In this document: piece by piece, positions 1 to 64,000 of the stretch | Layout: each line of letters starts with the position of its first letter | Numbering within the stretch: position 1 is the stretch's first letter | Source: Podarcis gaigeae | Taxonomy: Eukaryota | Strand: one strand, 5' to 3' | Assembly (NCBI GenBank): GCA_964106915.2 | Contig: OZ066919.1 | Length of the DNA stretch: 64,000 nucleotides | Notes under the pieces: generated by a model | Database searches by the model: none | The model's input: the letters and a program-made list of their open reading frames with translations, nothing else | Told to the model about the DNA's origin: nothing | Translations under genes and position numbers: made by a program

Positions 1-3000
1 TCTGGGATATTGTGGGAAGTTTTAAAAGTCAATGTCGCCTCATGCTCTGGGTTCTTACTGCTGTTGGAACCTGCTGCAGAACAATAAAAGATCTAAGTCT
101 ACTGACTGCTATTTTGCTCCAAATTGCCTGGCTGGAATTTCCTTCTTTTACTGACTGCATGGACCCATGGGGGACTTGTACCCTGACGAGCTGTGCTGTT
201 GAGTAGTCTCTCAACCCAGAATTTTTTTTAACAGAGACAAGGGTCTCTTCTGGAGATGCTGGGGGTTCAACTTGGAATCTTTTGCATGCAAAACTGATGC
301 TCGACTTTGAGCTACAATATTGCCTTTATGCCTTGCCTGGAGTTTCCAAAGGTATCTTGCCGTTTACTGTTGGAAACAGGATGCTAATTTGGTTGGCCTT
401 GGCTTGATCCAATGAAACATCTATTCTCCTGCCTTCCTCTGAGTTCCAATTTGCTGTCATTGCAGGTCCTAATAGCACACGTCATTCGGATATTTAATAG
501 GCTAAACAAAAATATACTTGGCTCACTAATGTAGAACATCAGTGGGCTTCGTAACGGTTTGGGGCTTCTCAATTGTCTTTGCTTGAGATGAGAAACTGGA
601 GACATTTTATATTTTTGTGGGTCTATCTGAAAATTTCCCTGAACACTGTTTGGTGGCTTCTGCTACTGCTTTTACATCTTTGTTGTCTGTATTTGCTTGT
701 AAATCTTTCCATTTTGCAGGCTAGAGATAATTTAAGCCTGAAAAAGAATATCTGAAAATATATTACTTTTAAATGGTAAGATTCATCACATCTAAGCCTC
801 GATGCCCGATCATCAAAAAGACCTGCTTTTATTTCTGAAAAGATCCATTCTGTCAGAGTAAACAGAATGCATTATTCCCCTTTAATAACCATTTTTAAGC
901 ATGCTTCTGTATTACTTTTCTTCCACAGCTGTATTGCAATAAGCCTTAGAGTAATTGCCAGTTCTCTTCTCTAATAGGTTCATTATTCTTTTGCCATAAT
1001 TGCAGCCATTAAACGACCAATTGTTAAATTTCCACTCCTACATTTACTTAGCACTCCATTTTATAATAGGGTATATCATTACGGTACCCCAGTGGCCACA
1101 GCAATTGTTCAAAGCGTTTCTGAAAAGTCAATGAGATCCTTTTGAAATACGTCAGAATTTCTGATTTCCAAGTAATCCGTCTCTACTCTTCCCTCTCCCC
1201 TTCTCTGTATAGTTGTCTTTTTTTAGCCTTTCCTAAGATAGCAACTGTATTTAGGCAGTTTTTCTGAAAGCAAAGGAAGCTGACCTATTCAGGAAGATAT
1301 AATGGTGTGATTCCCATATATCTCAAGCACTAGTTCCTTACCTTTAGGTAATGATTCATACATAACAAGGTGATGGAGCAAAGATTTAACCAAAGAAATT
1401 AACACTTATGGCTTAATGGCTTTTTGAGGGCTTTGATTTATCTTTTCCCATGTTAAATTTGCTGGGCTTTCATCTGCACAGTAAGAGTGATCTAGCTACT
1501 GGCATTAGCTACAGTCATGGTAACAAAATGATCCATTTTATGACTCTTGCAATGTTGTTCAAAATTCTGAGACAAGCCAAATTGCTTATGTCAGGACTGG
1601 TGCACGTTTGTTGCTTTAGAGTAGTAGATTTTCGAGCATATCAGTAACAGAAATAGTTTAAGGAAGGCATAAAGACACTTTAGATGAACATTTTATTTAG
1701 AGCTATTAGCATAGCATTTCTTTGTTTTGAGTAACAGGGAGTGTTTCTCTGTTAGCAACTTCAGCTGTATATAATATATTAGCATTGTACTTTTGGGGGA
1801 CGAGGCACAGTATCTTATCTGTACACTTGGTGGCTTGGTGGCACATTTCTTGACCTAGCGTGTTTACTGTGACTGGGATTTGAGTAGTATTTTGGTCAAA
1901 ACTTCTGTTATCATTTACATGTATTATATCTGTTGGACTACACCCTCTGTGTAAGCTTTTAAATGGGTTTGATATGATGTGCTATGTTATATTTAAATTC
2001 TGCTTATTAGTGTGATGACATTTTAGGTTCTAGTATGAATAAACCTGACCCAACCATTATCAAATAATAAAAATAAAAGCATGCATGCTCAGACAATAGA
2101 AGCAGATCCTGTTGCCTCAGAATCCTGATTTGTCATAGGCAACCATTCCCAAGTAAGAGTGTCATGGAAGCCCACATAGTGAACTCAGTTTCTGTAGTCT
2201 GGAAGAACCTACAGCAAGTGTGGGAAACCTTGGGCCCTCCAGATGCGGCTGAACTACAACTCCCATCAGCCCCAGCAAACAAGAGTTGAGATAGATGTTT
2301 AGGTGTTCTCTCTGTGTGTGTCCTCATCTTGTCTCAAAATTGCTTGCTGATCATAGATAGCAAGAAAAAAAGGCAGACAGGAGAAATCTCATCCCACCTG
2401 GTGCTGCTACATCAAACAAGTATTTTGTCATGTGGGAAACCTCAGGCTGGCACAGAATAAATCCCGCTCAAAATCATTTTGACACTTTATCCCTCAAATT
2501 GCACTGTTTTCATCTTTAAAAGTTATATAGACTGCTTTTCCAGCAAAACACTTCCCATCTGATAAAGATTAGGCTGAAGTAGTCCTATGCTTTCTCACCC
2601 AGTGAATGAGTTAATAGAAATAATATATCTATGGTTCATTTTCTAGAGAATCCTGACCCTTCATAAGTAAAGTGAGGGCATGCCCACATAAAATATGGAG
2701 AGTACAAGATCCATCATTATAATGCATTTGTTACGTGAAAGAAAAGGCAGTCAGCCTTTGTCAAATTGCTGAGGTTTGGCTTCAGCAAAAATTATTCTGG
2801 GAAGCATAGACTGTGAATATCGTCACATACTTGTTAGAGGAAATTTGGAGGATACAACCTGTCCTCATTGGCAGAGGTGTATAAATTATCCAACTCTCAT
2901 GTCAAGGTGCCGTTTGGCAAACCCAATCATGCTTGCTCATGTCCCTAGAATTTTGGAATACTTGGGAGCCTGAAAAACCCTCACCCTTTCTTCCATAAAA

Positions 3001-6000
3001 CAGGTTAATAGGGTAGGAGACCTAGAGGTTAAGAAACTGCTTCAGGTGGAAGCTAACACAAAAGAGCCACCAGGAGGGCTACATCTGTCTGCTAACTATT
3101 TGCATTCACAAAGCGTGTTAGGCCATTTTCTTCTTAATAGAAAGAATTTACTTTGACCCTGTAGGCTATAATTTCTGGATACTCTGAATAGATTGTTACA
3201 AAAGAAGGATGGCTTTAACCCACTTATAAGCATCTGTGTTTCTCAGCTGACTTCTAAAGCTGCAGATAAGATACAGCAGAATTGCTCCAAACTTACACAC
3301 ACACACACAAACACACACCTGCAGCCACCCCAAGGACGAATGAACAGCTCCTGTCTCTCATCAGAATGCCAAGTGTTAGATTCAATTTTCAAAACTATTC
3401 CTCAACCTAAGGGAAAGAGTTGACATGGTAGGTAATAGAATCGCACATTTGGGTGGTTGTAATTTAGATAACTTCCATCATTTCCTTGTGCTATTTATAC
3501 GTAAAGAAAAACCTTTGCATTTAAAAAATGTCGGACGACTGGAAACAGCTTACAAACATCAGAAGGAATTAAAAAGCACATTAAACACTCAGCCACAGAG
3601 ATATGGTCTCTTCCACAAAAGCAGACATGACTGTGGCAAAAGGAATCTATTATTGTAAATATAATTTGCTATTATTATTACACATTCATTTTTATCATTC
3701 TTTGGCCCCATTGCATCATGTTGTCTCATGTCTATTTCCACCTTACTTATTCTTTCCTCACTCTATTTCTGTTTAGGTTTCAAGCATTCTTTTATCTGCC
3801 ACATCCTTAAAAACACACACAACCCTGCTTAGTATCCCATTTCCCTTCTTTCTTTTTCATCCCTCTCTGAGTTCATGATATTAATATTCTTAATCTAGCA
3901 AGGCAGTTAACATACTAAGACCATTTAGAAGCCACTGGCCTCCCCCCCCAAAAAACCCCCCCCCACAATTACATGTGAGTCTCCAAGGCCCAAAATTATT
4001 CGCATATGTTCTTGTGCCGCATCAAATCCACAACATGTCAAGCTCTTGGGTCCTGGTTACCTGAGGGAACACCTTCCCCTGTATTGACCCATTTGATAAG
4101 TTCATCAGAGGAGGCCTTGATGGTCATAACCTGCAGATTATCATGTCCACATACAATCACACTGTGTGGTGTACAGTGACAGGGGAGGGATGGTAGAATG
4201 GCATCTGCTGGCAATGTCCCTGATACTTTATTTTCTGTCCACATTTTTTTTCCAGTCAAAATGTCTTCTAGAGTTTCCTTCTTCTGAGTCTTTCATATCC
4301 TGGAAAATATAATATGAGGGGGCAGGGGAATGAGAATAAATTAAGAGGGTGGAAAACTTTTATTGAGTTAAGGTTTTCAGCTCTGTCCACACCTATTACA
4401 GAAATATTTAATTGAATCCCTGTGTTTCCTTAATCTGCCCATTTACATTTCTTTCCTTTCTTTAGCCAGACCTGGATTCCTTATTCTTCTCACGTTTTCC
4501 GGTCTTTTAGGATTCAGCACACAGCCGATAGGAGCAGATAGATTTATCAAGAACATTTGATTGTAGGTTCATGAAAGTGGTTCTTAAGAAGAAGCCCTTT
4601 TTGTGCTGATTAGGTCAGCATTAAAACATGAACACTGAAGCAAAGTTTGCTCAAGAAAATGGTGTCCAGGCTTTACTACCAAGAGCAAATGTGTGTTGTC
4701 TAAACCTTCCATCGAAAATATTTTGGGTTGAATTTAGTCTTGCTCTTCTGGGAACAGAAGGGCTCATTGACTTCACTAAAATAACCCAGATCCAGTGAAG
4801 GCTCCCACTGAAGGAAGTGGGGGAGGCAGTTTTCACCAATTCCCCCTCACCATGCAGCCAGTGCCATTTTACATGCTGTTGTATGGGCTCCTCTACCCCT
4901 CCCCAACCAGGAACAGCTTTTTAAGGAGCAATGGGACTACAGGGAAAGGCAAAATTAGAGAATCACCCCCATGCCATCCTTTTCCCAGTGCAAGCAGAAT
5001 TCCACTGATCACAGGTCTGCATCTAACCCTTTATCTCCAAATAAAGTTAAATGCATCATAAGGTGAGCAGTCCTATTCACAACCAACGCTACCATGCGCA
5101 AATAATTTTGGAGGTTCATTTGCAAGTTTTGTAGCACCTTTTTTGTCTTGTTCTCCTTCAGCTTCTAAAATTGTCATGGCTCTCTGGAGAAAGTGATGAA
5201 ATCTGAAGAATTAATATTGCTGATGGTTAACAGCCCAGATAATTTCTAGTTAAATTCATATCTTTCCATGGCTTGTCATACTAACACATTCAAAAGGCTA
5301 AATGGGTTTTCTATGAGTTACCCATCCAGCATTTGTATCTTGCAGATTGTTGGGATGAAAGAAGTAGGAGGGCAAAATAGGGAGGTAATTGGCTGGGGAG
5401 GGGGGATTTTTAAGCCAATTGAAAAAAATATGTTAACTATGTGTTAAGTATAATTGTTTTGATTGCACACTGAAATTGAGAATGTCTTATGTATATTACT
5501 GAGGGTTTAACATGGAAACTTCCATTGTTCCAAACTAAAGAAGATCAAGAAAACCTCTCTTAAGTGTTTAACAGGTTGATGATTAATTCTAGATGTTCTC
5601 AGCTCTGGCGTGTGCCTGACTTAGACCACATGATAGAGAGAGAACTACCTTCTATGGCTATGTTAATCTATGGGTGTCCATTTTGTGTGAATGAACAACC
5701 GAATGCGTAGGATGTGATAACAGGCCTCTCCTGGAATAATCAGCCTTATGCTGGAATGCAAGCTAATGGAGTCTGTGTATGGAGATTTTTGGCCTCTGAT
5801 TTCTGTGGCCTCTGATTTTTGGTGTGTTGGAATTATTTTGGATTTTGTAAGAAGCTGGGCCTGTGCTGGACATGCATGAGATATTGCCTGCAACTGTTTT
5901 GGACGTATCACTATTGTTTTTGTTCTGTTTTGAAGAAAGTTCTGCAAGTAAAGCTTTGAATAACATTTATAGGTCTGGACAACTTTTATTCTAAAAGGAC

Positions 6001-6189
6001 TCTGCTTTTATGCATCCAGTTGCTTCATGCTGAGCAATATATTAATACCTGCAACAACTGCTACACGGTTAAAAGAAGATAGGAACATAAATAGATCCCT
6101 GCAAGATATGACCAAAGATCCGACTTTGTTTTCAATGGAAACAATTCACTTTAAATATCTATCTTTATGCTTTCATAGCAAAATCAGTT

Positions 6190-6285
6190 ACAGTGTGTAT
6201 CTGAAGAAGTGTGCATGCACACGAAAGCTCATACCAAGAACTAACAGTTGGTCTTTAAGGTGCTACTGGAAGGAATGTTTTTGTT
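6190..6285 (+). mobile_element. Penelope-like element terminal fragment with 15-bp TSD
   Basis: The insert ctgaagaagtgtgcatgcacacgaaagctcatacc...ttggtctttaaggtgctactgga resembles reptile PLE ends. It is flanked by identical atagcaaaatcagtt at 6175-6189 and 6286-6300. Confidence 0.75.
6197..6234 (+). ncRNA. Minimal type-I hammerhead ribozyme motif
   Basis: GUAU / CUGAAGA-A / GUGUGC-AU-GCACAC / GAA / AGCU / C / AUAC. This gives stem I (gtat:atac), the core boxes, a perfect stem II and a palindromic tetramer in place of stem III. Confidence 0.7.
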
Positions 6286-9200
6286 ATAGCAAAATCAGTT
6301 GGCTTTGTGTGTGTGGCTCAGATTCCAACATTATGTGATCACATTGAGTGGGGGAGCTGAACTGTATGTACCTGATACCTAGCATCCATTATAAGAGCTG
6401 CAGCTGTTCTAAGTGGGAATAAGCAGGACATGGAGGGCGGTCATTGCCATAGCAGAACATTGACTGGCCTACAAGCAGTCAGATATATGTAACACAGTTC
6501 CCTCCTCAAACACTAATGAAGTATCTAAATAAGGCTTCTGTCTACCAATGAATCATTATGAAGAGCTTGTCATATCTTTTTACACTGGGCTGATGTGATA
6601 AACATAATCATCAACTGTACATTTCATTATTAAGTTTCTGACATAGAATGTTTTAAGTGACCAGCCTCCCAACACATTTCCAGAACCTGCATGCAGTGTT
6701 ATTAGAGTTATTGATGGTAGAACTTGTCTCAGTTTTATGAACCTTTACTACTGTGAGTGTTTCATGCTGCAATTATAGTTTTATGTGGATTTCTTATTTA
6801 GGTGCATGATTGTTTACCAGTCCCAGTCTTATGCACAGCTAATTTAATGTGCTTTCTTTTGGTTTGTATATGTGAAACAGCGTTAGTTCACTGCAGTTTC
6901 ACAGCAGGCACAGATAAAAGTTGGGTGCTAAAAAAGAGTTGTCTTTTAATCTAAGGATAAATTGGTTTCATAATACGGTTAAAAGCTTTGAATTTGGGAA
7001 AGTAATTACAATGCTGTAGAAATTGAAAATATGGCTAGCAGATATAAAGGTACAAATGTTGAAACTCTCAGCAAGGTGCCTGCACATATGTGTATGTAAA
7101 ATATATAATTTTGATAATTTTTGTAAAAAGAATTGGTTTCATGTTGTTGTCATGTCAAATGCCAGGCTATTTTTATCACATCACGCAGTGACTACCACAG
7201 TGTAGATACAGCCTATAGAACTGGCAACTAATTGCACATATTATTTTGTGTGAAATCATTGGTAGTAGCTGAAGCAAATGATTGAACTTTGCATTTACAT
7301 CAGGTTTATTCTAGGTGTGCTTAGAAACAGTACCGAATTAGGAAGATCATCAGATTCTCTTCTTTTCTATGTATCATCATCAACATATTCTCAATTGCAT
7401 TCGTTAGCAAGAAGGGAAAGATACAGAATGCATCTTAATTTTTCCCCATTTCCCATTATGAATTGCTTTTCAATTGGAGACAGAGAGAGAAAATATTGTC
7501 TGTGCTTGCAGTCATACTTTTGACAAATTCTTCTTGTGACTTGTAAGCAGAGCAACTTCGTATTTGGAGAGGATATGAAACTCCACAGTGGGTCTGCCCT
7601 TGCTTGTTCCAACACCATTACAGTGACATTCCTGGCTGTGAATGTGTTTTCACTCCTGCTGTTGTATCTCCCCACACCCCCAACAGTGAACCAACATATC
7701 AACTATGGCTTTAGAGAATAGCATGTATTAAGCTGGTTTACAACACAGGCTCAACCATATTAAGCAGCTATTTTATGGATTCCTTACTTTACTATTTCTT
7801 TGGCTAGGCCTTGTCTGTCAGGAAAAAAATGTCATTCACAAAATGACAATAGGTTGCTATTTATTTCTCTGTGTCATCTAAAAGCAATCATTCAAAACAA
7901 GAACTAAGGTGATCTTCTTAAGGCAAAAATGTTTTCAGAGATGAAAGCTGGCAAGGCCAATTTGTTACCACAAAACACAGTGGCAGGGTGGAGGGGAGGC
8001 CAAAGCGCCTGACTATTTCGTGAATGGGCTTATTTTCCTTTTGCATTGTGTATCAATAAAATAATATCTTGTGCAAGCAGGTTTCTTCTCAAGTCTTAGG
8101 ATTGTGTTGTTGCCTTAGCTTTCTTTGATAACCATCTGCAACAGACGCAAAACTGAAAAAGTGGGGAAATGAAGCAAAAGAGACATTGCCCTAATGCTTC
8201 AGGGATGTTATCCGTACGGGTCAGTAATCATTGCCGCTGCCTGTTTAAAGAACCAGCAGGGCAATACAGAGAGTCTTTGATTCTATCATATTATACAACT
8301 AGGAGTATTATGGCTGTAAAGGGAAAGAGAGACAAAAGGTGGACACAGAACAAAAGCCAGCAACTGAAAATCATTCACATTTACCTAACCACATCTGATA
8401 TACAGTGAAGACCAAAGGAGAAGAAGAAGAAAATAAACTAAAATGCCCTCCCCACCCCCAATGGTTAAAGATGTGCTTATTTAGCAGATATTTCAATTAC
8501 TAGGCGCCTCTTTTTTTCCTCTTTTAATTTCATTGGCTTGCTTCTCCAGGCTCCAACAGATGAGAAAGGTTTTCCTTCAGTACAGCCTGGGAGTCTGCCA
8601 AATCCAATACAGCCCAGAGGTGGGGAAGTTGCACCCCATGAAATGTTGCAGGACTCCAGCTCCCATCACTGCTGATCATTTCTTTGTCCCACACATTTCA
8701 GTGCATCACGCTGTCACTTCCCTAGCCACAAAAAGTCCATTACCTTTATTTATGTATTTTAAGAGTTGATTTGTTGCACTAGGGGTCCACTTAACTGCAC
8801 AAATCAAAATCTGTGGCATGAGCATGTGGTGGATCCTTCCTGCAAAATAGTGACAGTTGGGATACACAATAAACCAAAAAAAGGTGTGTTTTGTTTAAAA
8901 TTCATTCACTTTGATGAATTATTCCAGGAGTATAGCAAGTGCCTGAATGCAAGCACAATTGAAACGGAAATTGAAGTTTCTCGGGCACTTTGTGCCTTTT
9001 CTTAAAGTTCCCTGCATGTTTTAGACCTACTTTGAGGCTTTGCCTCAATTTTTGATGTCTTGTGTTTTGGTGATGGTATATATTTTTCGAGTCTATTTTG
9101 TTAGCTATTCTGCCTTCTTTCCCTGTTTAAAGCCAAATATTAACATTTTTACAGTAGATTTTTCTCATCACTTTCAGTCTGTGTTTTCTGGCACTTTGCA

Positions 9201-9503
9201 AAAGCTGTGAAGGTTTTGTGTCTGAGTGGTTGAAATATTCAACCACTTAAAAATCTATCATTTATATTTACCGGCACTGACTTTAACTTATGAATTACAA
9301 ATAAGATTCAATTTTACTGTAGAAATATGCCTTGATAACAATGCTGCTGAGTACATGTGGGCACCAATGGTTGTTATTAAAGTGCTTACAGCAGACAACA
9401 AGGATTTTTTTTCTTGGGTTCTAAACACTGCAGTCTAGTGCAGCTACTTAGAAGTAAGTTCACTGAGCTCCACAGAACTTATACGTAGGTATATATGCAG
9501 CGC

Positions 9504-9505
<2 letters not shown>

Positions 9506-9541
<36 letters not shown>
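9506..9541. repeat. (TG)n microsatellite
   Basis: Direct read. Confidence 0.97.
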
Positions 9542-9543
<2 letters not shown>

Positions 9544-11516
9544 ATTTAATGTGCATTTGATCTCTTTAGGGGCTTCTTTTCAAGCAGCCAGTGAAGGATT
9601 TCTTCAGAATTTGTTTGCTCTGTTGGCCTTACTAAGGACTGAAATAATGTGTTTAGTAGACAGAGATTTATCAGCAAAAACTGTTACGAATTTAGGGGAA
9701 ATGGTGGAAAAGAAATTTATTAGTTTACACATGCACCAAATATTTATCAGTTTCAGTTCTAGTGGAACTCCTCTTATTTGGCGGGGAAGCATTCACTTCT
9801 CCTCCAAGGGAAACCAGCAAAAGAAGCTTTAAAACAAACGAAGATGTTGCCTCTGTAGATTCTAAACAACAGGTGTTTCACTCTGGCCTTCAGATTGTCT
9901 AGAAATACTCTCCTAAATGTATTTATTTCATTAAATTTATATTTTGCTTGATTGTGGGGGGGGGGGGACACACCTCAAAGCGGTTTACAAAAAAAAAGAT
10001 AGGACAATGAAATTATAACTTTAAATTTTTTACAACCATAATTTAAATCATACAAAAAGTTTAAACCGTAACTTAAAACTCATACAATTATTCCTAAACA
10101 TTTAGGTAGGCTTGTCTAAATGTCAATCATTGCTACAATTTCATTGGTTGGCTAAAAGCAACGAAAGGCAGAGATAGCTACTTTCTAACCAAACAAATGA
10201 GCCTGGCAACCCAATCCTCTGATTGGCCGCTGTGGGCCACTACCACATCCGCAGCTCCTCCGCTCTTGCCAGCTAGGGTGGGAGGTGGGGAGAGCAAGAA
10301 AAATGCCTCTTTACTGTAGTCACTATTAGCACAGTGCAGACACCACACCTGATTCCTTTAATTAGGCTGTGTTTACAAAAGAAAAAAATTCTACAGGTTT
10401 ACTTGTCATCAGCAGTAGAAAAACTGAGGTTCCGAAAGATCAACAGCACATTTCTGTGCCTGAAGTGAAAAGGGAAATTTCCTAACAAGCATGTGCAAAT
10501 CATGCTGCTCCCCAGGCCTGGCTCCTGCTGTAAGAAAATATTGGGGAGCAGGTAAAAGTTAAAGTCTCTCCTACAGTATATGAGAGTTCTCAAGAAAGCA
10601 TAACAATGTTAACACTTGGAGACATGGAGGATTCAAAACTGATATTCTAGCAACACTGCTTGCTTATCTTTTGGTTATCATTGTATTATACAAATGAGAC
10701 ATGCATGGTGTTTTGTGGATTTCGATATTCCTGGATTTGAAATGCAATTTCTTACATATCAGATCTCTAATAGATTGTAATCCTTGTATGCATCTTGATC
10801 CTCTCTGCAGCTATGCACCCCAACGGAACTGCACAGATATTAGTAACCTAAGAGGGAACCAATGCCTTTCGCTGCATCTCTCCTCCTTTCTGCTCACTAA
10901 AATTAAGTGTATCTCATAATGTTATCTGTCACACTCCCAACATAACATGAGCTGGGATATGGAGTCTAATCTTAAAGATTAAGCTGGGAGGCCTTCATTC
11001 AGCAATGTTAATAAGCACAGGCATCGTTTCTCGTTAAACTGGGAGTCCAAACATGCAGTGAAGCACAATTACTTGTCAACAATGAAGTTAGGGAAACACA
11101 ATGCTTTGGTTAATTTCTCCCCACTCCCCAACCCCACCTGCATTGTTGCCCAGCAAGGCTGCCTTTCCTAGACTCCAGGTAAACTTAAACAGGAACAGTT
11201 CTATTTAAGTACAGTAGGCAGGGGGACATGCTTATTCCCCAGCCTCCATGCCCACACTGGCTTCCTCTTTCCACTTGCCTCGACAGGAACTTCCCTCTTC
11301 AAGTACTGCCCCTCGACCCAGGAGCTAACTATATGAACACTGTCCAGACAACTTTTACAACAGCTGGTATGGTATATAGATTCATGATTTGGAAAGCTTC
11401 ATGCGGCCAAGATGGTATGGCACAAAACTGGTTTGCTGCTGTATAGTGTGTCCTGGGTGCATCCACAACAATAAAGAGTCTTCTGACATTTAGAGGCTAA
11501 CATGCAGTTGTAGAGA

Positions 11517-11594
11517 TAGTAGTAGTAGTAGTAGTAGTAGTAATTTATTATTTGTACCCCACCCATCTGACTGGGTTGCCCTAGCCACTCTGAG
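11517..11594 (-). mobile_element. L2-clade LINE extreme 3' end with (CTA)n tail
   Basis: taccccacccatctgactgggttgccctagccactctg is the same terminus as at 33044. Here it abuts a (TAG)8 run. Confidence 0.75.
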
Positions 11595-11729
11595 TATATA
11601 TGGTATATAAACCGCATATATATAAACATGACGACTGTAAGCAGTAAAGTGAATTGTAGTTGGCAATCCAGTTGCTAGCCAAATGGAAAGTGATGTATGG
11701 CTCAAGTTGCCTTTGCAAAAAGAGTAAGG

Positions 11730-11818
11730 TGGCAATCCTGTCCTCACTTACCTGACAGCAAACCTCATTGGATTTAATAGGATTTAATCCTGAGTAGATA
11801 TGGTTAGGATTGCACTGT
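11730..11818. repeat. Short palindromic interspersed repeat (gcaatcct...aggattgc)
   Basis: Inverted ends gcaatcct / aggattgc. Decayed relatives are at ~31765-31850, 48025-48110 and 51110-51195. Confidence 0.55.
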
Positions 11819-14800
11819 AAGTTTGGGGAGGGGTCCTCCCTGCTTGACCAAGTAATGCACTGGTAGCACTCAGTCATGCACTGGTAGCACTTTGTATCTA
11901 CATAGTGATTATTGCTACTAGTTTCTGTACACCTACAATTTATCCTTAACAAGAATGTATTTCACACATGTCAATCAATGCCTTGCAAAAGGCCGTTTAA
12001 AGCATGATGTTTCTTTTCACCGTTTCGTTTCTTCCTGCCTTCTCATCATATTGAATGTGAATCATTTTTTATGACTACGGTTCATTTTTATTCTATTGTT
12101 ATACTACACATCACATGTCAGTGATGTAGACCAAGTCAAAATAGTTCCTTGACTATTATGAATTTATTAGAGTGATGTATGGGCCAGTTGGTTGCTTTGA
12201 ATTAGCAATATGGAATGTACAGTACCAATCAGGGCAAAGAATTTCTGGTCATACAAATAACTACGGGAAATTAGAAGTGTTTGGCCTAGGATGACTACTA
12301 ATGTTGAACAGCATAATCAGAATGTTTTGCTATAGTTCTCCCCCACGTTAGTGCACTTTCTTGAGGAAAGGGGCATTGAGAGGCTTCCTCACTTGTGATA
12401 TGGAAAGGTGTCCTAGATATAGCTGATTACTTTCCCCTTTTTTTTAACTTATTGATGAAACATTGGAAGTTGATTTATAGTAAGTCAGACCATTGGTTCA
12501 TCTGGTTCAGTATTGCCTACAGTGGTCTGGTTCTCATGTTATGGTAAGCCAGAATATGACTTACCATGACCATGCAAATGTTCTGGCTCCCAAAGGAGAG
12601 TTCATACTCACTTTGCTTCTCTCTGAGCTTTTTAGGTCAGCACAGGATGGCAGCTAAACCAAAGTTTTTCTTCGCTTGTTGTCCAAACCATGGACCATGG
12701 TTAAGGTCTCTTCTTAACCATGACTAGTAAACAAAGGTCAAACCTTCACTATGCTGACCTGAAATGCTTGGGGAGGAGCGATGCCACTGGTATTTCATCC
12801 TTGGGAGTCATCCTTGGAGATGCTAGGGACTGCATCTGGAACCTTGCATTTAAAGCATGTGATCTACCACTGGGCCACACCTCTTCCTCAAAAGGTAACT
12901 CTCTCATATGGGCCAGGAGAGTGGCAGAAGGAGGTTACAAACAGTTGGAGAAAGACATAGTAGCAGACTGTAAATATTAAACATTATTGATAGAAATTAC
13001 AGTTGCCTTCTTTCAAATATATTCCCTTTTTCTAGACTCCTAGGTTACACCACATAGCTGAAACAATCCACATCCAGTCACTATGCTACTTGCTTATTGC
13101 ATTCTATGCAACTATCTTTCTGCCACAGCACCCAGGGTGATTTACAATTTTAAAGTATTAGAGTAAGCAAATGCTGCAAATATCATCAGGCCAATTCAAG
13201 GAGCTGATGGCACTAGTTCCCTGGCCTGGGCTTCTGATTTCCCTCAGGATTTTTAGTAGCCACAGGGAAGGTTAAGATGGGGATGTCCCAACAATTATCT
13301 TAGGTCACTGAAAATCCATGTAGGAGCTGGCAGTTATGTGCTCCCTGGTCTGGCCTTATTGCATGCTTAGATCCTGTGCTCGTTCTTTGCCTGCACATGA
13401 ATTTGATCGCTGGGCATGTCAGTTTTAGGTAAACCTTAAGACTCTCTCCATTTGCGCACCATATTGTTTTAAAAAATGTGGTGCCAGTAATGGCAAATGT
13501 TTTGGGCAAGAAGGATCAGAAGCACCTCCAATGCACAAACATCTCCTTGTAGTGATTCCTCCAAATCAGTTTAGCTGGGTGGGATACAGTATCTGGAAGT
13601 TGAAGAAACTGGAAGGCGTGGAAGAAGTGGGCATCCCAAAAGAGGCCTCAAGGGTATCTTCCCATTTGCTTTGGGTTGTGTGTCTGTCACCATCTCAGAA
13701 TCAGTGCTGTATGTTGCTGTTAGTCTGGACAGCACATGATTTTGCTGTGCAGGTAGTAATGCCATGCTAGGCGCTTGTGAACTTGTAGCAATGCTCCTTG
13801 GAGATGGACCAAGGAGACTGCAAGATCTTCTATCCATTCTAGTCTAGGGAGCAAAAGGAAAGAAGAGAGGGCAACATGTGTTGGAAGGGGTTATCCCTTT
13901 TCTGTTTTGAATCCAACCCCCAAAAAGCAGGGGGGGGTGGAATTGGCAGGCACAAATATCAGCATGAATCCTGTGTGACTACATCTTACGCCAGAATTCT
14001 CTAGAACATTTTTGTTTCAGGTTAAATTGAAAAGAGGATGGAGAGAACAATCGCAGCACTTGCATTAATAAGTATCATGCTTAATATGCTAACAGCATAA
14101 TTATGCATATGGAAGTCTTTGTATTTTCAATTCCTACAAGGATTTTAATGGAAGGGGGAATTGAGCCCATAAGAGTATAAAATAGCTTATTAGCTTGTTT
14201 TTCTGTGCTTTTCCTAGACATAAAAATCCATGCTTAACATTATTAAGAACAGATTTTATCCTAATGGGGGCTAGGAGGGTCTTCATTGCCAGCCTCTTAC
14301 TTAGACATTTGCTATGTTTCCACCTTACAGAATTGTTAGTAAAAACCTACAAAATGAGACAAACTATATAGGTGGCATTTAGTTCAGCTTTCACATTGGT
14401 AATCCTTTAAACAAAAACTTGATCCAAGCAATGCTCCCAATATGATTGCCATTTACTTGTTATCTTTGTTCAAGGTCTACCAAGCAATTTCGAAACCCCA
14501 TGGTAAGGTAACTAATAAATTTTTGCACACAACATTTTAAATAAGGCACTTATAACAAGTGGTTTGCTGAAAGCCGTTTTGTTTAGCTATTGTATTGTAA
14601 AGCCATCAGTGAGCTTCCACTCCACCCCCACACCCTGAATCAAGCTAATAAAATGTCATCACAAATTTTAAAAGAAAAAGCTGTAACATCTTTTTCAAGG
14701 CTGGGTCATTTTAGGTTTTGGGAACGCTATAAGAGCACTTAAAACAATCATATTTACTTGCTTAGTTCCCTGAAAAACCATAAGTGTTATCTTGTCTTCC

Positions 14801-17800
14801 TACGAACAATGAATCGGGTTACTACCAACACTCTACTCTTAGTAGGTGATTGTTCAGTTAGTTGAGTATTAACTCCTTTTATTACTTCATGTTTCATTTA
14901 CAAGTAATATGCTGTTTGCCACTGTGTAAATGAAGAACAGACAGTTCAATGTTGTTGTCTTGGCAGGAATTTCATTGTGTTTCTTCACAGCTACTCTTAT
15001 GTCTAGTATCAAGGTGTCCTTTGGAAAATGTATCCCAGCACCATTGTGGACTATTGGAAAGGAGCATTAACTGGATTAGTGCATTGGTTGTTAACATTAA
15101 TGTAGAAGTTTAATAATTTGAATGAAAAATGTGATCATATAGGGGTCACATGGGAAGGTCTGGGGATCAGAGGTGGGGAACATGTTTTGCATGTAGAAGT
15201 TCAATCTCTTGCCTCTCTGAATATCAGTGTTGCAGTTAAGTAATTTTAGGAGCCAGACTTGACCATCTTACGAGGTCCTGCTCTTAATGTGGTAATGTGC
15301 ATTTACTTCAAAGTGTCCTGCTATATTTAGGGATGTTCCTGCTCATTCTTTCTATGGGGAGCCCTGGATCTCTACCACCCAATCCTTCCCTGATGGCAGT
15401 ACCGCTGTATACAAAAGAGTCTTGGGTGGCAAGGCTCAGAAACGGAACTGAGTCAATGTAAGGCAACTTAATATTACTCAATAACTCAAAGGGAGGTTCA
15501 GCCATGAATTGACAATGTTGGAATATTCACAATTAATGAGCAAGGTGGGATGAAAGGCTCAGCCAAAAGCAGGACTCGGAATCTCGGCTTCTCCAGAATC
15601 TGTTGGACTCCCATCGCCAATCATCCCCAGCCCATGTGACCAGTTGTTGCAAGTGATGGGAATTGTAGTCCAGCAACATCTGGAGAGCCACTGATTCCCC
15701 ATCCCTGAACTGAAATTCCCCAATTAACTTTCTATACTACCATTAATTATTAAGCAAATGCCAATACTAATACCTTTATTTAGAGCCTTTAGCTTGCACG
15801 TGTTAAAATACAAAGTACATTAACAGGCAAAGTATCAGGTTACATTTCTTATGTGTAGGCTAAAAATGCTACATACTGTAGGCTTCATTTTCATTTATTG
15901 TAGGCAAGTTGATGGCCTTAACTGTGATCCAGAATTCCCATTACTGTATTTTACAGTTCATTTATTGATCCAAATTTCGGATTACAAAAAAGCCAAATTG
16001 GACATGGAATCTTTACTGCAGGTGCCTTTCCTCTTCACCAGGTTCTTCTCTTACTTCAGCAAGTAGGAAAGAAACCAAGCCTCCTATGTTGAGCTCAAGC
16101 AGTGCTATAGAGCTCCTTGTTGCAGGCTGGCTGCAACAGTAGGGACTGCAACATTTTGTCACCAGTCCGCACTTGTCAATTGTATAAGCTGCTTTCTAAA
16201 ATTCCAGCACACACTAGCATAGCCAAGAAAAATAATTCTAGGCAGGGCTATGCAAATGGAAGCAGACATCTTCTTTAGTGGCTTGACTTTCCATTGGTGA
16301 TATCACAAAAACAGAAAGGCAGACCCAAATTCTGCCTTCTGTGCATCCCAGAGCATGTCCTTTTAGTTTTTGTTTCTTCTGTATAAGACAGGGCTGGCTA
16401 ACCTATGACAAGGTATTGGACTCCAACCACAACTGGACCCCAGGTAGCATGGTCAATGGTCAGGGATGATGGAAATTGTAGTTCAATGACATCTGGAAGG
16501 CCACAAGCTTTGGCTTTCTTTTGGAGCACAAGAGACTTGGGGATTTCAACATTATTTAGCTGTTAACTCACTCCCCCCCCCCCAATGCGGATTAGACCAG
16601 AGTAGTCCACATCTACATGTATTTGAGGAACAATTTTAATCCTTCCAGCAGGCATTCCCTTTAGTGGTTGCCCATGCCTTCTAGTTGACTGATTCTATTG
16701 CATTGACTAAGAACCGACAGGACATGTGCTGCCATGCACATAGCTGAGTGCACACCATATTTGGGGGGGTCCCCATCCAGGAATTGTGGGAAAGCATACA
16801 GTCAGAAAACTGCAGATTTCACAATCCACAATTTTTGATTTATTTATTTTCTACACTGTTTGGTTGTAAAACAAAACAAAACAAAAATGTGGGTCATTTA
16901 TGCAGTTTTCTGGTTTTGTGGAAATCGGAGGCATCAAGAAATATAATATGTCTAAGGCCACACTTTGTTCAGTGGAAATAGGTACAAACAAGGCTTCAAA
17001 ATAAATTAAACCACTGAGGCAGTAGGGGCCCATGGAAAGTGGAGTAGCTGAACAAATTGTCTATGACTTCCAAGTGGCGTGATTTGGAGCCCAGAACCCC
17101 CAACGTATTAGATTGTCTCTGTGCCAGGCAAACTGGAATTTACATGGGGGATAGCATTTAGGCTGGTGTTGTTTGAGGGTAACGTCATGTGGACTAAGCA
17201 AATTAAATAGGAGCATAAACAACTGCAAAGCTGATGGTGTTTCTGAAATATTGATTTCCAAAGGGTGATTAGGCTGTAGCACAGGTGGAGGAAAGCAGCA
17301 CTCACAAGATCCGTTACCTGATATGAGATTCCCAGAGAGAGGCACCCAACTCCTGAAGATGCTTCAGCCTTCAATTAATTCTGTGCATGCCCACTATTCT
17401 GAAACTGCTTCTGTTGATCTCCACAACAGAGAGAGGGGTATTAATTAGCCCCTTTCCTAAATGGAAGTAGGGTTGGGGGTGCACCTTCCCAAAGACTAAT
17501 GAATTACACTTGAGAGGACTCTGGATATCTGCTAACAATTATCTCCCAATGAAGAAATATCCAGCAGCCATTCTGGTCTATTTGCATGCAATCTCCTGGG
17601 CCATTAACAAGCTAGCATCCATTGCAGCATTAATAAGTCCTACAGTGCAGTATCTTTCTTAATCAGTAGGTGGAGTGGGACAGTGTTCTGGATAGATATT
17701 GCTGGTAGACTCTGTTTAGAATGTGAGATGCCACTATGTCGCTTCCATCTGTATGGCAATAAAATTCTGCTGGCATCTGTTTTCTATTCCTGAAATGGAT

Positions 17801-19015
17801 GCTTTACCAATCACATTAGGAAGACGATAATGATCACAATATACAATCAAGACATTTTTTATATATATTAAAAAAATGCCTCTACATCCCCAAGCATGGC
17901 TTTTCCACCAATGAGTGAAAGAAAATAGGGCCACAGCATTCTTAAACCATGCTCTGATATTGTTTATGATCGATTGTAATTACTGGAAAGAGTAGGGGTT
18001 GTATACTTTTACAGCTACAAATTATTTTAAGTTAATGAACATTTTAAAAACCCTGTAAATACAAATTAATGAAACGGAAAGCCAAATACTATACATAACT
18101 TTCCTCAGTTGTGCATCCCATTCGCTAGAGGGGAAAGAAAAAGAATGGGATCAATAAATGCTTTCAAAATAGGATGAATTAGAAAAGTGGTAAAGTATTT
18201 AGCCCAGATCAAATCAACACCTGTGGATGTACACGGGGGCTTTTAGGTTCCTCTTTTGATGGCAAATGCCTGAATCCTTTTAACGTCCTTCTCGGAAGGT
18301 GAGGGAAACCTGGAGATTGACACTTACGAGGCCCAGTGAGTTGTTTCAGCAGATACCCCCTCTTACCACTAGCACCGCTACCATCAGCATGTGTGTGTGA
18401 AAGTGTTTTCAGTAAGTTTTCTGCCACCCAACCTATGATAGTTTTCATTCAAATGCAGTTTTATTACATGGCCATTTACACATTGGGAGATAATTTCATA
18501 ACGCTGGGAAATAGACCACTCTGTTGTTCTTTCATTCTGCCATCCATATTTTAAACTAGTATTGACATAGTCAGAATTGGATCCTAATCAATCAGTCTGT
18601 TGTTCAAGTAATGACTTAAAATGCAAGGTTTGCTCTAATTATCCACCCTTGTGTGCTTGCTGCATTATTATCAGATCAGCATGGGTTTATTAAACTAATG
18701 TATGTAGCTTCATGCAGGGCTGTTTTCAGTATGTATAGGTCACAGAGTATAAGTATCTACCTGCTCAGCCACATCACCATAAAAAGGACATATATACATA
18801 TTTTTCATAAAAGTAACCCTCTCATTTATTATAAATTCAGTGATGGTAGAGTCAAATATTCCTTAGCAGCCTTGTGACTGAAATGTTATGAACTGGCTGT
18901 TTCATAGTTCATTTGATAGGAATGTTTGGAATTTCAGATCTGTCCATTTTCATTTCTTTCAGTTTCTCATTTTTCCAGTCTGAAGGTCAGTTCTCAACAT
19001 CTCCAGATCAGTTTG

Positions 19016-19016
<1 letters not shown>

Positions 19017-19045
<29 letters not shown>
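19017..19045. repeat. (GATT)n microsatellite
   Basis: Direct read. Confidence 0.95.
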
Positions 19046-19046
<1 letters not shown>

Positions 19047-19163
19047 GTGACTGCAGTACATTGTTTATTGCTTTCATTTTATGGATCAATGGTCTCGTTA
19101 GACAGTAAATTTCATATTAAATTGCTGTTTTAGGGGTTGTTTTTAAAAGTGTGGAATGGATTA

Positions 19164-19331
19164 CAGTGGTACCTCGGGTTAAATATGCTTCAGGTTACAG
19201 ACTCTGCTAACCCAGAAATAGTGCGTCAGGTTAAGAACTTTGCTTCAAGATAAGAACAGAAATCATGCTCCGGCGGTGCAGCGGCAGCAGGAGGCCCCAT
19301 TAGCTAAAGTGGTGCTTCAGGTTAAGAACAG
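19164..19331. mobile_element. Same Tigger-like MITE family, truncated, opposite orientation
   Basis: TA + cagtggtacctcgggtta. The interior is the reverse complement of 59360-59520 (ctgctaacccagaaatagt..ggaggccccattag..ggtgcttcaggttaagaacag). The second TIR is missing. Confidence 0.85.
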
Positions 19332-20957
19332 ATCTGAAATACCATTTGTAAATCGTGGCCATGAATATGAGGAAGCAAACTAAAAGATCAGAAGTAGCCA
19401 CTGGCCCTTCCACAACTGAGACTCCTGGTATATCCTACAACTTACAGCTAGAAAAGCCCTCTGCTCATCTTCCTCTCCCCATCCATCACCATGCTCCAGG
19501 TTAGGGGCAAGGGGAACCTTTGCCCCTTCAGGTGTTGCTGAACTACAGCTCCCATCAGCCCCAACAAACATACCCAATGGTCTAAGGTGAGAGGAGTTGG
19601 AGTTCGGCAACATCTGGGGAGCAATGGACAGTCAGAGTGTGTAAGTCAGTTCATCTTATAGTTTGAGATTGTCAGCAGTTTCCATTTATTAGTTTTTAAT
19701 TGTTTTGCGAAGCTGATCTGCCTTGAAGCACCAGAAGCAATTAACTCACAGCATATGCTAATAGCATGACACTTTAGAAAAAGGTTGCAGGAAAACTCAA
19801 AAGTTTCCAAAATAATCTCGGCAAGCAGATTGCAAAACAACATCAACATAGACACTGGGCACCCATTGCTGAAGATGATTTCATCACATTGCTTTCATAG
19901 CTATAAATTCTTAGAAATAAAGGTGTTCCTGGTGGAACTGCTGATATTCCCTTAAAACCATGGTGGCCTGATCTAATTAAAGCAGGCCAATTGGGTAAAA
20001 ATAAATTTGTTGTTCAGCCAAGGCTCATTAAGATAGGTCATGTGGTCCAGTATGCATGGAGACACAGTTATTTAGTGAGTAGCAGATAACATGAAATAAT
20101 TTAATTAAAATAAGAGGACAGTTTTAGAGCTATGTGCTTTTGAAGTGAAATGTAAGATATTGTTTAAGGTCACAGGCACTTGTCTCTACAAGGCCAACTT
20201 TTTCCAACCTCCTCTTGTAAAATCTCTGTAAAGATTAAACAGAAATGCTGCCAAAAATAAAAAATTTACTGAGTACACCAGAGTTTGAACCTTCCCAGCA
20301 CCAGTCCAAAATGTGTGTGCGGGAAATGACAGATGACTTCATATTGCTTGTCAGGACAAAATATGGCTTTCTTTTGTTTAAATCCCACAGTGGATTTTCT
20401 GTTGTTCAGAACTGGCAAAGCTGTTGTCATTGTCAGTGTGGTTCCAGCCGGCATTTCCTTGACAGGGTGCATAAATATCTTGAAAGATCAGTTTTGCCCT
20501 CTTGCTAATCGTTATGTGCTTGTGTGTTTGACAGTAGAGCAAGGCTGTGTGGGTGGGGATTGAAGCTGCCATTCCCTGTTAACGCTGATATGGTTGTAAC
20601 AAGCATGTGACTCAGTTGTTCCTTTCAGCATACTCTTTGTTTTCTGCTCTTCTCTGCTGCCGGCTTTCAGTATCCGAAGGGTGCTCTGAAGAATGACCAC
20701 TTATTCAGTTTTGCACATAATGCTTTGATGACATGGCCACGTGATCAAAACTGCAAGCTGGAATTTTGGGCGTTTTCCAGAAGATCTCGAAAAATAAAAT
20801 TGATGTGGCTGTCCACACACAAAGTAAACAGACAGAAGCATTTTTAAAACGATTAGCAAGGAAATATGGGCATTGTCAGAAAACAAAATAATGTCAGAGA
20901 CTGGAGACTTATATGCGCTTCCTCCTCTCTGTGAAACTGCAAGTGAGCTAGGCCTTA

Positions 20958-20993
20958 AAGCATACCCTCCAACCTTTCTCAGATGAAAATAGG
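20958..20993. repeat. Left half of a small tandem-unit repeat interrupted by the composite insertion
   Basis: cataccctccaacctttctcagatgaaaatagg continues at 24124 as agatgaaaatagggacatcctattc-cataccctcccacatttctctgatgaaaatgg, which is the same unit repeated. Confidence 0.7.
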
Positions 20994-21341
20994 TAAAGGT
21001 AAAGGTACCCCTGCCCGTACGGGCCAGTCTTGACAGACTCTGGGGTTGTGTGCCCATCTCACTTAAGAGGCCAGGGGCCAGCGCTGTCCGGAGACACTTC
21101 CGGTTCACGTGGCCAGCGTGACATCGCTGCTCTGGCAAGCCAGAGCCGCACACGGAAACGCCGTTTACCTTCCCGCTGGTAAGCGGTCCCTATTTATCTA
21201 CTTGCACCCGGAGGTGCTTTCGAACTGCTAGGTTGGCAGGCGCTGGGACCGAGCAACGGGAGCGCACCCCGCCGCAGGGATTCGAACCGCCGACCTTTCA
21301 ATCGGCAAGTCCTAGGCGCTGAGGCTTTAGCCCACAGCGCC
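20994..21341 (-). mobile_element. Sauria SINE (young subfamily), missing ~11 nt of its 5' end
   Basis: The reverse complement is nearly identical to the + copy at 60839-61202, with an (ACCTTT)n tail at ~20992-21006. Its 5' end stops at ggcgctgtggg, lacking gggacgcaggt. Confidence 0.95.
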
Positions 21342-23396
21342 TGAGTGCCCTTGTGAATTGGTGTCTCAACAAAGGTGACCCATCCTCGTGAACCAGGAGT
21401 GGGCCAGGACCGGGCAGTCTGAGGTAAAGGTACCATCTAGTGTCTTTTGACCGGGCATGGGCCCCGCTGCACTGAAGCTGTAAGTTTTTACGAGGGGACC
21501 CATACCTGCCTGGTCTGTTTTGGATTGACACAGTCATGCTAGCTTCAGTCAACTGCACTTCCTCCCACTTGCGTTAACCTCGGCTACCACTTCACCAACC
21601 CTCAAGGCACCAATGAAGGCGATCGCATATGCTGCGGAAAAGAGGCGGGCCTCGAACTTGGCCCAGCAGATTGACCTAAGCTTTGTGCGTATCTGAGATA
21701 GCAGCCCGTAAGAAATTGGCTTACGGTTCTAGGGGGGTTGTAGCCTGCCCCAAACCTCAATAGCTCTGCGGATCAGGAAGTAACTACACGGGACAGAGGA
21801 AAACATGGCTTTAGCAAAGAAGCTGATGGCGACTATGCGTATCTTTAAAGTTTTGGGGTCCCGTCCCAAAACATCAAGATGGAAAAGCTATTGCAGAATG
21901 TTGTCTGTGGTGGGTAGCACGCTAGGCAAAAGCCCCAATATCCCTGACCTGAAGCCCATGAGTTCCAGGTGCAAGCAACCGGAAGCGAGACATCTGAGAG
22001 CAAGACCCTTAGGGTAAGAAAGGTTGTGGATTAATCTAAACTCACCATGGGTCTTTTTGGGTACAATACCAAGGGGCGAGATATGCAGGTTTGGGAAAGG
22101 GAGGAGTACGAATGGACCAGCCACCCTCCCTGCGGCCACTTCCTTAGCTATTTTCTACTTCTGCAACCTCAAGCCTTTCCCTTACTGACATCTGGTTAGG
22201 GGAAATCCTTTGCAATTAAAGAGTCGGTTACTGGTATTCTGAAACCCTCTGACAAAACCCTTCCAACGAAAGGATGCTGTGCTTCCGTCTGGATAGCTAG
22301 ACAAGAGGTTGCGGAGAGGAGGGAGCTGGATCAGTGGAAATACTAGACCCGGAGGGTCCCTATCGTCTAGAATGGTGGAACCCCCGACCTCCCCGAAAGG
22401 GCTGCTTCTCTTTGTAACACGCTGCGGCTGGGAGTACCCCTGCACACCTCTCGCATTCGTGGGATACTTACCAGACTGCCTTGGCATGACCCCTTATTGA
22501 ATTACCAACGCACCTTGCGCTTTGGCTCCCTTCTTAAGTCTGGCTTACCCATGCGATGAGAATCTAATGGCTTCTTCTCAACATACGGGATGACCGCCAC
22601 CGACCAGATGCCCCTTCCAAATTGGTCCCAGCGTGCTTGCAGGATCCTGGAAGCCTTCCTTCAGAACTTTTATCATAGCTAACGGTGGCGGCCCCCCATA
22701 AGGCACATAGGCTGTTCTGACTCTTCTTCCGTGTTGCCCGTTTTAAACTTGCTCCTCTTACACACGTGCTCCTTCTTGGTGCGTCTTTTGCCTGACGGTT
22801 TGTCCCCCTCAGCTGTCTGAAGTCCTCCCTCCAGCTGCTGTTCCTCCTCACCGCCTGACGAGGTGCCCAATTCTGGAAGCTGGACCCAGGGCTGCTTATT
22901 CTGCGAAGGACTGGAAGAACTGGACACAACAGGGTTATTGACACAGGCCGGCGGCCTCCTCGCAGGCGACCCAATGCAGTTCTGAGGACCAGATGATGCC
23001 GAGTGAGCCTGAGACCTAGTTTGCACTGCTGCAGTTACTGTCCAAGAGCTTGGGCCTGCACCTGAGAACTGAGAATCGTTGAGGAGGTCGGCAGAGGTGC
23101 CTGGAAGGTCATCAAGCTGGGTGAGAGGCGGGCTCTCCGGGACCACCTGGGCTCTCCAGGACCACCTGGGTATCTGATATCATATCAGGGGTAGCAGCGG
23201 AGGGCATGGGGTTAGGGGATTGATTGGAAAAAACGCTACTCATAATCATCAATGAACAATCTAAATGCATTTAGGCAGTGTAAAATAGGTTATAATCCCG
23301 TCCATGTGGCGCCCCCAATGAATCACGGCTATTGGCACCCATGCAGCCTGAGGTGTGAGCTGATTCCGTTGCAGAGCGCTTCCTCTTAGGTGCCAT
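21342..23396 (-). mobile_element. Decayed, internally deleted Ngaro/DIRS-type tyrosine-recombinase retrotransposon
   Basis: Motifs occur in the expected order on the - strand. Gag-like: start MAPKRKRS (ATG at 23396), ARWDQ, and a zinc-finger remnant W*FNKGSC..KYPHECERCAG..AAAC (~22412-22512). RT N-terminus: LLSSYPD..GF..GF and GPF..LPFPNLHISPLGIVPKKTHGEFRLIHNLSYPKG (~22005-22130). RNase H end: QMSRFRLLAPG (~21964-21996). YR: FEARLFSAAYAIAFIGALRVGEVV (~21585-21657), SKTDQAG (21504-21524) and LLVHEDGSPLLRHQF. Stops and frameshifts occur throughout. Confidence 0.9.
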
Positions 23397-23644
23397 GGAT
23401 AACATGCTAAAGCTACTGCCACAAACACATGCTACCGCTTACAAGCGGTTGTACAGGGACATGTAATTGATTCTGGAAAAATAAACTAATTAATGATTGT
23501 TTTACTTATAATAAACAATGATTCCCAAGCATTCCGTTAAATGTTTAATTGTTTATGCCATAAGTATGTGCTGCGTGTGTTATTTATTACTCACTCTATA
23601 TATATTAATATATAGATGCTTCCTACTTCATATTATAATATCTC

Positions 23645-23748
23645 ATTCAATCCCCTGCAATGCAGAATATACTGGGGTCCCATACAGGGATCAAACCAGC
23701 AACCTTGGCATTATAGGCACCATGCTCTAACCAATGAGCTATCCAGGC
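23645..23748 (-). mobile_element. tRNA-Ile-derived SINE with CR1-like tail (copy 1)
   Basis: The reverse complement cctggatagctcattggttagagcatggtgcctataatgccaaggttgctggtttgatccctgtatggga resembles tRNA-Ile(AAT) and is followed by ctgcattgcagggg. Confidence 0.75.
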
Positions 23749-23751
23749 TCT

Positions 23752-23879
23752 CTAGAATTGTGTGGGACCCCAAGGGTCATTTAGTCCAACCCCTTGCGAA
23801 GCAGGAATATGTAATTGTTCCATACAGGGATCAAACCTGCAACCTTGGCATTATTGTCGCCACGCTCTAACCAACTGAG
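23752..23879 (-). mobile_element. tRNA-Ile-derived SINE with CR1-like tail (copy 2, tandem)
   Basis: Second copy of catacagggatcaaacc..gcaaccttggcattat..gctctaacca, with the tail revcomp ggggttggactaaatgacccttggggtcc. Confidence 0.75.
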
Positions 23880-25561
23880 GGTTCCGCAATATATGTAAAT
23901 TATATATTATTATAAATGAATTTTATTTTATTTTATTTGTTTATTTATATATTTATCTACAGATTTGTTCAATTAATTAATCGATTTAATCTTGGTATGT
24001 GACGTCATTCCACTTATTCTCTTTTATTATTATAATGTATATTCTCATTATGATAATTAATTAATAATTAATTTAATATTATTACTTATTCCTACTCTAA
24101 ATATCTAAATTAAGATTTAATTTAGATGAAAATAGGGACATCCTATTCCATACCCTCCCACATTTCTCTGATGAAAATGGGAATAGGAATTCTTTTGGGG
24201 ATAACATAGGAAGGGATAAGAGTAGGCGAAGCAATGTTACATTTTAGCTACACAAAAACCGGAGGTTTCTACACATGTTTGCTGGGTACACATAGCTTTC
24301 CCTACAACCACCATATTCTTATCAGACAGACAAGAGGCATTAACACAATTCAAGGACACATTTCAGCCAAACGAAAGCAGAGTGGTCAGTGGGAGAGTGC
24401 CAAGGCCCAAATAGGGAGCTACACTTGTCCCTTGAGGCTCAGGTTTCCCACCCTGCTATGTGCTTAAACTCCTAATTGTACACCTAAAAATCACAACGTG
24501 TGAAAACTCAATCTAGTAGAGGATTTAGCCCATCTATATTTAGGTAACTGGAACACAAAAGAGTTTGTTAAATGTCACAAGCGTTAGGTTAACCAACATT
24601 TTGCCTAGAAGTAGCAGTAGTTGTGACCATGCCTGCATAACTATCCTGGGAACTACAGAAGCAGGCAAAGACTTCTATAAAGCAGAACAAAACACTAGAA
24701 GAAATCTATAGGAATTTGCATGCCTTGCAAATTCAAGATTTGGCTATTTCATTGAGAACTATTAGAAAGAGCCAGTTGCAAAGGTTGGCAGATACATGGC
24801 ATTGCGAGCAAGAGACATAAATAGCAAGAGCTTAGCTGACACATTTTTATTATTCGATTCAGAAATGTGTCACACCTACTTCTACGTCCTACGGAGAGGG
24901 AATACGTGCACAAACTGGCAGCATGTACTCATATGTGCAAATTGTATTCTGCATATGCATCAACAGATGTTCAGGAATATATGGGCATTTAAATAGCATT
25001 CATTATTGGTCCATGATGCTAAGCTCTTATTAACATAAAGTGAAAACAGAAAAGATGATAAGCAGAGATACACCCTCCCTTGAGGCAATAGCAGGATGCA
25101 TTTCAGTCAATCACAAGTGGGAAAGTAAGCATTGCTGAGGCACCTTTATATTTTGATTCCCCCAGATGCAAGCTCAGAAACTGCCATATATTTGAGTAAA
25201 GTTACTTCTGTTTTCATGGGACATTATTTATATGGCAAATAAATAATGGCTAGCCACACTGTTTTTCTTGGGGGAACCTGATATAAAGTGTGAGGGAACA
25301 ACCCTTAGTGCGTTGCTACTTTCTACATATACTTTCTACCCAGTGATCTAATTAGCATGATTTTGGATTTGCTTTGGAAGCATGCCAAGCAAACCATGTT
25401 TGCATGTTTTAGGGTATCATTAAATCAGCTCTGCTTTGTCCCCCTGTGTTGAGCTAAAAGTTTTTAAGAGTTTTGATAGATACTCAGCATTTCTATACAG
25501 AATGTTGTTATTGGTATCCAGAACACCACCATCAATAGGGCGTCTATTGATTTGCATAGGA

Positions 25562-25697
25562 CAGGCATGGCCAAACTTGGCCCTCTAGATGTTTTGGGAC
25601 TACAATTCCCATCATCCTTGACCACTGGTACTGTTAGCTAGGGGTGATGGGAGTTGTAGTCCCAAAACATCTGGAGGGCTAAGTTTGGCCATGCCTG
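25562..25697. mobile_element. Palindromic hAT-type MITE
   Basis: caggcatggccaaactt ... aagtttggccatgcctg with a fold-back interior. The right TSD runs into the N gap. Confidence 0.9.
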
Positions 25698-25699
25698 GC

Positions 25700-25924
25700 N
25701 NNNNNNNNNNNNNNNNNNNNNNNNNNNNNNNNNNNNNNNNNNNNNNNNNNNNNNNNNNNNNNNNNNNNNNNNNNNNNNNNNNNNNNNNNNNNNNNNNNNN
25801 NNNNNNNNNNNNNNNNNNNNNNNNNNNNNNNNNNNNNNNNNNNNNNNNNNNNNNNNNNNNNNNNNNNNNNNNNNNNNNNNNNNNNNNNNNNNNNNNNNNN
25901 NNNNNNNNNNNNNNNNNNNNNNNN
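25700..25924. other. Assembly gap (225 N)
   Basis: Run of N. Confidence 1.
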
Positions 25925-25989
25925 AAGTATTGGTATCAGCGCATTCAAAAACAGGTCCAGTGGGGCTTGAGGAATTGCAGCCTTAAACC

Positions 25990-26113
25990 CAAAGGTGGGG
26001 AACCACTGGCCCTCTAAAAGGCTCCCATTAGGCCCAGGCAGCATGACCAATAACCAAGGGTGATGGGACTTGTAGTCCAACCATATCTGGAGGCCACAGG
26101 TTCCCCATCCCTG
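25990..26113. mobile_element. Older palindromic hAT-type MITE
   Basis: ggtggggaacc..ggtgatgggacttgtagtcca..ggttccccatccctg, with an imperfect TSD ccttaaac/cctcaaac. Further decayed relatives are at ~2215-2280, 8615-8675, 15580-15707, 16390-16505, 19505-19620 and 48745-48855. Confidence 0.7.
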
Positions 26114-28439
26114 CCTCAAACCCTACTAAGGCATTGGTATTGATTTGAGAATAGATTGTACACCATAGGTTTTGGGTTGTTGTGATTTCATGATGTTTGA
26201 TTAATCTGTAGATTCTTCAGAGCTAACCTATGAGTTCAGTTAATTCACTGCCTTGATTTGTGGTGCTGCAATTTAAACGTTGCAGTGAAAAGTCAATATG
26301 ATGCCTTAGTCAACTACCGGTAAATGGTCGATTACAGCATCACTTAAACAAGTTCAAGCAATTTATTGTGATATATTATGGTTGCAGACCAGTAAAATTC
26401 AATACAAAGGTAAGGGACAGAACATTTTAAAATAAATAAAAACAATTATACATTTATCTTCTCTCAAAAAGCCAGCAAGTTGTTGTTGTTGTTTATAATC
26501 TACATAGAAACACTTTAAGATCCTTTCAGTCAATCAGATTTCTCAATACTATGAAAGCACACAAATTCAAAATATCATATATATAATATTCATTCTCAAA
26601 TATAACTCATGACTTTGAAATCACCTACATAAGTCAGCTTTGCTCTGTAGAGCAAGCAATGCTATCTGACTATATGCAACATCGGTTGAGACTTCATAGC
26701 ACAGCTCTTTCCGTTCTTTCTTGTAATTGGATGTAGGAGTAACACACAGTGACTAAGAAAGCACAAGCCAGGCAAGGTGGGATCCTTGAAATGGACTATA
26801 TTGTATATGTGAAACAGGTGAAGAAATCAGCTGCAGAGGTTCCAGATTTTGCAACAAAATGATAGCTTATCCTTGTCATAAGTCAAATAGATTGTTAAAA
26901 TAAAAGAGAGGAGATAGTTGTCAGGATGGGTTAGATCAAAGACTTACTGCAGACGGCAGCAATAAATTGGGAGGGTTATCGATGCCAGAGATGGCATGTT
27001 TTTCAGCCAACCACTGTCCGGAATCGAGCAAAAGGAAAGAGAGAGATGTTTTCTAAAGAGAGATTATAAGGCTAGATGTCTCCCAACTACCTACCTTCTC
27101 ATCCACCTACATGTAGCTGTCACTGTAAACCAAGAAAGAGGGTTACCAACAAACAACAACCACTACCCTGGGTCTTTCATGAAAAACTGGTGTTAGCCAC
27201 AGGGCTCCAGTAAGCACATATCATTTGACATTGTATATACTCATTTATTTATACATCTAAATCACTTGGAGCTGAACTACTAAAACAAACTAGCTGAACA
27301 AGAAAACAACAAAAACAAAAGGTTCCACTGCCTCCCACCGCCTACAGCAATATGGATTTGATAGATGACTGCTCTGCTCATTTTCATTCTGAGCTAAGCC
27401 TGGCTCTCCAATGCCATCAATATCATCAGTGTTGTTACTGCAACTGCTGACTGAAGTTGATGCAATAACTATTAATTAGGTGACTCTGTCCTTTTGCAAA
27501 AGCACAGCCAAGCCTGTGCAGTTTCTCCTGGAGTTTACTTTAAGCCATTGTGGCTTGTAGAAGTCACAAAAGGAACAGAGAGGTTGTGAATCTCCTTCTT
27601 CTCCTCCTCCTCCTCGGACTCTCAGCTTTTGATACCATCGCAACCATGGTACCCTTCTGGACTGTCTGTAGGAGATGGGCCTCAGGGGGACTTTTCTGCA
27701 GCGCTTCTAGTCTTGTCATCAGGGAGTGTTCCAGAAGATAGTATTTACTGAGTGTTTTTCATCCCCTTGGCCCTTGGACTATGGAGTGCTGATGGTTTTG
27801 TCTCCAATGCTATTTCACAATGCTATTTTTGTTAAATCATATACACACTGTGTTGAATTGAGTGTTAGTCAGACTTAGAGTAGTCCCATTGATTTGTTAG
27901 GTCTGTTCTAAGTCTGGATCCACCTCATTGGCTTAGGTTTACTAAATTTATTAGACACCTTTATCTTTAAAAAAAAAGGACTCCAAGCTTCTTACAGCAA
28001 TTCAATTATCTAAAAGTGAAAAAAAATGAACACAACATCAATATCCATAATACACTAAAAATCAAAACCCACCATTACTAATGAGAAACCACCAGGAATA
28101 ATCGATTAGCATGATGCCAGTATTTAAAAATCATCCAGTCCCATCACATACTTAAGACTAGAGGAATCCCTTAACCTGGTGTCAAACAGATGATAATGTT
28201 GGTGCCAGGAGGAGGTCCCTGCTGGGGCTGGCCATGCCCCTTAGTTAATACATTATCCGGGTGAGTCTGAAGGAACCAATAGGTATGCCCAAGGGCACAA
28301 AGTGAAGGAAGGCTGGTTTAGTTGTTTAGCTTTACAGGTGCATAAGCCACATCATATCTGATTTCTCTTCATCCTTCACCTGCACTAACCCTAGTTTTAT
28401 TTGCACTTAGCAGCAGCAGAATCTGGGATAGGCCTAACC

Positions 28440-28572
28440 CAGGCATGGCCAAACTTTGCCCTCCAGATGTTTTGGGACTACAACTCCCATCGTCCCTAGC
28501 TAACAGGACCAGTCAGGGATGATGGGAATTGTAGTCCCAAAACATCTGGAGGGCCAAGTCTGGCTAATACTG
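28440..28572. mobile_element. Palindromic hAT-type MITE (same family as 25562)
   Basis: caggcatggccaaac..ccagatgttttgggactacaa / ttgtagtcccaaaacatctgg. Confidence 0.88.
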
Positions 28573-29931
28573 TTGGGCTCTCCCTTGACTAAAACACCAG
28601 GATGAAAAAGTAAAGAACAGAGCTTTCTCCACCCTGACCTCACTCCTTTTGTTTGTAGTAAGTGATGATGCATTTTAACATCACAGTACACAGTTTTTTG
28701 GTTTTTTATAATGGTTTTATTTTATGTGATATATTTTGTGTGTGTGTGTGTGTGTGTTGTGCTGTGCTGTGCTCCGGGATTATTTTTAACGAAGAGCAGG
28801 CTAGAAATTCTCTCAATAAATAGGTGAAAAAAATGTCACCGTTCCTTTCTTGTAAGGTAGGAGCTATGCCTGCTGTTTTATCTGGCTGTTCCTGACAAGA
28901 CCAGGTCCAGGGCATTGTGGATGATAAGAATAATTAACTGTACTACATGGGGTGGCAGATAGAGAAAGACTTACAACCAGCCCACAGCTATTTTCCTTCA
29001 TCTCTAAGATCATTGATTTGGTACCTCTCTGCACTTTATGCCTTGAAAGTTTTCCTTAAATGTGCCATTATCTCCTGGATAAACGGCTGCATCTCCCAGG
29101 GAAAGAGCACTATGAAAATCAGTGGTTTTGTCTTTTAGTGCATTGTGCTGCTGTAGCAGCTCCACTTAATTATCTTGTTGGGAATGGTTTATTTGCAATA
29201 GGAAAGAGACCATTGTGGCTGGGCATCCTTGGCCCGACTCCCTCTGAAAATAAAAACAGAAACAATATTGTGTCATTATTATGCATCCTTGCTCAGAAAA
29301 CTGTCACTGGTGCAATACATTTATGGGATTATTTTTTTAAAAAAAATTCCATCATAGTAAAAGAGTAACTGCCATTCAATTCTGCGAAATGCTTTCTCAG
29401 CGTCAAAAGATGCTATTACCACTGGGCTGGCATCATCTTTCATCTTAAAGACGACATTAAATAAGCGTAGCAAATTCGTGCAGGCGAACCTTCTGCACTA
29501 AACATAAAATAAAACCCCATGTTGTTCAGGATGAATTATTTTAATACTTATGCTTTGGCTCAATTGGCCAATAACTTTTCCAATTGATTAAAACCTACAT
29601 TTCAAAGGAAAAGGGAGCCTAAAGGACCCATATTCCTGTATGCTTTGGTCTGCTTTGAATATTGTTGTCATCAGCACAGCAATGCAGCTTGGGCAACATC
29701 TGTTGGTCAGTACCCGATTTGCATAGTCCAGTGCTACGAAAGCAATGATGAATGTGAATACTTACTTCCAAGGGAAGTATCCTTTGTGGAAACAAAAGGT
29801 GAAAGATTTTTGAACTCTGTAGAAATGGGAAAGAAGTTTGATTAAGTTCGCAAAGTTACCTAATTTTCACTTTCTGGAACAAGTCACAGCCATCCTTCAA
29901 AATGTGCACTTTCACTGTGAAATGTTGATTA

Positions 29932-30495
29932 CCATATTTTTCGCCCTATAGGACGCACTTTTTCCCCTCCAAAAATGAAGGGGAAATGTGTGTGCGTCCT
30001 ATGGGGCGAATGCAGGCTTTCGCTGAAGCCTGGAGCGCTAGAGGCGTCGGTGTGCACCGATACCTCTCGCTCTCCAGGCTCCTGGAAGCTATCTGCAAGC
30101 CTTGCACGCCCGGGGGAACTCCGCAGCATGGGGAGCCCTGCAGGAGTTCCCCGCTGGGCTCCCCACGCTGTGGATAGCAGCCTGCCGCCTGGCGGGTGGG
30201 GCGCCCTGAAGCAGAGCGCCCTGCGCGCCGGACAGACATCCGCAGCATGGGGAGCCCTGCAGGAGTTCCCCGCAGGCCTCCCCACGCTGCGGATAGCAGC
30301 CTGCCACCTGGCGCGCGTGGCACCCTGAAGTAGAGCGCCCCGTGCGCCGAACAGACATTGGCCAGACCCACAAGCTCAGGGGACAGCGGGGAGGCGCAGC
30401 GCCGCCATCCCACTGTTCCCCGACCTGGTTTTGGCGCCCCCCCAAAAAAGTAGGTGCGTCCTATGGGACGGAGTCCTATGGGACAAAAAATACGG
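29932..30495. mobile_element. Tc1/mariner (Tc2/pogo-like) non-autonomous element with internal tandem duplication
   Basis: TA-cc(a/g)tattttt..ccctatagga TIR and tcctatgggacaaaaaatacgg-TA. The GC/CpG-rich interior has two ~119-bp units starting at 30120 and 30239. Confidence 0.85.
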
Positions 30496-32650
30496 TAATT
30501 TTCATGTGGGTGTTTTTTGTTTGCTTATTAAATCACAAAGTGACGTGAAAATGTTAGAAGTGAATTTCCCCCACAACTCGGAACTCCCACCATTTTTGCC
30601 AAATTGTGCCCTTTGCGCCCCACTGAAAGTTTCATATTTAATTTATTGACCATATCCTACTTTCTCATCACAAGGAAGGAAATCACAATGGATGACATCA
30701 CAAATGATAAGGAGGCTGGGTCCCATCTGCCTCCTCTGTAATTCAACCACTCTATGTTCCAGTTCCTCCAACTCATGAAGAGGATTGATGGCTAGCTAAA
30801 TGTACAAGAAGCCCTATGATATGAAATGCATCAGGGTTTTAAGCATCCCCATCCACCAGACATTTTGATATGAACAACATGTTAACTGTACTTTTTGTTA
30901 CTGTTTTTGGCAGCAGCTGTTATTTTCTCCTCGATTTTTTGCTCTGCTTCTGTTTTCATCTGTTGGTATATTTTGATTAAAATGAGGAGCAGTCTTCAAT
31001 AAGCTAAGTTTAGACTCAGATATGAATTTATTAAGGTCAGAAAAAGCTGCAGGTTCTTTGCATTTGGCTCAGGTGACGTATACAGTGCACTCAGTTTTTA
31101 GTACACAAACTGTGATTGTTAGCTACTTATAATGTACAAAAAACAACCCAATTACAGGACATAGTAACTGAATCTTCTGTTTAAAATGGGCAGGATAAGC
31201 ACTAGATATGCTGAGTGAACTTCGTCCAGTATCTGAGGCAAGTATATTGCTAGGGCTTGATTTGAATATAAATGCTTGACCTACCTTCTTGGGCATAGTT
31301 TCTCAAGTGTGGATGATGTTTAGCTATTCCCATTGCAAGAAGTCATATGACTCTGGTAAACACAGAGGAATGTTTTCCAAGCAGAAGTACTCCATGCTGC
31401 AATGTTTTGCCGCAGAGTCCTACCTGTACTAAAAATATTTCCATGCCATCTCTCAAGGTGGCACACAGAATAGATAAAAACACCTTAAAATAAAACAACA
31501 TAAAAATAAGCATGGTGAACAAAACAATGATTCAGCTGAGGGAATGGGACAAACAAAAAACAAAACAAAACAATTACTGCAGTTATTCATATCATTGGAA
31601 ATCTGGGGAAGCAGGTGATAGAATTCTTCATAGCATTTAGCAGAATGATAGCAACTGATTACATGAACACAGCCCTGCCCTTGAAGAGAATATCTGCTGG
31701 CATTTTCCAATGTGGCACCTTTTCATCTTTTGACAACCAAGCTGCAAATACAGCACACAACATTGCAGTCTGAACCATGCCCACTTAGAATTAAGTTCTA
31801 TTGAATTAAATGGAGCTTGTTCCCAGATGAATTGGGTTAGGATTTATAGTTTAAATCCATCTTTCTTTTAAAGGACTCTAGGCTGGGCTATTCCTATTTG
31901 AAACACAGTCTCCCTCATCCTAGCACCTCTCTGATTTCCACCCTATACAACACTAAATCCCTTCCACCTGATTTCAGATTTCAGAACCTGACACCACCAT
32001 GAGATCTTCTTCCTTACGTGTGTGACAGAAATTGCACTGTTCATGCTTAATCCTGTTTTAAATAGTATTTTTGGCCTTCTGGCCTTCTGTGATGATGTCT
32101 AAGATCTTCTTTATCCATCACATTCCGCTACAACTCTTCCTATCACATACAACATCCCCTTCGTGATTCACATTCTCTCTTCCTATTTTAGTGTCCTATT
32201 TTCTAGTGTTAAAAAATAGCCTTTGTTCAGTAACAGTGCATATTACAAACACCGAAAAAGAACAGCACACGCCGTTTTTGTCATTTGAAAGCCCTGCAAT
32301 AATTAATTAATTAAATGTTACCTCTGCATACCTTTTAGTTTAGCTCCTTTGTGCTGACACTTTCCAACACAGCTGGATGGCACTTTATTTTTCCTTTGAG
32401 TCTGGCTATTTTGTTTTCGCCCAGAACAATATTATCTCCTTTATCAAAGTAGCCAAGGAAATATTGCCGTCTTTGGATAATGCTGAGGAATATCTGTCAC
32501 AAGGCACTCTTCAATGAAGCCAGAAAAAAACCAGGAAGCTTTCAGACACAAGCTGGGCAGATTCCCTGTGGCACAGTCACTATCTATGCCTAGGAAGGGG
32601 AACCTTTGTGGCCTGGGGGTCATGTCTTTATCTCTCTCCATGCTGTGGAC

Positions 32651-32900
32651 CAGGGGTAGGCAACCTAAGACCCGTGGGCTGGATGCGGCCCAATCACCTT
32701 CTTAATCCGCCCCGTGGATGGTCCAGGAATCAGCGTGTTTTTACATGAGTAGAATGTGTGCTTTTATTTAAAATGCATCTCTGGGTTATTTGTGGGGCAT
32801 AGGAATTCATTCATTTTTCTTTTCAAAATATAGTCCAGCTCACCACGTGGTCTTAGAGACGGTGGACCAGCCCATGGCTGAAAAAGGTTGCTGACCCCTG
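32651..32900. mobile_element. hAT non-autonomous element, 8-bp TSD
   Basis: TIRs caggggtaggcaacct / aggttgctgacccctg, with a perfect TSD ctgtggac at 32643-32650 and 32901-32908. Confidence 0.92.
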
Positions 32901-32990
32901 CTGTGGACCAACTTTGACAAGTGGGTGGGACCCACTGATTTCCCTCTATAAGTATTCAACACCTACAGGCATTGGTGTTGATCTTGTTGG

Positions 32991-32991
<1 letters not shown>

Positions 32992-33036
<45 letters not shown>

Positions 33037-33187
33037 TTATTTATACCCCACCCATCTGACTGGGTTTCCCCAGCCCCTCTGGGCGGCTTCCAACAAAATA
33101 TTAAAATGCAATAGTCTATTAAACATTAAAAGCCTTCAGATGTTTTCTAAAAGTCTGGTAGTTGTTTTTCTCTTTGACATCTTGTGG
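32992..33187 (-). mobile_element. L2-clade LINE extreme 3' end with (TTA)n tail
   Basis: Reverse-complement match to 53410-53565 (cccatctgactgggtt..gggcggc..aaaatattaaaatgcaata..gccttcagatg), abutting an (ATA)n run. Confidence 0.8.
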
Positions 33188-35698
33188 TCAGAGTTTTGAG
33201 AACGTGTATGTGAAGAAACAAAAAATTAGGAATCTGAAGCCACGGCAGGAGATTTTAGTTCGCTATTTGCCTGCACCTTGATTTCCCATGCAAACTGATA
33301 TGTACCCATGGATCTCTTGGTTATTGTGTTTTACACCTTGGAGAGATCTAATGCACATGCACATTTCTTTGCACATGTAGAAATTTAAATGATTGGGGAA
33401 CCTGTTGCAGGTGAGATGAAGATTCATTTCTATCAAGTATTCCCCAGGTCTTGTTATTAAGCATAAAGCCTGGCTCCACTGATGTACCATAACCAGGGTG
33501 TACCTGATTGTTACTGATGGAAACAATGCAATATGATACAGTTGTATCCCAAAGTAACTCATTGTCCCCCTCTGCTGTGCTGATATGGCTCCAAACAGTC
33601 CTGCAAGGCTGATGTACATTGTGCTATGTCCATATTTATGCCAACCCTGGGAAATCTACAAGTTTCACATTTTCACTATCTGTGTTTTATGTATCGCACT
33701 GCTATTTGCCTGGGATACAAAATAACTGCATTTGTTTTACTTAATCCTATGCCTCGCATCTCTAGTATGAGGAATATATGTTAGTTTTGCTTTCAGATTA
33801 TGGGTGTGGGCTCCTCTGGAGGCTCCTGGCATCAGTGGCTGTCATTGGGTTGCTCCACTTCTAGTGTGGCGATTGAATGAGAAGGAGAGTTCCTATCTAT
33901 ACATATTAGACAGGAACAAGTGTGGGGTTACTCCCTGGACACTGCAGACATCAGTGGCTTACCTCCATGTTATCCAATCAGCAACTGTGTGTTTCCATGG
34001 TGCTGGCTGGCTGCCCCCCTTCTACAGCTGCTTCCTGATGCTTAGAAGGCAAACTTCTGGCTGTTTTGCTTAGTGAAGCATCTTACTGGTCACCACTGAC
34101 AGCTACAGTACATAGAAGACCTTCAGGCCCCCTCTATCCCATAAAGCTAAATCACATCCACCCTACAGTATAAGGAGAGTAACTATTGATTCCTTAGCTG
34201 CCTTTGCCCCTTTACCTCATGCATACAATCTCTTGTTTGTGAGAAGAGCAGCAATATACTTTTGGCCAAAATTCAAGAGCAGAGTTATCCAAGAGTTGCA
34301 CTGCTTTCTGTCACATAGATTCCTCTTGCTTACAAAATAAGTACTCGTGCATGTGTCAAGACAATAAAATAACACCAAGTCCCTCCAAGCCTCAAACACA
34401 CACAAAACTCAATGACAAAACAAAAACAATTGCTAGGCTGATTTCGAAGATATTTGATGGGTCTCTGACGTGCCCCTGCTTGGATTTCACAGAAACAGAT
34501 CCACTTGTTGTCAGTCTTGTGGTTCAGCCTGTCATCGTAAGTGATGTTTGTGTTTGTGTAAGTAACAGCAGGAGAACTCCCTCTGGGCTATCAACTAATA
34601 CATAAGGCACCGAAAACTGCACCATAATATATTTTTATCTTTTAGTCCTTTCTCATGGTTTATTAATGCCTTCTTCTATGCATATTAGTTGGATGAGCCT
34701 ACTCTCTTAATGCTAATTTTATTTCAAGTGCAACATTGTTCTAGAATATTTCTTAGACAAAATGGGGGGGGGCACAAAGACAAATGCAGACCGCAAATCA
34801 CAATCTGCTACAGACAAAGCACTGTTTATAATCCCTTCTTTTGAACATCCCCATATATTTCTGAAACAGCTGTCCAATAATTTGCAAAAATTGCAACATT
34901 TCACTTTGCTTTTATTAATTCTGTAGCATTCCATTAAATTAGCTAATCTTCTAGGTGGAGAATTTATTCCTTTGTCTTCAGCAAATTTACTTAAACTCAT
35001 ACACATACACAAATGCAAATATCTGTAGTAATAGGAAAAGAATAGGCTTGCCTTCTGCACTTCAGTGACATCATTTATTCATATTCAAAATGTTTAAAAA
35101 GGAATGGCCTTATCCCAGATGTTTAAAATGCAGAAGATACGACTTTGTTAAACCAGGACTATGTTTTTGAAAGAGACAAGCAACATGCATATTGTTTATT
35201 CACTGGTGGGTTTCTTCTATAGTGCTTGAAAATATTTGTTCTCATATAGCTAATACCTTTATGTATACTGCCTAGAATAAGGAGAACCCCAGGAAAAGAA
35301 ATGTACTAAAATGGCCAAGTCAGCAGATCTTATCATGCTTCCCCCCCGTGCATTTTCATTTGCACTTCTTCCTTCTCGGCAATATTTCATTCTTTAGCTG
35401 TTTGCTTCTGTCAGAAGTTCAAAGACAGCCCAATTTCATAAAAGGGAGATAGTATTGATTGATCCAGCATATTGTTTCCACCACCCCCTTTTGACCAGTT
35501 CTTGATGCACATTCCCAATTTTGAAAAGCATTTCATGAATCAGTGTGCAGTTTTTAAAAAATCTATAGAATGAGTTCATTACCATGCTAGTTGCTGAATG
35601 TTTTCCACTGGTTGCGTTTGCAATGCAAAGCTGATTTCACTAACCTTTTATCTCTGCAAAAAAGGAAAAAAGTTAATCTATAAATAAAATATACAATG

Positions 35699-35825
35699 TA
35701 TAGCTCAGTTGGTAGAACATGAGACTGTTAATCTCAGAGTTGTAGGTTTGAGCCCATATTAGGCAAAATATTCCTGCATTTGCAGTGGGTTTGTACTAGA
35801 TGACACTTGTTATCCCTTCCAACTT
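35699..35825 (+). mobile_element. tRNA-Lys-like SINE with CR1-type 3' tail
   Basis: Head tagctcagttggtagaacatgagactgttaatctcagagttgtaggtttgagccc, followed by attcctgcatt..actagatgac..tcccttccaac like the CR1 end at 37205-37260. Confidence 0.7.
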
Positions 35826-36756
35826 TTTCTAAACTTGTGAGAGGCCCAAGAGACTTATTGGGATGTTGATTCATAGATTGCATTCCATAGCCAACTGCAC
35901 CCCCAGGTTGATAGCATTGGCCAGTATGAGCAGCTCCCTCCATTTGCTGTCTTAAGACACTCTTTCTCCCTGATCTCTCATAGGCAGACTGGGCTCCTTC
36001 ACTGTCAAAAGTAGTGTTTCCTGTCTGTGTTCTGATAAATTCCTTGTAAGCAATAACGTCATAGCTTGTTTTAACTCAGTTCTATGTGATCCCACCCTTT
36101 GTCTTTCTGCTTTGCTTCCCCAAAATACTAGTTTATCCCCCCACTCACTGAAAACAATGAAAAAGAGAACAAAATAATACAACGATGCAAAATTCTGCAA
36201 CTGTGAAGGATTTTTCTCCCTCCGTAGTTTGTTAGGGTTTTTTTAATGTTATAACAAAATCATATATAGCTTGGTGATTCCACATCCATTTATCCCCTGA
36301 TCTCCCCTGTTTTAATGTACATTCAAGCCCCACAGAGAGGGGATGGGGCGGGGTGCAATCCCATCTAGCATAGGAAATTATATTATAAATACAGGTGAGC
36401 CAGAGTAATATATGTTGCCCCAGAGTATTAGCACCGTTTAAAAAACAACAACCTGAAAATTAAAAAGTGCCTCACGGAGAGATGCAAAACAGTTAAACCT
36501 CTAAGAGAAAGATGTCATGAAAGGAGGAGAATGAAGTTGAACAGCTGTAGACTCTGCATGGCAATAGCTTGAAGGCATTCTGAACGCAGAGGACAGATGC
36601 TGACAGGCTGACTCTGGGATTATTATGGGGAGAACATTTGCATGCTCAAAAGTGGAAGCCCTGGTTACTCAACGGGAGTACTGCAAACAAATATGTCCAT
36701 TTGAGCAACCACGAACAAGGACAGTTTTTTAAATATATAATATATATCTTGCACTG

Positions 36757-37283
36757 ATAGCGTCCAGATCAAGGTAGCACTCTATTCTGCCTTGTTCAGA
36801 ATCCCACCTGGAGGTTCTGGGCAAGCTGGAATGTATGCAGAGGAGGGTGACCAATATTATCAAGGGTTCTGGAAAATAAGATTTGTAAGGAATGGTTGAG
36901 GGAGTTGGGTTATGCTTAGCCTGGAGAAGAGAAGACCAAGGGGTGATGTGATATAGTCATTTTCAAATACCTGAAGGCATGTCCCGTGGAAGATGGAGTA
37001 AGCTTGTTCTTTGCTGCTCCAGAAGGCAGGACCAGAACAAATGTGCTTAAATGACAAGAAAGAATATTCCCACATTAGGATGAAATTTGTGATGGTAACA
37101 GCTGTTCAACAGTGGAATGGACTGCTTCAGAAAGTGGTGGACTCTCCCTCATTGGAGGTCTTTAAACAGAATTTGGATGACCATCTGTCAGAGATGATTT
37201 AGCTGTGATTCCTGAGGTGCAAGGGGTTGGACTACATGACTCTTGGGGTCCCTTCCAACTCTACAATTCTGTGATGATTCTGT
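36757..37283 (+). mobile_element. CR1 LINE 3' fragment
   Basis: Typical CR1 ORF2 end (gcttagcctggagaagagaagac..ttttcaaatacctgaagg..gtggtggactctccctcattggaggtctttaaacaga), then 3'UTR ggtcccttccaactctaca and an (attctgtg)-type tail. Confidence 0.88.
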
Positions 37284-37899
37284 TAACACATAGAACCACT
37301 GAAACTGCTTTGCTTTGGAAATATTGCAATGGTGTGGTTGAATTTTACAAAACAATTCTGCAATTTTTCAAAAATAAAAAACCCACCCAAATTTGTGGAC
37401 TGATACATGGTGTGTGGGCTGATATATGGTGACCATTTTCAGATATGGTGGCACTTAGTGCATGCACAGCTATATATATACTTTGTGCATAGTATAAAAT
37501 GCACAGGAACTCCTATAACAGCCCCAAATTTACACCATTTGTGGACATACGTGTAGTGATCATTTTCAGCTATGTCTGCTGTGCCATGCTGAAACAGAAG
37601 CATCATTTTAAGCAATTGTACATGCAGACATGTGTGCAATGCCACATGCCTCCATGTCTGAAAATTATCACTATCTATTAGTCGGTAACTGGGGTAAATT
37701 TGAAGATTCTCTCGAAAACGACATAATTGATCAAGTGTGCCATTGCACTACTGCCTCTCAGAGGCACTGAGGAAGAAAGGCAGGCTGGAGCAGTCACTCT
37801 GGAACTTGCAGCAGTTCTGAGGTTTTTAAAAAAGGGGGGCAGGAAGATCCCAAGATCACCTTCACTTCAAAAGCAGCTCTGAAGTTAGGGAGGACAGTG

Positions 37900-38350
37900 C
37901 CTGTTTCTTCTTGTGGTATCAGGGCCATTACTCAGTTTAAAAAACCCAGTTGAGCCTGAGATTCAGGAGTTCTGAAGAGTGATGGATTAGTGTCTCAGAA
38001 TTGGTCATCCCATCCATCACCACTAGTGTGCCTTCTGTTAGTGCCAAAAAGTCATCCAGACAGTTCTGGGCATTGAGGCTTTCTCCCGCTATGACTGTCA
38101 CCTTAATGTTACCACTGGAGCTGATAAGATCTAGACCCACCTAGTGCCTAAATGACAGACCAGCCAGGAATCCCAATTGCACTTCTCTGATCTCCATGAA
38201 TGGGATGGATACCAGTGTTGGGAGCGAGCCCAGTCCCTCCACAGGCTTGCACACTCCACCTTTTATCTCCTCCTTGGTACAGTTGCAAGAAGGCAGCAGA
38301 AGCTTTTGCTTCTGATGTTGATTGATTAGAGTTCAGCATTGCATCCAAAA
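37900..38350 (-). mobile_element. Highly decayed LINE (L2-like) fragment
   Basis: Resemblance only (cagccaggaatcccaattgcacttctctgatctccatga..agttgcaagaaggcagcaga); no intact frame. Confidence 0.35.
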
Positions 38351-41236
38351 CCTAAACAGTAGTTAATTGTAGCTATGATTTGTTGATGCAAGTCAGATTC
38401 ATAAATGATGGTATGAAATTGGTTTGTTCCAACAAACCATAGTTAAGATTAACCACCCTTAGCTGAGTTCAGGTGACACAGCAACCTTCAGATAATCTCA
38501 AATAGAAGCAAAAGCTTATTAACTTCTCCTCCGCCGCCTGGATGGGGACCCAGAGAGTGCAAGGCCCAGGAGACATTAGACTCATTACCAACGTGATAGA
38601 CTATGGCACCTGTAGTCCTCCATATGCAGCCAATGTGGATCTGTGACATACAGTTCTTAATACTGTAATGGGTAAAATGGCCTAGGATGTCAAGCAAGAT
38701 TGCCGATCAGAAACTATTTGCATAAGGGATAATGGGTATAAAGCAAGGAGTAATTATTTATGTCTCCCTTGCATTTAAAACAAGAAATTACAACTGCTAT
38801 GAATCACTTTGCACTGAATCTAGCAAGTTAGTTGAACTCTTATAAAAATGCTTTATTGACTTGTTCCAAACTCAATTAAGTGTTTATGAACTCAGTCTAT
38901 TCTGCTACTTGCTGCAAATTTAATTATTTTTGTGGAATGTGTCTGTTCATTTTTCCATGTAATACATATAGGTGCATACCAATACTGTAAAATAAACAGC
39001 TACAGAGCTAAAAAGCTTAATTTTTGTGACTTTAAATTGAAATTAGGTTAACTTGGCTCTTTTCTAATTGACTTTAAAAATTTCCCTTGATACACTATGT
39101 CTACACATAAAAAACCACTGTAGAATTTACATTACACTATCTGTTTGTAATAGTACCTGCCATGGCTGCCAAGGGTTATGTCTATGATCATCATGGCAAT
39201 CTAATTAAATATATACGTATCAGACAACTGGACATGATTCAAGGCAAGCTCAACATTAAATTACAAAATTTAGATGGGCCACTTAATCAATAGACTCAGC
39301 AACTAGCTCTAGCTATCACCCCAACTCATAAGCTTGATGGCTTGGTTAGACATACTGTGTAACAGATGTCCAACATACATCCATGAGCCTTAATCATAAA
39401 TATGATGCTTTCATTTGGCATGGGATATAGGAAAAGTTTCCCAGTTGCCAGCAACCTGCTTGCTCATAGCAGGGGGGTGGGGAGTACTTTAAAAATGCAT
39501 GAGCTGTCTTTTGTAGCCTGTTACAGGAAGACTTGGAAACCACCATTAATTTTGCTTTAAATAATCCATCAAAATGGTCCTTTGTTCTGATAATCTGAGT
39601 TTCAAGTGAGACCACATGACAAAGAATTACCAAGACCTGATGAGGTTCTTTTCATATTGCTTCTCCTCTCTATTGGTTCTGTTCAGTTCTAAACCACAAA
39701 TTGAGTAAATGGCAAAAACAACAACCCAGTGCCGACAATCTTCTTTGAAATAAGATAAAACGTGTTTACTACCTGATCGTTTTAGTACTGTACACTTGTG
39801 ATAATCAGTTTTACTTTCTTCTTTTAAAAAAGAAATCCTTAAGTGCTACTTTTGCAACAGACTAGTGATTGTATTTGTTCCACCGCTAGTCCATGAGTGA
39901 ATTAGTAAAGATGATAAATGGATTTCAGAGACAATTTCAGCCTTGAAAAGATGCCATTTGTAACTATGGATAGGTTAGCTTGCTGTTAGTTTTCTCCTAA
40001 ATACTGAATAGATATAGGTTAGATGGGAATACCGGTATATATATTACAGTGTGATGGTTATGTGCAATTTGGAGAGAATGTGAACATAATTAAGACGTGC
40101 ATATTATCTAAAGTATCATAGTGTCATTTTAATCACTTCCTAAGAAAACAACTTGAAGGGTGCAAGGAATGTGAGCAAGGAAAGTATGAAATTCAGTTTA
40201 CTTTACTAAAGTTTTATACCAATGAATTTTGAATCATTAATAAAGAAGAAGAAAAAGCCCCAGGGAAAGAAAATGGGACACATAAAATAAGCAAAACCGT
40301 TTTATTAATAGAGAAAGCTATAATCTAAAATTAGTACAAAGCAAACATTTTAAAGATGATGCTAGGCTGTGTGATATGAAAAGCAACCAAATATGCTTTA
40401 TGAATGACTGGAAGGAAGGTAGGATATGTGATATGGATAACTGGCTCACAGACATAAGACCTAGAAAACATTTAAATTGTAGTTAAATAATCAAGCACTA
40501 TGAAAAGATAATGGAACTATTCACAAAAGAGTTGCTTGGAAAACATACAAAAGCCTAGTGAGAGATAGAGAGACAGAATTAATGGCCAGAAAACTACAGG
40601 CACTTAGGTCTTTAAAAAGGAAATGATTAGGTAGAGAATAGTGCTTAAAACAGGAATTTTGAAGAAGATAATTGCTGGTATTATCAGCCTGCAAGTACGC
40701 CTTGTATTTTTTTAATACATATATAATTTATGTTGGTCAGGAAAGGATCATTCACTGATCGAATATGCCATTGTAGAGTTTGTGAGTGCAAACTTAGGAT
40801 TCCTTTTCCTGTCTCCTGGAGCGATCTTTCCCCCGCTCCACAAATCGAAGGAAGTTGGCATCTGATTTTCACCTAGGGTTAATAAAAGCTAAAAGTAAAC
40901 TGTTAAAATTCTGCCTATGCTGAGCCCGAGAAGGAGCTGAGAGCCGGCGCGTCTTAGGACCCAGAAGGCCCCGCCAGGCGGCAGTTGTGTAGATCACTGG
41001 GAGACTCTAAAAGGGTCCAGTTTTAATTCTCTCTCTAATCTCTGCAACAGCCGCGCTTCCCACAACAGCTCAAGGTTGGGCTGATCCTGACTGTGGCTTT
41101 GGATTTTTTATCCCCGCTCCCAATCCCCGGCGGAAACCGCATTAACTGGCTCCTTCGCAATGGAAACCCTCGAGGAAAAAGTGGCTTCAGTCGCTCGAGC
41201 CTGAGATCGCGGTATCTAAAGGAGAGGGGCACGAAG

Positions 41237-41251
41237 ATGAAGACGCTGATG
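41237..41251 (+). CDS. ST6GALNAC5: ST6GALNAC5 coding exon 1 (MKTLM)
   Basis: aagATGAAGACGCTGATG is followed by the consensus donor GTAAGT at 41252. MKTLM matches the N-terminus of vertebrate ST6GALNAC5 as I recall it, and it joins exon 2 in phase 0. Confidence 0.93.
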
Positions 41252-42520
41252 GTAAGTCAGTTTCGCAGGAACTAAAAATGGTCCCAGATTACGCCCCGCC
41301 GCCTCCGGTCCTTAGGAACTGTGAAGCGAAACCAGCAGACCTGGCTGGGAGTTGTCGGGAGAGACAGACAAGAAAGACCCCGGGCTTCCTTTGGGTCGGG
41401 TGATTTCAGTCTCTGTGCAGCTTGCCCTATTTATTTATGGGCATTTTTGCTCCATGGGAAAATTTCGCAAGGGGGTCTTGGGCTGAAACCTTGTCAAGGA
41501 AGAGAAGCAAAGGAACTTCCCGCCTGCCTTATTTTTAAATAGCAAATAGGTTCACATGCCATTATGATGGCTGTTGGTGTTCGGCTGAACCGACTTGCCT
41601 TGCAAGAAGGGATCGCGGGCGCTTAGGGCAATAATCACGGGCAGGCATTGCTCTCTCTCCCACCTAAAAAACTGCAAAACGTGGGAGCAGTGGGAATGGC
41701 AGCGAAAGGGTAAGCCGGAAAAGTGAGAGGAGGATAAGAGACAGGGGCTTAGGAAGGCAGAAAGCAGAGTGTGTGTGGAGGGGGGGGGTCAAATTCAGGA
41801 GGAAGCTGCACTTTTCAAGAGGCTTCTCTGCTTTGGAACTTGCAGGGGCTGGAAATAGACGGTTCCTCCCCTCCCCACCCCGGCTTCTTCCGCCACCCCA
41901 GAGATTAAAATGGTAGCGCTGGGTGGCACCCGCCCGCCCGCACCAACCTGCAGGGGTCTCTCCATGGAGAGGAGACCCAACCCCTTCCAGAAGAAGTTAA
42001 AACTTGCAAAGGCTACCAAGACGCGGAGCTGCATTCTCCTCACACCCACCCGCATCCCCGCCATAAAAAAAGGACGGGAAACTTGCAAAAAAAGGGGCTG
42101 CCTCACATGAGTTAGGCTGGCGCGGGTGTGGAGAGAGAAAGAGAGAGAGAGAGAGACGCCGAGCTTTTATTGACAACAATCAGAACTCCTCCAACAGTGG
42201 CTGGTTGCAAAGGCGAGGCGGGAAGCGGCGAGGCGCGCGCGGGGCGGGGGCTGGTGAGGCGGGAAGGAGAGCGGCGGGGAAGCGGGAGACCTGGAGGGGC
42301 GGCGACTGAGCCGCGAGGGACCCCGGCGACAGTGCTGCCGCCTGAGCCGCCCGCGCGCAACGCCTCCTGGCCGCCGCCGCCGCCGTTTCCCGCTCCGCCA
42401 TCTCCACCACGTCCGGCCTCGGGCTCCGCAGCGCTCCGCTCGCCGCCTGCCTGGTGGGGAGCGCGCTCTCCCCTGCGCACGGCGGGTTCTCTCAGCGTGT
42501 CTCCTTGTCCCTCTTTTCAG
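41252..42520 (+). other. ST6GALNAC5: ST6GALNAC5 intron 1 (1269 nt, GT-AG)
   Basis: Bounded by GTAAGT and TTTCAG. Splicing gives the continuous frame MKTLM|RHGLAV. Confidence 0.9.
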
Positions 42521-42811
42521 CGCCATGGGCTGGCTGTGTCTTTAGCGCTCACCACCATGTGCACTAGCTTGTTGCTCATGTATGGTAGCATCGGTGGCGG
42601 AGGCGGAGGCGCTGGTAGTGGCGGCGGAGGAGAAGGAGGCGGCAGTAGCGGCGACGGAAGCCCGAAAGAGCAAAGCCAAGCGCAGCAGCAGCAGCAGGTG
42701 GCGGTGACGGCGAGCCAGAAGCCGGAGAGCTCTCAGCAACTGGGCGGCAGCGGGCAGAGGCGCCTCCCCGACCGCCCCTTGGAAGGCTACATCGGGGTCC
42801 TGGACCACAAG
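42521..42811 (+). CDS. ST6GALNAC5: ST6GALNAC5 coding exon 2 (signal-anchor and stem region, 97 codons)
   Basis: A polypyrimidine tract and acceptor (ctccttgtccctcttttcAG) end at 42520. The exon translates RHGLAVSLALTTMCTSLLLMYGSIGG...QQQQQ...RPLEGYIGVLDHK, matching mammalian RHGLAVCLALTTMCTSLLLVYSSLGG...polyQ...RPLDGYLGVADHK. Donor GTGAGC is at 42812; length is 291 nt, phase 0-0. Confidence 0.96.
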
Positions 42812-42993
42812 GTGAGCGCAGGCGGAGAGGTGCGGGGGGAGGGGGAGGAGGCGAAGGGTGGACAAGGGCGCCGAAGAGGGAGCTCCTCGGGGCCCTTGGC
42901 TTGGGCCGACTGATGAAAGTTCTCCGGGAAAAAGGTGTGTGTAATAGACATTTCTGTACCATGAACTATGGGGAAATAGCATGGGAGTTAAGG

Positions 42994-43343
42994 TAAGGGA
43001 AAGGGACCCCTGACCATTAGGTCCAGTTGTGGCCGACTCTGGGGTTGCAGCGCTCATCTTGCTTTATTGGCTGAGGGAGCAGGCGTACAGCTTCCGGGTC
43101 ATGTGCCCAGCATGACTAAGCCGCTTCTGGCAAACCAGAGCAGCGCACGGAAATGCTGTTTACCTTCCTGGCAGAGTGGTACCTATTTATCTACTTGCAC
43201 TTTGACATTCTTTCGAACTGCTAGGTTGGCAGGAGCAGGGACCGGGCAAGGGGATCTCACCCTGTGGGGGGGATTCGAACTGCTGACCTTCTGATCGGCA
43301 AGTCCTAGGCTCTGTGGTTTAACCCACAGCGCCACCTGCATCC
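42994..43343 (-). mobile_element. Sauria SINE (different, more diverged subfamily), full length, 11-bp TSD
   Basis: Contains the head (cccacagcgccacctgcatcc), the core ttcgaactgctaggttggcagg and the tail taagggaaagggacccc. TSD gggagttaagg is at 42983-42993 and 43344-43354. Confidence 0.93.
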
Positions 43344-43567
43344 GGGAGTTAAGGAGCCACGCTCTTCTCAGAGGCACTGAGAGTGGAGTGCCCCACGGAC
43401 ATACAGCCCTGTGGGATGTTTTAAGTGATCACGTTGCCATTCAAAAGGCTGCCCTTTACTCCAGGGGCAATCAATCCAAATTATTCTGTAGATCGCTTTG
43501 GATTGCTTTCTGTGGGAAAAAAACAAAAAGCAGCAAATACATATTGTTAACAATAATAATGAATTCA

Positions 43568-43698
43568 CATAGAATCCTATAGAAGGGACCATAAGGGTCA
43601 TCGAGTCCCACCTTCTACAATGCAGGGATCTTTTGCCCAACGTGGGGCTCGAACTTATGGCTCTTGAGATGAAGAGGCTTGTGCTGTTCCAGCTGAGA
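43568..43698 (-). mobile_element. tRNA-Lys-like SINE with CR1-type 3' tail
   Basis: catagaatc..gaagggaccataagggtcatcgagtc..caatgcaggga..gcccaacgtggggctcgaac; same family as 35699 in reverse orientation. Confidence 0.7.
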
Positions 43699-46600
43699 CA
43701 GTTTTATTTTATTTTATTGATATTGCCTGATGGGATATCTCAGAGCAAACGCCACATACTGTCTATTGCTCGTTAAGAGAGAAACGTTTTTTAAATATAT
43801 ATATATATATATACTTAACATATTTTGAAGAACAAATGGAAAATGTATAGAATTAATCAATGTAAAACTCAGTAAAGGATAATAACAGAAAGAGAGAGAG
43901 AGGAATGTTTCATTTGGTGGCTGTATACAGTGGGTGGTATCCTAACTAAGGCTGCAATCCAAATCCCACAGGAGACGTTGGATTGCGTGAAGATGTTTCC
44001 CCTCTTGTTTCTGCTGGCTCAACTAGCTTCCCATGTGTGGGTGAGCAGAAGGCCTATTGGTGTCTCTGCTAGCAGAAAGCCCCCAAGTGAGGCAGGGTAA
44101 GGCTGAACTGGCTGGATTCCCAGCTGATTCCACAGCCAGTGCCAACCAGCACAGAGCCTAATTTGGGCCCAATCACTGTGCCGTATTCCACTGTTGCCAC
44201 CATGAGTGGGTAAATTAAATGGGTCTGTTTCCTGTATGGCTTAGTCAGATACCACCCACTGGTTTCACAATTGGGAAGTGTCTTAACAGGGAGTTCTGTT
44301 ACACTGGGAGCTTTTCCAGACAAAAAAAAATTTGGCATGGCCTAAATTATCAGAATCAAACAGATAAACAGGCTTTAATCAACTCCCTTTTGCAGAAGTG
44401 TTTTTTGTGAAAAAGGCACTACCTTCAGAAGGAATTCCTTCCTTTAAAGCAAGCTTCATCTGCCAGTTTGTAGGTCTGCCGGTAATGGGCAACTTCTGCT
44501 TCTTAGCAGATCAAAGTCTCTAACATTGGTTTTGAAGGCTTTGCAGACCCCACAGAATCAATATTCTCAAGGGCAAAGGAAAGATAGTTGGCTTTTTTTA
44601 AAAAAATAAAATGGTGCATACAAATTTCAACCTCTCCATTGGGCCTTCGATAAATGATACTGATGATGCAAAGCTGTGCATGCTTTGTGTGTACTATACA
44701 AACCTATTTCCAGAAGTAAAATTTGGTGTTGTAGATAAGTTCAGAATGACACTCTTGTCAGGAGTAATATTTGCTACCGAGGATACTTTCAAGACTGATA
44801 GTCTCTAATTGCGTTCTGAAGCAAAGGTGACAAAAGTATGGTTTTCTTAATGCAGCAAGAAGTGTGGGAAGAGGTCTCAAATTATTGTGGTATAATGGGA
44901 TTTAAATGTATATTATGTGTGGAAAAACTGGATAAAATATGTGCACAGAAGCACAGTAAATTCTTAGCCTACGAAAAGCTACTATGTCACCATGAAGGCT
45001 TTGAGCCTGCCTTCTCTATTTCTACCTGCAGGGAGCTGGGTGTTGTCATTGCTTTAACACATGGGGGCAGTTCAGACAGGTAATCTCCACCTATAGTCTG
45101 AAGACATTCCATTCCATACAAGTGCTCTTTCTACACATTTCAGGTGGCTGTTCAGAGTAAATCGACAAGATTTGACTGTGATTTTGGTAGTAAACATTGT
45201 AGTAATTGTTGTGCTTTGGCTGTTTTTAAAATCATACATCTACTATTAGGAGTTACTTAAAAAGCATGATTAAGGAGTTACAGGAGATGAAGTATGGATT
45301 AATTTGAGATAAAAAAATTAATTACTGCACCTTTCTATTATAAGGCTATGGCCCCTGTGCACAGTTCCCTTGAAGTAAATGCTTTACAAATCGACAAAAT
45401 TTAGGTAAGGGTGCTTCAGGACTGGAGCCCTTCACCACTGCTTTTCTATAACTAGCTAGGAGTAGAACTGAGACATAGGGCTGGAATTCAACATCATCCT
45501 ATGTGGGTCTCCCATCCGTCAAGTAGGAGCCCTCATGCAAGATTTGCACAGATGGGACTCATTGGGTGAATCCTGCCCAAAGGTTCCACACACTGCTTAA
45601 TAGAGTGCTTTATTATCCAGCAATGCCATTCCCAACGGCAACCCAGAAGACTGCTTTCTAATGCCTACTACTCACAAGTAAGTTCTTGTTGTCAGTAAAG
45701 CTCAGTTTTCATGCTAATAAAAGGTTTTATTGCACCAGGTTTTTGGAGACTGAGTGACAAATTATCCCCCGGCTTATCACTTGAATGAAGTCTGTCTCAG
45801 TTGGTCCCCACACCGGTTTCTTTTTCCTGTGGTAGAAGAAGTCTTTAATTACTGATTTCCCGTCATTTAAATCATTATTTATTTTTCAATAGTGCCTTTA
45901 ATAAAGCATTTTAAAAAAGAAAAGAGAAGAGAAGAGTAGAAGCCGCCACAGGACATTCTGCAATTTACATTGCAGTCTTAAGCACTCTTACTAGGAAGCT
46001 CAATGGGGCTTCCTTCAGAGTATACATAATGAAGTTTATTCTGTTAGAGAGACTATTCAATGAGCAAATCTGAGGCTATTTATTTCAGGAGTCCTCCACC
46101 ACGCATCAACAGAAAGCAATAAAGCTGGCTGAAGATGCAAAGAGGAAGCATTCAGTGTAAAGGCACAAAATCCCAGAAAGACTTCAAACACTGTGCCTAC
46201 CTACTGGACAGACTTTCTTACATAGGGCATAGAGCTATTTAGTTAGCCGGTTGCAAGAATTGTGTTTTACCCATAAGTAGGTCTAGTAACATCGGGGAAG
46301 CAATGTACTAACAATGACAACATGTGAATGCTCTATGAAAAGTGTATAAACAACAACTGGAAATTCCACAGAAGAGAACAACTTTGGAAATATCCTCACA
46401 GTGTATTTAGGAACAAAGTGTTGAAGGTTGTGTCTGACAGCAGTACTAACAGATACGTAGAAAACTTTGCAGTTTCCATCACAACTTCACCAGAATATTT
46501 TTTTTTTAACATTGTATTTTCTCTTTCTACGCATCATACATAATTCCTATGGGATCTGTTCATGACTATATGTCAAAAGTAAACAGCTTCCTCCCTTCCT

Positions 46601-47034
46601 TTCATAGGAGGTTCAAACACTATATATAGCCTTGATTTGATGAAAGCAGGGTTGTTCTTTCAAGAAAGAAGTAACAGCGCAATTTTCAGATAGTTTAACA
46701 AAAACAAAATGAAGTTGACAGCAGTAACAAATACAGAAGATAATGTTGGTCACTTGCAGATAAATACCATGTACAGAACTTGAATGAAAAGACAGTTCAG
46801 TATTACTCTTAATACATGGAAAAATAAATAAAGGGATCTGGTTCAAGTGACTTGCTTTTTCGAGTTATAATGAGATATTTCACTACCGACTTAACATTTG
46901 GAAACTGGAAGAAGGGAATTTTTTTCTATAGAAATAGTTGAAGGAAAACCTCCAAGTATTAACTGGTCTGAAGACTTAGAATATGTTGCTTTCAGAGAGC
47001 ATGATGACTAGCATAATTTAATTGTACCACACTG

Positions 47035-47095
47035 ATATATATATATATATATATATATATGCATGCATATGCTATATATATATCTATATATATAT
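47035..47095. repeat. Interrupted (TA)n microsatellite
   Basis: Direct read. Confidence 0.93.
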
Positions 47096-50000
47096 TTAAT
47101 GAAGAGTAGTTCTGCACATAGTTTGAAATCTCCATAGCCTCCAGTACAGAACATACTTGGGGACATAATTACTTTGTATAATTGAAGCAAGAGAGAAAAG
47201 GTTAGTGCTGTTGGAGAACAACAATAATAATAATTCTCTTCTATGGAGACCTTTTTGTAACAGATGGAATCTGTTGAGGTTGCTGCTTCATCTCTTGTGA
47301 TGCAAGATAAGGCCATGAGGGAATGTATCTGGTACTCAATGTAAGCTTTACATCAGTTACTTCTGCTCATTATGTTGGTGTATGTAGTTTTCAAGTATCT
47401 TTCTTTAAAAAGCCAGGTATGCTTTGTTATCAAGAAAGCCTGCAATCTTTTGTTCACTTTCCTAAGAGTAGCACCCATTGAAAGTACACAGTCAAAGGGA
47501 TTGTACTGAGCATATAGATAGTAATGGAGCATTTGCTGTGCACTATCCACCAGCAGGAGTCTTGGGGTGGAATTCAATGTATCATTAAGGGTGGTATGCA
47601 TGAGCAGACCATGGTCTGCTAGTGCAACGGAACTTTCTCCCCTCTGTTCCCCCTAAGTCCCCACCTCACCCCCTAAAGTTCCAGGGGTTTCCCCAGAACT
47701 TTGGAATAGGAGGCAATCTGGATGGTTAAAGATTACCATTTTTGCTCTGGAAGGTGAAGTAGTTGGATCAGCGGTATGATCACTTTGTTCTAGAATAGGC
47801 TGTCCAAAGGTTTCTATTCTATATAAGACGATGGAGATAGGCTTTCTTTCAAGGCCACTTACCATGAAAGCTTGAAATAGCAAGTTTTTACTTTCAAACA
47901 CATGACAATTTAATCAGAATTAATCTAACATTGTAAAAAGCATTGCGTGGAGGGGAATAGGCCAAATACTCAAGTAACCAGTTAGTGGGTAAACTATCTT
48001 GTGTTTAGCATTAATAGGTTAACCATGCAATCATGTGCATGGATATGCAGAAGTAATTCCTTCCCTTCAGTTTCTTGGGACTTACTGTCTAGAAGTATGC
48101 ATAGGACTGGTTAAGTATCCAGTCACTGCATCCATTTACAGAGGAAATCTGGGGGTTCTTTCATTAATGTAACAGTTCCTCTTGACCAAATAATGCAAGC
48201 AAATCATATAGTGTTGGGAAACAGCATTGCTTGAAGGAAGAATCACAACAAACCAGTGATTGGTTTGTGCATGCTCACAAACTCATTTTGGATTCTGCTG
48301 TGCGCAGGAAAAAAAAATTGGCTTTTTGTATGGATGAACCAATGCACAGTACTGCTGAGAGCTGGGAACAAATCACTACTAGCCTCTATTGACAACTATG
48401 ATTCAGGATGTGAATGCACATCCAAGAGAACAGAGAGGCTACCAGATCTTGGATGAGGAGGATCAGTCACCCTGGTGTGAGGAGGCATGCTGCTAAAAAA
48501 GATAAGAAAATATATGTCTACTTCAGATTGATGCTCAGCAGACAAGCCTGAAGGGTCAAATGACATGATAAGCCATTAGTTGTACATATAACCCTTGTGG
48601 GTAGTTCTGGTTTCCATAAAGGTCATTGATGTTACCATACAGTTACTCTACAACTGTTCATTTTTTTAAAAAACAACCTTGAGATTGAAGCCAAATATCT
48701 AGATGGACAGCTTCATTTGCATATCACATCAAACTAGCCTTTACCAGTCTGATGCCCCCCAGATGTTTTGGCCTACAACTCCCCCCAAGTTTGGACTACA
48801 ACTCCCATGCATGAGTTGTAATAGAACATCTGGGCAGTGTCAGGTTGGCAAAGACTACATTAAACCATAGTTAAAATGAACTCAAGTTTAATGTGGATGA
48901 GCAGTGTTCAGTTCACGGTTTATTGCAGAGAAATAAACCACGAGTTTGTTTTGTCCCCAGCAGAGCAGGGAAGAGAAATTTGGGAACTCACATTAAACAT
49001 CATTCAGATGTTGACTGCGCATGTTGTGTGTTCTGCTTTTTGTTCCCAGCAGCATTAACTATTTCTCTAAGCTTGAAAAATTGCATCACCGGTTCATTTC
49101 ATTCTGATGATTCTTGTTTAAACTTTCAGTGTGCATTTAGTGATAACATTCTATCTGTATCACAAAGCAGTCGAACAAAGATAGAAAATGGTACCTTTTG
49201 CTCCATGCCAGATTGCTAGTTTCTTGCAAGCAGCTGTCAGTCTTGACTTGGCACCAGCTCTGTTTGTAATCCCTTGAAGTACTTTATCCCTTATTGCTAC
49301 TAACTATGTATCAATCAGCTCAACATGTTGTGCATTTAAAATTCCACATCATTATGTATTTACTGTGGGAAAACATAGGAACATCTTATTGAGATACTTT
49401 TGCTGTGCTTTTTGGGGGGAGGGGGATAGTCTGACTATAAAGGTGTGAAGCTTTGCCCCGGCAAAAATGCTATTTGAATGTGACCAGAAGGCTGGAATTA
49501 GGCATGCTGGACAGTTCCAACAAAAACAGACATGGGAGCAGAAATTGCCAATGTTCACCTATTCATCCCATGTCCAGAACAGAAATCAGTCAGCGAATAT
49601 AATCAGTATTCACAGTTGTTGCTTTCACTCTGCAAACAATACGTACAGTAATCGATTACATTTCCCCCCATTTCCATTGCATTTCCTTTGTATTGAAATG
49701 AATGGGGTGGAATAACACAATGCTAACACGTAATTAATTACATAATTGCGCCACAGTGGACAGTGAGACAAATAATATAGGTTTTTGCAGGAAACAAACT
49801 GCATTGGAACAGAAACAGTGCTGCATGTTATGCATACAGAGCAGAATAGAAAGTGATGCCTTCCTACATCCCTGGCTAGAATGCCTTATTATTAAGGCCC
49901 AGTGATGCTCTTGAGATGGTAAACGGAGTAAAGAGAAGTGCTATGGTCAGAAATAGTCTCACTTCTCTCTGATAGAACTGGGCACATTGGTAGCAGTCCA

Positions 50001-50587
50001 TGGAGCAAGCCCGTTTGTGGAATTCAGAGACTCAGAAAGGGAATTCAACACAAGCAAGGTGGCAGGACGCATAAGTAACAGCAGCAAGATGAAGTAGCAG
50101 CCTCAGTTTACTGAGACCTAAGAGCAAGGCTGGTCCCTGAGGTTCTACATAATGTAGGGGCTGGCCCCCATTTCTCTTTCTGCTGCTGTGTGGCTAGAAT
50201 TGAATCTCAAACACTTGCTGCTAGGGTGGAAAAGTTCTATACTACTGTCCTCCAGCAGCAATAACTTATTTAATCAAAAAGTGCAGTAGTGCTATATATA
50301 TGTGAACTTAATCGGCTAGTTACAGCTACTCAGCCTCTGGCCACATCATACATCCAGGGCATAATGCTATCCTACATAAATTCATAATCTTTGATGCGGC
50401 TTACTCATCACCCACACCTGCCCACAAGTATGGGAGCATACTAGTCACTAGAATGGTAAAAAGATCAAAAGGTTTAAATTGCCTCAAAAATTGACAACTC
50501 TGCAAATGCATCAAAATTGCCCAAAAAATTATTTTGCATGAGTATTAGCTAGGTCTTCTGTCTCTGTGTAGTACAGATGTCTTTTAC

Positions 50588-50589
<2 letters not shown>

Positions 50590-50631
<42 letters not shown>
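50590..50631. repeat. (AC)n microsatellite
   Basis: Direct read. Confidence 0.97.
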
Positions 50632-50633
<2 letters not shown>

Positions 50634-53084
50634 TACCCCCAGTAAGAACTAAAGCATGTTAAGGAGACATAGCTGGCTTTTAATGCAATCAGCTGAAATA
50701 GAAATTCCTTAACCCAATAGCATTTTGCTGAACGAAAAATGTGGGCTTTAGCTTTTAGTATCTTTTTGTCACTGGCTTTCTGCTTTAACCTGCCCTGCAT
50801 TGCTCAGTGACACATGCAGATAATGGTGCCCATGAAACAAAGGTGGCATTGATATTAAGGACCATGGTGTATTAATTTAGCTCCTAATTAGTGTAATCAA
50901 CTCAACTGAGCTTTGGTGCTGATATAAGCTGATGTGACAGCACAAAGGCCACTTTCAAGGTGAGGCTGGATATTGCATTGTCTTTGCTTCTGTCCTACAC
51001 AGGGTCTCTTCATTTCCTGCTCTTCCTGTTTAATTATGGAATAGTTATGGAATGTTCTTATAGAGAACACTATTAAAAATGGCCAGCATTCTTCAGCAAT
51101 CTTACATACAGCAATCATGTACATTTCTCCTCAGAAGTATGTATGAGTGGATTCAAGCTTACTCCCATGTAAGTGGCTACAGGGTTGCAGTCTGTATATT
51201 TGGAGAGAAAAAATCTTCACATTTATACCGTGGCTCTGAGAGAGAGAACTGGGATATCTTTTTAGCACCACAGTGGAAACCTTTAGGGCAGAAAAAAATG
51301 GGTGTGGGCTGTTCAGCTCTGTGGTGCTTTCACAGCAGCATTGCTGAATAATGCCAAAGGTTGCAGGGCCAGCCCTAACATTAGGCAGAGTAAAGTGCAG
51401 TTGATTGCCTGAGGCAGTTAATTTCCAGTGTCATGAAAAGGAAATGAATATATTATGATGTTTTTTTTTTTTACTGCCATAGAGATGGACTTATGATATT
51501 TTATGTCTCAAGTGCCAAATGGCTTGATTGGCCTTGATTTGTGATGTGGCAGGGGTGGAGAGAGGACACCATTTTCTGCTTAGCCTCAACCAGCAAAACG
51601 TTTTGAGTCAGCCCTAGGAACCTGAAATGTTGCAGCTGTACAAATGATAGTTCTCTTGACTGTGTGATTCACAGAAATGCTAATACAGTATGTAATAAAG
51701 AGTAAGTGCTACGTGGTTTTTTTTGAAGCTGCATTCTTAATTGCAGTATCAGATTGGGTATTTTTGTGGAAGGGAGAAGGTATCTTCCTATCGATGTTGA
51801 ATCAAGGGAAGTTGTAAAGAGAAAATATATAGCACAAGTGGTAAAGGTGCATTTAATAGACTTTTTTATGCCATCTCCTTTTTGATAAGACTTAACAACG
51901 TGACTTAGGAGTTTTGCTCTTCTGAAGGTCCTTTGGAAACACTAGGGCAGATGGAAGATGTAGTCAAAACAGCTTGATGAAATAGGCTATTTGATAAGAA
52001 ATAGCCTAGAAGACGGAGAGGATACTGTCTCACAGCAAATTATGAACTGTGAACATGCCTTGCTTATTTCTTATAGACTGTAAAATTTGCCTTGCCAGCC
52101 ATGTCAAGTAACCTCTGGTTTCCAGTCTGTTCAAGTGTGTTATTAGTACATGTTAGATTTGCTCTGGTTTTAGTACCCATAAAATAAATATTTTTTAACA
52201 TCCACCCTTTCCCTTATATTAAATTTGAATACATTTTGCCCTTTGGTTACAGGAAGGTCAGGAGTAGATGAAACAGTTGTAATAACACTGGATAGCACAT
52301 TAGTCCTTGCAGTTCCCTCTAAGGGAAAATAAAATCCAGCAACCGAAGAGCTGTGGAAAACATGTACATCTATATACGAGGCACAGTGTATATAGGGACC
52401 TTTAGGGAAAAGTGTTGTACTTGGGAAATTGTTTAGTAAGAAATAATCAGGTATAAAAGGACATAGCGCTTCTGGAGATGGCATTTGTTATCAGGAACAT
52501 GTTCTCCTCCAGTCCTCCAAATAGTGATAAAACATTTTGCCCTGTTGCTCGCGGCTCCAGAACGTGTTTCTCAACTTGTTTCTCCTTATTTCTCTTTTCC
52601 TCTCTTCTGCCTCCTCCTGCCTTCCTACACAACTTTATAATTTCATCGTCTGTGTACAAAACCTATCTCTTGTTCCGGTGAAATTCACCTCCATTATGTT
52701 GCAGGAAAGCACAGGATAGCTTTTTTAAGCCTGTGGCCAGCATTTGCCTTCCTTCTTTTTTTATTATTTTATGCCGGAACTCTTAATGTACCAAGCCAAA
52801 AATGTAATCCTCCAGGGATGTGATAAACCTCCAGTTTTTGCTCCCTGTCAGGGGCTGGGATGGGTTATGTTTGGCTTAGTGGATAACAAGTTGCACAGGT
52901 CTGTTATAAATTCAGACCTTATAAACTTTCCTTATTTCTTCCAAAGCTGCTAGAGTTCACAAGAATTCCTTGATTGTGACCCAACAGATCAGTGATGACC
53001 TCTAAGCTGCATTCTGGATTATTGTCACAAATTGCTGCTGGCCCTTGGCAGTTGCAACTGTATAGTTAAAAGGGATGAAGACTT

Positions 53085-53578
53085 GAAACTACAACTAATC
53101 CAGAGTGCAGCAGCTAGACTGGTGATTGGGGAGCAGCTGCCGGGACCATATAACACTGGTCCTAAAGGATCTACTGGCTCCCAGTACATTTCCTAGCACA
53201 ATTCAAAGTGTTTGTGTTGACTTTTAAAGCTCTAAATGGCCTCGCCCCTGTATACCTGAAGGAGCGTCTCCACCTTCATTGTCCAGCCTGGACAATGAGG
53301 TCCAACTCCGAGGGTCTTCTGGTGGTTCCCTCACTGTGAGATGTGAAGATACAGGGAACAAGGCAGAGGGGCTTCTTGGTGGTGGCACCCTCCCTGTGGA
53401 ATGTCCTCCCATCAGATCTCAAGCAGATGAACAACTATTTGACTTTTAGAAGACATCTGAAGGCAGCCCAGTACTGGGAAGTTTTTAATGGTTGATATAT
53501 TATTGCATTTTTAATATTTTGCTGGGGGCCGCCCTGAGTAGCAGGGACAACCCAGTCAGATGGAGACATGTTGTTGTT
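53085..53578 (+). mobile_element. L2-clade LINE 3' fragment
   Basis: KLQLIQSAAARLV-like start (aaactacaactaatccagagtgcagcagctagactggtg), then ctggctcccagtac..ttcaaagtg..ttttaaagctctaaatggcc. The 3' end is gccgccctgagt..caacccagtcagatgg. Confidence 0.82.
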
Positions 53579-56500
53579 ACCAAAAATGCAAGAAATTTCA
53601 TTTGAAATTGTATGAGTTTTGATTCATTTATTAGTTGACGTGTTTCAATAAAATCGGTATTTCTGAAGGAAAAAAACATGCTTTCTTTGCTTTTAGACAA
53701 TGCTTGCATATTTCATAACATACATCTTTCTTTAGAAAAACATTTCCCTCCTCTTACAGACAGGATGTTGCTTGCCAATTTTTGCATGTACATGTATTTA
53801 AAAAATGAATAAAACAGCTTGCCAATTAATCAGGGCATTCTTATCAGTTTTTCTTAATTAATTAAGCAAACCAATTAATTGCTGCTGCCCTAATGAAAGC
53901 ATCTTGTTGGATGTGGTGATACGTGGAAGGGACACATGCATTAACCTTCTGATATTTTCAGCTCCTCTTGGTAGCAGCTACGGAGATCATATTTTAGTTT
54001 TTGCATGTATTTCACAGGATAGCATTATTGTATTTATTTTCAAATATGACTTCATTTTCTGTGTCTCTTAAGGTTTTGTGTGTGTGTGTGTGTGTGTTAT
54101 GCATGACTGCATTATGTCTTAGTTATGTTACGGTAAGTGAAAAACAGTGTTTTCAAGAATAATTCATACTTTTAACTTTCTCTTGCCATGATAATCTTGG
54201 AAAGTCTAACAGATGGGAAGGGAAGATTAATGCCACTTGAAAGCCGCAGATTTAAAGGAGGCTACATTAAACACAGTCTCAGAAGCTCTTAACAGACACT
54301 TTTAAAAATTGTTCCATGTGCTGAGGTGAAGTCCATGGAAATTGTTTGTCTGGGTTGGGGGGAGGGTGGTAATCTTAGAGAATATTTAAGGTAATGTGTC
54401 TGACAAGAGTAATATGAAATTGTGTGTTCCTCTTATATCCTGATACAAAGGTAGTTTTATTTTGTGTGTGAAATCAGAATAATTCTTTTGAAGCAAACTT
54501 TACAAAGTAGTATAATTTTTCTTCCTATCCCCTCCCTCACCCCGCCAGCTAAATATTTCCACAATGGATGTAATATTTGCATCTTGGTCTCTAGAGCCAT
54601 ATTTCCCTTGTCTTTAGAAGTAAAAGTATAGAGTATTATATTATATTGTGTATATTAAAGTTGTTCTCCATACGTGGGAAGTTTTATGAACCTTAAGGAT
54701 AAAGTTAAGCTTCTCTTTCAAGCATGTTACTATGACAAGAGTGTTAATCTTCTACTGTCGCAGCCAGGGCTTGCTGTGGTCTTAGTCTAAGCAGATGTAA
54801 GTGCAAATAAATTAAAAAGAATCAGCCTCTCAGATATTTATGTTTTACCTTATTCTAAAGAGCAACGGATAAAAAGGGGGGTGCTGTACCAGATATCCTC
54901 TATAAGAAGGCTGAAGCTTATACTTAGCTGCATCATAAGTCCTTTTATGTCTCTACCTTTGGAAGATGAAACTAAATTTTCAACAACAACAAAATCCATG
55001 AAAATGAGATGTACACTTGGGGACAGGAAAATCATAACACATTCTGCTTTTCCCTAATTAAAATTCCATGGAGTTGTCTCCAGTATGTTCGTGTTTTATT
55101 ACATCAGTAATTACTCTTACTTTTTCCTTCCAAATTGCACATTAAGCCACTAAGGAAGAACGCATTGCAGTTACAGTGAATATTTGAACAACGTGTTATA
55201 ATATTCACACAACCTTTCCCAAGTTATAGGAGTGGTTTGCATGAAAATGTTAGATATAGAGTTAAAGATTAAGCTTTCAATTTATAGACATAATAGGGCA
55301 TGATATAGTGAATGTTTGCCTTCCTTAGGCATATGCACATTGCATATTTAAGGCTCAAGTGAGTAAACATAGCATTCTTACCTGTAATGACCCATTCCAT
55401 AACTTCAGTGTCTTAAAATTTAATTTTCTTTAAAGATGACACCTACAAATGCACCAGCATTTTCCCCCCTACACTACAATGGAATATCTGAGGAACTGGA
55501 GCAGTTCTGACTAACCAGGCCAACAAGTGGACAGCTCCTCTCTCTTCCCACATGCACACATAGAGATGGATCACCTACATAGGTATAAATTGCAAGGGAT
55601 TTTAAGGAAGTCACCCAGGTGGTCCCATGCAATTTGCATGTACATGCAAGGTAATTGATGATCCTTTTCTATGTGTACAAGCAGGGACAATGGAGTTCGA
55701 GATGGCCTTCTGGGTGGGCAAAGAGGAGCCCTACCCTCAACCTACCTGAAAACTCTAATTACCTTGAAAATTGTTGTGCATGGTTGGCTGCTTTTATTTT
55801 GTTCTAAACTATTGTTTTTATTGTTGTAACCCTTCCTGGGGCTTTATGCTGAAAGATTGGTAAGGAGAATGATGGTGGTGGTGGTGGAAACCTGCATCCA
55901 CGAGAATTTAATTGCTCTGTTGTAGGATGTACCTAAGATTTGCAGCCTTCCAATTCTGCTTGGCTTCAAACTCAATGGCACATGATGGGTGTGATACCTT
56001 TTAAGATCTCCCTCCCCTTCTGTTAGCTTATCCTATCAGTTTTCCCAGTGTCCTCTAATGGAGCTTGCACAGGCAGGGAGGGCCAGCCTAGGCTGTTCCT
56101 TCAAACTGTCTTATTATTTGTGGCCCACAACCTGGCGTGCTCAGCAACTGGCGCTCTCCACTTCCAATTACGCAAATGTTCTGAAGGCATGCAACCCGCT
56201 GCTTATCGCTCAGTCATTCTCTTTTTACTAATTCTTCCAAGGTTTGACCACAAGGCAGGTGCACAAATGTTAAGGTGACCCTGCAATGCTGGCTGTCTTC
56301 AATTTCCCATAGTGCCTCCATTAGCTTTCCTTCCCATGCTATCTGCACTGATAGTTCATGCACGGTTACTTGCTTACAGTCCTGGCCTTTTTGTCACAAC
56401 AGTAGCACACAGCTGTGGCACTAAATGAGTGGTGTCGGGGTGATAGCCTGCTACCGAGGGAGCATGGAATCCCACCATTTTCATACTTTACACCATTGCT

Positions 56501-57034
56501 GAGTTGCAACCCTGGAGGTTTACTAAAAGGTCAGTGCTTTCCTTCATAAGCCACTGACCTTTCTTCTTGATTATCTTTGTGAATTGCTGCTGTCTTTGGG
56601 TTAATAGAACTTTGTAATCAAGGGGCTGAGACTGGGGGCCATGAGTAGAGGTGACAGATTGCTGATGTGTGGTAAACACAGGGAAACAGACAGTGGCATT
56701 GACATTATGGAAATGTAAACAATAACAACCCCTCCCTAGAAATACAGAGGAGTTCACCATAGATGTATTCAGCTTTTTTGAGATTTTGCCAGAGATAAAT
56801 GTAATATCTGCTGGTAAATATCATTGCACAGGGCTTGCCTTAATCTGTCACTCAGCTCAGGGGCAACATATTTTGTATATTCAGTAAGGCAGGTTTCTTC
56901 CTTGAGCTTCATATTTCTATTTCTTTATGGGCCACTGAGAATAGGCAGAGGTATTTTCTTTCCAATATTGTCCTGATGCAGTAAGTAAGAACAAAGCTAA
57001 ATTAGATCACTTTTGTGGAACTCTTCTTTGCACG

Positions 57035-57103
57035 ACAATTGTCTATAATGCAGTTTTTAACCCAGTTAGTACAATTGTCTATAATGCAGTTAACCCAGTT
57101 AGT
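57035..57103. repeat. Two-copy tandem duplication (36 + 33 bp)
   Basis: acaattgtctataatgcagtt(ttt)aacccagttagt occurs twice. Confidence 0.92.
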
Positions 57104-59022
57104 ACTTGCTTGAAGTTGGTGGCCACATTAAAGCCAAGTGAGAATGGGATATGTACTACGTGTGATGGCTTTCTTATGGAATTGTGGTATTCTGGTATAT
57201 GGGAGTGGCATGTGCTGCCCCACTTGGCTTGTGCACAGAGTTGCAGTAGTACTGTGGTGTTCATTGGCACAGTATCACAGATGAGTCAGAAGATGTGAGT
57301 GGAAAGAAAAGAGTTCTGGTAAAAATTGGGTGAGGATGTCAGAAGCTCTTCCGTTTTTAAACAAACACAGCTTGTTCTTCCATTATTAACCAACCAAGTG
57401 TGCTTAATCTGAACTATGGTTTGTTGTGACACTTTTTTCGACAAGCTATAGTCAAAACGAACCATGGTTTAGGGTTCAGGTGTGTTGTTGAAGTGTCATT
57501 AATAATAATTTTTAAAAATTGTAAGTGTTTCCAATTTCCTGCTCACAGTCTTAGGGGAGGGGGGAGTGTGTGAACCTGAGACTTGATATGGCTAATTCAC
57601 ATGATTATAAACCATGCTTTATCATCATGCCATAACTGGCCCAACTAATAATAGAGGAGTGGATAACTAAAAGCCAAGTATTAATGAGCCTCCCCTCACT
57701 TATCAGTCATCATGTAAACATAACCCTGAGAGTGTAAACATGTTATCCTGGGAAACTCAGAAAATCTTATCTGTAACTGCACCTTCTTGCTGGGAAAAGC
57801 TGCCACAAGTGATTTTCTGCCTGCCATGTAACCAATGGACAAGAGTCCTGCCAGACAATCCTATCCATAAAAGCTGTTGATTTCATAGGTTGAATCAATG
57901 AATACAAACAGAATGTAGTAGATTCTGATTCATTTATGTGCAGGCATAAAGTGGCAATTTAATGTATGCATCAGGTGTTGCTAATATTGTTCATTCTTCC
58001 TTTCAGGCCCCATTTTTCAAGACTTTAACTTTCATTCTTTAAGTCCTCAGGATAGATTGAACTTAATAGCCAAATAAATAAATTAAATTCCTAAAGGGTC
58101 TGTTGAGAAACAGCAACAAAATGGAATACTATCAGCACCTTCACCTTATGGGAAATTTAACAGCTCCCATGCTGAATACTTATTTCCCTGTCTTAAGCAA
58201 TTTGCTCAAGCATTTCTCTAAGCTCTCACTGGGGACATTTGCTTGTTGGACCAGCACTGATCACAGGACACAACTCCCGAACAACACTTGGTGATAAGTA
58301 GTTGTTGAGAATACAGCAGTAATAAAGCCTTTGTGTTGTTGTAATTGACAAAAACCATTTTGTCTCATTTGCAACCCAAATGAAATGAAATGTGAGGTTT
58401 TTTTCTTGCTGAGTGTTAGACAAATATTGTAAATATTGCTATTTTGTATTAGCCAATATGCTGCTTATAGTGCCACCCTAAACATGTCTACTTAGAAGTA
58501 AGTCCTACTGATGTCAGTAAGTACTTTTTAATGTGTGAGCCACGATGCAGAATGCATATTTTCAACCATGTAAAGAGTCCTACAGCGGATTGATAAACAC
58601 ACAAAAGTAGGGAAGGTTGTGAAACACTTGGCAGACTGTAACATCTAGCTGGCGGATCACATTTAGCTCAGTATGTAGGTGTTTTCCACCATACTACATA
58701 GGAGGCAAGCAGCAACACAGGATTGAAAAGGGACTGTGCCCTGCTATGTCACATGCTACCTGCTTTCTGGGAGTGCCACAAACTTTTGCCAGTGGCCTAT
58801 GCCACAGCTGGCCCTCCATGAGCATTCTTGTTTCTTCTCCTTACTGGTGAACTTACTGACTTGCCAACAGCCATCCAGTGAGTCCATGGCAGACCTGGGA
58901 TCTGCCCACCCAGTTCCATTTAAGTTAGAGTTGTTTCATTGGCTTTATTCCTGTGCATCCAAAGATCTCAAATAGTTCTAGTGACTCTGTATTACTGCTG
59001 ATTCTCCACCACTGTTATAGAA

Positions 59023-59278
59023 CAGGGACGTCGCACTCCCAAGAGACTGCAATCTACTCACAGAATAAAAATCTGGCAGTGATCTACCCCTGGGGGTGGG
59101 GGAGGTTCATGTATAAGTGCTGAGCTTTTTTTTAAAAAAAGGGGAAGGTCAGAAATGTTGAACTTTCTTTTGGGATCTGGATCCTCTTTTCCCGACGCAA
59201 GCAAAAAAGAGACCACGATCGACCCAAACCTCCCAGGAATCAACCAGTCGATCGTGGTCGACTGGCTGGACACCCCTG
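59023..59278. mobile_element. hAT non-autonomous element
   Basis: caggg...cccctg ends, TSD ttatagaa/ttatagac (7/8 match), and a subterminal gatcgacc/gtcgatc motif cluster. Confidence 0.75.
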
Positions 59279-59321
59279 TTATAGACTGATGTATTGGGAA
59301 TTCTTTTATTCCTTCTCAATA

Positions 59322-59562
59322 CAGTGGTACCTCGGGTTAAGTACTTAATTTGTTCCAGAGGTCCGTTTTTAACCTGAAACTGTTCTTAACCTGAAGCACC
59401 ACTTTATCTAATGGGGCCTCCCACTGCTGCTGCGCCGCAGGGCACGATTTCTGTTCTCATCCTGAAGCAAAGTTCTTAACCCAAGGGACTATTTCTGGGT
59501 TAGCAGAGTCTGTAACCTGAAGTGAATGTAACCTGAAGCGTCTATAACCCGAGATACCACTA
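59322..59562. mobile_element. Tc1/mariner (Tigger-like) MITE, complete
   Basis: TIRs cagtggtacctcgggtta ... taacccgagataccacta, flanked by TA on both sides. Confidence 0.9.
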
Positions 59563-60118
59563 TATAGCCAGTTGGGCATTGATTTTATTAGGAGCTTAGC
59601 TAATCCAAATGTACTGGATAGTTCCTATCACTATACAACACTGAATATTTGCCTGAATTTCCCAACTTAGTGTTATCTGGGGGTTTGTTTTGTAACCAGC
59701 TGCTGTATTTTCAACCTAGAAGTAGGTTAGATGAAGCAACCTTGTTAAAGATTGCATTACTTAATACAGCTTTGCTCTTGCAATGATACATTGATCAGGC
59801 ATACTCAGGAAGCCAAAATGCAATCCTATACATACAGAATGAGTAACTTCCAGCTCTTGCCCAGATATGGCTTTACCCATGCCTTTCTACCTGCTCCACC
59901 AGCTTCCCCTCAGATCCACACCCTTCCTCACTTTCAAAACTTTGTAATGTAAATATTATTTGTTTTGTATGGAAGCCAGACAATGCAATGTTACAGTTGT
60001 TGCTAAATAAGTAAAGGAAACTAAAATTACTTCAGCATAGCTGAAAAAGAGTCGTTCTGCCTTAGAAGTGTAGAGAAAAGAGCATAAAATAATGTGGCTT
60101 GTATCAAATCCTGTAGGC

Positions 60119-60253
60119 CAGTGTTTCCCAAACTTGGGTCTCCAGCTGTTTTGGACTACAATTCCCATCATCCCTGACTACTGGTTCTGCTAGCTAGGGA
60201 TGATGGTAGTTGCAGTCCAAAAATAGCTGGAGACCTAAATTTGGAAAACCCTG
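60119..60253. mobile_element. Palindromic hAT-type MITE, 8-bp TSD
   Basis: Near-perfect fold-back (ttggactacaattcccatcatccct / agggatgatggtagttgcagtccaa). TSD ctgtaggc is at 60111-60118 and 60254-60261. Confidence 0.92.
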
Positions 60254-60838
60254 CTGTAGGCACTTGTCTGTGACAGCTTCAAGCCATAGTGTTCAACTAT
60301 GTTTTACTCAGAGTCATGTTCATTAATTTCAGTGGAACTACTCTGATTAAAATTTAGTGGAACATCACCTGCAGCAAGCTATCTGCATTGTTATCTTAGC
60401 TGTATTTGTTACCATTGCTTTCTTTTTGTTTAGGGGACTGGGAGCATTTTTGTGTGTGTGGAACAGTCAAAACAGTTTTGGGGACAGAGAATCAGTAAAC
60501 CTCATTATTCCTCTATGCTGTCTTGAAAGGGCAGGTGACACGTGCAACAGGAAATCCTTCTCTTTCAAGCAGCCAAGAGAAGCTGAGGAAACAGGCTTTG
60601 TCTCCCTAAGAAAAAAAGAATATAATTTAATCACATGATAAGCTAATTAACTGAAGCGCTAAAGTCCTATTGTAGGTAAAGCCATTGTATTTTTAACACG
60701 AAGTAAATCCTACGGTTTGCTTTGGCCAAGAAATATACGGTCAAGCTGCAGTTGCCTAAGCTGTGGAACAACTTTAAAAAAAAAAAATAAGCCCAAAACC
60801 TAGCACTTAAAAATACATTATTGTATGTATACAGATGT

Positions 60839-61202
60839 GGGACGCAGGTGGCGCTGTGGGTTAAAGCCTCAGCGCCTAGGACTTGCCGATCGAAAGGTCG
60901 GCGGTTCGAATCCCTGTGGCGGGGTGCGCTCCCGCTGCTCGGTCCCAGCGCCTGCCAACCTAGCAGTTCGAAAGCACCTCCGGGTGCAAGTAGATAAATA
61001 GGGACCGCTTACCAGCGGGAAGGTAAACGGCGTTTCCGTGTGCGGCTCTGGCTCGCCAGATGCAGCTTCGTCACGCTGGCCACGTGACCCGGAAGTGTCT
61101 CCGGACAGCGCTGGCCCCTGGCCTCTTGAGTGAGATGGGCGCACAACCCCAGAGTCTGTCAAGACTGGCCCGTACGGGCAGGGGTACCTTTACCTTTACC
61201 TT
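60839..61202 (+). mobile_element. Sauria SINE, full length, young, 14-bp TSD
   Basis: Has the gggacgcaggtggcgctgtggg head with a B-box ggttcgaatcc, retained CpGs and an (ACCTTT)3 tail. TSD tatgtatacagatg is at 60824-60837 and 61203-61216. Confidence 0.96.
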
Positions 61203-61751
61203 TATGTATACAGATGCTGGAAAGAGGTGTGAAAAGGTAACAATACTGTAATTTACACACACATCTTATTTTTATGGCATTTTTAGCATGTTCATATATT
61301 TTCATCTGCCTATGCTCATGTGGAGCTTGGAATCGAACACTTCTGTATTATCTTTGATTAACCGGGTCTTTCTTCTTCCTCAGCCTTGTAGAAAACAAAG
61401 TTAGACAATCCTTTTCCTCCAACCTCCAGCTGTTTGCATGGTGTGGTAGCCACATTGTTTTGATGATTTCTCCACTGCAACCACATCAGAGATATTGTGG
61501 CATGTTTGGAAACTGCCTGGTCAACACCAAATTTATGCACCCATGTATCTCAGGATCTCAGTGGCACCTTCATCGTCAGGATAATGTTTCAATCAATACC
61601 TTATCTCCAGGATCTGAGAAAAAAACAGTCTTCTTTTCCTCGATGTGCAATCCTCTTAATGGGGCAGTGCTTGTATAGAGGTTCTCAAGCTAAGGGTTTG
61701 CGGATTCATGCATTTCAATGCGTTGGGTATTCCTGCATTCCAATGGCCTTT

Positions 61752-61912
61752 GGGACTCAGAGCATCTGCTGTGCATGCAGAAGCTCCCAGCTTCAGTCCC
61801 TGGAATCTCCAGGTTGGAAAAGCTTCCAGAATGAGATCCCTGAGAGCTGCTGCCAGTCTGAGCTTAGATACACAATGGTCTGACTAGTATAAGGCAGCTT
61901 CCTACATTCATA
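61752..61912 (+). mobile_element. Old tRNA-derived squamate SINE
   Basis: agagcatctgctgtgcatgcagaagctcccagcttcagtccctggaatctccag..ccctgagagctgctgccagtc..aatggtctgactagtataaggcagcttcct. Related reverse-strand heads are at ~250-315 and ~12815-12880. Confidence 0.6.
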
Positions 61913-62789
61913 TAAGGTTTTATTTTGGTTTGTCTTAAATGAAGATATATGCACTGCGTTCACACCATACCTTTTACTGTTATGCCATTTATTTCCTTTA
62001 CTGGCAATATGCTGAAAATTGTGCATGGAAGGGAAGAGTTCTAAAAGGTCATCATCTTCATCTTAATTTCAATATGTTATTTTCACTCCTGGTTAATCAT
62101 GATAGCAGGTGATGATAGGGCATGATTTACAATGCATATTTGGAAATCAATGCAACATTTTTTTTCAAAAAGCCAACCCTGCTTGAATGCAAAGCTTTCT
62201 TTTAAAAACAAAAACAAAAGATGAAAACAGGAGCCATTTTCCATTAGTATTCATGTCATGCTATATGTATTGCATTGGCTGTTTAATATAATTTATCCGG
62301 CATGGTACATTGAACCCTGTAGAAATCAATGAGAAATGAGGATAGGACCACTCATTGTACACATTTGTTGACATTTTGTGCTGCTTTAGAGTTGTGAGTT
62401 GATGAGTATTATCACTTGATATGCATTCATAATAAACAAAAGATGATTTCTGGGACAGATAGATGTTTGTCTCCGTGTAGTTTGGAACAAAGTTGCAAAG
62501 ATATTGACAATGGGTAGGGGCTCTGGAGCTCAAGAAATGTGTATTTTAAAAAGGAACACAATGTGCATGCCAAATATTGGTATATAAACACCTTGCACAT
62601 AGCTGTAAATGCCTTATTGCTTCTGGTGAATAAAAATTCCTCCTTGCGATCCACTATCCCGTGTAGCTGCAACTGATGTGTAGCTCCATTTTGTTGCCCA
62701 GAATGGGGTATATAACAGCCAGCTGCCACTACTCTGTTCTGTTTCTTTATCTCCTGATTGAAAGAAGCTGAGAATGCTCAAGCTTGAGT

Positions 62790-63008
62790 AACCATCAATG
62801 CCTACTAGTCACAGTGGCTAGGTGCTACCTCTGCTATAGGAGGCAGCATGTCTCTGAATTCCAGTTGCTGGGAATCACAAGTGATGAGAGTGCTGTTGCA
62901 TTTGGATCATGCCTGAAAGCATCCTTCAGGCATCTGGCTGGCCACTAAGAGAGCAAGATGCTGGATTAGATGGGCTCATTGGCTAAACCCAGCAGGCTCT
63001 TCTTACGT
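62790..63008 (+). mobile_element. Old CR1-type 3' UTR fragment
   Basis: ccatcaatgcctactag..ctgaattccagttgctggga..ggcatctggctggccact..gatgctggattagatgggc..ccagcaggctcttcttac; recognised by resemblance only. Confidence 0.6.
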
Positions 63009-64000
63009 GTGTTGTGTTTTCTTGTGATGCTCTCAGCTGTTCAGGTGAGTTTTGGAACCTGGTGCAGGATTCTCTTTTGGACCTTTGTAAGCCAGAATAC
63101 TATACATAGAATATTTTGTAATCGGAATTGCTTGCCTACAGTCTAGGAAATTCCTGGGAATGTTGACGAGTAGTTTGTGCCTGCACTGTTTGACACTGTT
63201 TGCTTGTATGGGAATCTTGCCCGCCACAATTCTCTTGATAAAATTTGGTTTTGTGAATAGGTCTTTAGACTGAAGAAACCAAGAGGAGGACAGAAGCATC
63301 TCCAGGGGAAGGGAATTCATCCCCCAGCACTGGCACCATGTGTATTGGATTCCAATATCTGACCGGTTGTACAATACTATTTATAGATTTGAGTTTTAAT
63401 GGGCAGCTTAATGAGACCTTCATGAGCTTTTTAAAAGACTTTAAACATTTTGGTGGAAATAACATTTGCAGCTATTTAAGGGTTCTCAAAACAGCCCAGT
63501 TTCACCTCTTACCTTGTAACTGCAGTTTATGGCAAATTTTGTTGCTCTTTACTCTTACTTATATAACCACATTTTATTCTGTTGGTCCCTGTACTCTGCA
63601 TTGATTTAATATTGTCAGAACCTCTCAGACTGAAATGGATAGAACCACCATAGGGGAGGGCTGTGAGACCCCCACAGACTGCAGTATGTGTTCTAAACAA
63701 GAGCAGGAAATTCCTTTCTGTATAACCATAGTTATAAATGACACACTCTCTCCCCTTGGTCCCCACCAAATCAGAGAACTCAGTTGTATACCCCTTTCCC
63801 CATCAGTGGGCTCCACATGCCACACAACCCACCCCAATCTGTTCTGGGCCCCAAGAACAAAGACCAGCAGTGAACCTGAGCAGAAGCAATCATTGAAAGG
63901 TGGAATAATGGTAGCATCCATTCCCAGAGCTCTGCTTATGAGGATGAGATCCTGACTTAGGTGCTTCCAGGATGACTCCACTGCTGCAATAAGAAGAGTG

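What the first reader, a model, noticed from the sequence alone, without database searches (positions are those of the whole stretch)
20981..24136. 3.1-kb chimeric retro-insertion: a Sauria SINE carrying Ngaro/DIRS and tRNA-SINE cargo inside one target-site duplication
Seen: the 13-mer agatgaaaatagg sits at 20981-20993, directly against the SINE (ACCTTT)n tail, and recurs at 24124-24136 rather than at the SINE's own 5' end (21341). Removing the interval rebuilds a continuous small repeat (cataccctcc..tttctc-agatgaaaatagg-gacatcctattc-cataccctcc..). Everything between lies on the - strand in this order: AT-rich patch, two tRNA-Ile SINEs, Ngaro gag/RT/RH/YR remnant, Sauria SINE, tail. The other two Sauria SINEs in the window have TSDs (11 and 14 bp) tight against their ends. 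Known: Sauria SINEs are mobilised by BovB/RTE-type LINE machinery, and YR elements do not create long TSDs. Inference: one target-primed event began on the SINE tail and copied ~2.8 kb of extra sequence, by 5' transduction or template switching. That would be a route for SINE-driven shuffling of unrelated DNA in lizards.
Basis: partly seen in the sequence, partly recalled or inferred. Interest (0 to 1): 0.8.

Follow-up and report, generated by a model that had tools for sequence, protein, structure and literature searches.

The report
SINE plus Ngaro fragment, one duplication
A young lizard SINE and a 2.8-kb internal piece of a dead Ngaro-type jumping gene lie head to tail inside one 13-bp target duplication. 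They most likely arrived together in one LINE-driven copying event, which is well known for mammalian L1 but little documented for BovB/Sauria SINEs.

Summary
The 13-mer is exact at 20981-20993 and 24124-24136. One copy abuts the (ACCTTT)n tail of a minus-strand Sauria SINE (20994-21341). The other abuts the far end of the extra DNA. Such a recurrence occurs at 8 in 10,000 positions of this window.

New here: the "cargo" is one thing, not three. Window 21343-24069 is colinear (91-92%) with part of a 4.9-kb Ngaro-like element found twice in Podarcis lilfordi (L001, L002). The AT-rich tracts and the tRNA-Ile-like SINE pair are already inside that element. The window copy lacks both ends of the element. 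It breaks in the recombinase ORF exactly where the SINE begins. The SINE itself lacks its first 11-12 nt, and one filler base joins the two. No remainder of the element lies elsewhere in the window.

This fits one BovB-type target-primed event (about 0.7). I could not decide between a read-through donor transcript (0.4) and a template jump (0.3).

First-stage notes list similar unchecked candidates elsewhere in this genome. Verdict: a credible new member of a known kind, of moderate interest.

The parts
20961..20993 (+). Host flank: first unit of a 45-bp tandem repeat. Its last 13 nt (20981-20993) are the left copy of the target-site duplication.
20994..21341 (-). Young Sauria SINE with an (ACCTTT)n tail at 20994-21009. 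It lacks the first 11-12 nt of the family. The 3 nt CCT/AGG at the tail-duplication border could belong to either, so the effective duplication is 10-13 bp.
   Evidence: tail and TSD habits in PMC13295347
21342..21342 (-). Single filler base at the junction (A on the sense strand). It matches neither the SINE family nor the Ngaro-like family.
   Evidence: compared with L001/L002 and with the SINE copies
21343..21961 (-). Tyrosine-recombinase part of the Ngaro-like fragment. It is cut off just before the HSFRIG (HxxR) box that L001 and L002 still carry. It equals L001 12005-11382 at 92%.
21959..23440 (-). Reverse-transcriptase N-terminal remnant (ORF 21888-22139) and gag-like region (ORFs within 22182-23270). 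The reading frames are broken. The RT core is deleted, as in L001.
   Evidence: Atlas lead
23441..23647 (-). AT-rich tract inside the element family, also present in L001 and L002.
23648..23879 (-). Tandem pair of tRNA-Ile-like SINE units at 23648-23738 and 23787-23879. The same pair sits at the same place in L001 (9258-9485) and in L002.
   Evidence: (Rfam tRNA, 28.7 bits, at 23684-23741)
23880..24123 (-). AT-rich tract that forms the 5' end of the fragment. Homology to L001 is alignable up to 24069 and to L002 up to 24090. The family continues about 780 bp further upstream in L001 and L002, but not here.
24124..24192 (+). Right copy of the 13-bp duplication (24124-24136), then a 12-nt spacer and the second unit of the host tandem repeat.

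Best explanation
The whole 3.1 kb was written into the chromosome in one target-primed reverse transcription by the BovB (RTE-clade) LINE machinery. That the whole block sits inside one duplication is shown; that it was written in one event, and by BovB, is inferred. Inferred steps: the endonuclease nicked the plus strand after 20993. The end ...AGG-3' paired with the CCU of the SINE tail. The reverse transcriptase copied the SINE and then kept going for 2.78 kb into sequence of a dead, non-autonomous Ngaro-like element. It stopped inside that element's AT-rich tract. A second nick 13 nt away then produced the duplication. My preferred version is a read-through transcript of a donor locus, that is, a 5' transduction. 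In that donor, a slightly 5'-truncated young SINE had earlier inserted, in sense orientation, into the recombinase ORF of a decayed Ngaro-like copy. The enzyme started at the embedded SINE tail. This version explains why the Ngaro sequence breaks exactly at the SINE. It also explains why the extra DNA looks like ordinary decayed genomic sequence rather than an abundant cellular RNA. All single-event versions together I put at about 0.7. This version alone I put at 0.4.
For: The exact 13-bp duplication brackets the block, and its chance rate is 8e-4. The SINE tail abuts the left copy, and no duplication lies at the SINE 5' end. Both parts lie on the same strand. The cargo equals L001 9058-12005 and L002 9333-11980 only. 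It therefore lacks both termini of a family whose borders are sharp at L001 8283/13196 and L002 8148/16982. An element that has lost both ends cannot have entered by its own recombinase. No remainder of the element lies left of the SINE or anywhere else in the window. The flanks rebuild a host tandem repeat. The SINE is young, with 6 private changes against 4 in its sister copy and CpG o/e of 0.85. The cargo is decayed, with CpG o/e of 0.50, broken frames and a private 122-bp deletion. The template was therefore a dead genomic copy. Tail type and duplication length fit published Sauria SINE behaviour (PMC13295347).
Against: No donor locus and no empty orthologous site were seen. Protein-level searches found no second copy of the SINE/Ngaro junction, but they cover few lizard sequences, so this says little. 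The published Tn-TA target signature is not evident at this site, nor at the putative donor break. The SINE is 5'-truncated, whereas both other SINE copies in this window are full length. Starting reverse transcription at an internal SINE tail in a longer RNA is assumed from my recollection of eel UnaL2 work. It was not tested for BovB. The CpG contrast between SINE and cargo would also fit an older resident fragment.
Confidence: 0.4

Rival explanations
1. One target-primed event with a template jump. The reverse transcriptase copied free SINE RNA to within 11-12 nt of its 5' end and added one untemplated base. It then jumped to a second RNA, a transcript of a dead Ngaro-like copy, and copied 2.78 kb of it. 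This is the U6/L1 type of chimeric retrocopy.
For: It shares the anatomy of the best explanation. The single filler base and the absence of microhomology at 21342 fit end-to-end jumping by non-LTR reverse transcriptases. Chimeras of this build are documented for L1 and for a fungal LINE (PMC2104539, PMC4476161, bioRxiv 10.1101/2025.02.02.635956).
Against: Known jump partners are mostly abundant small RNAs or mRNAs. Here the acceptor would be a rare transcript of a decayed element, entered at an internal point of an ORF with no evident RNA end there. No sign of splicing was found: the 122-bp gap against L001 is not GT-AG.
Confidence: 0.3
2. Two steps, or capture of DNA. The SINE inserted with an ordinary 13-bp duplication. 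Either at the 5' joining step or later at a break, a DNA fragment of an Ngaro-like element was ligated in or copied in between the SINE 5' end and the right-hand duplication. The fragment could have been extrachromosomal cDNA, or the copying could have been templated repair synthesis.
For: The SINE has lost 11-12 nt at exactly this junction, and there is one filler base. Both are typical of end joining. The SINE looks fresher than the cargo, with CpG o/e of 0.85 against 0.50.
Against: A later break would have had to remove the SINE 5' end exactly up to, but not into, the duplication. A captured fragment has only an even chance of lying in the same orientation. A fragment lacking both element termini cannot use the element's own recombinase.
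Confidence: 0.12
3. Independent insertions with a chance repeat. The Ngaro fragment was resident, the SINE landed beside it without making a duplication (with a target deletion), and the second 13-mer is coincidence.
For: Another exact 13-mer pair of no obvious meaning exists in the same region, at 20997-21009 and 21422-21434. The host flank is itself a small repeat that carries a near-copy of the 13-mer at 24169-24181.
Against: The position-specific chance is about 8e-4. The second copy sits exactly at the end of the foreign DNA. The two flanks join into a clean 45-bp tandem repeat. No further Ngaro sequence lies beyond the SINE.
Confidence: 0.05
4. Assembly artefact that joins unrelated repeats.
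For: An N-gap lies 1.5 kb to the right, at 25700-25924. The region is repeat-rich.
Against: A misjoin would not create an exact duplication placed at both outer borders, nor flanks that fit together. The gap is outside the feature.
Confidence: 0.03

Closest known systems
L1 5' transductions and SVA 5' transductions (mammals)
   Same: Upstream donor sequence is carried with the retroelement inside one target-site duplication, in the same orientation, and 5'-truncated at a variable point.
   Different: Here the mobile 3' module is a tRNA-derived SINE served by an RTE-clade (BovB) LINE. It ends in an (ACCTTT)n tail rather than poly(A). No donor locus has been identified.
Template-switch chimeric retrocopies (U6/L1, Alu/L1 and mRNA/L1 in mammals; MINE chimeras in Magnaporthe; PMC2104539, PMC4476161, bioRxiv 10.1101/2025.02.02.635956)
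   Same: Two co-oriented RNA-derived parts are fused directly, with one duplication around both. The 3' part carries the LINE-specific tail and is 5'-truncated.
   Different: The 5' part is a 2.8-kb internal piece of a decayed tyrosine-recombinase retroelement, not a small abundant RNA or an mRNA. The LINE clade also differs.
Sauria SINE / Bov-B LINE pair of squamates (PMC13295347)
   Same: The tail is (ACCTTT)n, the duplication is 10-13 bp, and the SINE is highly similar to other copies in the window.
   Different: The 5' copy of the duplication lies 2.8 kb beyond the SINE's 5' end. The Tn-TA target signature is not evident at this one site.
Ngaro-like YR retrotransposons with an SGNH hydrolase ORF (PMC9210276)
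   Same: The family copies in L001 and L002 show the order gag-like, RT remnant, YR, GDSL/SGNH hydrolase.
   Different: The family is a deletion derivative without an RT core. It carries an AT-rich region with a tRNA-Ile-like SINE pair in its 5' part. Split direct repeats were not detected. The window copy has neither end.

Membership tests
LINE-mediated single-event composite insertion (5' transduction or template-switch chimera) | One target-site duplication around the whole composite and none at the internal junction | tested here: met
LINE-mediated single-event composite insertion (5' transduction or template-switch chimera) | Both parts in the same orientation, with the LINE/SINE-type tail directly against the 3' duplication | tested here: met
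LINE-mediated single-event composite insertion (5' transduction or template-switch chimera) | Both parts arrived at the same time (empty orthologous or allelic site with one copy of the target) | not testable with these tools
Flank ORFs are not on record. No annotated gene lies within 10 kb to anchor a look-up.
5' transduction | A donor locus with the identical SINE/flank junction in other flanks | not testable with these tools
   Only protein-level searches were possible. They found no second junction, but they cover few lizard sequences.
Template-switch chimeric retrocopy | The 5' part is demonstrably RNA-derived (full-length small RNA, spliced mRNA, or a defined RNA 3' end at the junction) | tested here: inconclusive
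   There is no splice signature: the 122-bp gap is not GT-AG. The junction lies inside an ORF.
Sauria SINE | (ACCTTT)n tail, tRNA-related head, and close similarity to other family copies | tested here: met
   PMC13295347. Sharing of the 3' end with Bov-B was not tested here.
Ngaro-like YR retrotransposon (the cargo's family) | Tyrosine recombinase ORF | tested here: met
   Pfam Phage_integrase gives E 5.6e-6 (L001) and 1.2e-5 (L002), just under the gathering score. The HSFRIG box is visible, and the SAM-like N-domain gives E 3e-3. In the window only the part before the box remains.
Ngaro-like YR retrotransposon (the cargo's family) | RT/RNase H ORF | tested here: inconclusive
   Pfam gives no hit. 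N-terminal RT motifs are seen by eye in L002 10458-11159. The Atlas gives only a lead, an RVT_1 cluster at 0.89. The RT core is deleted in the window and in L001.
Ngaro-like YR retrotransposon (the cargo's family) | SGNH/GDSL hydrolase ORF after the recombinase, and no methyltransferase | tested here: met
   L001 12359-12796 hits Lipase_GDSL_2 at E 8.4e-7. The expected order is given in PMC9210276. This part is not in the window fragment.
Ngaro-like YR retrotransposon (the cargo's family) | Split direct repeats (A1 ... B1 A2 B2) | tested here: not met
   Self-comparison of L001 shows no terminal repeats within 8283-13196. The name therefore means 'Ngaro-like by ORF content', not proven membership.

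The most novel reading that the evidence does not exclude
BovB/Sauria-SINE particles in lacertids may regularly carry kilobase-sized upstream or foreign RNA into new sites. This SINE-tailed Ngaro fragment could then be a copy, or a founder, of a composite SVA-like non-autonomous retrotransposon that moves on the SINE's 3' module.
Probability: 0.07. Interest if true: 0.6.

Novelty: new member of a known kind. Interest (0 to 1): 0.35.

Why it matters
If confirmed, this would be a clean case of a stringent, RTE-clade LINE/SINE pair moving 2.8 kb of non-SINE sequence in one event. So far that behaviour is documented mainly for mammalian L1 and SVA, and for a fungal LINE. It would make SINE-tail-driven sequence duplication in squamates countable genome-wide, by searching for SINEs whose 5' duplication copy is displaced. 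It also bears on how composite SINEs and SVA-like elements arise. As a single unverified locus whose cargo is dead repeat DNA, its direct biological consequence is probably nil.

Tried and rejected
2. The search of earlier findings by sequence was blank.
3. Pfam on the window's short ORFs gave nothing useful. Family identity came only from the longer ORFs of L001 and L002.
4. The ORF that spans the SINE/Ngaro junction was searched for a second copy of the junction. Only a 50%-identical relative on a 991-bp contig came back.
5. Exact look-ups of two flank ORFs, meant to reach other assemblies of the locus, were not on record.
6. I looked for an anchor gene to fetch the orthologous region. The only clear exon, at 42558-42811, is 18 kb away, beyond the 10-kb flank. 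A single exon also cannot pass the length filter of the word search. I therefore dropped this route and did not spend the large protein search on it.
7. I tested whether the L001 or L002 copies are likewise fused to a LINE inside one duplication. Same-strand LINE ORFs follow both copies, but no flanking duplication was found.
8. I tested for intron loss in the cargo as proof of an RNA origin. The result was negative.
9. I looked for the published Tn-TA target signature. It is not evident at this site, at the two other SINEs, or at the putative donor break.
10. DNA-transposon capture was rejected. There are no terminal inverted repeats, and as far as I know no DNA-transposon superfamily makes a 13-bp duplication.
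11. The hypothesis that a SINE inserted into a resident Ngaro copy was rejected. No remainder of the element lies on the other side of the SINE.
Full report
**Observation**

The 13-mer AGATGAAAATAGG occurs exactly at 20981-20993 and 24124-24136 and extends in neither direction. In this window, only 49 of 58,751 positions (8e-4) have their left-hand 13-mer recurring 300-5000 bp downstream. That count includes real repeats and low-complexity runs.

The left copy abuts the (ACCTTT)n tail of a minus-strand Sauria SINE at 20994-21341. This SINE is 96.6% identical to the copy at 60850-61201 and 77% to the copy at 42991-43333. Those two copies carry tight duplications of about 12-13 bp and 9-11 bp. 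The focal SINE has none at its 5' end.

Deleting 20994-24136 joins two units of a 45-bp host tandem repeat. The tail type and duplication length agree with a published survey of Sauria SINEs, which includes Podarcis muralis (PMC13295347). The Tn-TA target signature described there is not evident at this site.

**The SINE**

- It is young. Against its sister copy, polarised by the older copy, it has 6 private changes while the sister has 4.
- Its CpG o/e is 0.85, against 0.45 for the old copy and about 0.2 for the flanks.
- It is not complete. It lacks the first 11-12 nt that both other copies share.

**The cargo**

The 155-aa ORF at 22679-23146 (minus strand) matched two annotated proteins of Podarcis lilfordi at 89% and 80%. 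Their loci are L001 and L002, both on OX395145.1.

- Window 21343-24069 is colinear with L001 12005-9058 at 91-92%. It also matches L002 11980-9333, with extra gaps.
- The AT-rich tracts and the tandem pair of tRNA-Ile-like SINE units lie inside this shared block in both loci. Rfam scores one unit at 28.7 bits against the tRNA model.
- L001 and L002 stay homologous well beyond the window's fragment on both sides. The homology ends sharply at L001 8283 and 13196, and at L002 8148 and 16982. The flanks beyond those borders are unrelated, so these are independent copies of one element of about 4.9 kb.
- The element's ORFs run in this order: gag-like, an N-terminal reverse-transcriptase remnant, a tyrosine recombinase, and a GDSL/SGNH hydrolase. 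Pfam scores the recombinase at Phage_integrase E 5.6e-6 and the hydrolase at E 8.4e-7. The recombinase also has a SAM-like N-domain.
- That is the Ngaro-like ORF order (PMC9210276). I found no split direct repeats, and the reverse-transcriptase assignment is only a lead.
- The window copy and L001 share a deletion of the RT core relative to L002. The window has a further private 122-bp gap that is not an intron.

**The junctions**

On the sense (minus) strand, the Ngaro sequence runs up to ...GGGCACTC (21350-21343). One base follows that fits neither partner (21342). Then the SINE begins at GGCGCTGTGGG.

In L001 and L002 the recombinase ORF continues past this point into the HSFRIG box and then the hydrolase ORF. 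The window lacks all of that, about 1.19 kb. At the other end, the fragment stops inside the element's AT-rich tract and lacks about 780 bp of upstream element sequence. No other piece of the element exists anywhere in the window.

**Inference**

- An element that has lost both termini cannot have entered by its own recombinase.
- A SINE inserted into a resident copy would leave the rest of that copy on its other side, and it would have its own duplication. Neither is seen.
- The simplest reading is one BovB-type target-primed event. The plus strand is nicked after 20993. The AGG end pairs with the CCU of the tail. Synthesis runs through the SINE and on for 2.78 kb, stops in the AT-rich tract, and a second nick 13 nt away creates the duplication.
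- I put this single-event reading at about 0.7.

**Which single-event version**

The two single-event versions could not be separated.

I lean to a read-through donor transcript, that is 5' transduction (0.4), for three reasons:
- The extra DNA is decayed genomic-type sequence, with CpG o/e of 0.50, broken frames and private deletions.
- Its break point is then simply the place where the donor SINE had inserted.
- Known template-jump partners are mostly abundant small RNAs or mRNAs.

A template jump (0.3) fits the single filler base and the lack of microhomology. It has good precedent for L1 and for a fungal LINE (PMC2104539; PMC4476161; bioRxiv 10.1101/2025.02.02.635956).

The remaining readings are:
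- DNA capture or a two-step history: 0.12
- A chance repeat next to a duplication-less SINE insertion: 0.05
- Misassembly: 0.03

**Limits**

I therefore have no allele, copy-number or long-read evidence.
- No orthologous locus or donor could be fetched. The junction ORF found only a distant relative, flank ORFs are not on record, and the nearest clear exon is 18 kb away.
- The absence of a second junction copy in the protein searches says little, because few lizard sequences are covered.

**Context and novelty**

First-stage notes on other parts of this genome list similar unchecked candidates:
- A Sauria SINE with a 126-bp 5' extension inside its duplication
- A BovB insertion carrying foreign DNA
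- A gene fragment upstream of an RTE derivative

I did not test these. If real, they suggest the phenomenon recurs in this genome.

The kind of event is known, as LINE-mediated transduction or chimeric retrocopies. What would be new is an instance driven by an RTE-clade SINE in a lizard, with a tyrosine-recombinase retroelement fragment as passenger. Interest is moderate.

Noticed in passing
window 21422-21434 and 20997-21009: The last 13 nt of the SINE (tail plus end; AGGTAAAGGTACC on the plus strand) recur exactly inside the cargo, 80 nt from the junction. There they encode conserved recombinase residues (DTRWYLYL), which are also present in L001. This is probably chance, but it mimics the SINE tail inside the Ngaro RNA.
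   Followed up: partly
L001 8283-13196; L002 8148-16982; window 21343-24123: A non-autonomous Ngaro-like family carries an AT-rich region with a tandem pair of tRNA-Ile-like SINE units in its 5' part in all three copies. The window copy and L001 share an RT-core deletion that L002 lacks, so a deletion derivative has spread.
   Followed up: partly
L001 13201-14496; L002 17067-17627: Same-strand LINE reverse-transcriptase ORFs start within 5 bp (L001) and 85 bp (L002) of the 3' end of the Ngaro-like copies. No common flanking duplication was found, so they may simply be neighbours.
   Followed up: partly
L002 12594-16394: The hydrolase ORF of the L002 copy is interrupted by a 3.8-kb insertion with direct terminal repeats and retrovirus-like gag/pol ORFs on the opposite strand. 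I only observed it.
   Followed up: no
window 42100-42900: A CpG island (65% GC) holds a probable first coding exon on the plus strand, from the ATG at 42558 to a GT donor after 42811. The peptide is rich in glycine and glutamine. No further exon is evident up to 64000. The gene was not identified.
   Followed up: partly
window 30120-30358: A GC-rich 119-bp unit is repeated twice in tandem at 90% identity. It produces overlapping ORFs on both strands.
   Followed up: no
window 25562-25679 and 28440-28554; N-run 25700-25924: A roughly 120-bp direct repeat pair lies 2.9 kb apart. Its left copy ends 20 bp before the assembly gap.
   Followed up: no
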